IMG/VR virus record: IMGVR_UViG_3300045988_098930
DNA length: 64,000 nucleotides
Source of the DNA: a virus
Direction: 5' to 3' (one strand)
Shown here: positions 1 to 64,000 of the stretch, piece after piece
Layout: every line of letters begins with the position of its first letter
How positions within the stretch are numbered: position 1 is the first letter of the stretch
Program-made: the position numbers and the translations under genes
The notes under the pieces: generated by a model
The model's input: only the letters and a program-made list of their open reading frames with translations
What the model was told of the DNA's origin: nothing
Databases searched by the model: none

Positions 1-9
1 CTTTTTTTT

Positions 10-252
10 TCATTTTGAAACATCCTTCTTCCGCTTTTCATAGCAAGCTGGGCAAAGCAACGCACCGTCATCAAGTAGCATCCGCGTCCATGATGTTATT
101 CCACATCTGTCTTTAAAACATTTCGAGCAGAATGTGGTGTTGCAGACGGGACAGACCCACATGCCGCCATGTATATCATCGAAATCGTCCCATACTTCTA
201 TAAAACCGCAAAGGTCGCACTCCCACAAATCAGAGTTTATTATACGCCCCAT
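10..252 (-). CDS. Cys-rich zinc-ribbon protein (four CxxC pairs)
   Basis: Track ORF 10..291 trimmed to Met14 (ATG ending at 252), 7 nt after AAGAGGAG. Contains CDLC, CPVC, CSKC and CPAC pairs. Confidence 0.6.
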   Translation of the reverse strand: MGRIINSDLWECDLCGFIEVWDDFDDIHGGMWVCPVCNTTFCSKCFKDRCGITSWTRMLLDDGALLCPACYEKRKKDVSK

Positions 253-396
253 TTTGAATCTCCTCTTTCTTGATAATGTTAGCGTTTTCAACGATTATTA
301 GGTTTGCATCGAATGGGGTCATTCCTATAATTACATTTCGTCCAGATCGATAACCCTAATAGATAAAATACGGTCTATTTCAAACGTTATTTTTCT

Positions 397-693
397 TTAC
401 CCATTTACTAATTCGGCGGCGCGGGGTTTGCTTCCTTCAATGGGGAGCGCGTCCCACCACTTTTTACCGCCACCCTCAATGCCAAACATTTTAACAAATA
501 CGTTGATATGTCGCATCGTTGTTGCAGAATAGCCACCCCATAGCCGGACAAATGCACCGCGCTTGTTAATCATGCAAACAAAAGTGTCATACGACTGCAA
601 AATGACTTCGCCGTTCTCCTCAATAATGTTTGCTTTCCCATAAAAGGATTTTGCACGGTCATAGCCTGTTGGAGTTAATGCATAAATTCGCAT
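397..693 (-). CDS. hypothetical early protein (98 aa)
   Basis: Track ORF. ATG lies 8 nt after AGGGGG. No catalytic motif recognised. Confidence 0.6.
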   Translation of the reverse strand: MRIYALTPTGYDRAKSFYGKANIIEENGEVILQSYDTFVCMINKRGAFVRLWGGYSATTMRHINVFVKMFGIEGGGKKWWDALPIEGSKPRAAELVNG

Positions 694-740
694 TGTGCTA
701 ACCCCCTATAATTTGAAATGATTTTTAACTCCTTTTTGAA

Positions 741-770
741 TTGAAAACCCCGCCCCTTGCGGGGCGGGGG
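741..770 (-). terminator. intrinsic terminator (minus strand)
   Basis: Minus strand reads CCCCGCCCC-GCAA-GGGGCGGGG (748..769) followed by TTTT. It lies directly after the stop of 786..1490. Confidence 0.7.
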
Positions 771-785
771 ATTAGCGATTAAAGA

Positions 786-1490
786 TTAAATACAGAAGCC
801 CAGCGCCACGCCACGCGAGGAATTGGCATAGCCATAGTTCGCGCTCCCAGAAGTGCCAACCACACAGAAGGCGCGGGAGTAATTGACATTCGCGGAGCGC
901 AGCCAAACAAGACAAGCGGAGCCGTCCTCGTCATTTACGATTCTGTCCTTGCTTGTTGCAAATGCCTCATAACGCTCACCGTCCTCAGCGGGTGAATAAA
1001 TGGCACTGCCAAACATTTCGCTCTCAGAAAACAACCACAGCTTACGATACACAACTTTAATATGACCATCATACGTTACATATTTTTTCGCCACGTTACG
1101 CACATAAGGTAGTATGGATTCAGGAATCCAATTTTGGGGTGATTTCATAAGAGAGTTATCCAGTTCCGAAGCGGCGAATCCCTCAGGACAAGAACCGGGA
1201 TTTATGCGGCACGTTTTTATGTGGTCCACCTGTCTTAGCGTTATAGTGTTATACTTTCCGGTTAAAGCGTCTATATCGTGCCCTATACCCACAATCTCAA
1301 ATGTAATACCATCTACTACAATGGTGTCGTGTACCTTGTAATAGTCTGCTGCTTCACCCGCTTTAGAAATGCGAGACATTCTCGCTATTTCACTTTCAAC
1401 AGGTTTAACAGGCGTTATGCCAAGTTGCCGCATCTGATCGTCAGTCAATTCCGTTTTCTTACCATTGATGCAAAGATAATTTTCAAACAT
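786..1490 (-). CDS. DUF6273-like protein
   Basis: Track ORF with RBS AAAGGAA 7 nt upstream. The C-terminal VWLRSANVN...SRGVALGFCI resembles the WLRS...GV.P.F signature I recall for DUF6273. Confidence 0.6.
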   Translation of the reverse strand: MFENYLCINGKKTELTDDQMRQLGITPVKPVESEIARMSRISKAGEAADYYKVHDTIVVDGITFEIVGIGHDIDALTGKYNTITLRQVDHIKTCRINPGSCPEGFAASELDNSLMKSPQNWIPESILPYVRNVAKKYVTYDGHIKVVYRKLWLFSESEMFGSAIYSPAEDGERYEAFATSKDRIVNDEDGSACLVWLRSANVNYSRAFCVVGTSGSANYGYANSSRGVALGFCI

Positions 1491-1520
1491 AATTCGATTC
1501 CTTTCTGATTCCTTCTCAGT

Positions 1521-1832
1521 TTAATATTCACCCGGCCACAGTTCGCGAATGTTCGGGTTCCAAGGTATGAACGGGTCATCAGAATAGTTCACTCTATCGG
1601 GTATAATCTCTGTCCCGTCCGGCAAGATTGTAACTCGTCGTGATGCACCTAAAGATTTGATTGCTTCATCCAGCGTGGCATATAGCATACTCTTTTTATC
1701 CATGCAGTATTGCCCATAGCTATACACCCATTCATCTATGCAGTCGATATGAAATTTGTCGTCCTCACAAAATGCCACTCTAAAATGGTACCCGTTTTCT
1801 ACTGCATGATTACGTATTTTACATCCTTCCAT
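1521..1832 (-). CDS. hypothetical early protein (103 aa)
   Basis: Track ORF with RBS GAGGTGG 7 nt upstream of the ATG. Confidence 0.6.
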   Translation of the reverse strand: MEGCKIRNHAVENGYHFRVAFCEDDKFHIDCIDEWVYSYGQYCMDKKSMLYATLDEAIKSLGASRRVTILPDGTEIIPDRVNYSDDPFIPWNPNIRELWPGEY

Positions 1833-2074
1833 GCCCTTACCACCTCTCTTGCTCTCTGTCCTGCACCACCCAATATCAGCGACACAACAGCGTACCGCAC
1901 TGCATCCTCACTCATTTCCTGAAGAAATCCGTTTTTACCGCAACAGTTCCGCACATAGCACTCAAAACTATAATCATAGGTTTCAGGCTGTTCGGCTCGT
2001 AAGTCATAAAACTCCGTCCGCAGTTCTTGCTCAGTTATGATTTGTGCCGTCTCAGTGTCCATGTATATTCTCAT
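1799..2074 (-). CDS. hypothetical early protein (91 aa)
   Basis: Track ORF 1799..2167 trimmed to MRIYMDTE (ATG at 2074), preceded by GAGGGGG. This removes the 92-nt overlap with 2076..2465. Confidence 0.55.
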   Translation of the reverse strand: MRIYMDTETAQIITEQELRTEFYDLRAEQPETYDYSFECYVRNCCGKNGFLQEMSEDAVRYAVVSLILGGAGQRAREVVRAWKDVKYVIMQ

Positions 2075-2075
2075 G

Positions 2076-2465
2076 TTATTCCCCCTCAGCGTCCTTCCAA
2101 ATATCACGCACGTACAACTGTTTGCCGGGGGCGATTTCAATAGACTGGCGCACTTCTGACAACTCATCTATATCACTGTAATCGCCATTCCAATCAATTT
2201 CGATGTCTCCGTAATCTTCACCAATACGTTTAAAACTATACTCGTCTGCACCATGATAGAAGTGAGTAATGAACTGTACCGAAGAAAATGTGTCATACCA
2301 TTTTACAAAATTCCAATAAAAGGTAACGTATTGATCTTGGTCGATAATACTATCCGCTGCCGCTATCAATGATTGTGCATCACTTTCATCTCCTTTGGCT
2401 TTCCTTATCAATTCCAAAGCGTCCGCTTTTTTGAGCGTTAATGAAACTTCACTATAATAACCCAT
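2076..2465 (-). CDS. acidic hypothetical protein (129 aa)
   Basis: Track ORF with RBS GGGAGGAGGA 7 nt upstream. D/E-rich. Confidence 0.6.
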   Translation of the reverse strand: MGYYSEVSLTLKKADALELIRKAKGDESDAQSLIAAADSIIDQDQYVTFYWNFVKWYDTFSSVQFITHFYHGADEYSFKRIGEDYGDIEIDWNGDYSDIDELSEVRQSIEIAPGKQLYVRDIWKDAEGE

Positions 2466-2468
2466 AAT

Positions 2469-2960
2469 TTAATCCTCCTCCCAATTTGTTAATGACACCA
2501 ACTCATCAAAATTCAAGTATTCCAATTCAGCAGCCGTCAAATCGCCCAGCGAATCGTATGTCCGCGTCCGAAACAGTTCGCCACTTAAATAGCATTTCAT
2601 TTCGCAATGCACGAGGTCAACGACAATCTGAATAGGGATTTCTTCGTCAGAAGTGCAGGTGTAAGCAATATTGATGTACGTCAAATCACTGAAATCACCC
2701 TCGCAGTTATATTCTTTCAGACAAAAATCAGTGATAAGCTTCTTGGCGTGTTCGAGAATATATCTGTCTATGCCTTTATTGATCTCACTCATATACTGCT
2801 GCACTATGTTCTGATAACCTGCGTCCGCGATCTGGTTGGCCGACACTCCAAACGTGCCACACAATGCTGCTACAATGTCGATATTGTTCCAATCGTTCTC
2901 TCTACAATAAGTGACCGCCGCCTTTATAAACCGTGTAGTGTTGTTGTCATATCTGCCCAT
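2469..2960 (-). CDS. hypothetical protein (163 aa); N-terminal domain paralogous to 2967..3140
   Basis: Track ORF with RBS GGGAGGA upstream. Confidence 0.6.
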   Translation of the reverse strand: MGRYDNNTTRFIKAAVTYCRENDWNNIDIVAALCGTFGVSANQIADAGYQNIVQQYMSEINKGIDRYILEHAKKLITDFCLKEYNCEGDFSDLTYINIAYTCTSDEEIPIQIVVDLVHCEMKCYLSGELFRTRTYDSLGDLTAAELEYLNFDELVSLTNWEED

Positions 2961-2966
2961 TGGCGC

Positions 2967-3140
2967 TTAATCCTCCCAATACTGTTTGATGAAATTTTCA
3001 TAACCGGCGTCGATAAAATCGTTTTTGTCCATACCAAAAGTGTTTGTTAGCACATCTATAATTTCATCATCGTTCCACACTCCCACGCAGTAGTCGATGA
3101 CGGCTTCAATTAACCTCGCAGTTGATGTATCTGTATTCAT
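2967..3140 (-). CDS. small protein (57 aa), paralog of the N-terminus of 2469..2960
   Basis: Below the track cutoff. ATG at 3140 lies about 6 nt after AAGGAGGAA. Hand translation: MNTDTSTARLIEAVIDYCVGVWNDDEIIDVLTNTFGMDKNDFIDAGYENFIKQYWED. Confidence 0.5.
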   Translation of the reverse strand: MNTDTSTARLIEAVIDYCVGVWNDDEIIDVLTNTFGMDKNDFIDAGYENFIKQYWED

Positions 3141-3143
3141 TTC

Positions 3144-3506
3144 CTATTCCTCCTTGATTGGACGCAAGGTTACTCTGACAAAAGACCCGTACTCTGTATT
3201 CGGATTCCATCTCAATCGCCAATACTGAATGAACTCTGAAGAAATATATGTGTTGTGTATCATATCATCACGAACACCCCAAGTGTTTACACCGTTTTCA
3301 CGAAAACACAGCACCTTATCATATTTTTCTGCCGTTTGTACGGCATTGTCATAATCATACAAGTTGTAAAATATGTCACTGGCATACCGTTCACATATTC
3401 GACCAGCACGTTCTACCATTTTGCTCATAATATCAGAAACATTTTTTGAATTTGTCGTCACTGTCCAATTATCGTCAACACTATACGAGCGAATTTCATA
3501 ATTCAT
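3144..3506 (-). CDS. hypothetical early protein (120 aa)
   Basis: Track ORF 3144..3572 trimmed to MNYEIRS (ATG at 3506). It shows a TAATG overlap with the upstream stop, and GAGGAGGAA lies upstream. Confidence 0.55.
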   Translation of the reverse strand: MNYEIRSYSVDDNWTVTTNSKNVSDIMSKMVERAGRICERYASDIFYNLYDYDNAVQTAEKYDKVLCFRENGVNTWGVRDDMIHNTYISSEFIQYWRLRWNPNTEYGSFVRVTLRPIKEE

Positions 3507-4006
3507 TACGATTCCTCCTCGATTTTGTTTTTGCCATACCTTATTGGCATTATCATGCACTGTACCGTCCAAGAGGTTTCATCCTCGACAACGAATAATG
3601 GAGACAACCAATTTGCGCCCTTACAGAAATGTACGTTCTTGCCCATAATATCTATGGCTTGCTTGACACACCTTGCGTTATACATACTGTTGTCAACCAT
3701 CACATAAGGAATTGTTTTACCTGATACCTCGCTTGTTTTACACTCTTTAATCTTGATGCAGTACAAATGTGGCGCATCACATATCGTGTAATCGTACAAG
3801 TCTGCATCCCGCTTCAACTTACTTGCCAAATAGAATGGCGTTTCTTCTCTGAACGGGATTCCTTCGGGAAGTGATGGCACGTTAAAGCCCATAAACTCAC
3901 TAACCGCAGAAAATGTGCCATCAGCATCGCGAAAAATATAGTTGAGAGACGATTTTCCATTCATTTGTATTTTGCTTGCCCACTCATACAGCTTTTTGTA
4001 ATTCAT
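3506..4006 (-). CDS. hypothetical early protein (166 aa)
   Basis: Track ORF 3506..4036 trimmed to MNYKKLYEW (ATG at 4006). RBS GGAGG lies 7 nt upstream, with an ATGA overlap with 4003..4284. Confidence 0.6.
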   Translation of the reverse strand: MNYKKLYEWASKIQMNGKSSLNYIFRDADGTFSAVSEFMGFNVPSLPEGIPFREETPFYLASKLKRDADLYDYTICDAPHLYCIKIKECKTSEVSGKTIPYVMVDNSMYNARCVKQAIDIMGKNVHFCKGANWLSPLFVVEDETSWTVQCMIMPIRYGKNKIEEES

Positions 4007-4284
4007 TTCAATGCCTCCACTGACAATGCGTTCCATGCAAGCCAGCCCAACTCCGACGTTAACACTCGTACTTTTTCTACAAATGTTGTTATAGCCTGTC
4101 GTTTTTCATCCGAATATGCGCCCCAATAAAATGACGGAACTCCGTTCTCATACACATAATGCCACACCACAAACGGAGCAGGATCATCTTTTATGCCAGA
4201 CCGCACACCTATTGCAACCCCATTATTACCAATTTCATGGAAAAACTGAATTGTATAATCTGCGTTCACATAACCTTTATACAT
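4003..4284 (-). CDS. hypothetical early protein (93 aa)
   Basis: Track ORF with RBS AAGGAGGAA 7 nt upstream. Confidence 0.6.
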   Translation of the reverse strand: MYKGYVNADYTIQFFHEIGNNGVAIGVRSGIKDDPAPFVVWHYVYENGVPSFYWGAYSDEKRQAITTFVEKVRVLTSELGWLAWNALSVEALK

Positions 4285-4298
4285 TGTTGGATTCCTCC

Positions 4299-4991
4299 TT
4301 AACTTACTTTATATGTCGGTATCGACCTCATTCCGTCATACCCCCATAGCACCACGTCTTCAGGTTTCACGCCTGCCTCTGCCGCTATTTCCTTACGGGC
4401 GTCATCATATACATAGAAGGTGTACCCGCTTATTGCTTCAGCGCAATCTGGCACGGTTTCCTCATCATGTATCATCCATTCCTCGCCCATATTGAAATAT
4501 TCTATTTCCAAATAACGAATTGCATCATCATTGTACAAATCCACCGGATAGTAGAAGTAGTTCCAGTCGCTCTGACAGGACCCCCGCAAACAACGATAAT
4601 CGTATTTTTTGCCCATTACCAATGTTAAGCCTGCACAAATTGCCGCCTGTTCATCACGAGTGCGATTTCGGCCATCATATAAATCACACGCTGCTTTCCA
4701 TTTTTCAATTTCTTCGGCAGTATAAGCATTTCGTCCTACTGGTGGCACGTAATCCAAAAGCATTTCCAGCTCAGTTGTATACCAACTATCTTCGCCTACG
4801 TCCGTTAAATCCATTTCATCCAACGCTGTTAGTACCTTGTCGAACTCATCGAAAGTGTATCCTTGCAACTGCTTGTCGCCATATATGGCGGCCTTGTCTG
4901 TGATCATCTGTTCAGCTCCCCACAAATCCCATGGGCTTTCCTGCCACTCATAAGGTATCTGTCGTGCGTACACTTTACAATTTGAATCCAT
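4299..4991 (-). CDS. acidic hypothetical protein (230 aa)
   Basis: Track ORF with RBS AAGGAGGAA upstream. Confidence 0.65.
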   Translation of the reverse strand: MDSNCKVYARQIPYEWQESPWDLWGAEQMITDKAAIYGDKQLQGYTFDEFDKVLTALDEMDLTDVGEDSWYTTELEMLLDYVPPVGRNAYTAEEIEKWKAACDLYDGRNRTRDEQAAICAGLTLVMGKKYDYRCLRGSCQSDWNYFYYPVDLYNDDAIRYLEIEYFNMGEEWMIHDEETVPDCAEAISGYTFYVYDDARKEIAAEAGVKPEDVVLWGYDGMRSIPTYKVS

Positions 4992-5004
4992 TTTCGATTC
5001 CTCC

Positions 5005-5277
5005 TTAAACGCAAATATCGTCCAATGTTTCTACATCAAAGTAAGCGTATGTACGGCGCGGCCCCATAGGATGATTCCTCTGCAACTTGCTTAACACATA
5101 ACAAGTGTGCTTTTCGCCGCTCCAATCCTTAATCGTTGCCTGGCCTTTCAGCAACCGCATTGTGCTGAACGACTCCCCAAAAAACTTGAGGGTGTCTCTG
5201 TCGAAGTAATGTCCATCAGGATGTGTGCGCTGATACGCATTAACAAGGCTATACACATCATAGATATTTGATTTCAT
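5005..5277 (-). CDS. hypothetical early protein (90 aa)
   Basis: Track ORF 5005..5283 trimmed to the second ATG (5277), 8 nt after GGAGGA. The first ATG is only 2 nt from the SD. Confidence 0.6.
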   Translation of the reverse strand: MKSNIYDVYSLVNAYQRTHPDGHYFDRDTLKFFGESFSTMRLLKGQATIKDWSGEKHTCYVLSKLQRNHPMGPRRTYAYFDVETLDDICV

Positions 5278-5282
5278 TATCA

Positions 5283-5546
5283 TTATCCTCCAATCGTATC
5301 AAATTCATTATTGTCATTGATATAGAGCTTGTATGTGTCCACCATCTGATTGGCTTGTATATCGTAGACGAGAAACAATATCGGACAAATTTGTATTGTG
5401 AGCTTTTCAGATGTGTAGTTATCTCGATACCACATACACTGTGCAGTTTGAAAATCATCTATTTCCATATCAGAATCGCACCCGCATATTTCGTACCGTC
5501 CCATAGCATCATAGATAACCACCATATACCGTGGTTGTATCTTCAT
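5283..5546 (-). CDS. hypothetical early protein (87 aa)
   Basis: Track ORF 5283..5573 trimmed to MKIQPRY (ATG at 5546). RBS AGGAGGAAG, with an ATGA overlap with 5543..5752. Confidence 0.55.
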   Translation of the reverse strand: MKIQPRYMVVIYDAMGRYEICGCDSDMEIDDFQTAQCMWYRDNYTSEKLTIQICPILFLVYDIQANQMVDTYKLYINDNNEFDTIGG

Positions 5547-5752
5547 ACTTCTTCCTCCTGTTCTTCCTTCCATGTTGACAGTTCCTCGTAATCTTCGTCC
5601 CGTGAATTTTTAAATGCACGCCGCAGATAATCATGCCCACCGTCAACAGTGCAAGCACCGCACGAGCAGAACACATAATCATGTCTATAGCGGGACTCAA
5701 TTACATCTCCGCAGTGTTTGCAACGTATTGCGTTATACAAAATTGTTTTCAT
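5543..5752 (-). CDS. zinc-ribbon protein (CKHCG...CSCGAC)
   Basis: Track ORF 5543..5770 trimmed to MKTILYN (ATG at 5752), 7 nt after AGAGGAA. Confidence 0.6.
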   Translation of the reverse strand: MKTILYNAIRCKHCGDVIESRYRHDYVFCSCGACTVDGGHDYLRRAFKNSRDEDYEELSTWKEEQEEEV

Positions 5753-5816
5753 TTTTGATTCCTCTTTCAAATTGTATAAATCTGTGGATCGTTTGTATCT
5801 GCCACTCTTTCCACAG

Positions 5817-6032
5817 TTACGAGCGACAGCCCAAAAAACTCACAAGCTTTTTCTTTTGCTTCAGATATTCAGATTCTTCCTCAGTTAGATAATCTATCCA
5901 AGCTTGTATACAAGTGTCGTTGGCGGCGCATATCGGGCGACTGACAGGGCAGAGTGGACAATCTATGCGCTGGCTCACCCATTCTGCCAACTCTGCCTCG
6001 GTCATGTTCCGTAGCCTTTCATAATTAGTCAT
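5817..6032 (-). CDS. small Cys-containing protein with N-terminal ERLRNMTEAELAEW module
   Basis: Track ORF with RBS GAGGAGGA 7 nt upstream. The module recurs in 14519..14731 and 16378..17286. Confidence 0.6.
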   Translation of the reverse strand: MTNYERLRNMTEAELAEWVSQRIDCPLCPVSRPICAANDTCIQAWIDYLTEEESEYLKQKKKLVSFLGCRS

Positions 6033-6046
6033 ACTGTCATCCTCCT

Positions 6047-6535
6047 CTATACCACATATTCTGCGTCAACGCCGCACCACATCGCACCGAAATGCGTCAC
6101 ACCCAGCACATATAAACCAAGCGGTTCGCACCAGAAAACGATTTCATCTGTATGGTGCATTAAGAGCTCTGCTGTCTGGTTATCAATAAGGTAATACTGA
6201 TAAATGTCAACGGCTTCTTCGCTTTCATAATCATCATCTTCTTCAATTTCGTTTCCTTCCGCATCGTAATAATGCCACAGTTCGCCACTTTCGAGGTTGT
6301 CATACAACTCATCGTCTACTTTCACAATATCGTTACACAGTAGCAACGAACTGTTGGGGAAGAACAACTGTGAATACACGCAACGTATAGATGTTCCTGC
6401 GTCAATACTATACCCCTCTACCTTTTCCCACGTATGTTTATCTCTATGCCACGGACTGTTGTCCATCCATGTTTTTGTATAAAGCTTTCCTTCCTCGTTC
6501 TTATAAATATCATCCCACAAAACAAACTTATCCAT
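6047..6535 (-). CDS. acidic hypothetical protein (162 aa)
   Basis: Track ORF 6047..6541 (TTG) trimmed to the ATG at 6535, 7 nt after AAGGAGGA. Contains the D/E run EIEEDDDYESEE. Confidence 0.6.
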   Translation of the reverse strand: MDKFVLWDDIYKNEEGKLYTKTWMDNSPWHRDKHTWEKVEGYSIDAGTSIRCVYSQLFFPNSSLLLCNDIVKVDDELYDNLESGELWHYYDAEGNEIEEDDDYESEEAVDIYQYYLIDNQTAELLMHHTDEIVFWCEPLGLYVLGVTHFGAMWCGVDAEYVV

Positions 6536-6566
6536 TTTCAAATCCTCCTTGATTTAGATTTTGGCG

Positions 6567-6595
6567 TATAAAAAGAACGGCCTATTGTGCCGTTC
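6567..6595 (-). terminator. intrinsic terminator (minus strand)
   Basis: Minus strand reads GAACGGC-ACAATAG-GCCGTTC followed by TTTTTATA. Confidence 0.6.
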
Positions 6596-6718
6596 GCATC
6601 TTGCTGTATTGTTATCCTACACGCTTCGCGCTTGCCTGTGAAGGGGTCGCCCGTCTGGTCATTTCCTTATCCATATATGATACCATAGCCCGCTTTGCGC
6701 CCTGAACACCTGTAAATG

Positions 6719-6850
6719 TCAACTATTAAGCAGGCACAACGCACAACTGGTAAACATAACCATGTACAGCATGGCGACCCCAACCGCAACGCAGCACCAC
6801 CATGCAAAACTGCCGCAGCGCACACGCTTCCTACCTATTCGCAAATCCAT
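6719..6850 (-). CDS. small hydrophobic protein (43 aa)
   Basis: Below the track cutoff. ATG at 6850 lies 8 nt after GGAGGGGG. Hand translation: MDLRIGRKRVRCGSFAWWCCVAVGVAMLYMVMFTSCALCLLNS (basic N-terminus, then one TM-like stretch). Confidence 0.4.
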   Translation of the reverse strand: MDLRIGRKRVRCGSFAWWCCVAVGVAMLYMVMFTSCALCLLNS

Positions 6851-6869
6851 TTTCGATTCCCCCTCCATT

Positions 6870-7061
6870 TCAGTTTATGGTCCATTCCTGCCCGTACTTT
6901 TCTTTGTGCCGCCTTGCGTACTCATCACAAAACGCCTGCGCCATACACGGGGCCATTTCCGCATGAATTTCCTCACGCAGCTCATCATCCATATAGTTGA
7001 CCGCCGTGCGCATAAGCACGTCCTCACCATGCACCATTACAAGCTCAAATTTGATTTCCAT
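6870..7061 (-). CDS. hypothetical early protein (63 aa)
   Basis: Track ORF with RBS AGAAGG 5 nt upstream. Confidence 0.55.
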   Translation of the reverse strand: MEIKFELVMVHGEDVLMRTAVNYMDDELREEIHAEMAPCMAQAFCDEYARRHKEKYGQEWTIN

Positions 7062-7183
7062 TTTTACCTTCTTTTTGCCCTATTTCATCAAGGATTCAAG
7101 CACATTTCATTTACAAGAGTATAACTATACCCTAAAGCTATTTCATTTTCGTTTTTGCCTTACCATTGTCTGCAAAACGCACG

Positions 7184-7339
7184 TCAGCGCCACACACAAC
7201 GCATACGCCCGTTTTGCAGTCGCACAATGGCTCCCGTATAACGGTTTTCGTAGTACAACGCATTTCCTTCCTTGCGCAGAAACGCATACCCGCTGGCCCG
7301 CAAAATGTCAATGCGATCTCGTTTGCTTTTCCATTTCAT
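7184..7339 (-). CDS. small basic protein (51 aa)
   Basis: Below the track cutoff. ATG at 7339 follows GGGGAGGAATCGCA. Hand translation: MKWKSKRDRIDILRASGYAFLRKEGNALYYENRYTGAIVRLQNGRMRCVWR. Confidence 0.4.
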   Translation of the reverse strand: MKWKSKRDRIDILRASGYAFLRKEGNALYYENRYTGAIVRLQNGRMRCVWR

Positions 7340-7363
7340 TTGCGATTCCTCCCCGATTCCGTT

Positions 7364-7582
7364 TTAGTCCGCGAACCTTGCGCCGAAAAAGAAATAGGTG
7401 TTGCGTTTGCTGATTTGCACCGGTTCGCACACGATTGCCGACACGCGATAACGCAGCACAAGGCGTTCCCATTCCTTTTCGGTGTACAATTCATTTCCTA
7501 CCAGCACCAGATCGAACGCACGGGTAGCGCGATTGAACAACCGGGCGTTGTCATATTCCGGCTTCACACGGTAATACAGCAT
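7364..7582 (-). CDS. hypothetical early protein (72 aa)
   Basis: Track ORF 7364..7588 trimmed to the second ATG (7582), 8 nt after AGGAGGAA. Confidence 0.55.
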   Translation of the reverse strand: MLYYRVKPEYDNARLFNRATRAFDLVLVGNELYTEKEWERLVLRYRVSAIVCEPVQISKRNTYFFFGARFAD

Positions 7583-7594
7583 TTCCATTTCCTC

Positions 7595-7789
7595 CTAAAT
7601 CGCCATTTTGTAGGTCGCGCCCTTGGCCTCTTGCGAAAGCGTTTCCAATTCCTTCCAGATGCGGGCATACTCGGCCTGCGCGATGGGGTTATCAGTGCCA
7701 CCCGGCACATCGCTCCATGCGGCGGCATGGTTCATAAGTTCCTCGCGCAGCTCCGCAAGGCGGGATTTAATGGTGTAAATGTTCTGCAT
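7595..7789 (-). CDS. hypothetical early protein (64 aa)
   Basis: Track ORF 7595..7798 (TTG) trimmed to the ATG at 7789, 9 nt after AGAAAGGAA. Confidence 0.55.
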   Translation of the reverse strand: MQNIYTIKSRLAELREELMNHAAAWSDVPGGTDNPIAQAEYARIWKELETLSQEAKGATYKMAI

Positions 7790-7830
7790 GATTTTCAATT
7801 CCTTTCTGTTTTTTATTTACATATCGGGGT

Positions 7831-7855
7831 AAAAAAAAAGAACCCTTGCGGATTC
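7831..7855 (-). terminator. intrinsic terminator (minus strand)
   Basis: Minus strand reads GAAUCC-GCAA-GGGUUC (one G-U pair) followed by a T9 run. It lies after the stop of 7867..8154. Confidence 0.6.
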
Positions 7856-7866
7856 TAAAGTTAATT

Positions 7867-8154
7867 TTACTTTTTCATTTTATCTATAACATTTGTAATT
7901 TTTTCAAATGCCGAACGAATTTCTTCCAATTTTGTAACATAATCCTTGCTATATAAATCAAAATTGGGGTTATCCCATGTTATGGGTTCGGAAGCAATTT
8001 GAATTTCCCCATGAACGATAGCCTTGCAAAACTGACTAATATTAGCGCAACCGTATAATTCATAAATTTCTTCCATACGGCGTCCTTCAGCAGGTGTAAG
8101 GACGATGGCTTTTTGCCATTTATATTGATTTGCGTTAGATTGCTTCTTTTCCAT
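7867..8154 (-). CDS. putative ribbon-helix-helix / MobC-like DNA-binding protein
   Basis: Track ORF with RBS GGAAGGA 8 nt upstream. KAIVLTPAEGRRMEEIYELYGCANISQFCKAIV follows the strand-helix-helix pattern of RHH/MobC-type proteins. The fold assignment is from memory only. Confidence 0.5.
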   Translation of the reverse strand: MEKKQSNANQYKWQKAIVLTPAEGRRMEEIYELYGCANISQFCKAIVHGEIQIASEPITWDNPNFDLYSKDYVTKLEEIRSAFEKITNVIDKMKK

Positions 8155-8183
8155 ATCTGAAATCCTTCCGATTTATTTTCTAA

Positions 8184-8212
8184 AGTATATCATACTTTAT
8201 CGAACAAATCAA
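8184..8212 (-). promoter_or_regulatory. sigma-A/sigma-70-type promoter with extended -10 (minus strand)
   Basis: Minus strand reads TTGATT (8207..8212), a 17-nt spacer ending in TGA, then TATACT (8184..8189). It lies about 30 nt upstream of the 7867..8154 start. Confidence 0.6.
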
Positions 8213-8353
8213 AACCGAAACCGGTTCCTTGCGGATTAGCGCACTTCATCTGGCGATTTCTTATCGGTAAGCAATTAGTAAGCGGATACACCGCCGCAAC
8301 ACTACCGCCGCGGGAAGGCTTGCTTATGGTAGCACAAAGGGGCAACCGCCCCT

Positions 8354-9037
8354 TTACTTCGTTTCTTTGGCCTTAACTTTTGCGGTCTGTTTTGCTGTCG
8401 CGTCTTTAGTCTTGTCCGCTTCCTTGACCTGCTTTGCTTCAGCCTTCTTCGCGGCCTTCTGCGCTTCGTCACGCGCCTTGCGTTCAGCCCGCACTTCCGC
8501 CCGTGTCTTTATGTTTTTGCCATCGTCAACAACAGTGCGTTCAAACTGCTTGCGGAACGCTGCATCACTTGTCGTGCTGAAACGGTTCTCTATATGGAAG
8601 ATATTACCGCCTTCTTCGTCCTGCATGATATTCCCGGCTTCGTCATAAGTGAGATATTCGCCCTTGCGATAGGTTCCAACATGGGGAAGGAACGCCGCAA
8701 GATTTTCACGCCTTGCCTTGAAGTCTTGCCCCAACAAGTCCAGATACTCTTGAAATGCGGCCACAAACGGCGCGACAAGGGACTCCATGCGCTCATAATC
8801 TTGCTCTTTAGCGGCCTTTGCGTACAAGAACACTATGTCTTGTACGTGCTGCACACGCTGGCGATATAACGCCCATGCTTCTTTATCGTTGCCAACAGCG
8901 GACTTGTCAAGCGCTGCACTTGCGTGACGGTTAGCCTTTGTGGCCGCGTAAAGGTTCTCGAACAGAGAAGCGCGAACGTCAAAAGTGGCTTTTGCAGTCT
9001 CAAGACGGAATGAGGAAACGCGATACATAGTAGTCAT
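8354..9037 (-). CDS. first leftward gene; protein with Lys/Ala-rich basic C-terminal tail
   Basis: Track ORF. The last ~50 aa are KA-rich (AQKAAKKAEAKQVKEADKTKDATAKQTAKVKAKETK). The SD is weak. Confidence 0.6.
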   Translation of the reverse strand: MTTMYRVSSFRLETAKATFDVRASLFENLYAATKANRHASAALDKSAVGNDKEAWALYRQRVQHVQDIVFLYAKAAKEQDYERMESLVAPFVAAFQEYLDLLGQDFKARRENLAAFLPHVGTYRKGEYLTYDEAGNIMQDEEGGNIFHIENRFSTTSDAAFRKQFERTVVDDGKNIKTRAEVRAERKARDEAQKAAKKAEAKQVKEADKTKDATAKQTAKVKAKETK

Positions 9038-9236
9038 ATTATTGTCTTTCTGTCCTGTAGGCGGACTGGCCTTATTTTTTATGGTAGGCGGCTTTTATAA
9101 AAGGATAAACCGCCATGAACCTTGACATACTCACATTATGCCCCTTGTATACATTGTTCGACCCGCTCGACCGTGTTGCGCTATATATCATTCTCATATA
9201 GTCACGGCGGCAACACTCAAGCCCCTGGTCCGCTTT

Positions 9237-9263
9237 AGTATACAAGCGTTATATCATTGTCAA
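9237..9263 (-). promoter_or_regulatory. possible leftward promoter
   Basis: Minus strand reads TTGACA (9258..9263), a 15-nt spacer, then TATACT (9237..9242). The spacer is shorter than optimal. Confidence 0.3.
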
Positions 9264-9379
9264 GGTACACGAAATAAACGTGTCGGTAGCCTATGAGGGC
9301 TGACCTTTTTGTGGGCGGTGTGGGCTGTCTGTCAGGACTGCCGTTTTTGTGCGCCGCCCGTGTGGCTGTTGTTGTTTGG

Positions 9380-9568
9380 TATGGTTATACTATATCACCG
9401 TTATATGGTTATGTCAACACTTTTGACTATTGCGTATACTTATATAGTACAGCGATATTGCACGATTTTATGCCGTTGCTATAAACGAAGGTTATATTAT
9501 GGTTATGTTGGGGGAATTTTTTTGTGTGTATGTGGGATTATAGTTATAATCCAAAGATTATGGCTATG
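9380..9568. repeat. iteron-like TATGG(T/C)TAT(A/G) direct repeats
   Basis: Copies at 9380..9389, 9404..9413, 9498..9507 and 9559..9568. A half-site GGTTAT lies at 9490..9495, and a related TATTGGTTATGG at 10598..10609. Confidence 0.5.
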
Positions 9569-9700
9569 AGCATAATTTCCGCCTTTGCTCTGGCGTATCC
9601 TATGCCCCCTATATATTATATTGTCCGTGTCGCGGCGTGGCCGCTCCCGCTCCCCCCGTGTCCCGCCTTAAAGCCCGCCTTTATGCAGTATAGGCGGGGT

Positions 9701-9732
9701 TTACCGTGCGGGGGGTGGTTTTAACCGTGCGG
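9701..9732. repeat. direct repeat T(T/A)ACCGTGCGG x2, 21-nt period
   Basis: Copies at 9701..9711 and 9722..9732. They lie immediately after the hairpin CCCGCCT(9674..9680)/AGGCGGG(9692..9698). Confidence 0.6.
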
Positions 9733-9764
9733 AGCAGGCCACCGGCTCGAAAACCCTGTAGTAC

Positions 9765-9990
9765 ATTCCCTCACCAGACCCACCAAAAATCCCCAGCCCA
9801 CCTTGCTTTTTGCACTGCCCAGCCATTTCCCTTCCCTTCTCATCCTCCCCCACCACCCTCACCCCCTCCGGGGGTATAACCCATCAACCCTTGCGTTGCC
9901 CTTTGCCGTACCCCGCCTGCCGTACCTACACTGTGTTTATAGCCACCCTCTAATGACCCTTTAATGGCGCATCCCCCGTCAAAATGCCCT
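9765..9990. other. C-rich, G-poor strand-asymmetric non-coding tract
   Basis: In about 100 nt from 9768 I count about 6 G against more than 50 C on the plus strand. The minus strand carries runs such as GGGGG-TGA-GGG-TGGT-GGGGG (complement of 9848..9867). No ORF is present. Confidence 0.6.
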
Positions 9991-10147
9991 TTTTGACATG
10001 AAAAAAATCCAGCAAAATAAGCAAAAAATACGTGTTTTTACTTTGTTTTTGATGTGATTTGCTGCCAAAAAGCGCAAAAAAGCACCTAAATACCTGAGTT
10101 TTTCTCATGCGCGAAGAAAAAGAAGGAAAAACCGTTTCTTCTATCTC

Positions 10148-10245
10148 ACGAGATGGGCATAAACGAGCGTCAGCGAGTAAAATGGCCCATCTCGTAAAGC
10201 GAGGGGTTTATGAGCGGAATATAATGAAGCGAATAAACCCCTCGC
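10148..10245. other. two adjacent perfect long hairpins
   Basis: Hairpin A is ACGAGATGGGC (10148..10158) paired with GCCCATCTCGT (10185..10195), with a 26-nt loop. Hairpin B is GCGAGGGGTTTAT (10199..10211) paired with ATAAACCCCTCGC (10233..10245), with a 21-nt loop containing TATAAT. Three nt separate the two hairpins. Confidence 0.7.
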
Positions 10246-10464
10246 GCCCACGCGGCGGAGCCGCGCTTGTCCAACCAGAAAAAGAACAAAACCCATTAGT
10301 CAAACAAACCAAGCCAAACACGGGCTGACCAACAGACAAGTCCCTTCTACGCTAATGTATAAACCAATCCTTTACCTTTATCTAAACCGAACCCCTTAGC
10401 TGCCGCTACCCAACCAAACCGCGCTCAAACGCCGCGAGGCTTATATAGGGGTAAGGGTAACTCC

Positions 10465-10493
10465 TTGACAACTCTTAGCTGGGCTTATATGAT
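10465..10493 (+). promoter_or_regulatory. sigma-A/sigma-70-type rightward promoter
   Basis: TTGACA (10465..10470), an exact 17-nt spacer, then TATGAT (10488..10493). It lies about 270 nt upstream of the first rightward gene. Confidence 0.55.
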
Positions 10494-10729
10494 AAGATGG
10501 CAAGTTGATAAGCACGTCTGATGAGATAAATCGTATGCTGACAACTGAATATAGGGAACGCAGCTCAAGTTTCCGTTTATATGGGAGGCGTGAGCTATAT
10601 TGGTTATGGGGTAGATGATGCAGGGGGTGGTATATATAACACGTTAAAAAGAGCGAAGCGAATATTAAATGTCTCTTATAGAGAGTACACCTAAAAAATG
10701 CTTATTTATCTACGTTTTTTGGGAGGCAT

Positions 10730-10758
10730 ATTAGGTGCTACCTAATAACCTAATTTTT
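10730..10758 (+). promoter_or_regulatory. leader hairpin / possible operator or attenuator
   Basis: ATTAGGT-GCT-ACCTAAT (10730..10746), then a second ACCTAAT copy and a T5 run, ending 10 nt before the RBS of 10769..12007. Confidence 0.35.
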
Positions 10759-10768
10759 AAGGGGGTAT

Positions 10769-12007
10769 ATGCGACCATTGAAAATATCTGTATGCGATGC
10801 CGTTATGGGCAGTGGCAAGACGCAAGCTGCCATAACGATGATGAACCGTGAGACCGATAAACGCTTCTTATTTGTGACGCAACTTCTGGATGAGTGTAAG
10901 CGTATCGACAAGGCTTGCCCTAAGCGGAAGTTCAAACAACCGCAAAATCGCGGTCAAGGCAAATTAACGTCTCTGAATGATCTGTTGCGGGGTAGGCACA
11001 ATTTAGCCAGTACACACGCCTTATTCTATAAGTACACATCCGAAACATTGGAATTGATACGGGCGGGGCATTACACCTTAATACTGGATGAAGTGATTGA
11101 CGTCTTGGATTTTATAACAATATCTCCTTACGATGTTGATATGTTATTTAAGGCTAAGATGATGACCGTAGAATCAGATACTAAACGTGTGGTGTGGCTG
11201 GCAGACGACTATCAGGGTAAATTTGATATATTGCGGCTAAAGATTGAGTCGGGTTGCGTCACTTACGAAGACAATCGCCTAATGGTGTGGAAGCTACCTT
11301 TAGAAATGTTCAGTGCTTTTGATGAGGTGATCATCCTCACTTATATGTTTGAAGCTCAATATCAGGCATATTACTATGAGATGCACGGCATTGAGGTTGA
11401 ATATTTGGGTGTGCGGCACATTGGCGGGTTGGAATATGAGTTTACGCAAGGATTGATGTGCGACAAAATTACATTGCCGACAATTCATCTGTGCGCCAAC
11501 GCCAACATGAATTTGCTCGGAGAGCCGAAGTTTGCATTGAGCGCGAATTGGCAAAAGAATGCGGGTGGGGGGCACACGGCTGAAATTGCCACATTAAAAC
11601 GCCATTTAGTTAATTATTTTACCAACAAAAGCTCTTGTGACCCTCAGTGCCGGTTGTGGTCATGTTATAAGGAGGGTGAAGCCAAACTCAAGGGTTGGGG
11701 GTATACAAGGCGTTTCTTGGCTTATAACACTCGTGCCACCAACGCATATCGACATTGCTCCCATTTGGCTTACATCGTAAACATCTTTGCCAACGCCGAT
11801 ACACAGCGATATTTTGAAAGCCGTGGATATAGCGTGGATAGTGATAAACTTGCAACTTCGGAAATGGTGCAGTGGTTGTGGCGTAGTCAATTACGCGACG
11901 GGAAGGAAATTTGGCTGTATATGCCAAGCAAACGGATGCGGCAATTATTGATTAAATGGGTAGAGGAGGTGACAGGCAACACCGATTGTATTACCCTGTG
12001 GGAGTGA
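10769..12007 (+). CDS. P-loop NTPase, SF2 helicase-like
   Basis: Track ORF with RBS AAGGGGG. Walker A is DAVMGSGKT, Walker B is LILDEVID. The C-terminal WRSQLRDGKEIWLY resembles helicase motif VI. Confidence 0.65.
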   Translation: MRPLKISVCDAVMGSGKTQAAITMMNRETDKRFLFVTQLLDECKRIDKACPKRKFKQPQNRGQGKLTSLNDLLRGRHNLASTHALFYKYTSETLELIRAGHYTLILDEVIDVLDFITISPYDVDMLFKAKMMTVESDTKRVVWLADDYQGKFDILRLKIESGCVTYEDNRLMVWKLPLEMFSAFDEVIILTYMFEAQYQAYYYEMHGIEVEYLGVRHIGGLEYEFTQGLMCDKITLPTIHLCANANMNLLGEPKFALSANWQKNAGGGHTAEIATLKRHLVNYFTNKSSCDPQCRLWSCYKEGEAKLKGWGYTRRFLAYNTRATNAYRHCSHLAYIVNIFANADTQRYFESRGYSVDSDKLATSEMVQWLWRSQLRDGKEIWLYMPSKRMRQLLIKWVEEVTGNTDCITLWE

Positions 12008-12105
12008 CAGTAGTGTTGCTAATTTTTATTGCGCGATGTACAAAGTATATATAAGATTTTTTCCGAAGTTGTTACAATGTCACAACTTAGAGAGGAGATT
12101 GAGGA

Positions 12106-12195
12106 ATGGCTTGGATAGATGCTTCAACGCTGCCGCCACATGCCGGCGCATATTTGGCGGCGTGGCAACCCATTGACAAATACGTGCGTCCGTAG
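12106..12195 (+). pseudogene. possible DUF551-like gene remnant (29 codons, then TAG)
   Basis: ATG at 12106 follows GAGGAGATTGAGGA. MAWIDASTLPPHAGAYLAAWQPIDKYVRP resembles the W-I-x-x-x-x-LP start of DUF551 proteins. The frame stays open for 19 more codons after the TAG. Confidence 0.3.
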
Positions 12196-12201
12196 TATGG
12201 T
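12173..12201 (+). promoter_or_regulatory. candidate promoter
   Basis: TTGACA (12173..12178), a 17-nt spacer, then TATGGT (12196..12201). Confidence 0.4.
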
Positions 12202-12207
12202 ATAGTT

Positions 12208-12388
12208 GTAAACAATTCTCAGATTGGTGTTGTTGTTCGTAGCAGTAACAAGTGAATAGAGAGTGTGAATTTGCTCAAAGGGATGGACGTTTTGTTTGCG
12301 TTGTGCAAATAAAATGGTTCGTTCTGTTGTTAAGCGCACGATGAGGGCTATCCCCAGAATTGGGGATAGTGTATTTTTACGCGAAAAG
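12208..12388 (+). ncRNA. candidate ~180-nt non-coding transcript
   Basis: Bounded by the promoter-like element at 12173..12201 and the terminator at 12358..12388. I found no ORF with an RBS inside it. Confidence 0.3.
12358..12388 (+). terminator. intrinsic terminator (plus strand)
   Basis: CTATCCCCA-GAAT-TGGGGATAG (perfect 9-bp stem) followed by TGTATTTTT. Confidence 0.7.
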
Positions 12389-12467
12389 GAAGCAAGAAGG
12401 GTTAAGCCTATATATTGATGGCGCAAAATATACACTAATAATTTTAAGCAAAGCGAAAGGAATGACA

Positions 12468-13217
12468 ATGAACGAATTACAGATATTTAATAACAACCAG
12501 TTTGGAGAGATTAGGACTATTGAGGACAATGGTAAAGTGTTGTTCTGCGGAGCAGATGTAGCAAAAGCATTAGGTTATGCGAGGCCGAATGACGCTATAA
12601 CCGCACATTGTCGGTGTACGGTGAAATGCCGTATACCTCACCCGCAAGCCCCTGACAAGGAAATCGAGATGTCCTTTATCCCCGAAGGTGACGTTTATCG
12701 CCTTATCACGCATAGCAAACTTCCCACAGCGGAAAAGTTCGAAAGATGGGTGTTTGATGAAGTGCTGCCCACCATTCGCAAACATGGCGCGTATCTCACG
12801 CCAGAAGCATTAGAGCAGGCTATGAACGACCCTGACTTTGCCATTGGATTACTGACTGCGCTGAAGGATGAGCGGGAAAGTCGTAAAATAGCTGAAACTA
12901 AAGTCTCTATGCTGTCCGCTGAGGTCCTGACTTGGGCAGACCGGAAGGTGCTGAACGCTATCATGCGCAAGTACAGCTCTCAGGTGTATAACGCGGACTT
13001 TGCTAAAGGTTGGAACGCCTTCTATAAAGAACTGCTGTATAAACACGAGATCAACCTCAAGTCCCGTGCCACGCAGCGCATGAATCGCACGGGCAAAAAA
13101 CTGAGCTATTTGGACGCGCTTGCGGACGCCGAGCTGCCAGCCGCAATTAGTACCGCTGTGGCAATGTGCCATGAGCAAGATGTCAATATAGATGACATTA
13201 TCCAGAACGTTGCATGA
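12468..13217 (+). CDS. Bro-N domain antirepressor-family protein
   Basis: Track ORF 12360..13217 trimmed past the upstream terminator to the ATG at 12468 (alternative 12462) after GAAAGGA. LQIFNNNQFGEIRTIEDNGKVLFCGADVAKALGY matches the Bro-N pattern. Confidence 0.7.
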   Translation: MNELQIFNNNQFGEIRTIEDNGKVLFCGADVAKALGYARPNDAITAHCRCTVKCRIPHPQAPDKEIEMSFIPEGDVYRLITHSKLPTAEKFERWVFDEVLPTIRKHGAYLTPEALEQAMNDPDFAIGLLTALKDERESRKIAETKVSMLSAEVLTWADRKVLNAIMRKYSSQVYNADFAKGWNAFYKELLYKHEINLKSRATQRMNRTGKKLSYLDALADAELPAAISTAVAMCHEQDVNIDDIIQNVA

Positions 13218-13278
13218 TGGGGGGAATTTTGTGAGTAACTGGTTTGAGCTTGATAGCCTGATACAACATTAAAAAACT

Positions 13279-13315
13279 GCCGAAAGAAAGAACGCCGTAA
13301 CCGCCGAAAGAAAGA
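13279..13315 (+). repeat. 13-nt direct repeat GCCGAAAGAAAGA x2
   Basis: Copies at 13279..13291 and 13303..13315. The second runs into the RBS GAGGGAGG of 13329..13943. Confidence 0.6.
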
Positions 13316-13328
13316 GGGAGGTAGATCA

Positions 13329-13943
13329 ATGAAACAGTACACACAAGCGGATTTTGACACCTTTGAAGTAGATAAGTTTGGTCGTAAGATATGTCCTACT
13401 GGGGATTATACTAACATAAAAGACTTTGTAGAGTATTGCGTCTTTGATAGGCATTGCCTCTTTGGTGCGCAGTGTCGCTTTATTGCGCATTGTCGTTTTG
13501 GTGATGGGTGCTACTTTGGTGATGGGTGTAGCTTTGGTGCATATTGCTACTTTGGCGCGGGTTGCGAATTTGGCAAGGAATGCCGCTTTGGTGAGTTGTG
13601 CGGCTTTGGCGAAGGGAGCACCTTTGGCGAGGGGTGCAGCTTTGGTGACTGGTGTACCTTTGGGGAGTGTTGTAACTTTGGTGAGGGTTGCAACTACGAA
13701 AACGGTAACGTGAAAAATGGTCACTATGTCGCTGTGGATAGGATAAACAACACCAACCGAAAAGCCTATTTTTACATAGATGAAAACGGCAATATGTTTG
13801 TCCGCGCCGGGTGGTGGTTTTCGGATATGGTTACATTTAAGGGTTGGGTTAAAAAAGCACACGCGGGAACAATCCACAAGAAGACATATCTGGCGGCGTG
13901 TGAGCTGGCGGAACTGATGTTGAAAGGAGGCAACGAGGAATGA
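13329..13943 (+). CDS. hexapeptide-repeat (left-handed beta-helix-like) protein with Phe-Gly-x-x-Cys-x units
   Basis: Track ORF with a strong RBS. Fourteen consecutive 6-aa units (C-x-F-G-x-x) fit [LIV]-G-x-x-[STAV]-x with F and C substituted. A globular C-terminal domain (GHYVAVDR...VRAGWWFSDMVTFKGWVKKAH) follows. Confidence 0.7.
   Translation: MKQYTQADFDTFEVDKFGRKICPTGDYTNIKDFVEYCVFDRHCLFGAQCRFIAHCRFGDGCYFGDGCSFGAYCYFGAGCEFGKECRFGELCGFGEGSTFGEGCSFGDWCTFGECCNFGEGCNYENGNVKNGHYVAVDRINNTNRKAYFYIDENGNMFVRAGWWFSDMVTFKGWVKKAHAGTIHKKTYLAACELAELMLKGGNEE
13455..13706 (+). repeat. 14 tandem 18-bp units (TGY NNN TTT GGN NNN NNN) inside the CDS
   Basis: Read directly; TTTGG recurs every 18 nt. This periodicity creates long shadow ORFs in other frames. 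Confidence 0.8.
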
Positions 13944-14329
13944 CACGTGAAGAAGCAGCAAACATACTTGACCCTGAAATGGATATTCAATACTTATTTG
14001 ATTTTATTCGCGAGCACTATGGCAAACGTGGTGTGGATAATGCATTTTTGTGTGAGTGCGTAGACGCTGAAGCTCGCCACATGGGAGCGGAAGCTCTCCG
14101 CAGGATTGATGTACTTGCGCTGGATGGCAAACATGACGAGGGCTGCGCTTGGTGCAAGGCCGAATACACGATCATTGACGACGAATTTGCACAGCCAATA
14201 AGCCAGAAGATGATTAAATTCTGCTGGCATTGCGGTAGGAAGTTGGAGGGCAACAATGAGAGGTATGTAAACGCGGCAGATGTTGCAGAGAAGCTGGCGA
14301 AGGAGAAAAAGGATCAGTATGGCAATTAA
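13940..14329 (+). CDS. hypothetical protein with C-terminal zinc ribbon (CAWC...CWHC)
   Basis: Track ORF with an ATGA overlap with the upstream stop. Confidence 0.6.
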   Translation: MTREEAANILDPEMDIQYLFDFIREHYGKRGVDNAFLCECVDAEARHMGAEALRRIDVLALDGKHDEGCAWCKAEYTIIDDEFAQPISQKMIKFCWHCGRKLEGNNERYVNAADVAEKLAKEKKDQYGN

Positions 14330-14516
14330 ATATTATTGCGACAGATGCGGCAGTGAATGTAACGAAAGATTTATTGTCGAAATAACCAAGGGCAGTACGG
14401 AATTTCAGTACGAGCATCTTGACCTTTGCGAAACGTGCAAAACGGGGTTAAATCTTTATCTGAAAAGGTACGGAAACTGCGGAGCAAAAAATGGACGGAT
14501 AACGAAAGGAGAATAA
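14319..14516 (+). CDS. small zinc-ribbon protein (CDRCGSEC...CETC)
   Basis: Track ORF 14280..14516 trimmed to MAIKYYCDRCG (ATG at 14319) after AAGGAGAAAAAGGA. Confidence 0.55.
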   Translation: MAIKYYCDRCGSECNERFIVEITKGSTEFQYEHLDLCETCKTGLNLYLKRYGNCGAKNGRITKGE

Positions 14517-14518
14517 TT

Positions 14519-14731
14519 ATGGTCGAAGCAAAAAACTACCCGCCTTATTTGGATTACCCAAAGCCATACAAGGCGAAGACTAACGCCGACCGCATCCGAG
14601 CGATGAGCGACGAGGAACTGGCACATCTTTTAACTAACTGTTCAGTGGCTTCAGAATTTGATAGAAAATTTTGCTATCAAACGATTGCTGACTGGCTTCA
14701 CCAACCAGCAGAGGAGATTGATGATGATTAA
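14519..14731 (+). CDS. small protein with ADRIRAMSDEELAHLL...CYQTIADWLHQPAEE module
   Basis: Track ORF 14426..14731 trimmed to the ATG at 14519, 8 nt after AAAGGAG. Confidence 0.6.
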   Translation: MVEAKNYPPYLDYPKPYKAKTNADRIRAMSDEELAHLLTNCSVASEFDRKFCYQTIADWLHQPAEEIDDD

Positions 14732-15098
14732 AGAATATGTAAGGCTTGAAGAAGTGATAAAAATTCTCGAACATTACGACCTGTCGAGTGGTTCGACGTT
14801 CGGTTATCATAGTGGTGCAATAGAGTGTGCAATAGCCGAGATAGAGATGTTGCCTACTGTCGATGTTGACGAAATGTTCTATTGCGCCCAAGGCGATTGG
14901 AAGAAGGATAAAACTGATGAATGTTGTGATGCTCATAATGCTCATTGGATTAAACAAAACGACTTTTGTTATGACCCCGATGCTCTCTGTTCCTATGCTG
15001 AGTATAGTTGCTCTTATTGCGGTATATGGGTCGATGACCGGCATGGGTTGCCAGAATATTGTCCTGAATGTGGGAAGAAGGTGGAAGGGGAACAATGA
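14724..15098 (+). CDS. Cys-rich zinc-ribbon protein
   Basis: Track ORF 14658..15098 trimmed to the ATG at 14724 (alternative 14721) after GAGGAG. Contains CSYC...CPECG. Confidence 0.55.
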   Translation: MIKEYVRLEEVIKILEHYDLSSGSTFGYHSGAIECAIAEIEMLPTVDVDEMFYCAQGDWKKDKTDECCDAHNAHWIKQNDFCYDPDALCSYAEYSCSYCGIWVDDRHGLPEYCPECGKKVEGEQ

Positions 15099-15265
15099 GT
15101 AAATCCTCATATAAACGTATATCCGGCAAACCACACGATGTACAGTGGCGGTTATATGAGAAAAATTGGATATGTGTGTCAAACAAATGGATTAAGTGGG
15201 CAAAACGATACATGAATAGGGCATTTAGACGAAACTATGCAGATGAAAGGGGCAGTAATGAGTAA
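15095..15265 (+). CDS. small basic protein (56 aa)
   Basis: Track ORF 15068..15265 trimmed to the ATG at 15095, with an ATGA overlap with the upstream stop. Confidence 0.5.
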   Translation: MSKSSYKRISGKPHDVQWRLYEKNWICVSNKWIKWAKRYMNRAFRRNYADERGSNE

Positions 15266-15428
15266 AGAGTGTAAATGTGACACCTGTTTGAACAGTCGTG
15301 TTGTTATCTCGGAGAATGGATTTAATGCTGCTTGTACCTTGTCATCTATAAAAGCTACAGAGTGCATGGTTGGCATAAAGGACAACTATATGGCTTGTGG
15401 TCAAACTGAAAGGAATGACAATGAATGA
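15258..15428 (+). CDS. small Cys-containing protein (56 aa)
   Basis: Track ORF 15237..15428 trimmed to the ATG at 15258 after AAAGGGG. Confidence 0.5.
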   Translation: MSKECKCDTCLNSRVVISENGFNAACTLSSIKATECMVGIKDNYMACGQTERNDNE

Positions 15429-15744
15429 AGAATATATAGCCAAAAGTGCAGCGATAGAAGCTGCTTGCAATGCAGTGGAGCTATTTCCCTCGGAGTATCA
15501 GGAGATAGAAAATGCCATTGACAGGGTTGTTTCCGATGTTGCTTTGGTTTTGGATACAACGGAATTTGAAGATTTGAGAGCCAAGTATCAGGCACTTGTT
15601 ACTGAAAAAACCAAGAATAGCGGAGACACTGCTGAAACGTATACAGCCGGGTATCGGTATGGTCACAGAAACGGGCAGATTGAATTGCTCCAACAGATTT
15701 TGGACATTTGCGATAGTGTCAGTGAGGCGGAGAATGAGTTATGA
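15421..15744 (+). CDS. hypothetical protein (107 aa)
   Basis: Track ORF 15397..15744 trimmed to the ATG at 15421 after GAAAGGA. Confidence 0.55.
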   Translation: MNEEYIAKSAAIEAACNAVELFPSEYQEIENAIDRVVSDVALVLDTTEFEDLRAKYQALVTEKTKNSGDTAETYTAGYRYGHRNGQIELLQQILDICDSVSEAENEL

Positions 15745-15965
15745 ATGAATACAATGAATACTCAGAACAGCTTGAACGATATGAACAGGTTGCCTATGAG
15801 GGAGGTTATGGGGCAGCTTGGCTTACGGATGTCGGAGAAGGCGTGACATTTTATGCCATGAAGTGTGAAGCGCGAGGAAAGCGGCCTACATTTGCTGGGC
15901 TTATGAAATACTTGGATAAAAGAGCAGTATTTATGAGTATTTATGCAAGAGGTAATGAGGAATGA
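15741..15965 (+). CDS. hypothetical protein (74 aa)
   Basis: Track ORF with an ATGA overlap with the upstream stop. Confidence 0.55.
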   Translation: MNEYNEYSEQLERYEQVAYEGGYGAAWLTDVGEGVTFYAMKCEARGKRPTFAGLMKYLDKRAVFMSIYARGNEE

Positions 15966-16378
15966 CACTTAAAGAAGTTATTGAATATTGGGAACTGTTC
16001 AATGCGGAGATTGACGACCTTTTGCTTCTGTATCGCAGCGACGGAGCTTGTATAGAAACCTTAGAAGAACAACGAGAAGCCGTTGAATTTACAATTGCCG
16101 CCCTCCGCGAGCAAAGGGAAGGATTTATGCCACCATGCTATCAACCGGATAGCGGTGATGGTGAATGTGCATATCAAATTTATGGTCCAGATGATGATGA
16201 GCCGATTGAGCGTTGCAAAGCTTGCCCGTTGTGCTATTCGGACAAAATGAGACATCATGGACCGAAAACACCATGCGATTTATGCTTATACAATCCACCA
16301 TCGAGCGGGGACGGGAAACCATGCACGATGTGTCCGGCCAGTGCTATGCCAAAGCCAACAAAGGAGGGAAACCTGTAA
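15962..16378 (+). CDS. Cys-rich protein (CKACPLC...CDLC...CTMC)
   Basis: Track ORF with an ATGA overlap with the upstream stop. Confidence 0.55.
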   Translation: MTLKEVIEYWELFNAEIDDLLLLYRSDGACIETLEEQREAVEFTIAALREQREGFMPPCYQPDSGDGECAYQIYGPDDDEPIERCKACPLCYSDKMRHHGPKTPCDLCLYNPPSSGDGKPCTMCPASAMPKPTKEGNL

Positions 16379-17286
16379 TGAATATTTGTGATAAATGCAA
16401 GAATTATTACCCGAATAATCATTACTGCCAATATTGGGATTGCGATGTCACAAGACAACACGAAACGTGCTGTGGCTTTGCAAACATGACAAACGCAGAC
16501 CACATCCGGGCGATGGGCGATGAGGAGTTGGCAAATTTTTTAACCGACTTTTCAAATAATGGTGGGTGGACCACTGAAATTGGTAGAAAATCTTGCTATA
16601 AAACAATAGCTGACTATCTTCAGCAGCCAATGGAGGCAAAACATGGGTGTGATTTTGCAAAGAAAATGGGGTTTTCGAGCTGTAATAAATGCCCAATTGA
16701 TTGTGATATAAGACAAATGCCGGAGAATAAAGAGTACATAGAGCGTAAGGCGTTGCTTGACCGATACGATGCAGAGCATGTTGGCCCACCGGGCAGGGCA
16801 AGAGAGTTGATAGCAACTACTCCTGCTGCTGATGTTGCGGAAGTACGGCATGGACGGTGGATTCGATCACACTGGAAGAACAGTAACTATTGCTGTGACT
16901 GTTCGGAGTGCGGCGAGGAGGCGATGCATAGAGACTATCAGTGGGATAAAAATGGTATCTACCCTATTTGCCCCAATTGTGGAGCTTATATGACGGGAGA
17001 AACAATGAGTAAAGAATATATAGGCCGCGAAGAAGCGATATTGGCAGTAAGACACGCATGGGCAAAGGGGCTTGAACCAACACAATACATTGAGCAAATT
17101 CCCGCCGCCGATGTTATAGAGAAGAAACATGGATATTGGATAAAAAGGATAATAGAAAATGAAAACGAGGATTATCCAATACGAAATGTGGATTATATTT
17201 GTTCAAGATGCGAAGGCTGCTGGCATGAGCCGCTGAAATATTGTCCTATGTGTTTGGCCGAAATGGATTTGGGAGAATGCAAATGA
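16378..17286 (+). CDS. multi-module zinc-ribbon protein (DHIRAMGDEELANFL module plus two PAADV..HG[RY]WI..CxxC..CPxC modules)
   Basis: Track ORF 16213..17286 trimmed to the ATG at 16378 (TAATG coupling, GGAGGG 9 nt upstream). Confidence 0.6.
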   Translation: MNICDKCKNYYPNNHYCQYWDCDVTRQHETCCGFANMTNADHIRAMGDEELANFLTDFSNNGGWTTEIGRKSCYKTIADYLQQPMEAKHGCDFAKKMGFSSCNKCPIDCDIRQMPENKEYIERKALLDRYDAEHVGPPGRARELIATTPAADVAEVRHGRWIRSHWKNSNYCCDCSECGEEAMHRDYQWDKNGIYPICPNCGAYMTGETMSKEYIGREEAILAVRHAWAKGLEPTQYIEQIPAADVIEKKHGYWIKRIIENENEDYPIRNVDYICSRCEGCWHEPLKYCPMCLAEMDLGECK

Positions 17287-17501
17287 TTAAAGTTAAGTAT
17301 TCGGCACTTGTTGAAATTAAATTTGAAGTGAGTGAGCAAGTCTCCGGGGTTATGTCGTTTGAAGAAATAGCAAAGAGATTCGACGGTGGCAGATTTATGG
17401 ATGCTGGTGTACGGCATTGTATTGCAGAAGGATTTAACACTGTGGGTTTGACTGTAAAGGTAGCACGACAAAACGCCGAGCTGTGGAGGGAGGATATATG
17501 A
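17283..17501 (+). CDS. hypothetical protein (72 aa)
   Basis: Track ORF 17241..17501 trimmed to the ATG at 17283, 7 nt after GGGAG, with an ATGA overlap. Confidence 0.55.
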   Translation: MIKVKYSALVEIKFEVSEQVSGVMSFEEIAKRFDGGRFMDAGVRHCIAEGFNTVGLTVKVARQNAELWREDI

Positions 17502-17704
17502 ACAAAGATAAGTTTGACAGTATCACGAGAAATAGGCTTGTATGTTGCTGTGATTGCGGTAAATGGTTTCCGAGCGCAAAGGCTTTTACGAAGTTTTATA
17601 GCTCAACTGCATTTATGCTTTGTCCTAAATGTGTAAATAAGCTGGAACAGGGAATAAGGCGGTATAAATCGCAAATGCCGAAGGAGGAACACCATGCAGA
17701 ATAA
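17498..17704 (+). CDS. small zinc-ribbon protein (CCCDCG...CPKC)
   Basis: Track ORF 17483..17704 trimmed to the ATG at 17498 after GGAGGGAGGA. Confidence 0.55.
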   Translation: MNKDKFDSITRNRLVCCCDCGKWFPSAKAFTKFYSSTAFMLCPKCVNKLEQGIRRYKSQMPKEEHHAE

Positions 17705-17948
17705 GCTTAAACAGTGTCCGTGCGGTAATACCGTAGAAGTGAAATATATAGCTGGGATTGATCGCAGCCTTTTGTGGTATATCGATGACCCGTTTGCCAG
17801 CTCAATGCCGAGATATTACATAAATTGCGATAAGTGCGGCAGGAGCATGATGGTGAAACTACAAAAATTAACAGTGGAGCATCGGGACAAGTGCAAGCGC
17901 GATCTTATTAAAGCATGGAACAGGAGGGCAAATGAACAGACTGACTAA
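17694..17948 (+). CDS. lar: Lar-family restriction-alleviation-like protein
   Basis: LKQCPCGN...INCDKCGRS...LIKAWNRRANE matches the Lar-family layout as I recall it (two Cys pairs plus a C-terminal AWNRRA). RBS GAAGGAGGAA. Confidence 0.6.
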   Translation: MQNKLKQCPCGNTVEVKYIAGIDRSLLWYIDDPFASSMPRYYINCDKCGRSMMVKLQKLTVEHRDKCKRDLIKAWNRRANEQTD

Positions 17949-18426
17949 AAGAACGATTTGCGGGACGGCGAATCTTGCATACCCTGAATCATGTTATTTT
18001 AAATCAGGGGTAAAAGACCAGGTTGCCGTATCTGCCTATAGGCAACAAGCCATTGAACGCCTTGCCGAATATGAGGATACAGGGTTGGAGCCGGAGAAAA
18101 TTGTGTTTCTGAAAAATGTTGTGGATGATGCGTTCTCTGATAAACCGGAGTTTATTGAGCATATTCGTGAATTACTCCGGGCAGAGCAAGACGGGCGCGT
18201 GATGGTGCTCCCGTGTAGGGTCGGGGACAGAATATATCGAGTTATTGATGATTGCACATTCCCCGGAGATTGCGGAACAAAAAGGATGTGTAATGGGTGC
18301 GAATACAGAAATTTGTCTATTGAAGAAACTACATTTCGTCTGTATTTACTTGATGATGACGGGAAGTTGCGAAGAGGTTACTATTGCACCTATGAAGCAG
18401 CCGAAAAGGCATTGGAAGAAGTATGA
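17932..18426 (+). CDS. hypothetical protein (164 aa), MNRLTKR...RLAEYEDTGLEPE type
   Basis: Track ORF with RBS AGGAGGG upstream. Confidence 0.6.
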   Translation: MNRLTKRTICGTANLAYPESCYFKSGVKDQVAVSAYRQQAIERLAEYEDTGLEPEKIVFLKNVVDDAFSDKPEFIEHIRELLRAEQDGRVMVLPCRVGDRIYRVIDDCTFPGDCGTKRMCNGCEYRNLSIEETTFRLYLLDDDGKLRRGYYCTYEAAEKALEEV

Positions 18427-18824
18427 CAAAAGAATATATAACTAAAAACAGAGCAAAGCAGTTTGTATGTGGGCATTGCAAAGAGGTATGCGGTGAAGAA
18501 CCGTGCGAACCGAGCGATTGTGATTGGATGGCATTTATCGACAAAGAACCCGCCGCCGATGTAGCCCCGGTGGTGCATGGACGGTGGATTGAATACCCTG
18601 TGGCTCATTATTTTAAGTGTAGCAACTGTAAGTATACGGTTCCGTACCGGAAAGCAGCCTTACTAAACGGCAAACGGAGTTATACTTGTTGTCCTCATTG
18701 TCATGCTGTAATGGATTTGAAGGAAACTAAAGAGCAGAAAGAAATTACAAGCCAAGAATATCACTCGGACCAAAAACGGTTAGCGGAAGAAGATCCAGAT
18801 TTTTTATGGGGTTGGTGGTACTGA
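18423..18824 (+). CDS. zinc-ribbon protein with a PAADVAPVVHGRWI...CSNC...CPHC module
   Basis: Track ORF with an ATGA overlap. The module matches the two copies in 16378..17286. Confidence 0.6.
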   Translation: MTKEYITKNRAKQFVCGHCKEVCGEEPCEPSDCDWMAFIDKEPAADVAPVVHGRWIEYPVAHYFKCSNCKYTVPYRKAALLNGKRSYTCCPHCHAVMDLKETKEQKEITSQEYHSDQKRLAEEDPDFLWGWWY

Positions 18825-18871
18825 CAATGAGTAAATAGTATATAAAGAGAGAACCACTAAAGGAGGAAAAA

Positions 18872-19144
18872 ATGAAACGAATAATAGCAATAACAATGTT
18901 AATTCTGCTGACCTTTGCTCTGTGCAGGTGCGTAAAGGCTGAGGCTGAGGCAGAGGCTCGCAATCGTAGACTATGGTTACTGGATGTGAGTCCGGGGTAT
19001 CCGAGGTATTATGAAATATATGTCGATAACCTCACAGGGGTACAATACCTGAGAACATACAAAGGCGGTGTGTGCGTAATGGTGGACGCAGAGGGAAGGC
19101 CGCTGATATGGGATGGTTATTATGACAAAAACAGCAGCAGATAG
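18872..19144 (+). CDS. membrane-anchored or secreted small protein (N-terminal hydrophobic segment with LC motif)
   Basis: Track ORF with RBS AAAGGAGGAAAAA. Starts MKRIIAITMLILLTFALCRC. YVDNLTGVQYL...VDAEGRPL resembles DUF6440 from memory. Confidence 0.6.
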   Translation: MKRIIAITMLILLTFALCRCVKAEAEAEARNRRLWLLDVSPGYPRYYEIYVDNLTGVQYLRTYKGGVCVMVDAEGRPLIWDGYYDKNSSR

Positions 19145-19427
19145 ATTTCGTAAATTGCGCAAAGAGGTTATGGCGGCTATTAGGCGGCAGTTAGAAGATG
19201 ACGCCGGTTGTAAAAGCTATGAGGGAACGTTTGAATGGCTGACTGGCTATCCTTGTTATTTTGCGGATGAGACTGGTACAGCTCAACCCGATTTTTATAA
19301 GCTCACATTGCATTGCTATGTGTTGGGGCCAAGCCGCCACTATGAATGGATGGGCGCGACCCCTGATGAAGTGTTAGACCAAGCTGAGAGGGATATTCAT
19401 CAGTGGATACGAGGTGGAGAATGGTAG
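19122..19427 (+). CDS. hypothetical protein (101 aa)
   Basis: Track ORF 19113..19427. The start is ambiguous between 19113 and 19122. Confidence 0.55.
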   Translation: MTKTAADRFRKLRKEVMAAIRRQLEDDAGCKSYEGTFEWLTGYPCYFADETGTAQPDFYKLTLHCYVLGPSRHYEWMGATPDEVLDQAERDIHQWIRGGEW

Positions 19428-19507
19428 GCGTACTAATTGTAGTTATGCTGGTGTTAATGGCGGCTTATTTCACACCACATGACCCGTTTGATGGGATGGC
19501 AATTTGA
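19421..19507 (+). CDS. small hydrophobic peptide (28 aa)
   Basis: Below the track cutoff. ATG at 19421 follows GAGGTGGAG. Hand translation: MVGVLIVVMLVLMAAYFTPHDPFDGMAI. Its TGA overlaps the next ATG (TGATG). Confidence 0.35.
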   Translation: MVGVLIVVMLVLMAAYFTPHDPFDGMAI

Positions 19508-19845
19508 TGGTAACGATAGATGATTTATGTGAGCTGCCTGCGGGCTGGATTGCCGCCTTTGGCAACGACCTTGTGTGGGACCTCAACGGGGCAATGGGCG
19601 ATGTTGCTCAAGAGGTGTATGTCAAAGAAAAATGGGGCAGCTTGTCTGCGTACATATCGTTTAGTAGCGATGATATAGAAGTTGTTGTGGATAAATATAA
19701 GCGTATAGCACGGCAAACGTGTGCCGGATGCGGCGCACCTGCACGGCGGGTATCGACGGGTTGGATATTGCCTTGGTGTGACAACTGCGGCAGCCCACAA
19801 TGGAAATATAAGCCTATTGAGACATATTTGGATGGAGAATACTAA
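19507..19845 (+). CDS. hypothetical protein with KEKWGSLSAY motif and C-terminal zinc ribbon (CAGCG...CDNCG)
   Basis: Track ORF 19504..19845 (TTG) trimmed to the ATG at 19507. Confidence 0.6.
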   Translation: MVTIDDLCELPAGWIAAFGNDLVWDLNGAMGDVAQEVYVKEKWGSLSAYISFSSDDIEVVVDKYKRIARQTCAGCGAPARRVSTGWILPWCDNCGSPQWKYKPIETYLDGEY

Positions 19846-20123
19846 TGGGATATTGTTCTGAAGAAATGGAGACCACTTTGGTCTATGACAAGGTTGAGAA
19901 GTCGTGGCGTGCATATACGAATGTGCCAACGCATTTAACGAAATTCGCCAAGCAGGGTTGGGCGTTAGATAAAACTATTGAGGAAGATGGACGTGTGATT
20001 GCGGCGTACTATCATGCACCGGCAAATGCCATCAGTATTCGCAACCCCAGTGCGGCCAAGCGTCAGATGACAGACGAGCAACGTGCGGCGGCAGCCGAAC
20101 GGCTACGTGGTGTGAGGAGGTGA
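19845..20123 (+). CDS. hypothetical protein (92 aa)
   Basis: Track ORF with GGAG 7 nt upstream. Confidence 0.55.
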   Translation: MGYCSEEMETTLVYDKVEKSWRAYTNVPTHLTKFAKQGWALDKTIEEDGRVIAAYYHAPANAISIRNPSAAKRQMTDEQRAAAAERLRGVRR

Positions 20124-20127
20124 TGGG

Positions 20128-20454
20128 TTGGAGGTACATACTTTCACGCATGAAAAATTCGGTCAGATACGTGCGGTGGTAGATGCAGGCAGGGTGTGGT
20201 ATTGCGGTGTAGATGTTAGTCGAGGGTTGGAGTTCAAGCAATATAAGATAGCAGTACGCGCCCATACTTTTGCTGATGAGTGTAAGTTGTTTGTGTTGCC
20301 GGACAAACACAATTATCCGCAGGAAACTAAGTGCATAAAGGAGGCGTGTGTGTATCGGCTGATACTGTATAGCAGTCGCAAGAGCTTGCAACAGTATGAG
20401 CGTTGGTTCACGCACACAGTGGTCAAAACTATGAAGGGATTTGAGGCACAATAA
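20128..20454 (+). CDS. stand-alone Bro-N domain protein
   Basis: TTG start 7 nt after AGGAGG. FTHEKFGQIRAVVDAGRVWYCGVDVSRGL matches the Bro-N pattern. Confidence 0.6.
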   Translation: MEVHTFTHEKFGQIRAVVDAGRVWYCGVDVSRGLEFKQYKIAVRAHTFADECKLFVLPDKHNYPQETKCIKEACVYRLILYSSRKSLQQYERWFTHTVVKTMKGFEAQ

Positions 20455-20626
20455 AACAGGATTATTATGACCACATAATTGATATGTGGCGTTATTTGGA
20501 GGAAGAATGGGACTATTGGGAGTACGGCGTGGTGGCGCAATGCTTTGCTGCGGCTGGTTCAAGTACGGAAAATGGAGGTGAGGACTGATTTTTGCGCCAC
20601 CTCTTTATACAGTCAGGTCTTTTTCT

Positions 20627-23137
20627 TTGCAATGGTTGGTTGACAACAATTTTTCGATAACAGAGCCGGAAGATGATTTAAGACATCTCATTAAACAACA
20701 GGACAACCCTCTGTTCCGTTTGATCCGCATTATTACACATGATAAAAGACGTTATAATCCTTATGTTATTTTTGTGAGCAGTGAAAGGTCTTGTAAGAGC
20801 GAAGAAAATATTCGGCATTTGGTTTATGAAGGTATTGTGGTCAATGGTCAGCGGTATGTGTTCAGTGAACGTTCTGCGTCTATGACTCGTACTGGTATAT
20901 TTAGTTTCGTAGACGCTCGTATAGCAGACGAGTTAAATAGGCGTATTACTATGGATATTACCTTTGATACAACGGTACTGTCCAAGTATTATGCCTATCG
21001 GGGTTTATTTTTCAGCTCGTGCCATTGTCTTGAGGGATGGCGGCCTAAGATTATTATAGTGCCGGATTTGACGTTGCCTGTTCCGCACCAGCACATAAAG
21101 TATCTATACGACTCTGAGGTGTCGTTTGTTGATAAAAATGGCAATGAGCGCACATGGAAACAGAAGGATATTGCAGAAACTACTCGTGATATGGAGATTA
21201 ACGCCTTTGACGGCTGTGGCATCCATCATCCTGACATTACTAAAGAGGTGACAGAGATATTGGGCGCTAAGTCCCCCGTCACCTCTATTCTCTGGCGTGC
21301 GCCGTATATCAAAGGCGTGTCTCATTCGGTAGACTATGAAACCTTTTTTGAGGAACGTGGTGTAGAGTATATCAAAGACATTTGGGGGCGGTGGCATAGC
21401 ATCCACGATAAAATGCTCATCTTCACCGAGAGTATGTACAAGGGTTTGAAATATTTCAAGCAATACGGTGATGGGCGCGATTGGGATAGGTATTGGGACT
21501 TATTTGAGAAATACGATCATTGTATCGGCATTGCAAAATGGAACTTCTCGTTCGCTGAAGAACCTTTGTTTACTCGCGCCAATTACCAGATATTGCAGGA
21601 TTTGGACTTGCCATATGACGATTTCCGCAGTTTGGCTGATGACAGTATTGAGTGGGCCGAGCGGATTGTTGGTGGCGATATGCTGTACACTTATTGCTTT
21701 TTGGGATTGATGGCTGATCGTTGCACGCCTATCAATGCGTACTCTAAAGCTATTCTGAAGAATCCTGAAATGATGAAAGAGCGGACTGTGCGCAAGTTTT
21801 TGCGTGATTCCGCTAAGAAGTATATAGATGGTATGAAGTGCGGCAAGCTATGGCTGGAATCGTGTTTTAAGTTTTTAGCTCCTGACCTTATCTTGCTGAT
21901 GGAGCATATTGGCGGTTTACCGTTGGTGGGGTCTTTACAGGCTGACGAGTTTTACTCTCGTGATTACGATGGTGTATATACGGGCGATTATCTCATTGAG
22001 AGAAATCCGCACATTTGCAGATCGGAGCATACTGTACTGCGTGCTGTGACCAATGACACGATTGATTATTATATCGGGCATCTTGCGAATGTCTGTATGG
22101 TAAATTGCCGGAGTTTGACAGCGCCACGTTTGAACGGAGCTGACTTCGATGGGGACTTGGTGCTTGTATTACAGAACTTCACAATGATGCGCGGTGTGCA
22201 TCGTGACGCGCCTATTGTAATAGATGTTGAGGACAAGATTACGGCAAAGATGGAGCCAGATAATTCAGAGGGGCGTTTAGCTCTAACTATGCGTACTATG
22301 AAGTCTCTCATTGGTGAATATAGTAATTATAGCAGTGCTTATCATAACAAATGTCCCAAAACTGATGAACAACGTGCGATATATGAAGGGTATATTGACC
22401 AAATTTCAGTCCTGACAGGTAAGGCAATCGATCAAGCTAAAACGGGCGTTATTTTCCCCATGCCGCGTCGTATTGCAAAATTTGGGCGACCTCTACCCTA
22501 TTTTATGAAATATCGCAAACCTTATTATGCGAAGCAGAAGCTCTCTAAGGCTCATAGTAATATGAACCGGCTTTGTTATGAGGTGGAACGCTGGCATAAA
22601 CAAATACGGTGGCAACGTTGTGAGAAATTCGATTATACAATTATGTTGGACAATACCATAGATGTGCCGGATGATATATTTAGCGTGATACGTGATATTT
22701 ATAAGCAATATACTGTTGAGATGAATAGTTTAATGCTTGAGCAGAAGCGGGTCCGTACATATCAGGACGAAGATATTAAGGCTCAGGTATCACGTTTCAA
22801 TGCTAAAAACTATGTTATAGACTGGGATGTATATTACGACAAATACCGTCAGCTCTGCCGAGAGGTTTGCCCCGATGCGAAGATGCTGGCTAATATAGCG
22901 GTACGTTTGCAGTACGAAGTGTATCCTAAAAGTGAGTCTCGTTTTATGTGGGTCGTGGCTGAGAAAGGGATTTTAGAGAATATCTGTCAGGTTGAACATT
23001 TGAAATTGCCGCAAAGAGATCCTTTTGGCGAGTATTGCTATTTGGGACGGCGTTATTCGATGGTAGAAGTTCAGACTACGCCTCCATGTGAGTGCGACGA
23101 TTTTAATGATTGGATTGGAGAGTGGCAATTTGATTAA
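20627..23137 (+). CDS. candidate single-chain two-barrel RNA polymerase (YonO / cellular-RdRP-like)
   Basis: 836-aa ORF. Motifs: RAPYIKG (aa 224-230, nt 21296..21316), RNPH (aa 459-462, from nt 22001) and NGADFDGD (aa 503-510, nt 22133..22156). The start is uncertain: TTG at 20627 has no SD, and the frame is open from 20582. Confidence 0.7.
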   Translation: MQWLVDNNFSITEPEDDLRHLIKQQDNPLFRLIRIITHDKRRYNPYVIFVSSERSCKSEENIRHLVYEGIVVNGQRYVFSERSASMTRTGIFSFVDARIADELNRRITMDITFDTTVLSKYYAYRGLFFSSCHCLEGWRPKIIIVPDLTLPVPHQHIKYLYDSEVSFVDKNGNERTWKQKDIAETTRDMEINAFDGCGIHHPDITKEVTEILGAKSPVTSILWRAPYIKGVSHSVDYETFFEERGVEYIKDIWGRWHSIHDKMLIFTESMYKGLKYFKQYGDGRDWDRYWDLFEKYDHCIGIAKWNFSFAEEPLFTRANYQILQDLDLPYDDFRSLADDSIEWAERIVGGDMLYTYCFLGLMADRCTPINAYSKAILKNPEMMKERTVRKFLRDSAKKYIDGMKCGKLWLESCFKFLAPDLILLMEHIGGLPLVGSLQADEFYSRDYDGVYTGDYLIERNPHICRSEHTVLRAVTNDTIDYYIGHLANVCMVNCRSLTAPRLNGADFDGDLVLVLQNFTMMRGVHRDAPIVIDVEDKITAKMEPDNSEGRLALTMRTMKSLIGEYSNYSSAYHNKCPKTDEQRAIYEGYIDQISVLTGKAIDQAKTGVIFPMPRRIAKFGRPLPYFMKYRKPYYAKQKLSKAHSNMNRLCYEVERWHKQIRWQRCEKFDYTIMLDNTIDVPDDIFSVIRDIYKQYTVEMNSLMLEQKRVRTYQDEDIKAQVSRFNAKNYVIDWDVYYDKYRQLCREVCPDAKMLANIAVRLQYEVYPKSESRFMWVVAEKGILENICQVEHLKLPQRDPFGEYCYLGRRYSMVEVQTTPPCECDDFNDWIGEWQFD

Positions 23138-23735
23138 CGAGCGTTTGGAAGCTCGGCAATTTATTGAGGGCAACAACCTTAATAAACGGTGTGTATATCA
23201 TATTTGTTATATTATGGCTAAATATTATCGGGATGACGGGTTGAGCCATGAAGCCATTCGCGAAAGGCTAAAAGAGTGGGAAGGTAAATACGGTTATTAT
23301 TTCGAGTTTGATGTAAACAAGGTTATATATAATGTGATGGATAGCAGGACTCCCCTTCGTGGGGATGTCCCTGTTTTTATCAATACAACAGATATTGAAG
23401 AAATACGTAAACGGTTTGATAGCAAAAATACGCGACTGCTGGCGTTGGCGTTACTGGCGTATGGCAAAGCGTGCGCTAACAAGTATGGTGACTGTAATGT
23501 GTCGTTGCTGGGCGTGGCTAATTGGCTGCACGTTGACTACTCTAATCTTGTCAATCGCAGCTTTAAGGAATTGATAGACTTTGGGTATATTGCTCGTGTA
23601 GACACTAAAAAGAAATGGATTAAGAGCAGCCGTAACCAAGTCACACGCATACATTTTAACGTGCCGTTGGTGAATACCGGCGACAATCGCGTGATGGATA
23701 ACAACATTGTGCGGATATTTAATGAATATTTTTAG
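23130..23735 (+). CDS. putative winged-helix DNA-binding protein
   Basis: Track ORF 23088..23735 trimmed to the TTG at 23130, 7 nt after GGAGAG. The C-terminal LLGVANWLHVDYSNLVNRSFKELIDFGYIARV looks like a wHTH recognition unit (inference). Confidence 0.5.
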   Translation: MINERLEARQFIEGNNLNKRCVYHICYIMAKYYRDDGLSHEAIRERLKEWEGKYGYYFEFDVNKVIYNVMDSRTPLRGDVPVFINTTDIEEIRKRFDSKNTRLLALALLAYGKACANKYGDCNVSLLGVANWLHVDYSNLVNRSFKELIDFGYIARVDTKKKWIKSSRNQVTRIHFNVPLVNTGDNRVMDNNIVRIFNEYF

Positions 23736-23768
23736 CCTAAAGGGTTTAATGGGTACTAATATAATCTC

Positions 23769-23800
23769 AGTCAAACAAAATAGTCAAATTAAGTAGTCAC
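23769..23800 (+). repeat. three AGTCA(A/C) direct repeats at 13-nt spacing
   Basis: AGTCAAA at 23769, AGTCAAA at 23782 and AGTCAC at 23795. A TATAAT lies about 15 nt upstream (TACTAATATAATCTC). Confidence 0.5.
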
Positions 23801-23847
23801 GACGGGGTTAAGCGGTATCTAATTTTTGAGCTAAAGGATGGTTGTAT

Positions 23848-24018
23848 TTGATTAACATTACCCGTGAAGAATCCCTTTATTTACGTCAGCATGGCGCACA
23901 AGTTGTTGTGCTGAACAAGCAGGCCCCCGCCCGTAAGAAGAAGTATATGGTTCCTGAAGACCGTCTGACGGCGCGGTTGCTTGACCAGTATCATAGGGAG
24001 CAAAAACGGCATGGTTGA
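23848..24018 (+). CDS. small basic protein (56 aa)
   Basis: Below the track cutoff. TTG at 23848 lies 8 nt after AAAGGA. Hand translation: (M)INITREESLYLRQHGAQVVVLNKQAPARKKKYMVPEDRLTARLLDQYHREQKRHG. Confidence 0.45.
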   Translation: MINITREESLYLRQHGAQVVVLNKQAPARKKKYMVPEDRLTARLLDQYHREQKRHG

Positions 24019-25207
24019 TTTAAGACGGCGCTCTGACGAGCTTTTGGACGAAGAATATCTGTACCGCATCGGCAAGGCTAAAGATGATGGCTTGATTGCC
24101 GAAACGTGGGAGGAATTAACCCCCGTGCTGAACGAGGAGTGCGGGGAAGAAAAAGGCCCTTGCACATGGCGTAAGCATTACGCCAGTGGCAAGAAGTGGC
24201 AAGCCGTATTCGCCAAACAGGGGTGCATTGAAGATGTTGCGGCGTTGCGGGAAAGGCAACAAGGAATTGCCAAGGAACGTATAAAACTGCGCGATGAGCG
24301 CACCGCTTTAAATAAAGAACTGCGAGAACAGGCGAGATATGAGGTCAACAATGAGCTATGGGAGCGTAAGCTGGCAGAGCTGGGTCAGACTAAGTTCCCT
24401 GTGGTGGCAGTGCCACAGCTTGATGGTGACTGCTCTCTGTTAATCTGTCTGAGTGACTGGCATATTGGGATGACCTTTAATAGCTGTACTGGTCAATATG
24501 ATACAGATATTGCATGGAATCGTTTGTCTCAATTATTATGCCAAATTCGGGACATTCAACAGCGGCACAATGTCGCTTCTGCTCATATTGTATTGCTGGG
24601 TGATTTAATAAGCGGCGCACCTCATCCTGTTGTCGCAATGCAGAACCGTGAAGACGTTGTGGATCAGGTTATACTTGCCGGTGAAATGTTGGCTCAATTT
24701 ATATACAACATTTCAATGTTGTTTACCAACGTGTATGTTACTGCTGTAAATGGTAATCATAGTCGGCTCACCCCCAATAAAAAGGACGCTATCATTGGTG
24801 AACGCTTAGATAGGCTGGTTACATGGCACGCGACCACTGAATGTAAACACTTGCCCAATGTGAGTATTAGTCAACCTTTAGATGGGTTCCATGGCACGCT
24901 GGACATAATTGAGATTCGTGGCAAGTCGTATGTGCTTGACCACGGAGACTTCGACCAGTTTACTGAGGCTGGTGTTGCTAAGTTAATCTCTTATTTGGGC
25001 TTTGTGCCGAACGCAATAATCTCTGCGCACAAGCATACCCCAGCATATATGGAAGTAAATAGTGTCGCCTGTGTGCAGAACGGTTGTCTGTCGGGTGGTG
25101 GCGATCAATTTACGTTGGAACACCGTCTGGGCGGTAAGCCGTCGCAAACTGTATGTGTGTGCTCAGATGCGGGCATCGAAGTTATGTATCCGATTAAACT
25201 GATATAG
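24011..25207 (+). CDS. calcineurin-like metallophosphoesterase (Mre11/SbcD-type motif set)
   Basis: Track ORF 23981..25207 trimmed to the ATG at 24011. Motifs in order: LSDWHIG, LLGDLISG, VNGNHSR, LDHGDF, SAHKHTP. A ~130-aa coiled-coil-like N-terminal extension precedes them. Confidence 0.7.
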   Translation: MVDLRRRSDELLDEEYLYRIGKAKDDGLIAETWEELTPVLNEECGEEKGPCTWRKHYASGKKWQAVFAKQGCIEDVAALRERQQGIAKERIKLRDERTALNKELREQARYEVNNELWERKLAELGQTKFPVVAVPQLDGDCSLLICLSDWHIGMTFNSCTGQYDTDIAWNRLSQLLCQIRDIQQRHNVASAHIVLLGDLISGAPHPVVAMQNREDVVDQVILAGEMLAQFIYNISMLFTNVYVTAVNGNHSRLTPNKKDAIIGERLDRLVTWHATTECKHLPNVSISQPLDGFHGTLDIIEIRGKSYVLDHGDFDQFTEAGVAKLISYLGFVPNAIISAHKHTPAYMEVNSVACVQNGCLSGGGDQFTLEHRLGGKPSQTVCVCSDAGIEVMYPIKLI

Positions 25208-25302
25208 TTTCATACCGCTTTCGTCTGTTGAACGATTCGCGGTTTTGGGTTGAGTATGTTCAACTCTCTCCCTCCTATTGTGGCGAAATGCCATATAATT
25301 GA

Positions 25303-25339
25303 GGGCGCTATGTATGGCGGGCAGACTCCCGCCGCGCCC
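25303..25339 (+). promoter_or_regulatory. GC-rich compound hairpin upstream of the Bro/ANT gene
   Basis: Outer stem GGGCGC (25303..25308) pairs with GCGCCC (25334..25339). Inner stem GGCGGG (25316..25321) pairs with CCCGCC (25328..25333). TATAAT at 25294..25299 lies just upstream. Confidence 0.35.
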
Positions 25340-25361
25340 TCCTATTCTGAAGGAGGAAAAA

Positions 25362-26168
25362 TTGACTACTGATATACAGATTTTTAAGAATGAACAGTTC
25401 GGCCAGATTCGCACTTTAGTCGAAAATGATAAGGTGCTATTTTGTGGTTCTGACATAGCAAGGGCATTGGGGTACGCACGTCCCAGTGAAGCGGTCGCTA
25501 CCCATGCAAAGGGTACGGTAAAACGGCGTACCCTTACTAATGGTGGCGAACAAGAGATGGGGTTTATTACTGAGGGCGATGTGTATCGCTTAATAATACG
25601 TAGCAAACTCCCTGCTGCCGAGCATTTTGAACGTTGGGTTTTTGATGAGGTGCTTCCTGCTATCCGCAAGACCGGAATGTACGCTACTCCCGCCACTGTG
25701 GAAGCTATGTTGGCTAATCCAGATACCATGATTCAGGTGTTGCAGGCATTTAAAGATGAACGCGAACAGCGCTTGGCTTTGGAGACAAGGGTTGTAGCGG
25801 ATGCGCCCAAAGTAGCGTTCGCTGATGCTGTGGAAACGTCTACCGACAGTTGCCTTGTGGGGCAGTTGGCAAAGATAATACGTCAGAACGGATATGAGAT
25901 CGGTGCGAATAGATTGTTTGAGTATTTGCGCAAAGACGGCTATCTTTGTAGGGTTGGTAGTAATCGTAATATGCCGACCCAGCGCAGCATGGAAGCTGGC
26001 TGGTTTGAGGTCAAAGAAAGTGTTCTTGAGAACCCCGATGGCAGTATTCGTGTAGTGCGGACTCCGAAAGTCACCGGTAAGGGTCAAATCTATTTTGTGA
26101 ATAAATTTCTTCGTCCAGAGGCAGTGAGGTCGGAATCGGCTTCCGGCACACGTGAAGGCACTATATGA
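25362..26168 (+). CDS. Bro-N plus KilAC/ANT-type antirepressor
   Basis: Track ORF 25299..26168 trimmed to the TTG at 25362, 6 nt after GAAGGAGG. The Bro-N half is IQIFKNEQFGQIRTLVENDKVLFCGSDIARALGY. The C-terminal half (VGQLAKIIRQNGYEIGANRLFEYLRKDGYL) is typical of ANT/KilAC. Confidence 0.7.
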   Translation: MTTDIQIFKNEQFGQIRTLVENDKVLFCGSDIARALGYARPSEAVATHAKGTVKRRTLTNGGEQEMGFITEGDVYRLIIRSKLPAAEHFERWVFDEVLPAIRKTGMYATPATVEAMLANPDTMIQVLQAFKDEREQRLALETRVVADAPKVAFADAVETSTDSCLVGQLAKIIRQNGYEIGANRLFEYLRKDGYLCRVGSNRNMPTQRSMEAGWFEVKESVLENPDGSIRVVRTPKVTGKGQIYFVNKFLRPEAVRSESASGTREGTI

Positions 26169-26258
26169 TGCTCGATGGATATAGGCTGGGTGTCCTTAAC
26201 CACCCACCATTAGCGATTGCGAGGGTCTTCTTTCCCTTTCACCCTTGCATACGAAACG

Positions 26259-26294
26259 GGGCAGCTTTCATTTGGCTGCCCTGTTTTTGTGTTT
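26259..26294 (+). terminator. intrinsic terminator (plus strand)
   Basis: GGGCAGC (26259..26265) pairs with GCTGCCC (26275..26281), followed by TGTTTTTGTGTTT. Confidence 0.7.
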
Positions 26295-26327
26295 AAAAAT
26301 CTCAACACTGCGGAGGTGGTATGTAGT

Positions 26328-27158
26328 TTGTTCAAAATAGAGTATGGAAAAATCTTTATCACCCGTGGTGATAGCGCGGCGTTTGATATTGAAGTGCGAC
26401 AGCCCGATAAAAGGACGGTCTATGAGTTAGCAGCGGGCGACACGCTAACCTTCACCGTTAAACCGTCTGATTCAGAAGTGGAGCATCTGCTTCAAAAAAC
26501 GGGCAAGACCATTCAAATTACCCCTGCTGATACTCAGAAGTGGGCGTATGGTAAATATTGGTATGATGTACAGTTGACGTTCGCTGACGGCACGATTAAC
26601 ACTATTGTGCCGCCCACCCCTTTCATAGTGTGTAGCGAAATAACCTTTGGGCAAGAAGTGCTTGGCGAGGATGGTAAACCCGTTCCCAGCACAGCTTGTA
26701 ATCGTAAACATGGTGTACATTCGTTTGGGTCAGGAGCAAAACAGCTTATAGGTGTGGTGAATTTGTCCACATATAAGCAGTATGTGCCTCCAACTCCTTT
26801 AGAAAATGGCGCAACGCCGGATGAAATATTGAAGGGTTATGAAGCGTACAACGATAGTGGCGATGTGATTGTTGGTACTTTAGATGTTGATGATTTGAAG
26901 TACGATTTTGGCGAAGGGTTGAAACTTGATGGTCGCACTCTGTCTGTGGACAAGGATGTAGTAGATAAGACATACATTTATACGCAGATGGTGGCGGCAG
27001 ATATTTGGACTATACAACACAACTTGAACAAGTATCCCTCTATCACGGTGGTTGATAGTGCGGGTTCATGTGTTGTGGGTGAAGTCGATTATAAAGACAT
27101 GAATACGTTGACCGTGACCTTTAGCGGTGCGTTTTCTGGTAAAGCATTTTTGAATTGA
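26328..27158 (+). CDS. tail-fibre / baseplate-associated protein with N-terminal Ig-like (BppU_N-like) domain
   Basis: Track ORF 26217..27158 trimmed past the terminator to the TTG at 26328, 8 nt after GGAGGTGG. N-terminus is ITRGDSAAFDIEV...YWYDVQL. C-terminus is WTIQHNLNKYPSITVVD... Confidence 0.55.
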   Translation: MFKIEYGKIFITRGDSAAFDIEVRQPDKRTVYELAAGDTLTFTVKPSDSEVEHLLQKTGKTIQITPADTQKWAYGKYWYDVQLTFADGTINTIVPPTPFIVCSEITFGQEVLGEDGKPVPSTACNRKHGVHSFGSGAKQLIGVVNLSTYKQYVPPTPLENGATPDEILKGYEAYNDSGDVIVGTLDVDDLKYDFGEGLKLDGRTLSVDKDVVDKTYIYTQMVAADIWTIQHNLNKYPSITVVDSAGSCVVGEVDYKDMNTLTVTFSGAFSGKAFLN

Positions 27159-27172
27159 TGGAGGGTTAATCA

Positions 27173-28546
27173 ATGAAGGTTTTGACGAACTTAGACCTTA
27201 ACAAAAACCAGATTCTCAACGCTGTTTTGCAGGGTTTGGCTACTGCCCCGGAAAACCCCCGCGAGGGTCAGTATTACTATAATACGGCAGATAAGGTTCT
27301 GTATATATGGAACGGTACTGCGTGGGCTTCGTCTGGTGTCAAGGTAGAAGCATCAGCTACGAATGGTCATATTAAAATAGGCGACGAAGATGTGACCGTG
27401 TACGAACTGCCTGCCGCGTCTGCGGCAGTTGTCGGTGGCGTTAAGGCAGGCGCAGGTCTTGAGGTGTCGTCTGATGGCACTTTGAGTAAAACTATATCGT
27501 ATTACAATGTAGTACGTAATGATGGTGAGAGCGATAATGATGCCCTAACTCGTGCAGTAGGTGAAGCTGCTCCCATTGAAGGTGATATTGCGGTCATACA
27601 GACGCTTATTGCTGAGGGCAAGTATTCTTATATGGCGTTTGTGTATGACGCTGGCGCATGGAAGGCTATGGACGGCAATGTAAGCGCCGAGAATGTTTAT
27701 TTGTCTGCGGATATAGTAACCGCTGGTAGTTATACTCAGGTGGGCAACATTACTAAGGGCGCTAATGCCACCGGCTCTATTCCTGCCGCTGGTAAGAGTG
27801 TTAAGGATGTCTTTCAGGCGATATTCACCAAAGAGATGAATCCGACTGCTACGGCTCCTGCGGCAAGTGTAACGATGACACCTTCTGGTGCTAAAGAGGT
27901 TGGCACAAAGGTTACTCCGTCTTATACGGCTACGTTAAGTGCTGGCTCTTATACTTATGGTCCCGCCACTGGCATTACCGCTAAGTCTTGGGCCATATCT
28001 GCCACTGGTGGCGAGACCGCTACTACCGCTACTGGTTCCTTTGCGGAGCTGACTATTGCAGATAATACAAACTACAAGATTAGTGCTACTGCTACTTATG
28101 AACAGGGCAATATGCCTGTGACCAATCTTGGCAATGAATATGGCGCGGCACGTATCCCCGCTGGTTCTAAAACTGCTAACTCTGCGGCATTGACCGGTTA
28201 TAGGTCTTTCTTCTACGGCTCTAAGACGGCGGCTATTGAATTGAATAGTACCAATATTCGTGCGCTTACCAACAGCAATAAGGCCGTAGTAGCCAATCAA
28301 GAGTTTCAGATGCCTGTTGTCGAGGGTGCGGTGCAAGTTATTGTGGCCTTCCCCACCAGCATCAATAAAACGCTTAAAAAGGTGTTAGATGTTGGCGCGT
28401 TTGGTACGGATATAGTGTCCAGTTTTACCAAGCAGGTTGTGTCTGTTGAGGGCGCGAATGGTTATGCTGGCGTCAATTATGATGTCTATGTATACGCTCC
28501 CGATGCTGCGTTGGGTGCGAATACTTACAAGGTAACGATTGGTTAA
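27173..28546 (+). CDS. tail fibre protein
   Basis: The N-terminus LDLNKNQILNAVLQGLATAPENPREGQYYYNTADKVLYIWNGTAW is a common fibre N-terminal pattern. Contains VGGVKAGAGLEVSSDGTLS. Confidence 0.65.
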   Translation: MKVLTNLDLNKNQILNAVLQGLATAPENPREGQYYYNTADKVLYIWNGTAWASSGVKVEASATNGHIKIGDEDVTVYELPAASAAVVGGVKAGAGLEVSSDGTLSKTISYYNVVRNDGESDNDALTRAVGEAAPIEGDIAVIQTLIAEGKYSYMAFVYDAGAWKAMDGNVSAENVYLSADIVTAGSYTQVGNITKGANATGSIPAAGKSVKDVFQAIFTKEMNPTATAPAASVTMTPSGAKEVGTKVTPSYTATLSAGSYTYGPATGITAKSWAISATGGETATTATGSFAELTIADNTNYKISATATYEQGNMPVTNLGNEYGAARIPAGSKTANSAALTGYRSFFYGSKTAAIELNSTNIRALTNSNKAVVANQEFQMPVVEGAVQVIVAFPTSINKTLKKVLDVGAFGTDIVSSFTKQVVSVEGANGYAGVNYDVYVYAPDAALGANTYKVTIG

Positions 28547-28561
28547 GGGAGGGTGTGAAGA

Positions 28562-29644
28562 ATGGCTAATTATATAGAAAATTTTGCATCCAAACTTGAT
28601 TTTGCGATGCCGTTCCAGAGGACTGGCAAGTTTCCGCTGGATCGTACTGACCTGTTTAGCTCTTATTCCGACGCCGTAAAATATGCTGCTGGTGATACTG
28701 CTGACCCTGATAGCCGCGCATTATGCGGTACGTCTTATGTAGGTCAGGTTATTACCGTCTTTGAAAACGATGTTGTTACTGTCTATAAGATAGGCGCTAA
28801 TCGTCAGCTTGAGTCGATTGGTGGTGCGTACACGCTCCCCAAGGCAAGCGCGACCGAGCTGGGCGGCATTAAGGTGGGCGCTGGTCTCAACATTTCTGAG
28901 GAAGGTACGCTGTCTGCTACTGGCGGCGGTACTGCTGATGCTGTTGAGTGGGCGAATGTTATTGATAAGCCCACCAAACTGTCTCAGTTTACGAATGACC
29001 TTGAGTTTATTGATAAAACGGTCAGTAATTTAGTCAATTATTACGATAAGACCAGTGTAGATCAGATGATTGGTCAAATTGCCACTCTGAGTGTACAGAA
29101 GGTCGATGAGCTACCCGCCGAAAATATTAAGACCAATGTTATATATCTGGTAGCCAAGGCCGGTACTACTGGCAGCGATCTGTATACAGAATATATGTAT
29201 ATAGACAATAAGTGGGAGATATTGGGCGATACTTCTATTGATTTAACCAATTATCTCACTAAGACTGGTGACGCCAGTGCGACAACTGCGGCGTTCACTG
29301 CTGCGGCAGCTCGTGCATTGCCTGCTACTGGCGAGTCTTTGGCTATTATTATTGGCAAGGTTATTAAGTATCTTGCCGACCTGAAAGATGTCGCCTTTAG
29401 TGGTGATTATAACGACTTATCGAATAAGCCGAATAGCATCAAATATCACGACCTGTCTGTTACCACTGCTACTGCCACTTATACTGCTGAGGGCGCTGTG
29501 CTGAATGTATCTCTGACAGATTCGACTACCAAGGAGTCTGTGCTGGCAGATGTCGCCATTGAGGCTGATAACAAGGTGACGATTACTTGTGCCGAAGCTC
29601 CTGCAAATGCACTAACCGCCCGCATAACCTATGTGGGAGTGTGA
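28562..29644 (+). CDS. tail fibre protein
   Basis: Contains TELGGIKVGAGLNISEEGTLS, a motif shared with the neighbouring genes. Confidence 0.6.
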   Translation: MANYIENFASKLDFAMPFQRTGKFPLDRTDLFSSYSDAVKYAAGDTADPDSRALCGTSYVGQVITVFENDVVTVYKIGANRQLESIGGAYTLPKASATELGGIKVGAGLNISEEGTLSATGGGTADAVEWANVIDKPTKLSQFTNDLEFIDKTVSNLVNYYDKTSVDQMIGQIATLSVQKVDELPAENIKTNVIYLVAKAGTTGSDLYTEYMYIDNKWEILGDTSIDLTNYLTKTGDASATTAAFTAAAARALPATGESLAIIIGKVIKYLADLKDVAFSGDYNDLSNKPNSIKYHDLSVTTATATYTAEGAVLNVSLTDSTTKESVLADVAIEADNKVTITCAEAPANALTARITYVGV

Positions 29645-29650
29645 TGATGG

Positions 29651-29803
29651 ATGAAATGTTATGCACCGGTTGATGATCCGAAAGATGTAACCACTAAAGA
29701 GTATGTAGATGCGGCAGATAGCGTTAAGCTCGAAGAAAGAGATTTAACCGAGCTTACCAATCCAGAGGTTTTGACTATCTGGAATACTATCTTTGGTAAT
29801 TAA
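29651..29803 (+). CDS. small fibre-associated protein (50 aa)
   Basis: Below the track cutoff. MKCYAPVDDPKDVTTKEYVDAADSVKLEERDLTELTNPEVLTIWNTIFGN. Its end resembles the C-terminus of 29819..31189 (TNPEVQAIWDSVFTA). Confidence 0.4.
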   Translation: MKCYAPVDDPKDVTTKEYVDAADSVKLEERDLTELTNPEVLTIWNTIFGN

Positions 29804-29818
29804 GGGGTTGGGTAAGAT

Positions 29819-31189
29819 ATGGCGATTAAATATAATGGCGAAAATGTAATGACGTATCTGCTTACTCTGTTGAAGGGCAAGTTTGATACTAAGGTTGATA
29901 AAGAGACTGGCAAGGGTTTGTCAGAGGCGAACTTTACTACTGATGAAAAGACCAAGCTGGCAAATATAGCGGCAGAAGCTAATAAATATGAACTGCCCAA
30001 AGCTACTGGCACTGAGCTGGGCGGCGTTATGGTCGGTTCTGGTCTGAAGTCTGATGCCAGTGGCAAGATTAGTGTAGATACCGTTGATAATCTGACTTCT
30101 GCTGACACCGATAAGGCTCTGTCGGCGGCTCAGGGCAAGGCTTTGAAGTCTGCCATTGATAAGATTACTGGCGATATGGGTGAACTTGGTGGTGGCGATA
30201 TGATGAAAGCCACCTATGACACCGATGATGATGGCGTTGTAGATGACGCTGCCAAGCTCGGTGGTCATACCCCCGCCTATTTTGCCGTAGCTGATACTGT
30301 TACTACGGAACTTGGCAAGAAGGTAGATAAGGTTGATGGTAAGCAGCTTTCGACTGAGGACTATACTACTGCCGAAAAGACTAAGCTGGGTAATATTGCG
30401 GCTGGCGCTGAAGTAAATCAGAATGCTTATGCCAAGGTCAAGGTGGGTTCTACCACGCTGACTGCCGGAGACAAAAGCGATACGTTGAATGTTGAGGCTG
30501 GCGCGAATATGTCCGTCACTGCTGATGATACCGGCAAGAAGGTCATCATAGCTGGTGACTATAAAGATGCTACTGCCGATGCTGCTGGCCTGATGTCCAG
30601 TGCAGATAAAGCGAAGCTGGACGGGTTAAGTAATTATGACCTCAGTGCGGCGACTGCCACTAAGTTGGGCGGTGTAAAGATTGGCAGCAATGTCGATGTC
30701 ACTACTGATGGCGCTATCTCCGTTAAGGACGCTTCGACTGCTCAGAAGGGCGTAGTGCAGCTTTCCAGCGCCACTGATTCTGACAGTGAAGTGGTAGCTG
30801 CTACCGCAAAAGCCGTTAAGTCCGCTTATGCTCTGGCTAACAGCAAGCAATCTCCTGCCACCACTCTTGCGGGTTATGGTATCGGTAATGCCTATACTAA
30901 GGATGAGGTCGATGGTCTTGTAGCCAGTTCTTTCCACTATAAAGGGACCAAGGCGAAGTATTCCGATTTGCCTGCTGCCGCCTCTAACAAGGTCGGTGAT
31001 GTTTGGAACATTACTACTGCCGATAAGGCCAATAATATCAAGGCTGGTGATAATGTGGCATGGACTGGCACTGAGTGGGACGTACTCGCCGGTGTTGTAG
31101 ATTTGTCTGCATACACTCCGACTAATGAATTTATTGAGTATACCAACCCTGAAGTACAGGCTATCTGGGACAGTGTTTTCACTGCATAA
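29819..31189 (+). CDS. tail fibre protein with repeated K-x-DK-x-x-GK-x-LS...T..EKTKL and LGGVK[VI]G units
   Basis: Track ORF. Two copies of each motif can be read in the translation. Confidence 0.65.
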   Translation: MAIKYNGENVMTYLLTLLKGKFDTKVDKETGKGLSEANFTTDEKTKLANIAAEANKYELPKATGTELGGVMVGSGLKSDASGKISVDTVDNLTSADTDKALSAAQGKALKSAIDKITGDMGELGGGDMMKATYDTDDDGVVDDAAKLGGHTPAYFAVADTVTTELGKKVDKVDGKQLSTEDYTTAEKTKLGNIAAGAEVNQNAYAKVKVGSTTLTAGDKSDTLNVEAGANMSVTADDTGKKVIIAGDYKDATADAAGLMSSADKAKLDGLSNYDLSAATATKLGGVKIGSNVDVTTDGAISVKDASTAQKGVVQLSSATDSDSEVVAATAKAVKSAYALANSKQSPATTLAGYGIGNAYTKDEVDGLVASSFHYKGTKAKYSDLPAAASNKVGDVWNITTADKANNIKAGDNVAWTGTEWDVLAGVVDLSAYTPTNEFIEYTNPEVQAIWDSVFTA

Positions 31190-31209
31190 AAATTGATTAA
31201 GGGGGCAAC

Positions 31210-31458
31210 ATGGTTAATTATTTTGGCAATAATGCCGTTACCAAGCTGCTTCAACTTTTAAAACCACAACTTGATGCTAAGGAGGTCACTGCCAATAAAG
31301 TGGCCTCTATTACTTCTGATAGCACTGATACACAGTATCCGTCTGCCAAGGCTGTTTACACTTTATTGGATGGCGCTGTTAGGTGCGAGGTAATTGATAC
31401 ACAGCTCATCTTTTATGCGGGTGCTACCGTGAGTGGCACTAATTTAATTGTAGGATAG
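31210..31458 (+). CDS. small fibre-like protein (82 aa)
   Basis: The N-terminus parallels that of 29819..31189 (NAVTKLLQLLKPQLDAK versus NVMTYLLTLLKGKFDTK). Contains the YPSAKAVY motif. Confidence 0.5.
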   Translation: MVNYFGNNAVTKLLQLLKPQLDAKEVTANKVASITSDSTDTQYPSAKAVYTLLDGAVRCEVIDTQLIFYAGATVSGTNLIVG

Positions 31459-31470
31459 TGGGGTGAGTTT

Positions 31471-31983
31471 ATGGCTGATATAAAAACAATTACTGTTAAT
31501 GGTATTACTTATAACGTCAAAGACGATACCTCGTTCTCTGCAAGTGGAGGTACGCTCACTGGCCTCCTCACTCTGGCTGGTGCGCCTACTGCCGACTTAC
31601 ACGCTGCTACTAAGAAATATGTGGATGATGGCGATAAAGACAAACTCAATAAGACTGGCGACACTATGACGGGCGCGTTGACGCTTTCTGGTGAACCCAG
31701 CGCCAATCTCCATGCAGCCACTAAGCAGTATGTAGACAATAAGCAAAAAAGTGTGACTGTTACATTGACTGTGGCAAATTGGTCGAGCAGTAATACGCAG
31801 ACTGTTTCTGTCAATGGGGTGACTACTTCTAACATGGTTTTTATTGCACCTGCTCCTGCGTCCTTTTTGGCATATTGCGATGCACAGGTACGCGCTACTG
31901 CACAGGCGGCGAATAGTTTGACCTTTACGTGTGAGAGTAAACCCGAAGCGGCATTAACAGTTAATATAGGTATCTTTGGTTAA
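31471..31983 (+). CDS. tail fibre protein with GGT(L/M)TG...HAATK.YVD repeats and a shared C-terminal domain
   Basis: Track ORF. The C-terminal ~70 aa are paralogous to the ends of 60061..60954 and 60965..61474. Confidence 0.6.
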   Translation: MADIKTITVNGITYNVKDDTSFSASGGTLTGLLTLAGAPTADLHAATKKYVDDGDKDKLNKTGDTMTGALTLSGEPSANLHAATKQYVDNKQKSVTVTLTVANWSSSNTQTVSVNGVTTSNMVFIAPAPASFLAYCDAQVRATAQAANSLTFTCESKPEAALTVNIGIFG

Positions 31984-32055
31984 GCCAAAATTGAAGGAAA
32001 GGAATGAGGCCAGATCGCTGGCAAGAAGAAAACAAAAAAGTCTGCATCGTCTAAG

Positions 32056-33207
32056 GTGAAGGTCTCATCTAATGATGTTAAACGGTGCGGCTTATGTCCT
32101 GCGGGTGAACAGCTTCACCCTATTGAGGACTTTTATTTAACTACTAACCCTATACACGCAGACGGGCGTATGCCGGTATGTAAAACCTGTATGGCAAAAG
32201 CCTTGCTGGGTGACGATTATAGCAAAATTCAGGTACAGCCGTTTGCGGACCTGTTGCAAAAGATTGATGCTCCATGGTTCCCTGAAGTCTTGAACAGTTC
32301 GATTGCACAGTATAACAAGGGGTGTCAAGGTAAGACTGTGGCGAATGAGAGCCGTAAGCAGATAATTAGTAACTACTTACGTAATATCAAGGTTCTCAAG
32401 CAGTACCGTAATGCCAAGGGCGAGACAATGACATGGCAGGAGTCGCAAGACTTTCTTGCCGCTAAGAATAATAGCGATGAGCCGTTGCAGCTCACGCGCC
32501 CTGTTGAGGCGGGATTTGTACCGGTTACAGACCCAGACAAACCGATGTTTGCGCAGGATAAAGACGAACCTGTTACTATTACTGACGACATTATTCATTT
32601 ATTCGGTGATGGTTATACTTACGACGAGTACCGACGTATGTTAGCGAAGTACAACCAACTCAAAGAGTCTTACGTTGATTTTACCAGTTTTCACACCGAA
32701 GCACTGGTTACTTATGTGCGTTTTAAGGTGCAAGAAGAAATTGCTGTTGCTAAAGGCAATATCGGTGAGGCGCAAAAGTGGTCTAAGATGGCTGCGGATG
32801 CCGCAGATAGGGCTAAGATTAACCCCAAACAGATGAGCAAGGCCGACCTTGAGGGTGGCATTAACAGTTTTTCGGAATTAGCTCAGGCTATCGAGCAGGC
32901 GGTTGATGTCATACCCATTATGCCGCAGTTTCGGTATAAACCGAATGACGCTACCGATTTTTTGATTTGGTGTTTTGTAAACTATCTGCGTCGGCTTGAA
33001 GACAAGCCGGAGTGCTCTTATGAGGATGTATACCGTTTTTACGATGAACGTAAAAGAGCATATATCGAACAATACGGTGATCCAACAGGTATTTTTGCTG
33101 ATGACCCTACTGAGGTCAATCGTCCGCAAATAGAGCGGTTTATTATTGTGCCAAAAGATTCAATGGCAGATAACGAGTCGAGTGAGGTGGTGCTGGGTGG
33201 CGATTGA
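32056..33207 (+). CDS. putative terminase small subunit (position-based) with N-terminal zinc ribbon
   Basis: Lies immediately upstream of, and overlapping, terL. Contains CGLCP...CKTC. The GTG start at 32056 has no SD; see the finding on 32004..32058. Confidence 0.45.
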   Translation: MKVSSNDVKRCGLCPAGEQLHPIEDFYLTTNPIHADGRMPVCKTCMAKALLGDDYSKIQVQPFADLLQKIDAPWFPEVLNSSIAQYNKGCQGKTVANESRKQIISNYLRNIKVLKQYRNAKGETMTWQESQDFLAAKNNSDEPLQLTRPVEAGFVPVTDPDKPMFAQDKDEPVTITDDIIHLFGDGYTYDEYRRMLAKYNQLKESYVDFTSFHTEALVTYVRFKVQEEIAVAKGNIGEAQKWSKMAADAADRAKINPKQMSKADLEGGINSFSELAQAIEQAVDVIPIMPQFRYKPNDATDFLIWCFVNYLRRLEDKPECSYEDVYRFYDERKRAYIEQYGDPTGIFADDPTEVNRPQIERFIIVPKDSMADNESSEVVLGGD

Positions 33208-34858
33208 TTATTCGCAAATTCAGTCCAAATTCGGTGACTCTTTAGAGAACTATGTGAATTTTGCCAGTTATTGTCGTTGGTATCCTGATAAGTTTCTTGA
33301 CTTATGTAAAGGTCCTAATAACGGCTTTAAACTCGATATGGATGAACGTGTGCTAATGCGTTCATTGGCAAGGTTTTTTAGCACATACGGCTGTTTGCCG
33401 AGAGGCGCAGCTAAGAGTTTTAGCGCACAGGCTGTGCAATATGTCCTCGCTATTTGGTATCCCGGCATTACTCTCGCTGTTACTGCACAGACGAAAGAAA
33501 ATGCCTGCAAAATTATGAAGGACAAATATTCCGAACTAATACGCGCTTATCCTTTATTGTCTAATGAGATTGCTAAAACAACTTTTACACGTAATGAAGC
33601 AATTATTGTCTTTAAGAATGATTCTCGTATAGATGCTTTAGCCAATTCCCAAACATCTAAGGGGCAACGACGTAAGCGTATCAATGTTGAAGAAGCGGTG
33701 TTAGTAGATAATTTCACTTTTCAAGACGCTATTGAACCCATCGTTGAGGCTCCTCGTTATACGATGGGTAAATTGGGTATTGTTGACCCATGTGAACTGA
33801 ACCAGCAAATTAACTTCCTTTCTACTCCCGGTTGGCGTTCGTCAGATGAGTGGCGGCACTCTGTTACTATGTGCCGTGACATGATTGATCTAAAGGGGTC
33901 GATGGTTATTGGTGCGGACTGGATGTTGCCCTGTTGGTTTGGTCGAGGCTCGTCTAAAACGCAAATACTCGAAAAGCGACGCAATATGTCACCAACGGCT
34001 TTTGCACAAAACTATGGCGGCACATGGACGGGTAGCTCGGACAACGCCCTTATTGACATCAATCATTTTATGGCGTGCCGCAAACTGGATAAGGCTATTA
34101 TGCAAGCCGAAAGTAACACCGATGAATACTATATGGGTGTTGACGTGGCGCGTTCACAAAAGACTAACAACAACCAATCTTCTATTGTGGTGGCTAAGGT
34201 TGACCGAGACCACGGCACTAACCGTGTCAAACACGTTGACATTGTTAATGTAATGAGCGTGCCGAACATATTAAATTTTTCCGCGCAAGCGGCAGTTATT
34301 AAGCGCACAGCGGCGAAATATCACCCCAAGATGGTGATTTGCGATGGTAACGGTCTGGGTTCTGGTTTGATAGATAAATTGCTGGAAAATAATGTAGACC
34401 CCATTACGCAAGAGACATACGAGGCGTGGGATACCATTAACACCACTAACCAATCAGAAGATCGCAATGCTCCCAAGTGTTTATACGATATTAAAGCCCA
34501 AGGTGTGCAATCTCGTATTATTACAGACTTTATCAATATGGTAGATAGTGGAACATTGCGGTTGCTATGTAAGCGTGAGGAAGCCGAACTCTATAATGAG
34601 TGGCAAACTAACAACGACTTTGACATTACACCGTATGTGCAAACTGACCTATTGTTTGATGAGGTTGCTAATCTCAAGCTCAAATATCAGGCAAGTGGCG
34701 CACTATCAGTCGAAAAGGTGGTGCGGCAGCTTGATAAGGATAGATTCTCTGCATTAGTCTATGTTCTCTATTATATAAGTGAATTTGCATCGGCGCTCAC
34801 CGTGAAGAAGTCAATGCCTATCGACTTCTTTGTTTTTCGTGCGCCTAAAATTAAATAA
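33197..34858 (+). CDS. terL: terminase large subunit
   Basis: Track ORF 33146..34858 trimmed to the GTG at 33197, 6 nt after GAGGTGG. Walker A-like LPRGAAKSF, Walker B-like RINVEEAVLVD and nuclease-domain GVDVARSQ...IVVAKV. Confidence 0.75.
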   Translation: MAIDYSQIQSKFGDSLENYVNFASYCRWYPDKFLDLCKGPNNGFKLDMDERVLMRSLARFFSTYGCLPRGAAKSFSAQAVQYVLAIWYPGITLAVTAQTKENACKIMKDKYSELIRAYPLLSNEIAKTTFTRNEAIIVFKNDSRIDALANSQTSKGQRRKRINVEEAVLVDNFTFQDAIEPIVEAPRYTMGKLGIVDPCELNQQINFLSTPGWRSSDEWRHSVTMCRDMIDLKGSMVIGADWMLPCWFGRGSSKTQILEKRRNMSPTAFAQNYGGTWTGSSDNALIDINHFMACRKLDKAIMQAESNTDEYYMGVDVARSQKTNNNQSSIVVAKVDRDHGTNRVKHVDIVNVMSVPNILNFSAQAAVIKRTAAKYHPKMVICDGNGLGSGLIDKLLENNVDPITQETYEAWDTINTTNQSEDRNAPKCLYDIKAQGVQSRIITDFINMVDSGTLRLLCKREEAELYNEWQTNNDFDITPYVQTDLLFDEVANLKLKYQASGALSVEKVVRQLDKDRFSALVYVLYYISEFASALTVKKSMPIDFFVFRAPKIK

Positions 34859-34870
34859 GGAGGTGTTGAG

Positions 34871-36382
34871 GTGGCCAATAAAGAGAAGGCGGCAACGCTT
34901 GAACACGTAGAGGCTGCTACGCCTCCCATGTCTCTTGCTGCTGAAGCGAGTAAAACCTTCGATGTAGCAGGGCTAAGAACCGAGCGACAGCAAGCGTGGT
35001 TTGCTCAAGTTGCCAAGATTATATATAAAGACCTCAATAACAGTACACGTTCTACTGTTTTCTCTAAGTACACCAAAGACCAAATAGCATCCTACCTACA
35101 AAACCCTGAAGCCAATGAGGAGCAACTGCGTAATGCGGTTGTCATGTTGTATAACCTCAGTTCGCATTTTGTACGCCTTATTCGGTATTTCAGCGAATTG
35201 GTGGATTGTGCTTATATTATTAGTCAAACAGCTTTCGATGAGTCTGACGATGAGCAGGAGACTTTAGAGAAGTACCAGAAGACTGCTGTGTTTCTGGCTG
35301 GGTCCGACCTAAAGACGCAATGCCAAAAAATCTTAACCGTGTGCTTCCGTGAGGACGCTTGTTATTGTACGACATGGATTACTAAAACGGGAATGTCGTT
35401 CCAGATTCTTAATCCACAGTATTGCAAAATAGTGTCACAAAGTCAGAACTGCTTAAATATCGCATTTAATTTTTCGTACTTTGATCAATACAATGATGAG
35501 TTGGAGTTCTACCCTGCTGAGTTCCAGACCAAGTATCAACAATATCAAAAAGACACTACCCAGCGTTGGATAGAACTGGATGCTCCTTATTCGTTCGCTA
35601 TTAAATATCATCAGGATTTGTTATATTGCTTGCCTCCGTTGGGCGGTATTTTGCGTGAGATATATTCACTGGAAGATTATCGCGATTTGAAACTGACGGC
35701 TCAGGAATTGCAGAACTATAAGCTATTGGTGATGGAACTTGGCTTGAATAGTCAGGGCGAATGGAATCTGGACTTTGAGAAGGCTAAAGACTTTTTCTAC
35801 AATTTGGAAGCTGTGTTACCGCCGCAAATAGGCGCAACATTGAGTCCTATGAAGATTACCCCTATCGACTTTGAGCGTAGCGGTACTGCCGAGAGCGATA
35901 AGGTAGCAGAGTGCCAAGACTCTATTTGGGCATCGGCTGGCGTTAGCAGTCTTATCTTTTCCGGGTCGTCCACATCTTCTCGTGCGCTGGAAATCAGCGG
36001 TATGGCAGACGAGTCGATGACATGGAGTTTGGTGCAACAGATTGGCGTAGCTATTAACCGCATTTTACAAAAACAAGCGTTTGCTAAGAGTTTTCGTATA
36101 GTGTTTTTGCCTTGTGGTCGTTACACCCGTGAAGCATATCAAAAGTCGTTGAGTAGCGGTATTCAGTATGGCTTACCTGTTACGCCCTTGCTGGCAACGA
36201 TGGGATTGGAGCCGTTATATGCTCTTGGGTTGAACCATATCGAAGCCAAGGTGCTTGACCTATCCAATAGGTTTGTGCCGCTTCAGAGCGGTAACACCAT
36301 TTCAAAGTCTGAGGGAGGCAGGCCGCAAGCTGAGGGCTGCGACTTGACTGACGAGGGCGCACGCAGTCGTGAGAAGAAGTAG
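34871..36382 (+). CDS. portal protein (position and size based)
   Basis: A 503-aa ORF directly after terL. GTG start after AAGGAGGTG. Confidence 0.6.
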   Translation: MANKEKAATLEHVEAATPPMSLAAEASKTFDVAGLRTERQQAWFAQVAKIIYKDLNNSTRSTVFSKYTKDQIASYLQNPEANEEQLRNAVVMLYNLSSHFVRLIRYFSELVDCAYIISQTAFDESDDEQETLEKYQKTAVFLAGSDLKTQCQKILTVCFREDACYCTTWITKTGMSFQILNPQYCKIVSQSQNCLNIAFNFSYFDQYNDELEFYPAEFQTKYQQYQKDTTQRWIELDAPYSFAIKYHQDLLYCLPPLGGILREIYSLEDYRDLKLTAQELQNYKLLVMELGLNSQGEWNLDFEKAKDFFYNLEAVLPPQIGATLSPMKITPIDFERSGTAESDKVAECQDSIWASAGVSSLIFSGSSTSSRALEISGMADESMTWSLVQQIGVAINRILQKQAFAKSFRIVFLPCGRYTREAYQKSLSSGIQYGLPVTPLLATMGLEPLYALGLNHIEAKVLDLSNRFVPLQSGNTISKSEGGRPQAEGCDLTDEGARSREKK

Positions 36383-36390
36383 GTGTAGTA

Positions 36391-36573
36391 ATGGACAAGT
36401 TTATATTAGTGTTTAATGAAAACGCAAAAGAGCGACTGTTAAAAGACGGTTATAAGTTGCTTTCCTCTGTCCCCTCTCCTATGGGTATGGCTTATTACTT
36501 TGAGAATAAGCCCGAAGTAACTAAGGTGTTCGCAGGCCAACAGGTCGTGTTCACAAATATACTCCCCTTTTAA
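36391..36573 (+). CDS. hypothetical protein (60 aa)
   Basis: Track ORF between the portal and protease genes. Confidence 0.45.
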   Translation: MDKFILVFNENAKERLLKDGYKLLSSVPSPMGMAYYFENKPEVTKVFAGQQVVFTNILPF

Positions 36574-36606
36574 GGGGCATTAAGCCCATGAAAGGAGGTG
36601 AGATGG

Positions 36607-38013
36607 ATGGATAACAAGCTATTTACTTGCAGGGCGACTTATAGTGTTGACGATTCTTATGTGTCTGACAAGTTTATAAAGCTCCGCGTGAAGATTTGCC
36701 ATACTGGTCAGAATCTTAATGGCAGTGTGATTGATGTGGATACGCTCAAAGCGGCGTTGCCTACGCTTGCCAACTCTCCCATCTTAGCTCATGTGGTTAA
36801 GCAGGAAGATGGCACTTATGACTTCGCCGGTCACGATATGAAAATAATCCCCGACCCTATGAATGAGGGTGAATATCGTATCGAATATCTGGAAGCGCCG
36901 GTAGGTGTATTTCCCGCTGACAATCTGGAATCGGTTATTGTCGAGGAAGGAGACCGCCATTATTTGTATGCTAACGCTTATGTGTGGCGTGGATACAGCA
37001 ATCTGGCCGGGGACATTATTGCGCAGCGTGAAACAGCAGATGTGTCTATGGAAATTGCCATAGACGCTTATGAGTATAGTGAACAAGATAATTTGTTCTA
37101 TATAACAGCTTTCCAGTTTGCAGGAGTGACTTTGCTGGGTGCAAATAAAACTCCCGCCATGGAAGGTGCAGAAGCTACTACAAAGTTCTCCGTTGAGGAG
37201 AATGATGAAAAACTGGCGAAATTGCTCTTTGCGTTAAGTAAGGAGCTTTGTAATAACCCCCGAAAGGAAGGTGACACTGAGTTGCCCAAGACTAAGAATA
37301 CTGTTCCTGTTAAGGAAATAGAAAAGCAGGAAATACCGGCAGAGGAAATGGAGACTATGAAAACTCAGACTGAGGATGTGGGTGAGGTAACTCCCGCTGA
37401 AGAAATGGCTGAGATCGCTACGTTCTCTGCGTCTTATGAACAGAGGCGTGAGAGTTTACGACAAATTATGCCTTGCCACTGCGATGAGACCTCCGAAATG
37501 TATTGCTATCTGCTTGACTTCGATGACCAGTATGCGTATGTCGAAAAGCATTTCTGGACGATAGACAAGCATGAGCGCACTAACGGACGTTTCGCCTATA
37601 AGTTTGATAAGGCCACGCAGTCTGCTGAACTGACTTCCGATTTTGAGCGGATGATAGTTAAGTGGCTGACTGTGGAGGAGGCCGCCAAGTTAGAGGAGTC
37701 TCGTAATGTATTCACCGAGGTTGAGGAGCTGCGTGCTTATAAGCGTGGCATAGAGACCGAGCAGGTGTTTGCCGAGTTCCCCGATCTGGTTGAGAACGAG
37801 CAGTTTATGGCATTAAAACAGGACAATACCAAGTTCTCCATAGAGGAACTGAAGCGTGAGTGTTATGTCATACGTGGCATGGCTCATGTGCCTGCGGCAC
37901 AGGACGATGGGGAAACTGCTCCCAAAATTTCTGTCAAACATATCGCAGACGAGCCGAAGAATACTCCTTATAATGGCGTCTTCGAGGCTTATGGCATTAC
38001 TAAGAAAAACTAA
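36607..38013 (+). CDS. prohead protease (HK97-like N-domain) fused to an acidic scaffold-like region
   Basis: Track ORF 36598..38013 trimmed to the ATG at 36607, 8 nt after AAAGGAGG. SPILAHVVKQEDGTYDFAGHD and ADVSMEIAIDAY resemble the His and Ser blocks of HK97-type proteases. The middle is E-rich. Confidence 0.55.
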   Translation: MDNKLFTCRATYSVDDSYVSDKFIKLRVKICHTGQNLNGSVIDVDTLKAALPTLANSPILAHVVKQEDGTYDFAGHDMKIIPDPMNEGEYRIEYLEAPVGVFPADNLESVIVEEGDRHYLYANAYVWRGYSNLAGDIIAQRETADVSMEIAIDAYEYSEQDNLFYITAFQFAGVTLLGANKTPAMEGAEATTKFSVEENDEKLAKLLFALSKELCNNPRKEGDTELPKTKNTVPVKEIEKQEIPAEEMETMKTQTEDVGEVTPAEEMAEIATFSASYEQRRESLRQIMPCHCDETSEMYCYLLDFDDQYAYVEKHFWTIDKHERTNGRFAYKFDKATQSAELTSDFERMIVKWLTVEEAAKLEESRNVFTEVEELRAYKRGIETEQVFAEFPDLVENEQFMALKQDNTKFSIEELKRECYVIRGMAHVPAAQDDGETAPKISVKHIADEPKNTPYNGVFEAYGITKKN

Positions 38014-38030
38014 ATCAGGAGGAAAACATA

Positions 38031-38534
38031 ATGCACGGCATTTGCATAACTGAAAAGCTGTCTGGCACTTGTAATGGTGCTGATCTGGTGTCTGTTCGCT
38101 ATATGGTGGGCAGCACCCCCACTGCCATAGATAACGGTAGTGTAGTAGAGGTGGGCGCATTGGAGGCCAACTCTCGTGAAGTCCGCAAGGCTACTGCCCC
38201 CAAGAAGGATTCTGCCAAGGCTGCTATCGCACTGATAAAATCCCCCGAAGTTATTTATGATGAACATCTTCAGAACGATCTTGGCAACTTTGAGAACGAG
38301 GCTAATGCGGTCTCTCGTGGTTATCTGCTTGAGAAGCCCCATCAGATTTTTGCTGTGACTGGCGAGGTTCTGGATGGCAGTACCGCTCGTATAGTGGGCG
38401 CGGTTGTTGAACTTCAGAACAGCACTAAACTGCTTGCTGCGGCTACCAATACTCAGGGTTCCACTAAGATTGGCGAGATTATAGAGGTGTTCACCAAGAA
38501 GGGTAAGACCTATTACGCCATCGAAACTTGCTAA
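38031..38534 (+). CDS. head-module protein (possible decoration protein)
   Basis: Track ORF between the protease/scaffold gene and the major capsid gene. Confidence 0.5.
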   Translation: MHGICITEKLSGTCNGADLVSVRYMVGSTPTAIDNGSVVEVGALEANSREVRKATAPKKDSAKAAIALIKSPEVIYDEHLQNDLGNFENEANAVSRGYLLEKPHQIFAVTGEVLDGSTARIVGAVVELQNSTKLLAAATNTQGSTKIGEIIEVFTKKGKTYYAIETC

Positions 38535-38557
38535 TCAAACGATAGGAGGATAACATA

Positions 38558-47985: not shown

Positions 47986-50900
47986 GCAATTACGACTTTC
48001 AAGTATTTACTCAATTAGTGCCGAGTGGGGCTACTATTTCTGAGCTACGCAAACAGGTACAAGATTATTTCGACAAAAATGCAATCAAGGTCAAATTTAG
48101 TAATTTTGACCTTAGTGGTGCTGCGTCAGGTACAACTACCAAACAAATTAACGCAACCGCCAATGCGTTGCAAGCGATTAAGCTCTCTCTGCAAGAAATC
48201 AATACGGCGCGGAATAAAATAGTTAAAGCTGGTACTGAGAATACCTCTAACCAAATTCAGGCATACAATAAGCAGATTAAAGATAGTGTTGTTTCTCTTA
48301 AAGAACTAATTAACACGTATGCCAAATTGAATGGTGGTAAGAGCGTTGAGTTCCGAGATTTAACCCCGCTGCTGAACCCTACTGATATTCAAGCGGCGAC
48401 TGATGCTTTACGTAGCTTATTGCAAGGCGCAGGCATGAACGGTGCTGCTGTGGAGACAGTGCTGACATCCTTTAAGAAGGGATGCTGGGATGTGTCGGAG
48501 GCAGCGGCTAAAGCGGCTGATGCGGTGCAGAAAATGCACTCAGAAATGGCGGCTAAAGCGTCTGCGGCCACAGCAAAAACCGGGCAATCTGTTTACGCTA
48601 AATACAATGATATATCTGCGCCGGATATTGCCAATTATACGGTGGATACGACCAAATTGGTGCAAAGTTATCAGGCGGTTAAACAGCAAATTACCGACAT
48701 ACAGACCGTACAAAGTTCCGGTGCTAAAGTTTCGCAAGCACAGTGGCAGTTGTTGATTGATGCTGCACAGCAGTATGAAATCGCTCTCAAAAATGTCAAG
48801 GTCGAACAAAAGGATGCTACGGCAACGCAGAAGAAGGCAGATAAAGAACTGGCCGATTTGGATAAGTTGCAGAACAAACTTATCCAGTTGCAAGCTACTT
48901 TTGGCGAAGGATACTTTAACAACCAAAAAACCATTATTCAGCGTTTAGGTTTGTCGTCTGCCGATGTTACGGACGCTACTGATGCTTTAGCTACATTACG
49001 AGCTACTTATGCCCAATTAGAAGTAGCTATAAGCAGCAATAACGCCGCAGACAAGCAGGCGGCAATCACCAATTTACAAACAGCATATCAGGGGTTTGGA
49101 GCTTCATTAAGGAACCTGCAAACTGCCGCTCGTGAGTTAAACAGTTCGCTTAATGCGGGTATCCAGTTCCAGAGGTTAAAATCTCAGGCACAGGCGTATT
49201 TTGACCAATACGCCACGGGTATACAGCGTAATTCACAGCTCACTAAAGAGTGGCGGGAGCTTATTCAGAAAATTGGTAATGCAGACCAGTGGCAAAACAG
49301 TAATCAAGCTGCCGCTGCATTAGATGACCTTAAACGGCGTAGCCAAGCGGCTGGCGTAGAAGTCACTTCACTCAACAAAAAGTTGCGCGATATGTTTGGT
49401 GACACATTATACGGTTTTGCCGTAGCACAGATTACGTCTGTTGCCGCTAACGCCATTCATCAAGTAGTTACCAATGTTGTCGAATTAGACAAAGCAATGA
49501 CCGACCTTCAGATAGCGTCAGGTTTGAATCGCACACAGGTTCGTGGTTTATTGGAAGACTACGGGCAACTGGCGCAGGCGATTGGTGCTACCACCTTGGA
49601 AGTCGCTGAAGCGGCTGATGGTTGGTTGCGTCAGGGTTACTCTATGCAGGAAACGTCAGAACTGATTAAATCCAGTATGATGTTGTCCAAATTGGGTCAG
49701 ATGAACTCTGATGACGCAACTAAGGCGCTTACCAGTTCGCTCAAGGGTTATCAGTTACAAGCCAGTAGCGCTACTGATGTTGTTAGTAAATTAGTGGCGG
49801 TTGATATGGAAGCCGCTGCTTCTGCTGGTGGGCTGGCAACTGCGATGTCACAAACTGCGACTCTGGCTGATCAAACCGGCATATCTATGGATAGGTTGAT
49901 TGGTATTGTCGCAACCTTGATGGATGTATCCCAGCAGAGCGGAGAAAGTGTCGGTGCAGCCGTCAAGTCCATGCTGGCACGACTTGGCAATATAAAAGCA
50001 GGACGGTTAATTGATCCAGAAACCGGCGAAAGTCTCAGTGACGTCGAAACCGTCTTAAATAATATCGGCGTGAAGTTACGTACCAACGCAACAGATTGGC
50101 GAGATTACCAAGACGTTCTGGATGATGTAGCTGCGAAGTGGGGTAGTTTGAACGAGACCCAGCAACGTGCGGTCGCTGTTGCATTGGGTCAAACCCGTCG
50201 TCAGGAGCAGTTTAACATTTTGATGGCGAACTATGACAAGGTTCGTCAATTCACTGAAACAGCAGCTAATGCTACTGGTACTGCTGAACGTAAATACCTC
50301 AACTACATGGATTCTGTCGAAGCCAAGATTAACACCTTAAAGGCTTCATGGGAATCCCTGTCTCAAACTGTACTTAGCTCAGACTTGATTGTTGGCGGCG
50401 TGCAGTTCCTTTCTCAACTGATACAAGGGTTAGATAAGGTTGTCAGTAAGTTGGGTGCAGTCCCCTCGGTATTAGCTGCGATTAGCCTTGTAGTAAGTAA
50501 GCGCGGCAAGGGCCTGTTCGGTCAAGAGGGATTGTTCACTGCATCCTTGAACAAGAACGGTTTATCTGGCAATTTCTTGGCGCAACACGTCCAGCGTAAT
50601 TTCTTAACCAACAAGGATATATCTCTCTTACATCAGTATAATGAAGCTCTGAGTCAGTCCATAGCGGATGGCAACACGTTAGCAGACGCCCATACAAAGC
50701 TCACAGCAGAGTTGACTAAAGGCTCTGCCGCGTTCCAGCAATATGCTGTGCAGTTGGATGGCACAGGCGACAGCGTAGAGAAAGTCACTGCTAAGGGATT
50801 AAAACTTTCAGATGTGCTGTTAAATGTTGGCAATATGGCGTTAAATATGGCGCTTGGTGCGGCAATTTCGATGGCGATTGGTCTTATCATCAAACGGATT

Positions 50901-53900
50901 GATCAGTACATACGCCGCATCGAACTTGCTCAACAGAAAACGCAAGAAGCGATTGGCATCTGGCAGGGCGCAAATGATAAATTAGAAGAACAACGCACTA
51001 AGTTGGGCGACACTTCTGACCGTTTGGAAGAACTCAACAAGCTCAAAGCAGGCGGCAATTGGACTGAGCAGCTTGAAGCAGAGAAGCGAGAGCTGGAACT
51101 GCAAAATGGACAGATACGTGACCAGATAGAGCTTTTAAAGATTAAGGCTGAATTAGATAGGCAAGCCGCCGTACAAGCGCTCAAGGATGAAATTGCGACC
51201 ACACAGGGCGCGACTCAATATGCTTTTGCTTGGAAAGTTGCGTCCTCTGCCGATGCTAAGGGGTATGCGGTGTCTGGACTGGCGGCAGATTCAGGCCAGA
51301 GGCAGTATGTAACTGCCGATCAGAACGAGGCGCTTGCAATCGCTTTGGCTCGTTTGCACGAGATAGAGGCCAGCAAAAAAGAGTCGGGTAAACTGACCAA
51401 ACAAGAACAAGCAGACCTTGAATCCATACGCACAACACTGACTGATGTTGGCCTTCAGTCAAATACGTGGGCTACACAACTTACGACTTTGGGTGAGGTT
51501 GATTTGGCTCGGCCTTACTTGGATGTTGTGTCTGCGGCAAGCGACGCAGTAGAATTAGCCAATCGTATTCAGGCTGATACCACCGTTTTATCTGATACGC
51601 TCAAACAGGCTTTGGATAGTAATGCCAATTTGGCGGCATTAGCTGGTGGGTTGACTAAGACGCAGTTATTGGCCCGTCAAAATTCTGGTGCATATCAAGC
51701 GCTGGCTACTATTGCGGCCCAATACGGTAAGACCGTTGAAGACATTACTCCAATCTTAGAAGACTTGGGGTATTTGCAAAAAGAAGTTGCTGGGTCAACC
51801 GAAGACCTGAAAAACGAACAAGGCCAACTGAATGATATATGGGCAGCGGCGCGTAGTGCTGGTGACGATGCCAGCGACACTGTTAAAAACCTCAAGGTCG
51901 CGATAGGCACGGTGCAGGATTGGCGCAGCACCAAGAACGAAGTGGCGGCAGCTATTGCTACCATCAATCAGCTCACCGGCCTTAATTTAGATGTTGATGC
52001 TGACGGACTTTTAGATACGCTTGACTTTATATCCGCTTATTTGTCTGGTGATATAGAGAAGTTCGAGAAGTATGGTATAGCGGCTATTAAGGCGTTGGGT
52101 GTTAAGCCTGATGCATCTGGTTTGCAAGCCGCATTGCAGGCACTAATCACACAATTTGGGTTGCTTAGTGGTGCGGCGCAGGCAACAGCGGCTACAATAT
52201 TGAGCGCATTTGAAAGCATCGGTGCAATCAAATGGGGTGGATTAACAGATTCGCAACAAGCGATTATGGACGACCCCAACGCTGACCCACGGGCCAAGGC
52301 TTATATCGCCGCACAGCGTAAACGTGTAGTCAATGATGATTGGTTCAAGAGCACTGCTGCCACCAGTAAGCGTTATGGTTCCTCTAAATCTGGTTCATCT
52401 AAGAAAACTACTGACTCTAAACTTGAAGCGTATAAGGCGTATATTAACGAGCTTGATCATCTGCTTGCTATGGAGCAAATCACCGAACAAGAATATTATA
52501 AGCGCAGTTTGGATGCTTTTAATAAATATCTCGGTGATAAAAAGAAATACCAAGACCAGTGGTGGGCGCTTCAGGAAAAGTATTATAAGTGGTGGAAAAA
52601 GCAGGCAGAAGATGCCGCCAGAGACCGCTATGAGGCCGATAAGAAAGCTGCTGAGGACGCTTATAAGGCCGAAAAGGAACGTATTGATAAGCTAAAAGAC
52701 GCCAATGACGATTTGTTGTCCGCTTATCAGGATCGCGTCAACTTCCAGAAAAAACAGCTTAATCGTGCTGGTGATGAACGGTCTTATGACCAAGAAGTGG
52801 CGGCGGCAAATAAGCGCATTGCCGACCTGAAAGCACAAATTGAAGTGCTGTCTTTGGACGATTCAGCCAACGCCAAGGCAAAGCGGCTTGAATTGCAAGA
52901 ACAGCTCGACGACGAGTTGCTTGATTTGGACAACAAAATGTATGACCGTTCGGCAGATGTGCAAAGCGATGCGCTGGATGATAGTCTGGATGAATACTCC
53001 CGCTATATTGGGGCGCAGAATAAGTTGCTGGACGAGCAGTTACGTCGACTGGAAAAACAGCATAATGCTATACTGGACAATCTGCAAAGCACCTTAGATT
53101 CAGCGCTGAATAACATCTCTACCATGTTCCAGCAGATGATGGCTGAGACCGAAAACATGGTGAATCAAATCAACGCCATGCTTGCCAGCATTGATGTATC
53201 TTCTCATGCGGGCATATCGCAGATGCAACAGGCGTTGGTGGACACTGGATACAATATCGGCTCTTACGGCGTACAGAAGAACGGTGTAGATGGCGTTATC
53301 GGCAAAATGACCGTTAAGGGCCTTCAGCAGTTCTTGAATGATAGCATGGGCGCTGGGCTGAAGGTAGATGGCAAGGTGGGCTCTAAGACTTACGCTGCCA
53401 TTCAAAATGCCGTCAATGCAGGCTTGTTGAACGAGTCTTACCTAAAGGCATTTCCGCGCAAATACCATACTGGTGGCGTAGTTGGTCAAGACTTTAACTC
53501 TGAGACCGCTTTTAAGGAGCTGGTCAAAAAGAAGCCTGATGAGGTTGATGCACGTCTACGCAAGGGCGAAGTGGTGCTTACCGAGGATCAGGCAATTAAG
53601 GCTGCGAAGCGGTTGGCGTTCTCATCTTCTGATGCCGAGCGTTTGTTCACTATAATGAGTCAAGGCATAGGTGGGTTGTTTGGTGGCGACGGCGCTTTGA
53701 AGCAGGCAACGAAGCTGGCGCAAACCGTAGCGAATAATACTACTCATGCACCCAGCGTTAGCGTTATCAATAACTTCAACGGCACAACTGATGCTGACAC
53801 TGTGCGGGCCATCGAGCGTTGGTCTGAGACGTTTAAAAAGCAGATTAAAGAGGAAATTTTTAGGGTTCCTATCAATAGCCTTGCACGGACGGGGCGGTTG

Positions 53901-53903
53901 TAA
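47982..53903 (+). CDS. tail tape measure protein (1973 aa) with C-terminal peptidoglycan-binding domain
   Basis: Core region MTDLQIASGLNRTQ...ATLEVAEAADGWLRQGYS...ATAMSQTATLADQTGIS is typical of the TP901-family tape-measure core. A PG_binding_1-like DGVIGKMTVKGLQQFLN...VDGKVGSKTYAAIQ is encoded around 53220..53410. Confidence 0.85.
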   Translation: MSNYDFQVFTQLVPSGATISELRKQVQDYFDKNAIKVKFSNFDLSGAASGTTTKQINATANALQAIKLSLQEINTARNKIVKAGTENTSNQIQAYNKQIKDSVVSLKELINTYAKLNGGKSVEFRDLTPLLNPTDIQAATDALRSLLQGAGMNGAAVETVLTSFKKGCWDVSEAAAKAADAVQKMHSEMAAKASAATAKTGQSVYAKYNDISAPDIANYTVDTTKLVQSYQAVKQQITDIQTVQSSGAKVSQAQWQLLIDAAQQYEIALKNVKVEQKDATATQKKADKELADLDKLQNKLIQLQATFGEGYFNNQKTIIQRLGLSSADVTDATDALATLRATYAQLEVAISSNNAADKQAAITNLQTAYQGFGASLRNLQTAARELNSSLNAGIQFQRLKSQAQAYFDQYATGIQRNSQLTKEWRELIQKIGNADQWQNSNQAAAALDDLKRRSQAAGVEVTSLNKKLRDMFGDTLYGFAVAQITSVAANAIHQVVTNVVELDKAMTDLQIASGLNRTQVRGLLEDYGQLAQAIGATTLEVAEAADGWLRQGYSMQETSELIKSSMMLSKLGQMNSDDATKALTSSLKGYQLQASSATDVVSKLVAVDMEAAASAGGLATAMSQTATLADQTGISMDRLIGIVATLMDVSQQSGESVGAAVKSMLARLGNIKAGRLIDPETGESLSDVETVLNNIGVKLRTNATDWRDYQDVLDDVAAKWGSLNETQQRAVAVALGQTRRQEQFNILMANYDKVRQFTETAANATGTAERKYLNYMDSVEAKINTLKASWESLSQTVLSSDLIVGGVQFLSQLIQGLDKVVSKLGAVPSVLAAISLVVSKRGKGLFGQEGLFTASLNKNGLSGNFLAQHVQRNFLTNKDISLLHQYNEALSQSIADGNTLADAHTKLTAELTKGSAAFQQYAVQLDGTGDSVEKVTAKGLKLSDVLLNVGNMALNMALGAAISMAIGLIIKRIDQYIRRIELAQQKTQEAIGIWQGANDKLEEQRTKLGDTSDRLEELNKLKAGGNWTEQLEAEKRELELQNGQIRDQIELLKIKAELDRQAAVQALKDEIATTQGATQYAFAWKVASSADAKGYAVSGLAADSGQRQYVTADQNEALAIALARLHEIEASKKESGKLTKQEQADLESIRTTLTDVGLQSNTWATQLTTLGEVDLARPYLDVVSAASDAVELANRIQADTTVLSDTLKQALDSNANLAALAGGLTKTQLLARQNSGAYQALATIAAQYGKTVEDITPILEDLGYLQKEVAGSTEDLKNEQGQLNDIWAAARSAGDDASDTVKNLKVAIGTVQDWRSTKNEVAAAIATINQLTGLNLDVDADGLLDTLDFISAYLSGDIEKFEKYGIAAIKALGVKPDASGLQAALQALITQFGLLSGAAQATAATILSAFESIGAIKWGGLTDSQQAIMDDPNADPRAKAYIAAQRKRVVNDDWFKSTAATSKRYGSSKSGSSKKTTDSKLEAYKAYINELDHLLAMEQITEQEYYKRSLDAFNKYLGDKKKYQDQWWALQEKYYKWWKKQAEDAARDRYEADKKAAEDAYKAEKERIDKLKDANDDLLSAYQDRVNFQKKQLNRAGDERSYDQEVAAANKRIADLKAQIEVLSLDDSANAKAKRLELQEQLDDELLDLDNKMYDRSADVQSDALDDSLDEYSRYIGAQNKLLDEQLRRLEKQHNAILDNLQSTLDSALNNISTMFQQMMAETENMVNQINAMLASIDVSSHAGISQMQQALVDTGYNIGSYGVQKNGVDGVIGKMTVKGLQQFLNDSMGAGLKVDGKVGSKTYAAIQNAVNAGLLNESYLKAFPRKYHTGGVVGQDFNSETAFKELVKKKPDEVDARLRKGEVVLTEDQAIKAAKRLAFSSSDAERLFTIMSQGIGGLFGGDGALKQATKLAQTVANNTTHAPSVSVINNFNGTTDADTVRAIERWSETFKKQIKEEIFRVPINSLARTGRL

Positions 53904-54074
53904 ACGAAAACCCATTAACGAACAAATAAGCAAGTGTGACAATCAAAGCGTGAGGAGCCAGTCTGTGAAGTTGCCGCGACGAACGAACTTCTCACGCTCA
54001 TTTCGTTCTACTCCATTTGCAACAATAAGTAACATACGCACAACATATTTATTTTGGACTGGTGGTGATTCTAT

Positions 54075-54857
54075 TTGGCCTATGAAGGGCTGCAATTTAT
54101 ATATGACGGTATCCCCTCTCAGCGTTACGGTCTCATGTTTGCGTTCTTTGATTCTGCCGACTATAAGCACGCCGGAGGTTCAGAGAATAGTCTTACCATA
54201 GATAAGGCGACACGCTCTCAGCGCCACACTCTATTGTCTGTCTCTCCTGATGATCCGTTGGAGTATGATATTGAAGTAGTGGCACTCAAGCCGTTGCAAC
54301 CTTATGAGGTAAACGCCGTACACGCATGGCTGTGTGGGCAATTAGGCTTTAAAAAGTTGGTGATTCAAGCTCCTGAATATGCTGGTATGCACTTCAATTG
54401 TGTATTTAATGAGCCTGATGACTATTACATTAAAGCCGGTACAAACGGATTTAACTTGACAATGACCTGCGATGCCGGTGGCGCATGGAGCGATGCTAAG
54501 ACAGTAACCTTCACGCCTACTGACGGCGGTACTATAACAGTCAACAATCGTTCTGCCAGCTATGATTATCTCTACCCTACTGTTGAATTCACACTTGACG
54601 GCGGCACGGAGTTTTCTATTATCAACACGACCGATAGTGTGACCCGTGAGTTTAAGTTTACGGAATTGGCTGACGGTGAAACAATAACGGTTAATGGGCG
54701 TACTGGCGAGGTTATGTCCTCATTAAGCACAATTCGCATCAACAATTTTAACGCGCATTTTTTGCGGTTGGTACACGGTTTAAACACGTTAAAATGCACC
54801 GGCAAGGTCTCTAACTTAAAACTGACATACGAAAATTTTATACGGATAGGAGGGTAA
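54075..54857 (+). CDS. distal tail protein (Dit)
   Basis: TTG start 6 nt after GGTGGTGA. It is the first gene after the tape measure gene and starts with a YDGI...GL motif typical of siphovirus tail-family proteins. Confidence 0.6.
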   Translation: MAYEGLQFIYDGIPSQRYGLMFAFFDSADYKHAGGSENSLTIDKATRSQRHTLLSVSPDDPLEYDIEVVALKPLQPYEVNAVHAWLCGQLGFKKLVIQAPEYAGMHFNCVFNEPDDYYIKAGTNGFNLTMTCDAGGAWSDAKTVTFTPTDGGTITVNNRSASYDYLYPTVEFTLDGGTEFSIINTTDSVTREFKFTELADGETITVNGRTGEVMSSLSTIRINNFNAHFLRLVHGLNTLKCTGKVSNLKLTYENFIRIGG

Positions 54858-54861
54858 AAGT

Positions 54862-57795
54862 ATGCTGTTTAGCTTTGATAAGTTTGACCGCTATGAGATA
54901 CCCGTCCTGACCGTGGCGCACCCCGATTTCACTAAAGTGGGGATTATCAAAGACCCTATCGGGTTAAAACTTGACCTGAATTTGGTATCTACCTCTAAAG
55001 CGTCGTTTGAAGCGTATTCAGTAGATGATACTGGCAATGCCACCTTTTATTATGGTGCGTTGACCAAGTATAATCTCGTGCATATTAGCGGCTTCGGTTG
55101 GTTCGTAATCACCAATGTTGATGAAAGTAATGATGGTATTCATAAGAGCAAGTCGGTGGACTGTGAATCTTACGAGTATACGTTAGGGCGCAAAGCGGCG
55201 AACCTAAGTGCAGGCACATATCGTCTGTATGATCCTGCCAACGCCGCCAGCACTGAGACTTTGCTTGGACATTTTCTGGCGAATTGCCCTCGTTGGACGA
55301 TAGGCTATGTGAGCAGTGCGCTGTATAGCCGGTATCGGACCTTTGATATGCCTGATGCGTCTATGTACGGCTTTCTAATGGAAGAAGCGATGGACGCTTA
55401 TGAGTGTGTATTTGTCTTTGACACGGAGAATTTGCAGATCAAGGTCTATGCGCCTGATGATTTGATTAAGGATTCGGGGATTGTATTCCGATACACCTCA
55501 CTTTTAAAGCATATCTCAATATCTGATTCCGCAGACGATGTGGTAACGGAACTGCAAGTGTATGGCGCAGACGATTTTAGTATTGCTACTGTTAATCCGC
55601 TTGGCACTGCCAGTATTTACAAGTATGACTATTTTAAAGATGTCATGCCTGCGGCTATGTGGGTCAAGGTTAAGCAATGGCAGGATGATGTTGCGGCGGC
55701 TATGGGGCGTACTTCCGCTTATGGCAATATACTGACCGCTATAAAAAATGAGAATCTAAAGATACTCGGTTATGAAGCGAATAAGTCTGAAGTGGAACGG
55801 TATCGAGCGGCTGGTGAACAGGTCCGCACTGTTAATACGCCGTATACGATGCAGGCCGTTTCGCAGACTGCTGTGGATAATATACGGGCATGGATAGATA
55901 GCAAAAGCAGCACTGACCTGTTGACAATGGTAACTGCCGCCGATGCTTACCCTCCTATTCCTACGTTTGTGCCTGCCGGTGGCGAGGGTGTTGTACCAAG
56001 CGAGATACAAGCGTATGCTGATACGATAACAGAAGCAGACCGTAATGTGGCACAGGCAACGGTGAATATTTATGCCTGCGAAAAGTGTATCCAGTATTGT
56101 GATAGTCTCATTGAACAGAGCAAGGCGCAAATTGCCGTCCATCAAGAGCAACGTCAGGCTGCATCTGCGGGGTTGGCTTTATCTAACTACCTGACTGCCG
56201 CTGAAATAACTGCTTTAGGTGATTACACTTTGGCTGACGTGTATGAGAACACATACATTGTGCCGTTGGACAACGCGACCTATGAGGACACACAAAATCT
56301 GGCCTTTGAACTGCTGGACGGTGCATTAGAGGTGTTGGACCGTGTATCTCAGCCTGCCTTTGAGTTTAGTGTGGATAGCGTCAACTTGATGTTTGATAAA
56401 GAGCATGAAGCATACATCAATAACATTGAACAAAAGGGTTTAGGTTGTCAAGTCCATATTGAGTTTGAGGACGGCAACTGGTACAATCCGGTGTTGATGG
56501 GTATTGGTGTTGAGTATGACCACCCTGATAAATGTTCACTGGTATTTGGTAGCAATTATCACGCTCGAATGAGCGAGGATTTGTATGCTGAGTGCTTCCA
56601 GAACGCTGCTAAAACGTCCTCTACGGTCAGCAGTGCATTGCATAGCTGGCTCAATCCTATGCAGTCGCAGAGTCTCAGTCCTATGCGTGAATTTATCGAA
56701 GGTACATTGAGTGCGACGGCGAATAAGATTATCAATGCCAGTAATCAGTCTACGGTTATAGACCAGTTTGGTATCTGGGGCCGTAAGGCCACAGAAGACG
56801 GATACAGCCCTAAACAGCTTAAAATTATCAATAACGGTATGTTTATGACTGATGATAATTGGGATACGTGTAAGCTGGCTATTGGCGAGATAGAGATACC
56901 GGGGACGGCTGATACGGCGTATGGGGTGGCGTCCGAATTGCTGGTGGGTAATCTGATATTGGGCGAAGCCATGAAGATTATCAATGCCAATAATACGTTC
57001 ACCATAGACGAAAACGGTATGAATCTAACTACTTCAGACGGATTAAAGAAGATATATATGGACCCGTCTGATGGGTTTAAGATTCAAGGTAGAGCTAATA
57101 CTTCTGCGGAATTTGCGGATAAACTATATCTGGATTCGGAAGGTAATGCTATATTAAAGGACATTACGGCTATTGGTGGTACATTTACAGGAAGCGTATT
57201 GGCTGGTGCTGGTGTAATGGGCGGGTTCTACTCTCAAGACAGTATACATAAAATTCTCGGCAATTTGACCATCGAAGGAGATTTGACCATTAAGGGCAAA
57301 TACCCCGCCTCCCCTGTTACTCCTGCGGGAGCTGGCATTCAATCTGGTAGTAATGGATATATAGTAACCGCCCCTCAAGCGAACCAATTTGGTACGATGT
57401 CTGTTGAAACATTGCGTGTAACTGATGGATCGGGCAATTATTGGAATTTGCTACAAAATGGATCGTGGTCTACTGGCACTGGTGGCGGTGGCACAGGTGG
57501 ATCGGGCAGTGGAGTTACATATAACATTATTCGCTATACGAATCCTAATGCAACCATTTATTTTCATCCTCAAGCTTCACCTACGCCCAGAAATGGCGTT
57601 ATGCAGGTGTATCAATGGTATGTTTATATTGAGATAACAACCAATTCACATGGATCGTGGTATTTGCTTTCGCAAACGTGTACTTATAATAATGGTCGCG
57701 TAACTCCTAATGCCTCTCTATCTAATTTTGGGTGGGTCAACTTAGACCCTACTTTGTCTACCGTAGAAGTGCGAACCAACCAACCGGGAGCGTAA
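54862..57795 (+). CDS. tail-associated (Tal-like) baseplate hub / minor structural protein
   Basis: A 977-aa ORF after Dit. The N-terminus (GFGWFVITNVDESNDGIHKSKSVDCESYEY) is typical of prophage-tail endopeptidase/Tal N-domains. A Gly-rich linker lies near the C-terminus. Confidence 0.65.
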   Translation: MLFSFDKFDRYEIPVLTVAHPDFTKVGIIKDPIGLKLDLNLVSTSKASFEAYSVDDTGNATFYYGALTKYNLVHISGFGWFVITNVDESNDGIHKSKSVDCESYEYTLGRKAANLSAGTYRLYDPANAASTETLLGHFLANCPRWTIGYVSSALYSRYRTFDMPDASMYGFLMEEAMDAYECVFVFDTENLQIKVYAPDDLIKDSGIVFRYTSLLKHISISDSADDVVTELQVYGADDFSIATVNPLGTASIYKYDYFKDVMPAAMWVKVKQWQDDVAAAMGRTSAYGNILTAIKNENLKILGYEANKSEVERYRAAGEQVRTVNTPYTMQAVSQTAVDNIRAWIDSKSSTDLLTMVTAADAYPPIPTFVPAGGEGVVPSEIQAYADTITEADRNVAQATVNIYACEKCIQYCDSLIEQSKAQIAVHQEQRQAASAGLALSNYLTAAEITALGDYTLADVYENTYIVPLDNATYEDTQNLAFELLDGALEVLDRVSQPAFEFSVDSVNLMFDKEHEAYINNIEQKGLGCQVHIEFEDGNWYNPVLMGIGVEYDHPDKCSLVFGSNYHARMSEDLYAECFQNAAKTSSTVSSALHSWLNPMQSQSLSPMREFIEGTLSATANKIINASNQSTVIDQFGIWGRKATEDGYSPKQLKIINNGMFMTDDNWDTCKLAIGEIEIPGTADTAYGVASELLVGNLILGEAMKIINANNTFTIDENGMNLTTSDGLKKIYMDPSDGFKIQGRANTSAEFADKLYLDSEGNAILKDITAIGGTFTGSVLAGAGVMGGFYSQDSIHKILGNLTIEGDLTIKGKYPASPVTPAGAGIQSGSNGYIVTAPQANQFGTMSVETLRVTDGSGNYWNLLQNGSWSTGTGGGGTGGSGSGVTYNIIRYTNPNATIYFHPQASPTPRNGVMQVYQWYVYIEITTNSHGSWYLLSQTCTYNNGRVTPNASLSNFGWVNLDPTLSTVEVRTNQPGA

Positions 57796-57841
57796 TCTGT
57801 GGGTAGATACACAAACACAACAAATACAAAAGGGCTAATAT

Positions 57842-58549
57842 ATGGCAATTTATAATGGTACGATGTCAGTCGATGGCAACGGACCGTACAGCAATACGGC
57901 TGGCGGTTATCAAATTGGAGGCGCTGATATAGGCTCCGCTTGGTGTACAATCACGCTTCCTGATACTTATTCGGCGTATAATGTATGTTCGCTCACTTGC
58001 GCATTGTATTCGAGAACTGCGCCTTCAAACTGGTTATCGACATGGACGTGCGACATTAAGATTACTATAAAAGGCCAAACTGGCACTTGGAAAAATGTCA
58101 CTAAAGATGGTTTTGATAATGGCGGTGGGTCTACAAGTCGGCGTTTTGAAATTGACCTCGATCAAATTGGGTTAGGAACGCTATCTCTCGTTCCCGGTGA
58201 TTATATCAAATTAGAGTTTGTGGGTCACGCAGGCACATTTGTTGACGATAATGGTCGATGTGTGTACTTACGGTCTGCAACTCTTATTTCTAATGATGCG
58301 ATTGAAGCCAACAATTATTTAAAAGTCGCCAGCTCTGGGCGCATATTATACGTTGCAGATAGCTATCAGCCGGTATCGGTTACGTCCAGCACCAGTGGCA
58401 CATATTTTATGAAGTTCGCTGATTATAAGAAGTATTTTGGGTTTGCATGGGGCGCTGGGGAATATGTTCAAGTCACATTGCCTGAATATTATGTCGCAGG
58501 CGTTACATACTACAAGCCCTCTTTAGCACCTTTATTAAAAGCGGATTAA
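57842..58549 (+). CDS. hypothetical baseplate/fibre-module protein
   Basis: Track ORF directly after Tal. Confidence 0.5.
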   Translation: MAIYNGTMSVDGNGPYSNTAGGYQIGGADIGSAWCTITLPDTYSAYNVCSLTCALYSRTAPSNWLSTWTCDIKITIKGQTGTWKNVTKDGFDNGGGSTSRRFEIDLDQIGLGTLSLVPGDYIKLEFVGHAGTFVDDNGRCVYLRSATLISNDAIEANNYLKVASSGRILYVADSYQPVSVTSSTSGTYFMKFADYKKYFGFAWGAGEYVQVTLPEYYVAGVTYYKPSLAPLLKAD

Positions 58550-58567
58550 ATGAATGAAAGGATAACT

Positions 58568-58714
58568 ATGACAACTAAATTAGAAAATGCTTATCGGGCA
58601 TTAGAGCAGCTTCAAATCCAAGGTGTAGATAACGCTGTGCTGTTGGGGTTTATAGGAAAAATGCTGCGAGAAGTGCTTGAAGAAATGCATGTTACACCTC
58701 CAAAGGAGGACTAA
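58568..58714 (+). CDS. small helical protein (48 aa)
   Basis: Below the track cutoff. ATG follows GAAAGGA. Hand translation: MTTKLENAYRALEQLQIQGVDNAVLLGFIGKMLREVLEEMHVTPPKED. Confidence 0.4.
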   Translation: MTTKLENAYRALEQLQIQGVDNAVLLGFIGKMLREVLEEMHVTPPKED

Positions 58715-58717
58715 TGT

Positions 58718-59086
58718 ATGACCAACCTATATACTGTCGCAGAAGAAATGCGAATTATAGCGGGAGACACTAAGGTGCTCCCGTTTAGTGTCGGCAGACA
58801 GGACGGCAATCATGTCGATCTGAGCTTGTCCGGCACGACCATTAAATTCTTTTTGTACCTTTATGACCAACCTGAAGTCAATGTGTTGACTTTGAGTTCC
58901 GGCAACGGTATCTCAGTCAGTACCAGCGATACTTCATGGTTTGATGTCAAACTAACTTCGGAGCAAACAAAGGGTCTCGTGGGGCCATATCAGTATCAGA
59001 TAGAGATAACCACTCCGCTGAATGATATATACCGCCCTGTGACCGGCACTTTGGTGTTTGTGCAGATAAACGAGGGGAATTTATGA
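58718..59086 (+). CDS. Ig-like (BppU_N-like) domain protein
   Basis: RBS AAGGAGGA 7 nt upstream. IIAGDTKVLPFSV...YQYQIEI parallels the N-terminal domain of 26328..27158. Confidence 0.55.
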   Translation: MTNLYTVAEEMRIIAGDTKVLPFSVGRQDGNHVDLSLSGTTIKFFLYLYDQPEVNVLTLSSGNGISVSTSDTSWFDVKLTSEQTKGLVGPYQYQIEITTPLNDIYRPVTGTLVFVQINEGNL

Positions 59087-59502
59087 TAACTAAAGAACAC
59101 GCAACTGAAACCTTACAGATGGAGTTCGGCAAGGGTTCGTATGCCATTCCTGATGTGCATTATTTAGGGTTGTCCACCTCTGCCATATCTGAAGATACCG
59201 GCACGGGGTTTACTGAACCTGCTGATGCCAACTACTCACGCAAGGCGCTGACTAATGTGGCGGCAACATGGACTACCAACTCTGCTGGCGAAGTCGTTAA
59301 TGCGGCTTCCTTGGAGTTCGCTGCTTTTGCCGCTAATGCAAACACTCCTATTACTCACTGGTTTTTATCTTCTTCCGCAACTGGCGGCAAGGCATTGTAT
59401 TATGGTGCGCTGACTACGGCGTATCCTATTATACAAGGTAGTAAAATAGTCGTAGCTGCTGGCGGTCTGCAACTGTGCCGCACTAATCAGGCAACAGTTT
59501 AG
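59083..59502 (+). CDS. hypothetical fibre-module protein (139 aa)
   Basis: Track ORF with an ATGA overlap. Confidence 0.55.
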   Translation: MITKEHATETLQMEFGKGSYAIPDVHYLGLSTSAISEDTGTGFTEPADANYSRKALTNVAATWTTNSAGEVVNAASLEFAAFAANANTPITHWFLSSSATGGKALYYGALTTAYPIIQGSKIVVAAGGLQLCRTNQATV

Positions 59503-59515
59503 GCGGTGATGTACC

Positions 59516-60049
59516 GTGCAGCGGATACGGATTCTTTTAGATAGCACATCGCAACGTATAGCTACAAATCTGGATGCTCTGGTTGCTCGTTCTGCTGTCA
59601 CGTTAGATAAGACTGGCAACCGTATTCACATGACTATTGAGCGGTTTTTGGATGTCTCCTACTTGGTGCTACGCCATATAGACTATGCGGCAGACCGTTT
59701 GCTGACTGAACTGTGGCTGTCTGCCAGCGGCACAATGACCGATTATGATGGTAGTCGCCTTTCGCTTAGTGCTCTGAGTGATTTGTTGTTGACACACAAG
59801 GATTACGACGCGGCACGTTTAACAATGTTGTACACTATACAGGGTGTGTTGCGACATACGGATTATGATACTTCGCGACTGCTTATCACTCTGCCGTTGG
59901 GCGCGATCATGTCGCATATTGACTATGACGCTTCTCGTTTGCGTCAAACCAAGCTCATCAAACCTGTGCTGTTAGGTGAATATAGCGAGTTCGCCATAGG
60001 TAACACTTCTATGGCCCTCGCTGATTGGTGTTATGAGGAAATAACATAA
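59516..60049 (+). CDS. repeat protein with five H-x-DYD-x-x-RL units
   Basis: GTG start 7 nt after GGCGGTGA. Units read RHIDYAADRL, TMTDYDGSRL, THKDYDAARL, RHTDYDTSRL and SHIDYDASRL. Confidence 0.55.
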   Translation: MQRIRILLDSTSQRIATNLDALVARSAVTLDKTGNRIHMTIERFLDVSYLVLRHIDYAADRLLTELWLSASGTMTDYDGSRLSLSALSDLLLTHKDYDAARLTMLYTIQGVLRHTDYDTSRLLITLPLGAIMSHIDYDASRLRQTKLIKPVLLGEYSEFAIGNTSMALADWCYEEIT

Positions 60050-60060
60050 GGTGGTGAAAA

Positions 60061-60954
60061 ATGAGTTCTACAACTGAATATGCTGGCTTACTGCTTGTAG
60101 ACCCGTTGGGTGCGGATAGCGCCATGTCGGGCAGCTCTTGGGTGGAGTCACAGGCGGGCATAGCGTCCACCAGCAATATGCAAATTATAGATGCCTTGCT
60201 GAAACAGAAGGCTTCTTTTACTGTAAAAACAGCCGACGAATGGAGCGCAGACACCACCACTATTCTTCGTGCAAATGATTTTGGCGTGGTGTCTGACACA
60301 GGTGAAGTGCGGCGTGGCGACGGTATTCACGCATGGGGTGAATTGACTACATTTGACCCCGGTAATGCCAGTGGCAAGGTGGATAAAGTGCTGGGTGCTG
60401 TCGGTCATTTAGTGCAGTTTGCCAATGACGGTGCAATAGCTGATAGCGGCAAAAAGATAGATGATTTTGCCTCTGCAACGCATACGCATGGCAATTTGAC
60501 CAATGATGGTAAACTCGGTTCTGTGGCAGATCAAGTAGCTGTGACTGATACTGGCGGTGCTTTGATCACTAAATCGGCGGCTGAAATGCGGACTTTGCTG
60601 GATGTGCCGCAAAGCGACAGTAAGCAGGATAAGATAACGGTGCAGGGCATTGTGAAGGGTGACGGTGCAGGCGGCGTGTCTGCGGCTCAAAGTGGTGTAG
60701 ATTTCGCATTGCCTGCTACGCTCTATACTGCTACATTGACTGCGGCGGGTTGGAACAATAAATCTCAAACTGTAAGTGTTGCTGGTGTGACCGCTAATAA
60801 TGTGGTGTTGGTGCAGGCGCAAGCCGATTCCAGTCAGGCGTATCGCGTGGCTAAAGTGATGGCTGATGCTACGCAAGTGGCTGGGCAACTGACATTTAGT
60901 TGCACCACTACGCCTACTGTCGATTTGACCGTTATGATTATTGTGTTGGGTTAG
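60061..60954 (+). CDS. tail fibre protein (shared C-terminal domain)
   Basis: Track ORF. The C-terminus LTAAGWNNKSQTVSVAGVTANNVV...LTFSCTTTPTVDLTVMIIVLG is paralogous to 31471..31983. Confidence 0.6.
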   Translation: MSSTTEYAGLLLVDPLGADSAMSGSSWVESQAGIASTSNMQIIDALLKQKASFTVKTADEWSADTTTILRANDFGVVSDTGEVRRGDGIHAWGELTTFDPGNASGKVDKVLGAVGHLVQFANDGAIADSGKKIDDFASATHTHGNLTNDGKLGSVADQVAVTDTGGALITKSAAEMRTLLDVPQSDSKQDKITVQGIVKGDGAGGVSAAQSGVDFALPATLYTATLTAAGWNNKSQTVSVAGVTANNVVLVQAQADSSQAYRVAKVMADATQVAGQLTFSCTTTPTVDLTVMIIVLG

Positions 60955-60964
60955 GGGTGATTGT

Positions 60965-61474
60965 ATGGCTATTGTAAATATAGGGGCTGGTAGCGGCTCT
61001 GAATATGGTGTATACGTTGGTACAGTTGCCCCTACTGACCCCAGCACTACTGTGTGGATTGTGCCAGATGACGAACCGACTACGATTGATGATATAGCGG
61101 CACAGGTAGTGATTAAGCCCACGACTAATACTACATTATCAGGCGTGCTTAAAGGCGCAAATGGTAAGATGGCGCAAGCAGTGGCGGGAACAGATTATCA
61201 AACGCCTTTAACTGCGGGTACGGATTACGCACAGCCGAGTATAACTGTAACGGTTACGTTGTCTGCAACGGGTTGGACTGATAATACGCAAACAGTGGCG
61301 GTGACTGGTGTGACTACTACTAATGCTATAATGATCGCTCCTGCTCCCGTATCTTTTTTAGCGTATTGTGATTCTCAGGTACGGGCAACAGCGCAGGCGG
61401 CTAATGCGCTTACATTCGCTTGCGAAGATGCGCCGACTGAGAATTTGACTGTGAATATTTTGATTATGAGGTGA
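60965..61474 (+). CDS. tail fibre protein (shared C-terminal domain)
   Basis: Track ORF 60941..61474 trimmed to the ATG at 60965 after AGGGGTGA. The C-terminus APAPVSFLAYCDSQVRATAQAANALTFACE closely matches 31471..31983. Confidence 0.6.
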   Translation: MAIVNIGAGSGSEYGVYVGTVAPTDPSTTVWIVPDDEPTTIDDIAAQVVIKPTTNTTLSGVLKGANGKMAQAVAGTDYQTPLTAGTDYAQPSITVTVTLSATGWTDNTQTVAVTGVTTTNAIMIAPAPVSFLAYCDSQVRATAQAANALTFACEDAPTENLTVNILIMR

Positions 61475-61481
61475 TTGAACT

Positions 61482-61772
61482 ATGCTTTTTAATGCAAGTG
61501 ATAGTGGGCCGCGCAATGTTTCTTCCCTCCCCGCCAGCGGCGCGGCACTGACGGCAAATACTATATATAATGCATCTTCTCCTGTTGGTACATATGTATT
61601 CACCCCTCCCGCATCCGGCTGGGCGCATGGCACATTTACTACGGGTAGTAGTGTATCGGTGTCATTTAGTGGCACATTCATTGGCGCGGCCCCGGCAATA
61701 GAGGCAAACAAGACCTATGAATTTGATGTATACAATGGCGTGTGGGCAGTACAGGAGGTTGTGAGCGCATGA
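61482..61772 (+). CDS. hypothetical fibre-module protein (96 aa)
   Basis: Track ORF. Confidence 0.5.
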   Translation: MLFNASDSGPRNVSSLPASGAALTANTIYNASSPVGTYVFTPPASGWAHGTFTTGSSVSVSFSGTFIGAAPAIEANKTYEFDVYNGVWAVQEVVSA

Positions 61773-62137
61773 TACCTATGCTACGAAGGAGGCTGATGAG
61801 CAACATGGCAAAGGCGAAAAATATAGCAACGGGAACGATAGATGCGGGAAATTCCCATTTGACAACAATATCAATATCTGCTCAAACAGGCTTTAGACCC
61901 GACCATGTTGCGGTGTTTATAGCGTCAGAGAGGGCGGAATCAGCATTACAATTTCATGTTTTGAGTACATACGATGGCAACGTATTATGTTTTGACATGG
62001 ATACATGGTATATGAACGCATCATCCGTTCAGTTTACTGTGAACGACAGCGGGTTCACGATTGCAAACGTTAAGGTCGGCTCGGATAATCAAGTTTACTT
62101 TACCGGCACTTACCGCTATGTAGCATGGCAAGAATAA
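61769..62137 (+). CDS. hypothetical fibre-module protein with MIPMLRRRLM leader
   Basis: Track ORF 61742..62137 trimmed to the ATG at 61769 (ATGA overlap, AGGAGG upstream). Confidence 0.5.
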   Translation: MIPMLRRRLMSNMAKAKNIATGTIDAGNSHLTTISISAQTGFRPDHVAVFIASERAESALQFHVLSTYDGNVLCFDMDTWYMNASSVQFTVNDSGFTIANVKVGSDNQVYFTGTYRYVAWQE

Positions 62138-62211
62138 AAAGGAGCATACTATGTGTAAAATAATTCTATCGGGGGGGGCAGCCTCCGTAAAATAAAAAGC
62201 GCCTACGCGCT

Positions 62212-63105
62212 ATGATACCATTGCAGTTTGCCTTACGGCGCAGAATGATGATGGCAGGGGGAGGCTTACTGCCAAGTGGATTTACCCTCCTTGCGTGGAT
62301 AAAAGGCACAGGTACACAGTACATTGATACCGGGTTTGTGGTTAATAAGTCCGATAACTATGTGTTAGAAATAGACGGGTTATTTCCTTCGCAGGCGCAG
62401 GTGTATCAAGGTTGCAATGGCTATATGCAGTTTTTCACCAGTAGTAAATATGGTATAAGTGGCGATAGCTCTGTTGCAGTTGGTAATCGTAATACCGTGC
62501 GCGTAGAGTACGCTAATCAAACTGAAAAACTCTTTGTAGACGGAGCACAAATAGAGAGTAAACTGTGGTCAGCATACAATGGTTCTAATGTAAAACTTGC
62601 ATTATTACGCATGGGCGATGCCAACAACGGGTGGTACAATGGGGCAGCAGCTCAAGGTACGATATACGGTTATAAGGTGTGGAAGAACAATATCCTTGTT
62701 TCGGAATGTGTACCTTGTATACGTAATAGCGATGGTGCTGCCGGAGTGTATGATGTTATCCGAGAACAGTTTATTACTCCTGTCAACGGTGTGTTTTTGA
62801 CTCCTGATGGCGTCACTTATACGGTTACTACGAACTATATACCGGTTGCCGGACTTGTAACAGTAAACGGTTTAGATCTTCCGGTTAGTAACTCAACCAC
62901 AATTTACGCCGTTCCTTCCGGTGTGACAATCATTCTCCGTGCTCGTAGCGAGAGCACAAGCCAACTGGATATAACCGTGGATGACGTGGTTGTAGCAAGC
63001 GCATCACCGTTTCAGAGTGTCAGCTATACGTATGCCGTTACTAAAAACTGCACTGTACACGTATCCAATTCGGCAGCCGGCCAACGCTCATGGATAACAA
63101 CGTAA
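62212..63105 (+). CDS. putative receptor-binding / fibre protein with MIPLQFALRRRMMM leader and LLPSGFTLLAWIKGTGTQYIDTG motif
   Basis: Track ORF. Confidence 0.55.
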   Translation: MIPLQFALRRRMMMAGGGLLPSGFTLLAWIKGTGTQYIDTGFVVNKSDNYVLEIDGLFPSQAQVYQGCNGYMQFFTSSKYGISGDSSVAVGNRNTVRVEYANQTEKLFVDGAQIESKLWSAYNGSNVKLALLRMGDANNGWYNGAAAQGTIYGYKVWKNNILVSECVPCIRNSDGAAGVYDVIREQFITPVNGVFLTPDGVTYTVTTNYIPVAGLVTVNGLDLPVSNSTTIYAVPSGVTIILRARSESTSQLDITVDDVVVASASPFQSVSYTYAVTKNCTVHVSNSAAGQRSWITT

Positions 63106-63124
63106 TATGTAAAGGAGCAATACA

Positions 63125-63460
63125 ATGCTAAACACAAACTATGCCAAGCTGGCGGGCGGGTATCCCGAATATTTACGCCTGCCGGTTGAGTTGCAATCGC
63201 CGCTTATAATCAACGGTGTGACGCACCCCGCAGGGGCGCACCTCTCCACCAATGACGATGCGGCAATAAAGGAGATAGGCTATAAGCCCGTGATCCGTTC
63301 CCCCATGCCCTCAAAGGAGGGCTTTTATTATACCGAAGTGTGGGAGGACAGCGGCGAAGCGATAGTCCAGAGCTGGACGGAGCATGAGGCGCAGGCCACC
63401 ACGCAGGACTATATAGACGCGCTTGCGGAGCTGGGGGTGAATGTGAATGACGCGCAGTGA
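63125..63460 (+). CDS. hypothetical protein (111 aa), GC-rich patch
   Basis: Track ORF with RBS AAAGGAG. Confidence 0.55.
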   Translation: MLNTNYAKLAGGYPEYLRLPVELQSPLIINGVTHPAGAHLSTNDDAAIKEIGYKPVIRSPMPSKEGFYYTEVWEDSGEAIVQSWTEHEAQATTQDYIDALAELGVNVNDAQ

Positions 63461-63860
63461 ACTTATGGCGCTGGTAGCCGTGCGTAAAGCGGAAATCGAG
63501 GCGCACGAGACCGACCTTGTAGAGGTGCTGACGGCGGCGCGGGCGGGGCTTACCCCCACCCCCACGCAGGGCGCACCGTGGGACGCTGAAACCCGCTATA
63601 TAGCCGGGGATACCGTTGAGGGATATGTCGCCCTCAAATACAGCCGCAATAAGCCCCCTGCCGAAAACCTCGGCACATATTGGGCGGTGCAGACCGTGAC
63701 CTATCCCGCGTGGGGCGACATCGAGGACGGCACGGTGATTGAGGTAGACACCATAGTGACCTACAACGGCAAAACGTGGCAATGCACCGAGCAGCACATC
63801 AAGTCCACCGTTTACAAGCCCAAGGCCGGCAGTACCAAGTGGACGGAGATCGCAAGTTAG
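63447..63860 (+). CDS. protein with CBM5/12-like carbohydrate-binding repeats
   Basis: WDAETRYIAGDTVEGYVALKY and VTYNGKTWQCTEQHIKSTVYKPKAGSTKWTEI fit the W...Y..GD.V.Y.G..Y.C...H.S.....P......W pattern. Confidence 0.55.
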   Translation: MTRSELMALVAVRKAEIEAHETDLVEVLTAARAGLTPTPTQGAPWDAETRYIAGDTVEGYVALKYSRNKPPAENLGTYWAVQTVTYPAWGDIEDGTVIEVDTIVTYNGKTWQCTEQHIKSTVYKPKAGSTKWTEIAS

Positions 63861-63881
63861 CGGGGTGATTATGTGTCAATT

Positions 63882-64000
63882 ATGAAAATCAAAGATGCCG
63901 TTACCGGCGACTGGCAAGAAGTAATAGCGCTTCAGGGACCACCCGGAATCTTTACTCGTAATACTTATACGGAAAGCCCAACTACCATAACATTAGCCGA
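63882..64000 (+). CDS. partial ORF running off the window (fibre-like start MKIKDAVTGDWQEV)
   Basis: Hand translation. The frame is open to the window end and the SD is weak. Confidence 0.35.
   Translation, partial: MKIKDAVTGDWQEVIALQGPPGIFTRNTYTESPTTITLA

Follow-up and report, generated by a model that had tools for sequence, protein, structure and literature searches.

The viral DNA analyzed here (IMG/VR record IMGVR_UViG_3300045988_098930; the whole stretch of 64,000 nucleotides is referred to below as the window) carries a gene whose product, as supported by sequence comparisons and a structural model, belongs to the YonO family of single-polypeptide, two-barrel RNA polymerases. By analogy with phage SPbeta, it is probable that this gene is transcribed by the host at the early/middle stage, and that the enzyme then performs the DNA-dependent transcription of the late operon; as a hypothesis, initiation would occur in the gap at 23736–23841. 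The ORF described in the earlier note (20627..23137, + strand, 836 aa) was present; the revised gene and the other features are listed in Table 1.

Table 1. Positions in the window of the polymerase gene, its motifs and the neighboring elements (residues numbered on the 849-aa product).
Feature	Positions	Strand	Remarks
Shine-Dalgarno GGAGG	20574..20578	+	9 nt before the ATT start; read directly in the sequence
Revised gene of the YonO-like polymerase (single chain, two barrels)	20588..23137	+	849 aa, probable ATT start
D208 in NAFDGCG	21209..21211	+	Predicted fourth metal-binding Asp, barrel 1; D195 in the 836-aa numbering
R237-A-P-Y-I-K242-G	21296..21316	+	Basic loop of barrel 1; R237 and K242 invariant; YonO RLPWVKG aligned
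R472-N-P474-H	22001..22012	+	Invariant; YonO RSPH aligned
N-G-A-D519-F-D521-G-D523	22133..22156	+	Predicted catalytic Mg-binding loop, barrel 2; invariant
G-K-A-I-D615-Q-A-K618-T-G	22418..22447	+	Conserved helix motif after barrel 2; D615 and K618 invariant
p201, conserved 201-aa protein	23130..23735	+	Begins at a TTG, with an 8-nt overlap with the polymerase stop codon
TTAATGGGTACTAATAT	23746..23762	+	Window version of T[AT]TATG[GA]ATACTA, a motif conserved in related loci
Three AGTCA repeats	23769..23799 (23769, 23782, 23795)	+	Exact 13-bp period; array unique in the window
GGTATCTAAT	23814..23823	+	Second element, downstream of the repeats; common to L003, L004, and L035
yonK-like small gene, 58 aa	23842..24018	+	First gene after the candidate promoter
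YonJ-like metallophosphatase/exonuclease	24011..25207	+	Pfam YonJ_N, PHROG 284, tblastn

Family Assignment and Predicted Fold

The homology with YonO put forward in the earlier note was borne out by tblastn searches (E = 3e-20, with matches in 26 SPbeta-type Bacillus phages) and by a BLASTP comparison with YonO of the B. subtilis phage SPbeta (E = 2e-26), in which all the motifs were in register over 641 aligned columns, the identity being only 24%. The likeness to cellular RdRPs, which had also been claimed, was confirmed by the match with the Pfam RdRP family PF05183 (residues 55–638, profile positions 51–573 of 582; E = 8.6e-15), which scored 54.9 bits as against a gathering cut-off of 23.8 bits, and by the structural comparisons, where QDE-1 and RDR2 were the best matches. 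The protein also matched PHROG 8308 (E = 9e-73); 555 homologs carrying the same Pfam domain and 1385 clusters at 50% identity (E ≤ 0.001) were found, and no match was obtained by megablast against phage records.

Since phmmer searches of PDB sequences yielded no relevant match and profile searches of the same sequences reached QDE-1 only at E = 0.66, structures had to be compared in order to link the polymerase to QDE-1. Foldseek was run on the AlphaFold model (pLDDT 90.1, pTM 0.86), as suggested in the earlier note, and similarity was found both with QDE-1 and RDR2 (E = 4e-22 to 2e-19, TM about 0.5, 830–970 alignment columns) and with the barrels of multisubunit beta-prime (E about 1e-4 to 1e-3, TM 0.07–0.11). 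Matches with the P74-26 gp62 non-virion RNA polymerase (E = 7e-7) and the crAss-like phage gp66 (E = 5e-3) were also recorded. In the model, beta-strands cluster around both groups of motifs, and the predicted fold is that of the QDE-1/RDR type, with two double-psi beta-barrels at one active site.

The enzyme resembles the multisubunit polymerases in its catalytic loop (NGADFDGD as compared with NADFDGD) and has retained the R-x-P element and the pair of basic residues found in the beta-type barrel. It differs from them in that both barrels lie in a single 849-aa chain, with no separate beta and beta-prime subunits bearing conserved domains, and that the barrels alone align; the Pfam search of the protein detected no RNA polymerase domains of the multisubunit type. 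It therefore does not belong to the multisubunit class.

Among the single-chain phage polymerases with two barrels and promoter motifs of their own are those of P23-45/P74-26 (PDB 8f5m; PMC10770324) and phi14:2 (gp66, PDB 6vr4), which showed no match with the window polymerase at the sequence level (phmmer and profile searches of PDB sequences) and are far more distant from it than QDE-1 or YonO. These enzymes are virion-fused, virion-packaged, or involved in transcribing early genes, and the relatedness of their fold (PMC10770324) might suggest that the present polymerase is likewise packaged in the virion and injected with the DNA to serve the early genes, as in N4, the crAss-like phages, and P23-45. 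The chances of this being the case are very slight: the polymerase is much closer to YonO, the expression of which follows induction, it is not fused to any structural protein, the tape measure protein carries no polymerase motif, and the early arms have good host-type promoters. The idea that the tape measure protein conceals a polymerase domain was also rejected, as it contains only a chance DVDAD and no supporting Pfam match.

Catalytic Residues

The positions given in the earlier note for RAPYIKG, RNPH, and NGADFDGD were all exact, and the Pfam and PHROG scores and the number of homologs put these motifs well beyond coincidence. The residues listed as invariant in two-barrel RNA polymerases are, in QDE-1, D709, R738, K743, R962, P964, D1007, D1009, and D1011 (PMC2919709), and all eight have counterparts here (D208, R237, K242, R472, P474, D519, D521, and D523). 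The R-x-x-x-x-K-G element is equivalent to QDE-1 R738/K743 and Rpb2 K979/K987, and the R-N-P element to QDE-1 R962/P964 and Rpb1 R446/P448, with residue spacings that fit (PMC2919709). D208, which corresponds to QDE-1 D709 and Rpb2 D837 (PMC2919709), is a fourth catalytic Asp that had been overlooked in the earlier note (NAFDGCG, nt 21209). The NGADFDGD loop aligns with FDNDGD in YonO and GGDYDGD in QDE-1, and GKAIDQAKTG with QDE-1 GNLVDQSKQG.

None of the eight active-site residues varies among 63 close sequences or among 26 distant sequences, YonO included, with identities down to 21%. Judging from the alignments, the two-metal active site is complete, barrel 1 contributing D208 and barrel 2 contributing D519/D521/D523, and the basic residues predicted to bind the NTP and the 3' end of the RNA (R237, K242, and R472) are present, along with P474. 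QDE-1 and RDR2 (PF05183; PDB 2j7n, 7y7p, 7rqs, 7w82) have the same eight residues and the same post-barrel G-x-x-x-D-x-x-K-x-G motif; in QDE-1, the distance from D to R is 29 residues, as it is here, and 45 residues separate R from the first Asp of the triad, vs. 47 here. Their identity with the window polymerase amounts to only 13–15%, and they are eukaryotic RNA-silencing enzymes using RNA templates in vivo, whereas the present gene belongs to a phage and occurs in a late-transcription context.

Translation Start

It had been pointed out previously that the TTG at 20627 lacks a Shine-Dalgarno sequence and that the frame is open from 20582, with CTG (20585) and ATT (20588) as upstream candidates. 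These points all hold in the sequence, the frame being open from 20582 because of an in-frame TGA at 20579–81. The true start is probably the ATT at 20588, in which case the protein has 849 residues instead of 836 and the gene call is short by 13 residues. The N-terminal stretch of 13 residues, FAPPLYTVRSFSL, can be aligned with MFAPPLYxVR[KS]FPL in the homologs, the ATT falling at the homologs' ATG; the ATT is kept across independent contigs, where a synonymous CCA>CCG change occurs inside the extension; and the layout comprising a Shine-Dalgarno sequence, 9 nt, and AT[T/A] recurs in independent lineages (L031/L063, L046/47/49, and L003). Related lineages use ATT, ATA, CTG, or TTG here, and YonO itself starts with TTG.

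That translation begins elsewhere is possible but doubtful. The TTG at 20627 (836 aa) is picked by gene callers in the case of the near-identical protein P0001, but homologs with as little as 42% identity conserve the 13 residues that precede it, and it lacks a Shine-Dalgarno sequence. The CTG at 20585 lies 6 nt after GGAGG; it is the ATT, however, that is in exact alignment with the homologs' ATG, and the 9-nt spacing occurs with ATT or ATA in four lineages, among which L031/L063 offer no alternative start codon. Upstream out-of-frame ATGs occur in the window, L003, and L031, but their spacing from the Shine-Dalgarno sequence is only 0–4 nt. Initiation at the ATG at 20572, with a subsequent +1 frameshift on TTT_T, was rejected, since this spacing is unsuitable and neither a stop codon nor a canonical slippery site supports it.

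Late Operon and Synteny with SPbeta

The polymerase gene is followed by a small gene, genes carrying YonJ_N and YonG_N domains, and those of the terminase and portal, in the same order as in SPbeta, where yonK directly precedes yonJ. The polymerase gene and every later gene, including the tail genes and that of the 1973-aa tape measure protein, are on the + strand. The yonK-like gene is conserved in L003 (48%) and L035 (56%), and L017 has an analogous gene of 73 aa. In the case of the YonJ-like gene, the YonJ_N match is carried by an identical gene in L001, the match with PHROG 284 ("exonuclease") gave 2e-52, and tblastn showed 23% identity with SPbeta yonJ.

YonO is a strictly DNA-dependent RNA polymerase that requires its Asp triad; it transcribes the late genes of SPbeta from one start site upstream of yonK, and the deletion of yonO abolishes the late-gene transcripts (Forrest et al., 2017; PMC5467207). 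YonO resembles the window polymerase in that it is a phage-encoded single chain (839 vs. 849 aa) showing the same order of motifs (DGCG, R-x-P-x-x-KG, R-x-PH, DxDGD), a non-ATG start, and a gene located upstream of, and co-oriented with, the late block (yonK/yonJ/yonG-terminase-portal). The two systems differ in their hosts (Bacillus vs. a gut Clostridia-type bacterium), in the gene following the polymerase (the HU-like yonN in SPbeta, p201 here), and in the region before yonK, which is a non-coding stretch of about 1.7 kb in SPbeta and amounts here to 106 bp containing 13-bp repeats. Since the gene order is that of SPbeta, the best reading of the gene product is that of a DNA-dependent late-gene transcriptase, and this function is the most likely one in view of the biochemistry of YonO (PMC5467207) combined with the synteny.

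The alternative that the enzyme is a true RNA-dependent RNA polymerase, copying or amplifying phage or host RNAs, draws on the fact that QDE-1 and RDR2 are the best Pfam and structural matches, in a Pfam family named for RNA-dependent enzymes, and that several GenBank annotations of genes in related phages read "RNA-dependent RNA polymerase." These annotations have been carried over from the family name, however, and QDE-1 has also been crystallized with DNA templates (PDB entry titles 7y7r, 7y7s, 7y7t). YonO, the sole bacterial or phage member to have been characterized, strongly prefers DNA templates (PMC5467207), and the present gene heads a late structural operon syntenic with that of SPbeta, which makes this alternative quite improbable.

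Sigma-70-like sites are no more numerous than expected between 17.5 and 37.4 kb (35 found vs. 38 expected), and none of them is strong. The presence of host-type promoters in the early arms, as previously claimed, received modest support: two 11/12 matches were found near 9.4–10.5 kb, in the divergent region, and the sites numbered 50 vs. 37 ± 7 expected. A strong terminator-like site consisting of a hairpin plus T residues (26253–26287) lies within the proposed single late transcript, to which it is a possible obstacle.

The p201 Protein and the Candidate Late Promoter

A p201 homolog immediately follows the polymerase gene in 49 of the 80 distinct loci; none is present in SPbeta. The MINE... 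start of the homologs aligns with the TTG at 23130, and GGAGAG occurs 8 nt upstream. The p201 model (pLDDT 84.6) gave only weak, non-significant fold matches (best E = 0.04), all of them with winged-helix regulators, including RepE and TubR, and Pfam HTH_36 was found below the threshold in 6 of 14 p201 members. The protein is possibly of the winged-helix type and may be regarded as a candidate DNA-binding partner of the polymerase.

The gap between p201 and the yonK-like gene contains a motif and repeats, which constitute a candidate late promoter, based on comparisons between loci, as well as a second element. The core ATGRRTACT was found on the + strand, 580–920 nt past the polymerase stop, in 22 of the 49 p201-bearing loci, vs. 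1.3% of the control windows. The window copy, the core of which is ATGGGTAC, deviates at one otherwise invariant base and, when scored with a weight matrix built from relatives, does not rank among the eight best sites of the window. The motif has no clear counterpart in SPbeta, and the 18-nt consensus of the upstream motif had no match with up to three mismatches in the window or the SPbeta P_YonO region.

At least 13 further lineages have arrays with a 13-bp period in this position, comprising 3–5 copies of lineage-specific units. They were detected in 16 of the 49 loci with p201, none of the 31 loci without it, and 0.64% of the control windows; a clade having an unrelated 271-aa neighbor has no repeats. 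The unit is AGTCA in the window and TTTTAAAGTTGCA in L004, the window array being the weakest of the set (AGTCA alone shared, match fraction 0.65). In L003 and L004, the GGTATCTAAT element includes GTATCCA, which reads on the opposite strand as the TGGATAC of the upstream motif. On the SPbeta phage record, the published start site (genome coordinate 2225998) can be placed to within the primer-extension interval of P_YonO (L005 14928–15169). This interval includes AATAGTCATTT, the same sequence as the repeat unit of L003, a match of a length reached in 5 of 500 shuffles.

Iterons beside a gene encoding a winged-helix protein are characteristic of replication initiators. The repeats, together with p201 and the polymerase, could accordingly be read as a replication module in which a winged-helix initiator binds iterons adjacent to its own gene and the polymerase primes or activates the origin, in line with the weak matches with RepE and TubR and the sub-threshold HTH_36. 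This is improbable: the loss of yonO in SPbeta abolishes late transcripts, the repeats occupy the position of the YonO start site upstream of yonK, and the minimum of the cumulative GC skew lies at 9–10 kb and not at 23.7 kb. The period of 13 bp is also short for plasmid-type iterons. A replication origin at the repeats was rejected, as no skew inflection occurs there, and so was a pac site, since that of SPbeta is located upstream of yonP/yonO, between yonR and yonP.

Proposed Mechanism

Returning to late transcription as the preferred function, the host polymerase would transcribe the polymerase gene within a rightward early/middle operon, and the weak ATT codon at 20588 would hold the enzyme at low levels. 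The product would then work as a DNA-dependent RNA polymerase and transcribe the long rightward late operon, comprising the yonK/yonJ-like and yonG-like genes and those of the terminase, portal, capsid, tail, and tape measure. We hypothesize that initiation would most likely take place in the 106-bp gap, with its conserved motif and its repeats (3–5 across lineages) of lineage-variable sequence, where p201, which is co-inherited, may attach to the repeats and either recruit the polymerase or gate it. A more specific proposal, which we put forward only tentatively, is that the polymerases of this large clade of gut-Clostridia phages need p201 in order to find their promoter: p201, a fast-evolving protein of presumed winged-helix type whose translation is coupled to that of the polymerase, would bind the co-varying 13-bp repeats and deliver the enzyme to the conserved core T[AT]TATG[GA]ATACTA at the one late promoter. 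The repeated use of AUU, AUA, or CUG starts would keep the enzyme scarce.

Distribution and Significance

A genome scan with peptides specific to the window protein gave no match, and a second scan detected relatives with at most 56% identity, in Lachnospiraceae, Oscillospiraceae, Christensenella, and Faecalibacillus. The YonO-type family is large, and genes of this kind are already present in related Clostridia phages, where they are mislabeled "RNA-dependent." The homolog present in PMBT24 is not discussed in the paper on that genome. In the homologs, group I introns sit inside the catalytic motifs, the GKAIDQAKTG site being among the insertion points, and these genes are hot spots for such introns.

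The window polymerase adds a member to a known but poorly understood family, which is abundant in the phages and prophages of human-gut Clostridia and whose members are, among the enzymes known to be related to the universal multisubunit RNA polymerase, the simplest. A single YonO-like enzyme has been studied, and its promoter and any need for cofactors were left open (Forrest et al., 2017; PMC5467207); no YonO structure was found among the PDB entries searched, and a full-text literature search from 2021 onward, which gave almost only unrelated papers, revealed no more recent study of this promoter. The comparative data lead to a concrete, testable proposal as to where and how a YonO-like polymerase initiates. 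If p201 does deliver the enzyme, the arrangement described here would provide the first account of a promoter architecture and of a specificity factor for any YonO-like enzyme.

The polymerase gene and its family

The reading frame that the earlier note had proposed as a single-chain two-barrel RNA polymerase is real, and its three motifs (RAPYIKG, RNPH and NGADFDGD) lie where they had been placed. Three of the four active-site elements had been found, and the barrel-1 Asp in NAFDGCG had been overlooked. Residues 55–638 match Pfam RdRP (PF05183; E=8.6e-15, 54.9 bits, gathering cut-off 23.8), and PHROG 8308, of unknown function, matches the protein at E=9e-73. An indexed protein search gave 555 homologs, all carrying PF05183; one of them, at 99% identity, represents 397 member sequences. 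An exhaustive search of 50%-identity representatives gave 1385 clusters with E<=0.001. These Pfam, PHROG and homolog searches show that the motif pattern is not due to chance. The 40 phage genomes matched by tblastn in phage records include a gut phage fragment that lacks annotation (46% identity), the Thomasclavelia phages TR-TP1 and TR-TP2 (42%), where the product is annotated as "RNA-dependent RNA polymerase", phages of Enterocloster (about 27%) and 26 SPbeta-type Bacillus phages, with yonO itself among them (E=3e-20). In a direct BLASTP alignment with YonO, the polymerase of the Bacillus subtilis prophage SPbeta (E=2e-26, 24% identity, 641 aligned columns), every motif was in register, NAFDGCG pairing with HTDGCG, RAPYIKG with RLPWVKG, ERNPH with LRSPH and GADFDGD with QFDNDGD.

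The AlphaFold2 model, built on 63 homologs, has a mean pLDDT of 90.1 and a pTM of 0.86. When it was compared with the PDB by Foldseek, the top matches were the cellular RNA-dependent RNA polymerases QDE-1 and RDR2 (E=4e-22 to 2e-19, TM about 0.5), followed by P74-26 gp62 (7e-7), a non-virion two-barrel RNA polymerase of a Thermus phage (PMC10770324), the beta-prime-type (largest) subunits of multisubunit RNA polymerases (about 1e-4 to 1e-3) and gp66 of the crAss-like phage phi14:2 (5e-3). Among predicted viral structures, the best matches were two metagenomic phage "RNA dependent RNA polymerases" (E about 4e-40). Eight residues are invariant across all two-barrel polymerases, namely D709, R738, K743, R962, P964, D1007, D1009 and D1011 in QDE-1 (Ruprich-Robert and Thuriaux, PMC2919709). 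Their equivalents here are D208, R237, K242, R472, P474, D519, D521 and D523 (849-residue numbering), which fall among the 24 invariant columns of an alignment of 26 family members extending to 21% identity and including YonO. Their spacing hardly differs: the first Asp and the Arg are 29 residues apart and this Arg and the Lys 5 residues apart in both proteins, and the second Arg precedes the first Asp of the triad by 47 residues here and by 45 in QDE-1. By every testable criterion of sequence and predicted fold, the gene belongs to the YonO family and to PF05183, and its product is not a subunit of the multisubunit type.

Start codon and insertions in homologs

The gene start had been called odd, and rightly so: the TTG of the 836-residue frame has no Shine-Dalgarno (SD) sequence, and the upstream ATT sits 9 nt after GGAGG. 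The homologs begin with MFAPPLYxVR[KS]FPL, and the window frame upstream of the TTG reads G-L-I-F-A-P-P-L-Y-T-V-R-S-F-S-L, the ATG of the homologs being aligned with the ATT. This ATT is kept in nine contigs of the same clade from several samples, and the extension carries a single synonymous change (CCA>CCG). At the aligned position in 75 related IMG/VR loci, the codon is ATG in 46, TTG in 11, ATT in nine, ATA in five, and GTG and CTG in two each. In L031/L063, ATT is the sole possible start, since the third codon upstream is an in-frame stop and neither of the codons in between, TTA and AAC, can initiate; this position is occupied by ATA in L003. The layout consisting of an SD, 9 nt and AT[T/A] was found in four lineages, and the start codon of YonO itself is TTG. 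We consider it quite probable that the polymerase has 849 residues and starts at AUU. An out-of-frame upstream ATG combined with a +1 frameshift was rejected because of the SD spacing and the absence of a shift signal. Non-canonical starts recur in L003, L031/L063, L032/L033 and L046/47/49, as a result of which gene callers shorten the polymerase by 7–16 residues.

Many homologs carry insertions of 250–1200 nt, often shifting the reading frame. NGADFDGD, within which they fall, and GKAIDxAKTG are the two hot spots; apart from those listed in the table, they occur in L041, L044, L049, L054, L059, L061, L065, L069 and L074. Two insertions gave full-length matches to the Rfam group I intron model (E=4e-9 and 1e-6), with scores under the gathering threshold. 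No insertion is present in the window gene, and an Rfam search of the window gave no matches.

Coordinates of the features discussed (window unless a related locus is named)
Feature	Coordinates	Strand	Remark
Sigma-70-type promoter match	9389-9417	-	11/12
Gene-free gap	10329-10768		440 bp
Sigma-70-type promoter match	10465-10493	+	11/12
Bro-N-domain gene	12360-13217	+
Bro-N-domain gene	20128-20454	+
Non-canonical start	20585-20590
Polymerase gene from ATT	20588..23137	+	849 aa
Polymerase gene from TTG	20627..23137	+	836 aa
RAPYIKG	21296-21316	+
RNPH	22001-22012	+
NGADFDGD	22133-22156	+
p201 gene	23130..23735	+	201 aa
Gap after p201	23736-23841		106 bp
Imperfect inverted repeat (5/7)	23746-23823		flanks array
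Bro-N-domain gene	25299-26168	+
Strong terminator-like hairpin	26253-26287	+	14-bp stem, then T-run
PIN + PhoH-like ATPase gene	45633-46856	+
Inverted repeat, L003	13135-13215		flanks array
Inverted repeat, L004	9609-9700		flanks array
Insertions, L035	11557-11810; 12100-12444
Insertion, L052	11851-13007
yonN-yonK interval, SPbeta (L005)	14667-16349		about 1.7 kb without annotated gene
YonO start-site interval, SPbeta (L005)	14928-15169		within yonN-yonK interval
TAGTC, SPbeta (L005)	15041; 15052		11-nt spacing

Genome context and presumed role

The window belongs to a long-tailed phage, since it encodes a tape measure protein of 1973 residues with a PhageMin_Tail domain, a Prophage_tail protein, a portal (PHROG 2739) and a large terminase. 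The genes point leftward from 1 to about 9.2 kb and rightward from about 9.3 kb on, with the cumulative GC-skew minimum at 9–10 kb and two outward-facing sigma-70-type promoter matches at the divergent region, which is probably an early control region or an origin. The gene-free gap coincides with the skew minimum and the outward promoter matches. Genomes of Diplocloster, Anaerolentibacter, Faecalibacillus and Christensenella contain relatives at 49–56% identity, as do MAGs of Oscillospiraceae and Lachnospiraceae, so the host is probably a gut member of Bacillota; no exact host was identified in the genome search.

The polymerase gene is the last of the rightward early/middle block. Next come p201 (the gene of a 201-residue protein), a gene encoding 58 residues, a YonJ-like metallophosphatase and an Ant/Bro moron; unknown genes and fibre-like ones then lead to a YonG-like gene, the terminase and the portal. 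SPbeta shares this order (yonO, yonN, yonK, yonJ, ..., yonG, yonF, yonE, ..., yonB), the comparison being based in part on precomputed Pfam hits to YonJ_N and YonG_N on the identical genes of locus L001 and to YonV_C and YonB in relatives. Of the three Bro-N-domain genes, one includes a KilAC/ANT domain and one directly precedes the polymerase gene. Among relatives otherwise 99% identical, the Ant region is a mosaic (63–99% identity), and the hairpin stands directly 3' of the Ant/Bro gene, within the presumed late operon. The PIN + PhoH-like ATPase gene is surrounded by the structural module and comes directly before its tape measure block.

YonO is a strict DNA-dependent RNA polymerase, processive yet error-prone and inactive when its Asp triad is altered; phage production requires it, and 37 late genes depend on it, transcribed as a single operon that starts upstream of yonK, while the promoter and any cofactor requirement were left open (Forrest et al., PMC5467207). 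Because of the homology, the intact active site and the conserved gene order, the window polymerase would most likely be the late-gene transcriptase of this phage. The lack of any excess of sigma-70-like sites between 17.5 and 37.4 kb (best <=10/12) is consistent with this role.

A possible partner gene and a candidate late promoter

The p201 gene most likely starts at a TTG which overlaps the end of the polymerase gene by 8 nt and is preceded by GGAGAG 8 nt upstream. Of 80 distinct loci, 49 have a p201 homolog (26–61% identity) directly after the polymerase gene. The protein has no Pfam or PHROG family, but Pfam HTH_36 appears below threshold in 6 of 14 family members. Its model (pLDDT 84.6) gave weak fold matches (best E=0.04), of which those with better support (probability about >=0.75) come almost without exception from winged-helix DNA-binding domains (CadC, CzrA, CodY, MarR, TubR); RepE occurs at a lower probability (0.47). 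These weak signals suggest that p201 may carry a winged-helix domain.

The gap after p201 contains, in order on the (+) strand, TTAATGGGTACTAATAT, three AGTCA units with an exact 13-bp period, GGTATCTAAT, and the SD and TTG of a yonK-like gene. The AGTCA array occurs nowhere else in the window. At least 13 other lineages carry 3–5 direct repeats at the same site with the same period and differing units (TAGTCA in L003, TTTTAAAGTTGCA in L004, TTTTCATTTGA in L013, TGATTCATTTTAC in L015, AATGTTTACACAA in L032, TTATCACG in L035, TATGTGCATATT in L046 and TTTTGACAAGA in L095), and T[AT]TATG[GA]ATACTA lies just upstream of them in most lineages. Period 13 was the top periodicity (match fraction >=0.69) in 16 of the 49 distinct loci with p201, in none of the 31 without it, and in 18 of 2816 control windows (0.64%); the corresponding counts for the core motif ATGRRTACT were 22, 1 and 38 (1.3%). 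The repeats are absent from a clade with an unrelated 271-aa protein after the polymerase. In L003 and L004, the inverted repeat flanking the array consists of an upstream TGGATAC that is the reverse complement of a downstream GTATCCA; it is imperfect (5/7) in L035, as in the window.

The start-site interval of YonO in SPbeta, placed from published primers, contains AATAGTCATTT, identical to the L003 repeat unit, a match length reached by 5 of 500 shuffles. TAGTC occurs twice in the yonN-yonK interval. The gap region is a candidate late promoter, at which p201 would act as a putative lineage-specific DNA-binding partner of the polymerase. Reading the repeats instead as a replication origin or as a pac site is disfavoured by their position, the GC skew and the SPbeta data. 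The full model, combining late promoter and p201 partner, is a tentative hypothesis and somewhat unlikely to hold as a whole. Among its weak points, no other motif and array in the comparison are as degenerate as those of the window, and SPbeta, unlike this phage, has no p201.

The YonO family has been known since 2003–2017 and related phage genes have been deposited, so the window gene adds a member to a known family. New here are how large the gut-Clostridia clade is, the correction of the start to a non-canonical codon, the partner gene coupled to the polymerase gene, and a promoter candidate derived by comparison, which bears on the question left open for YonO.
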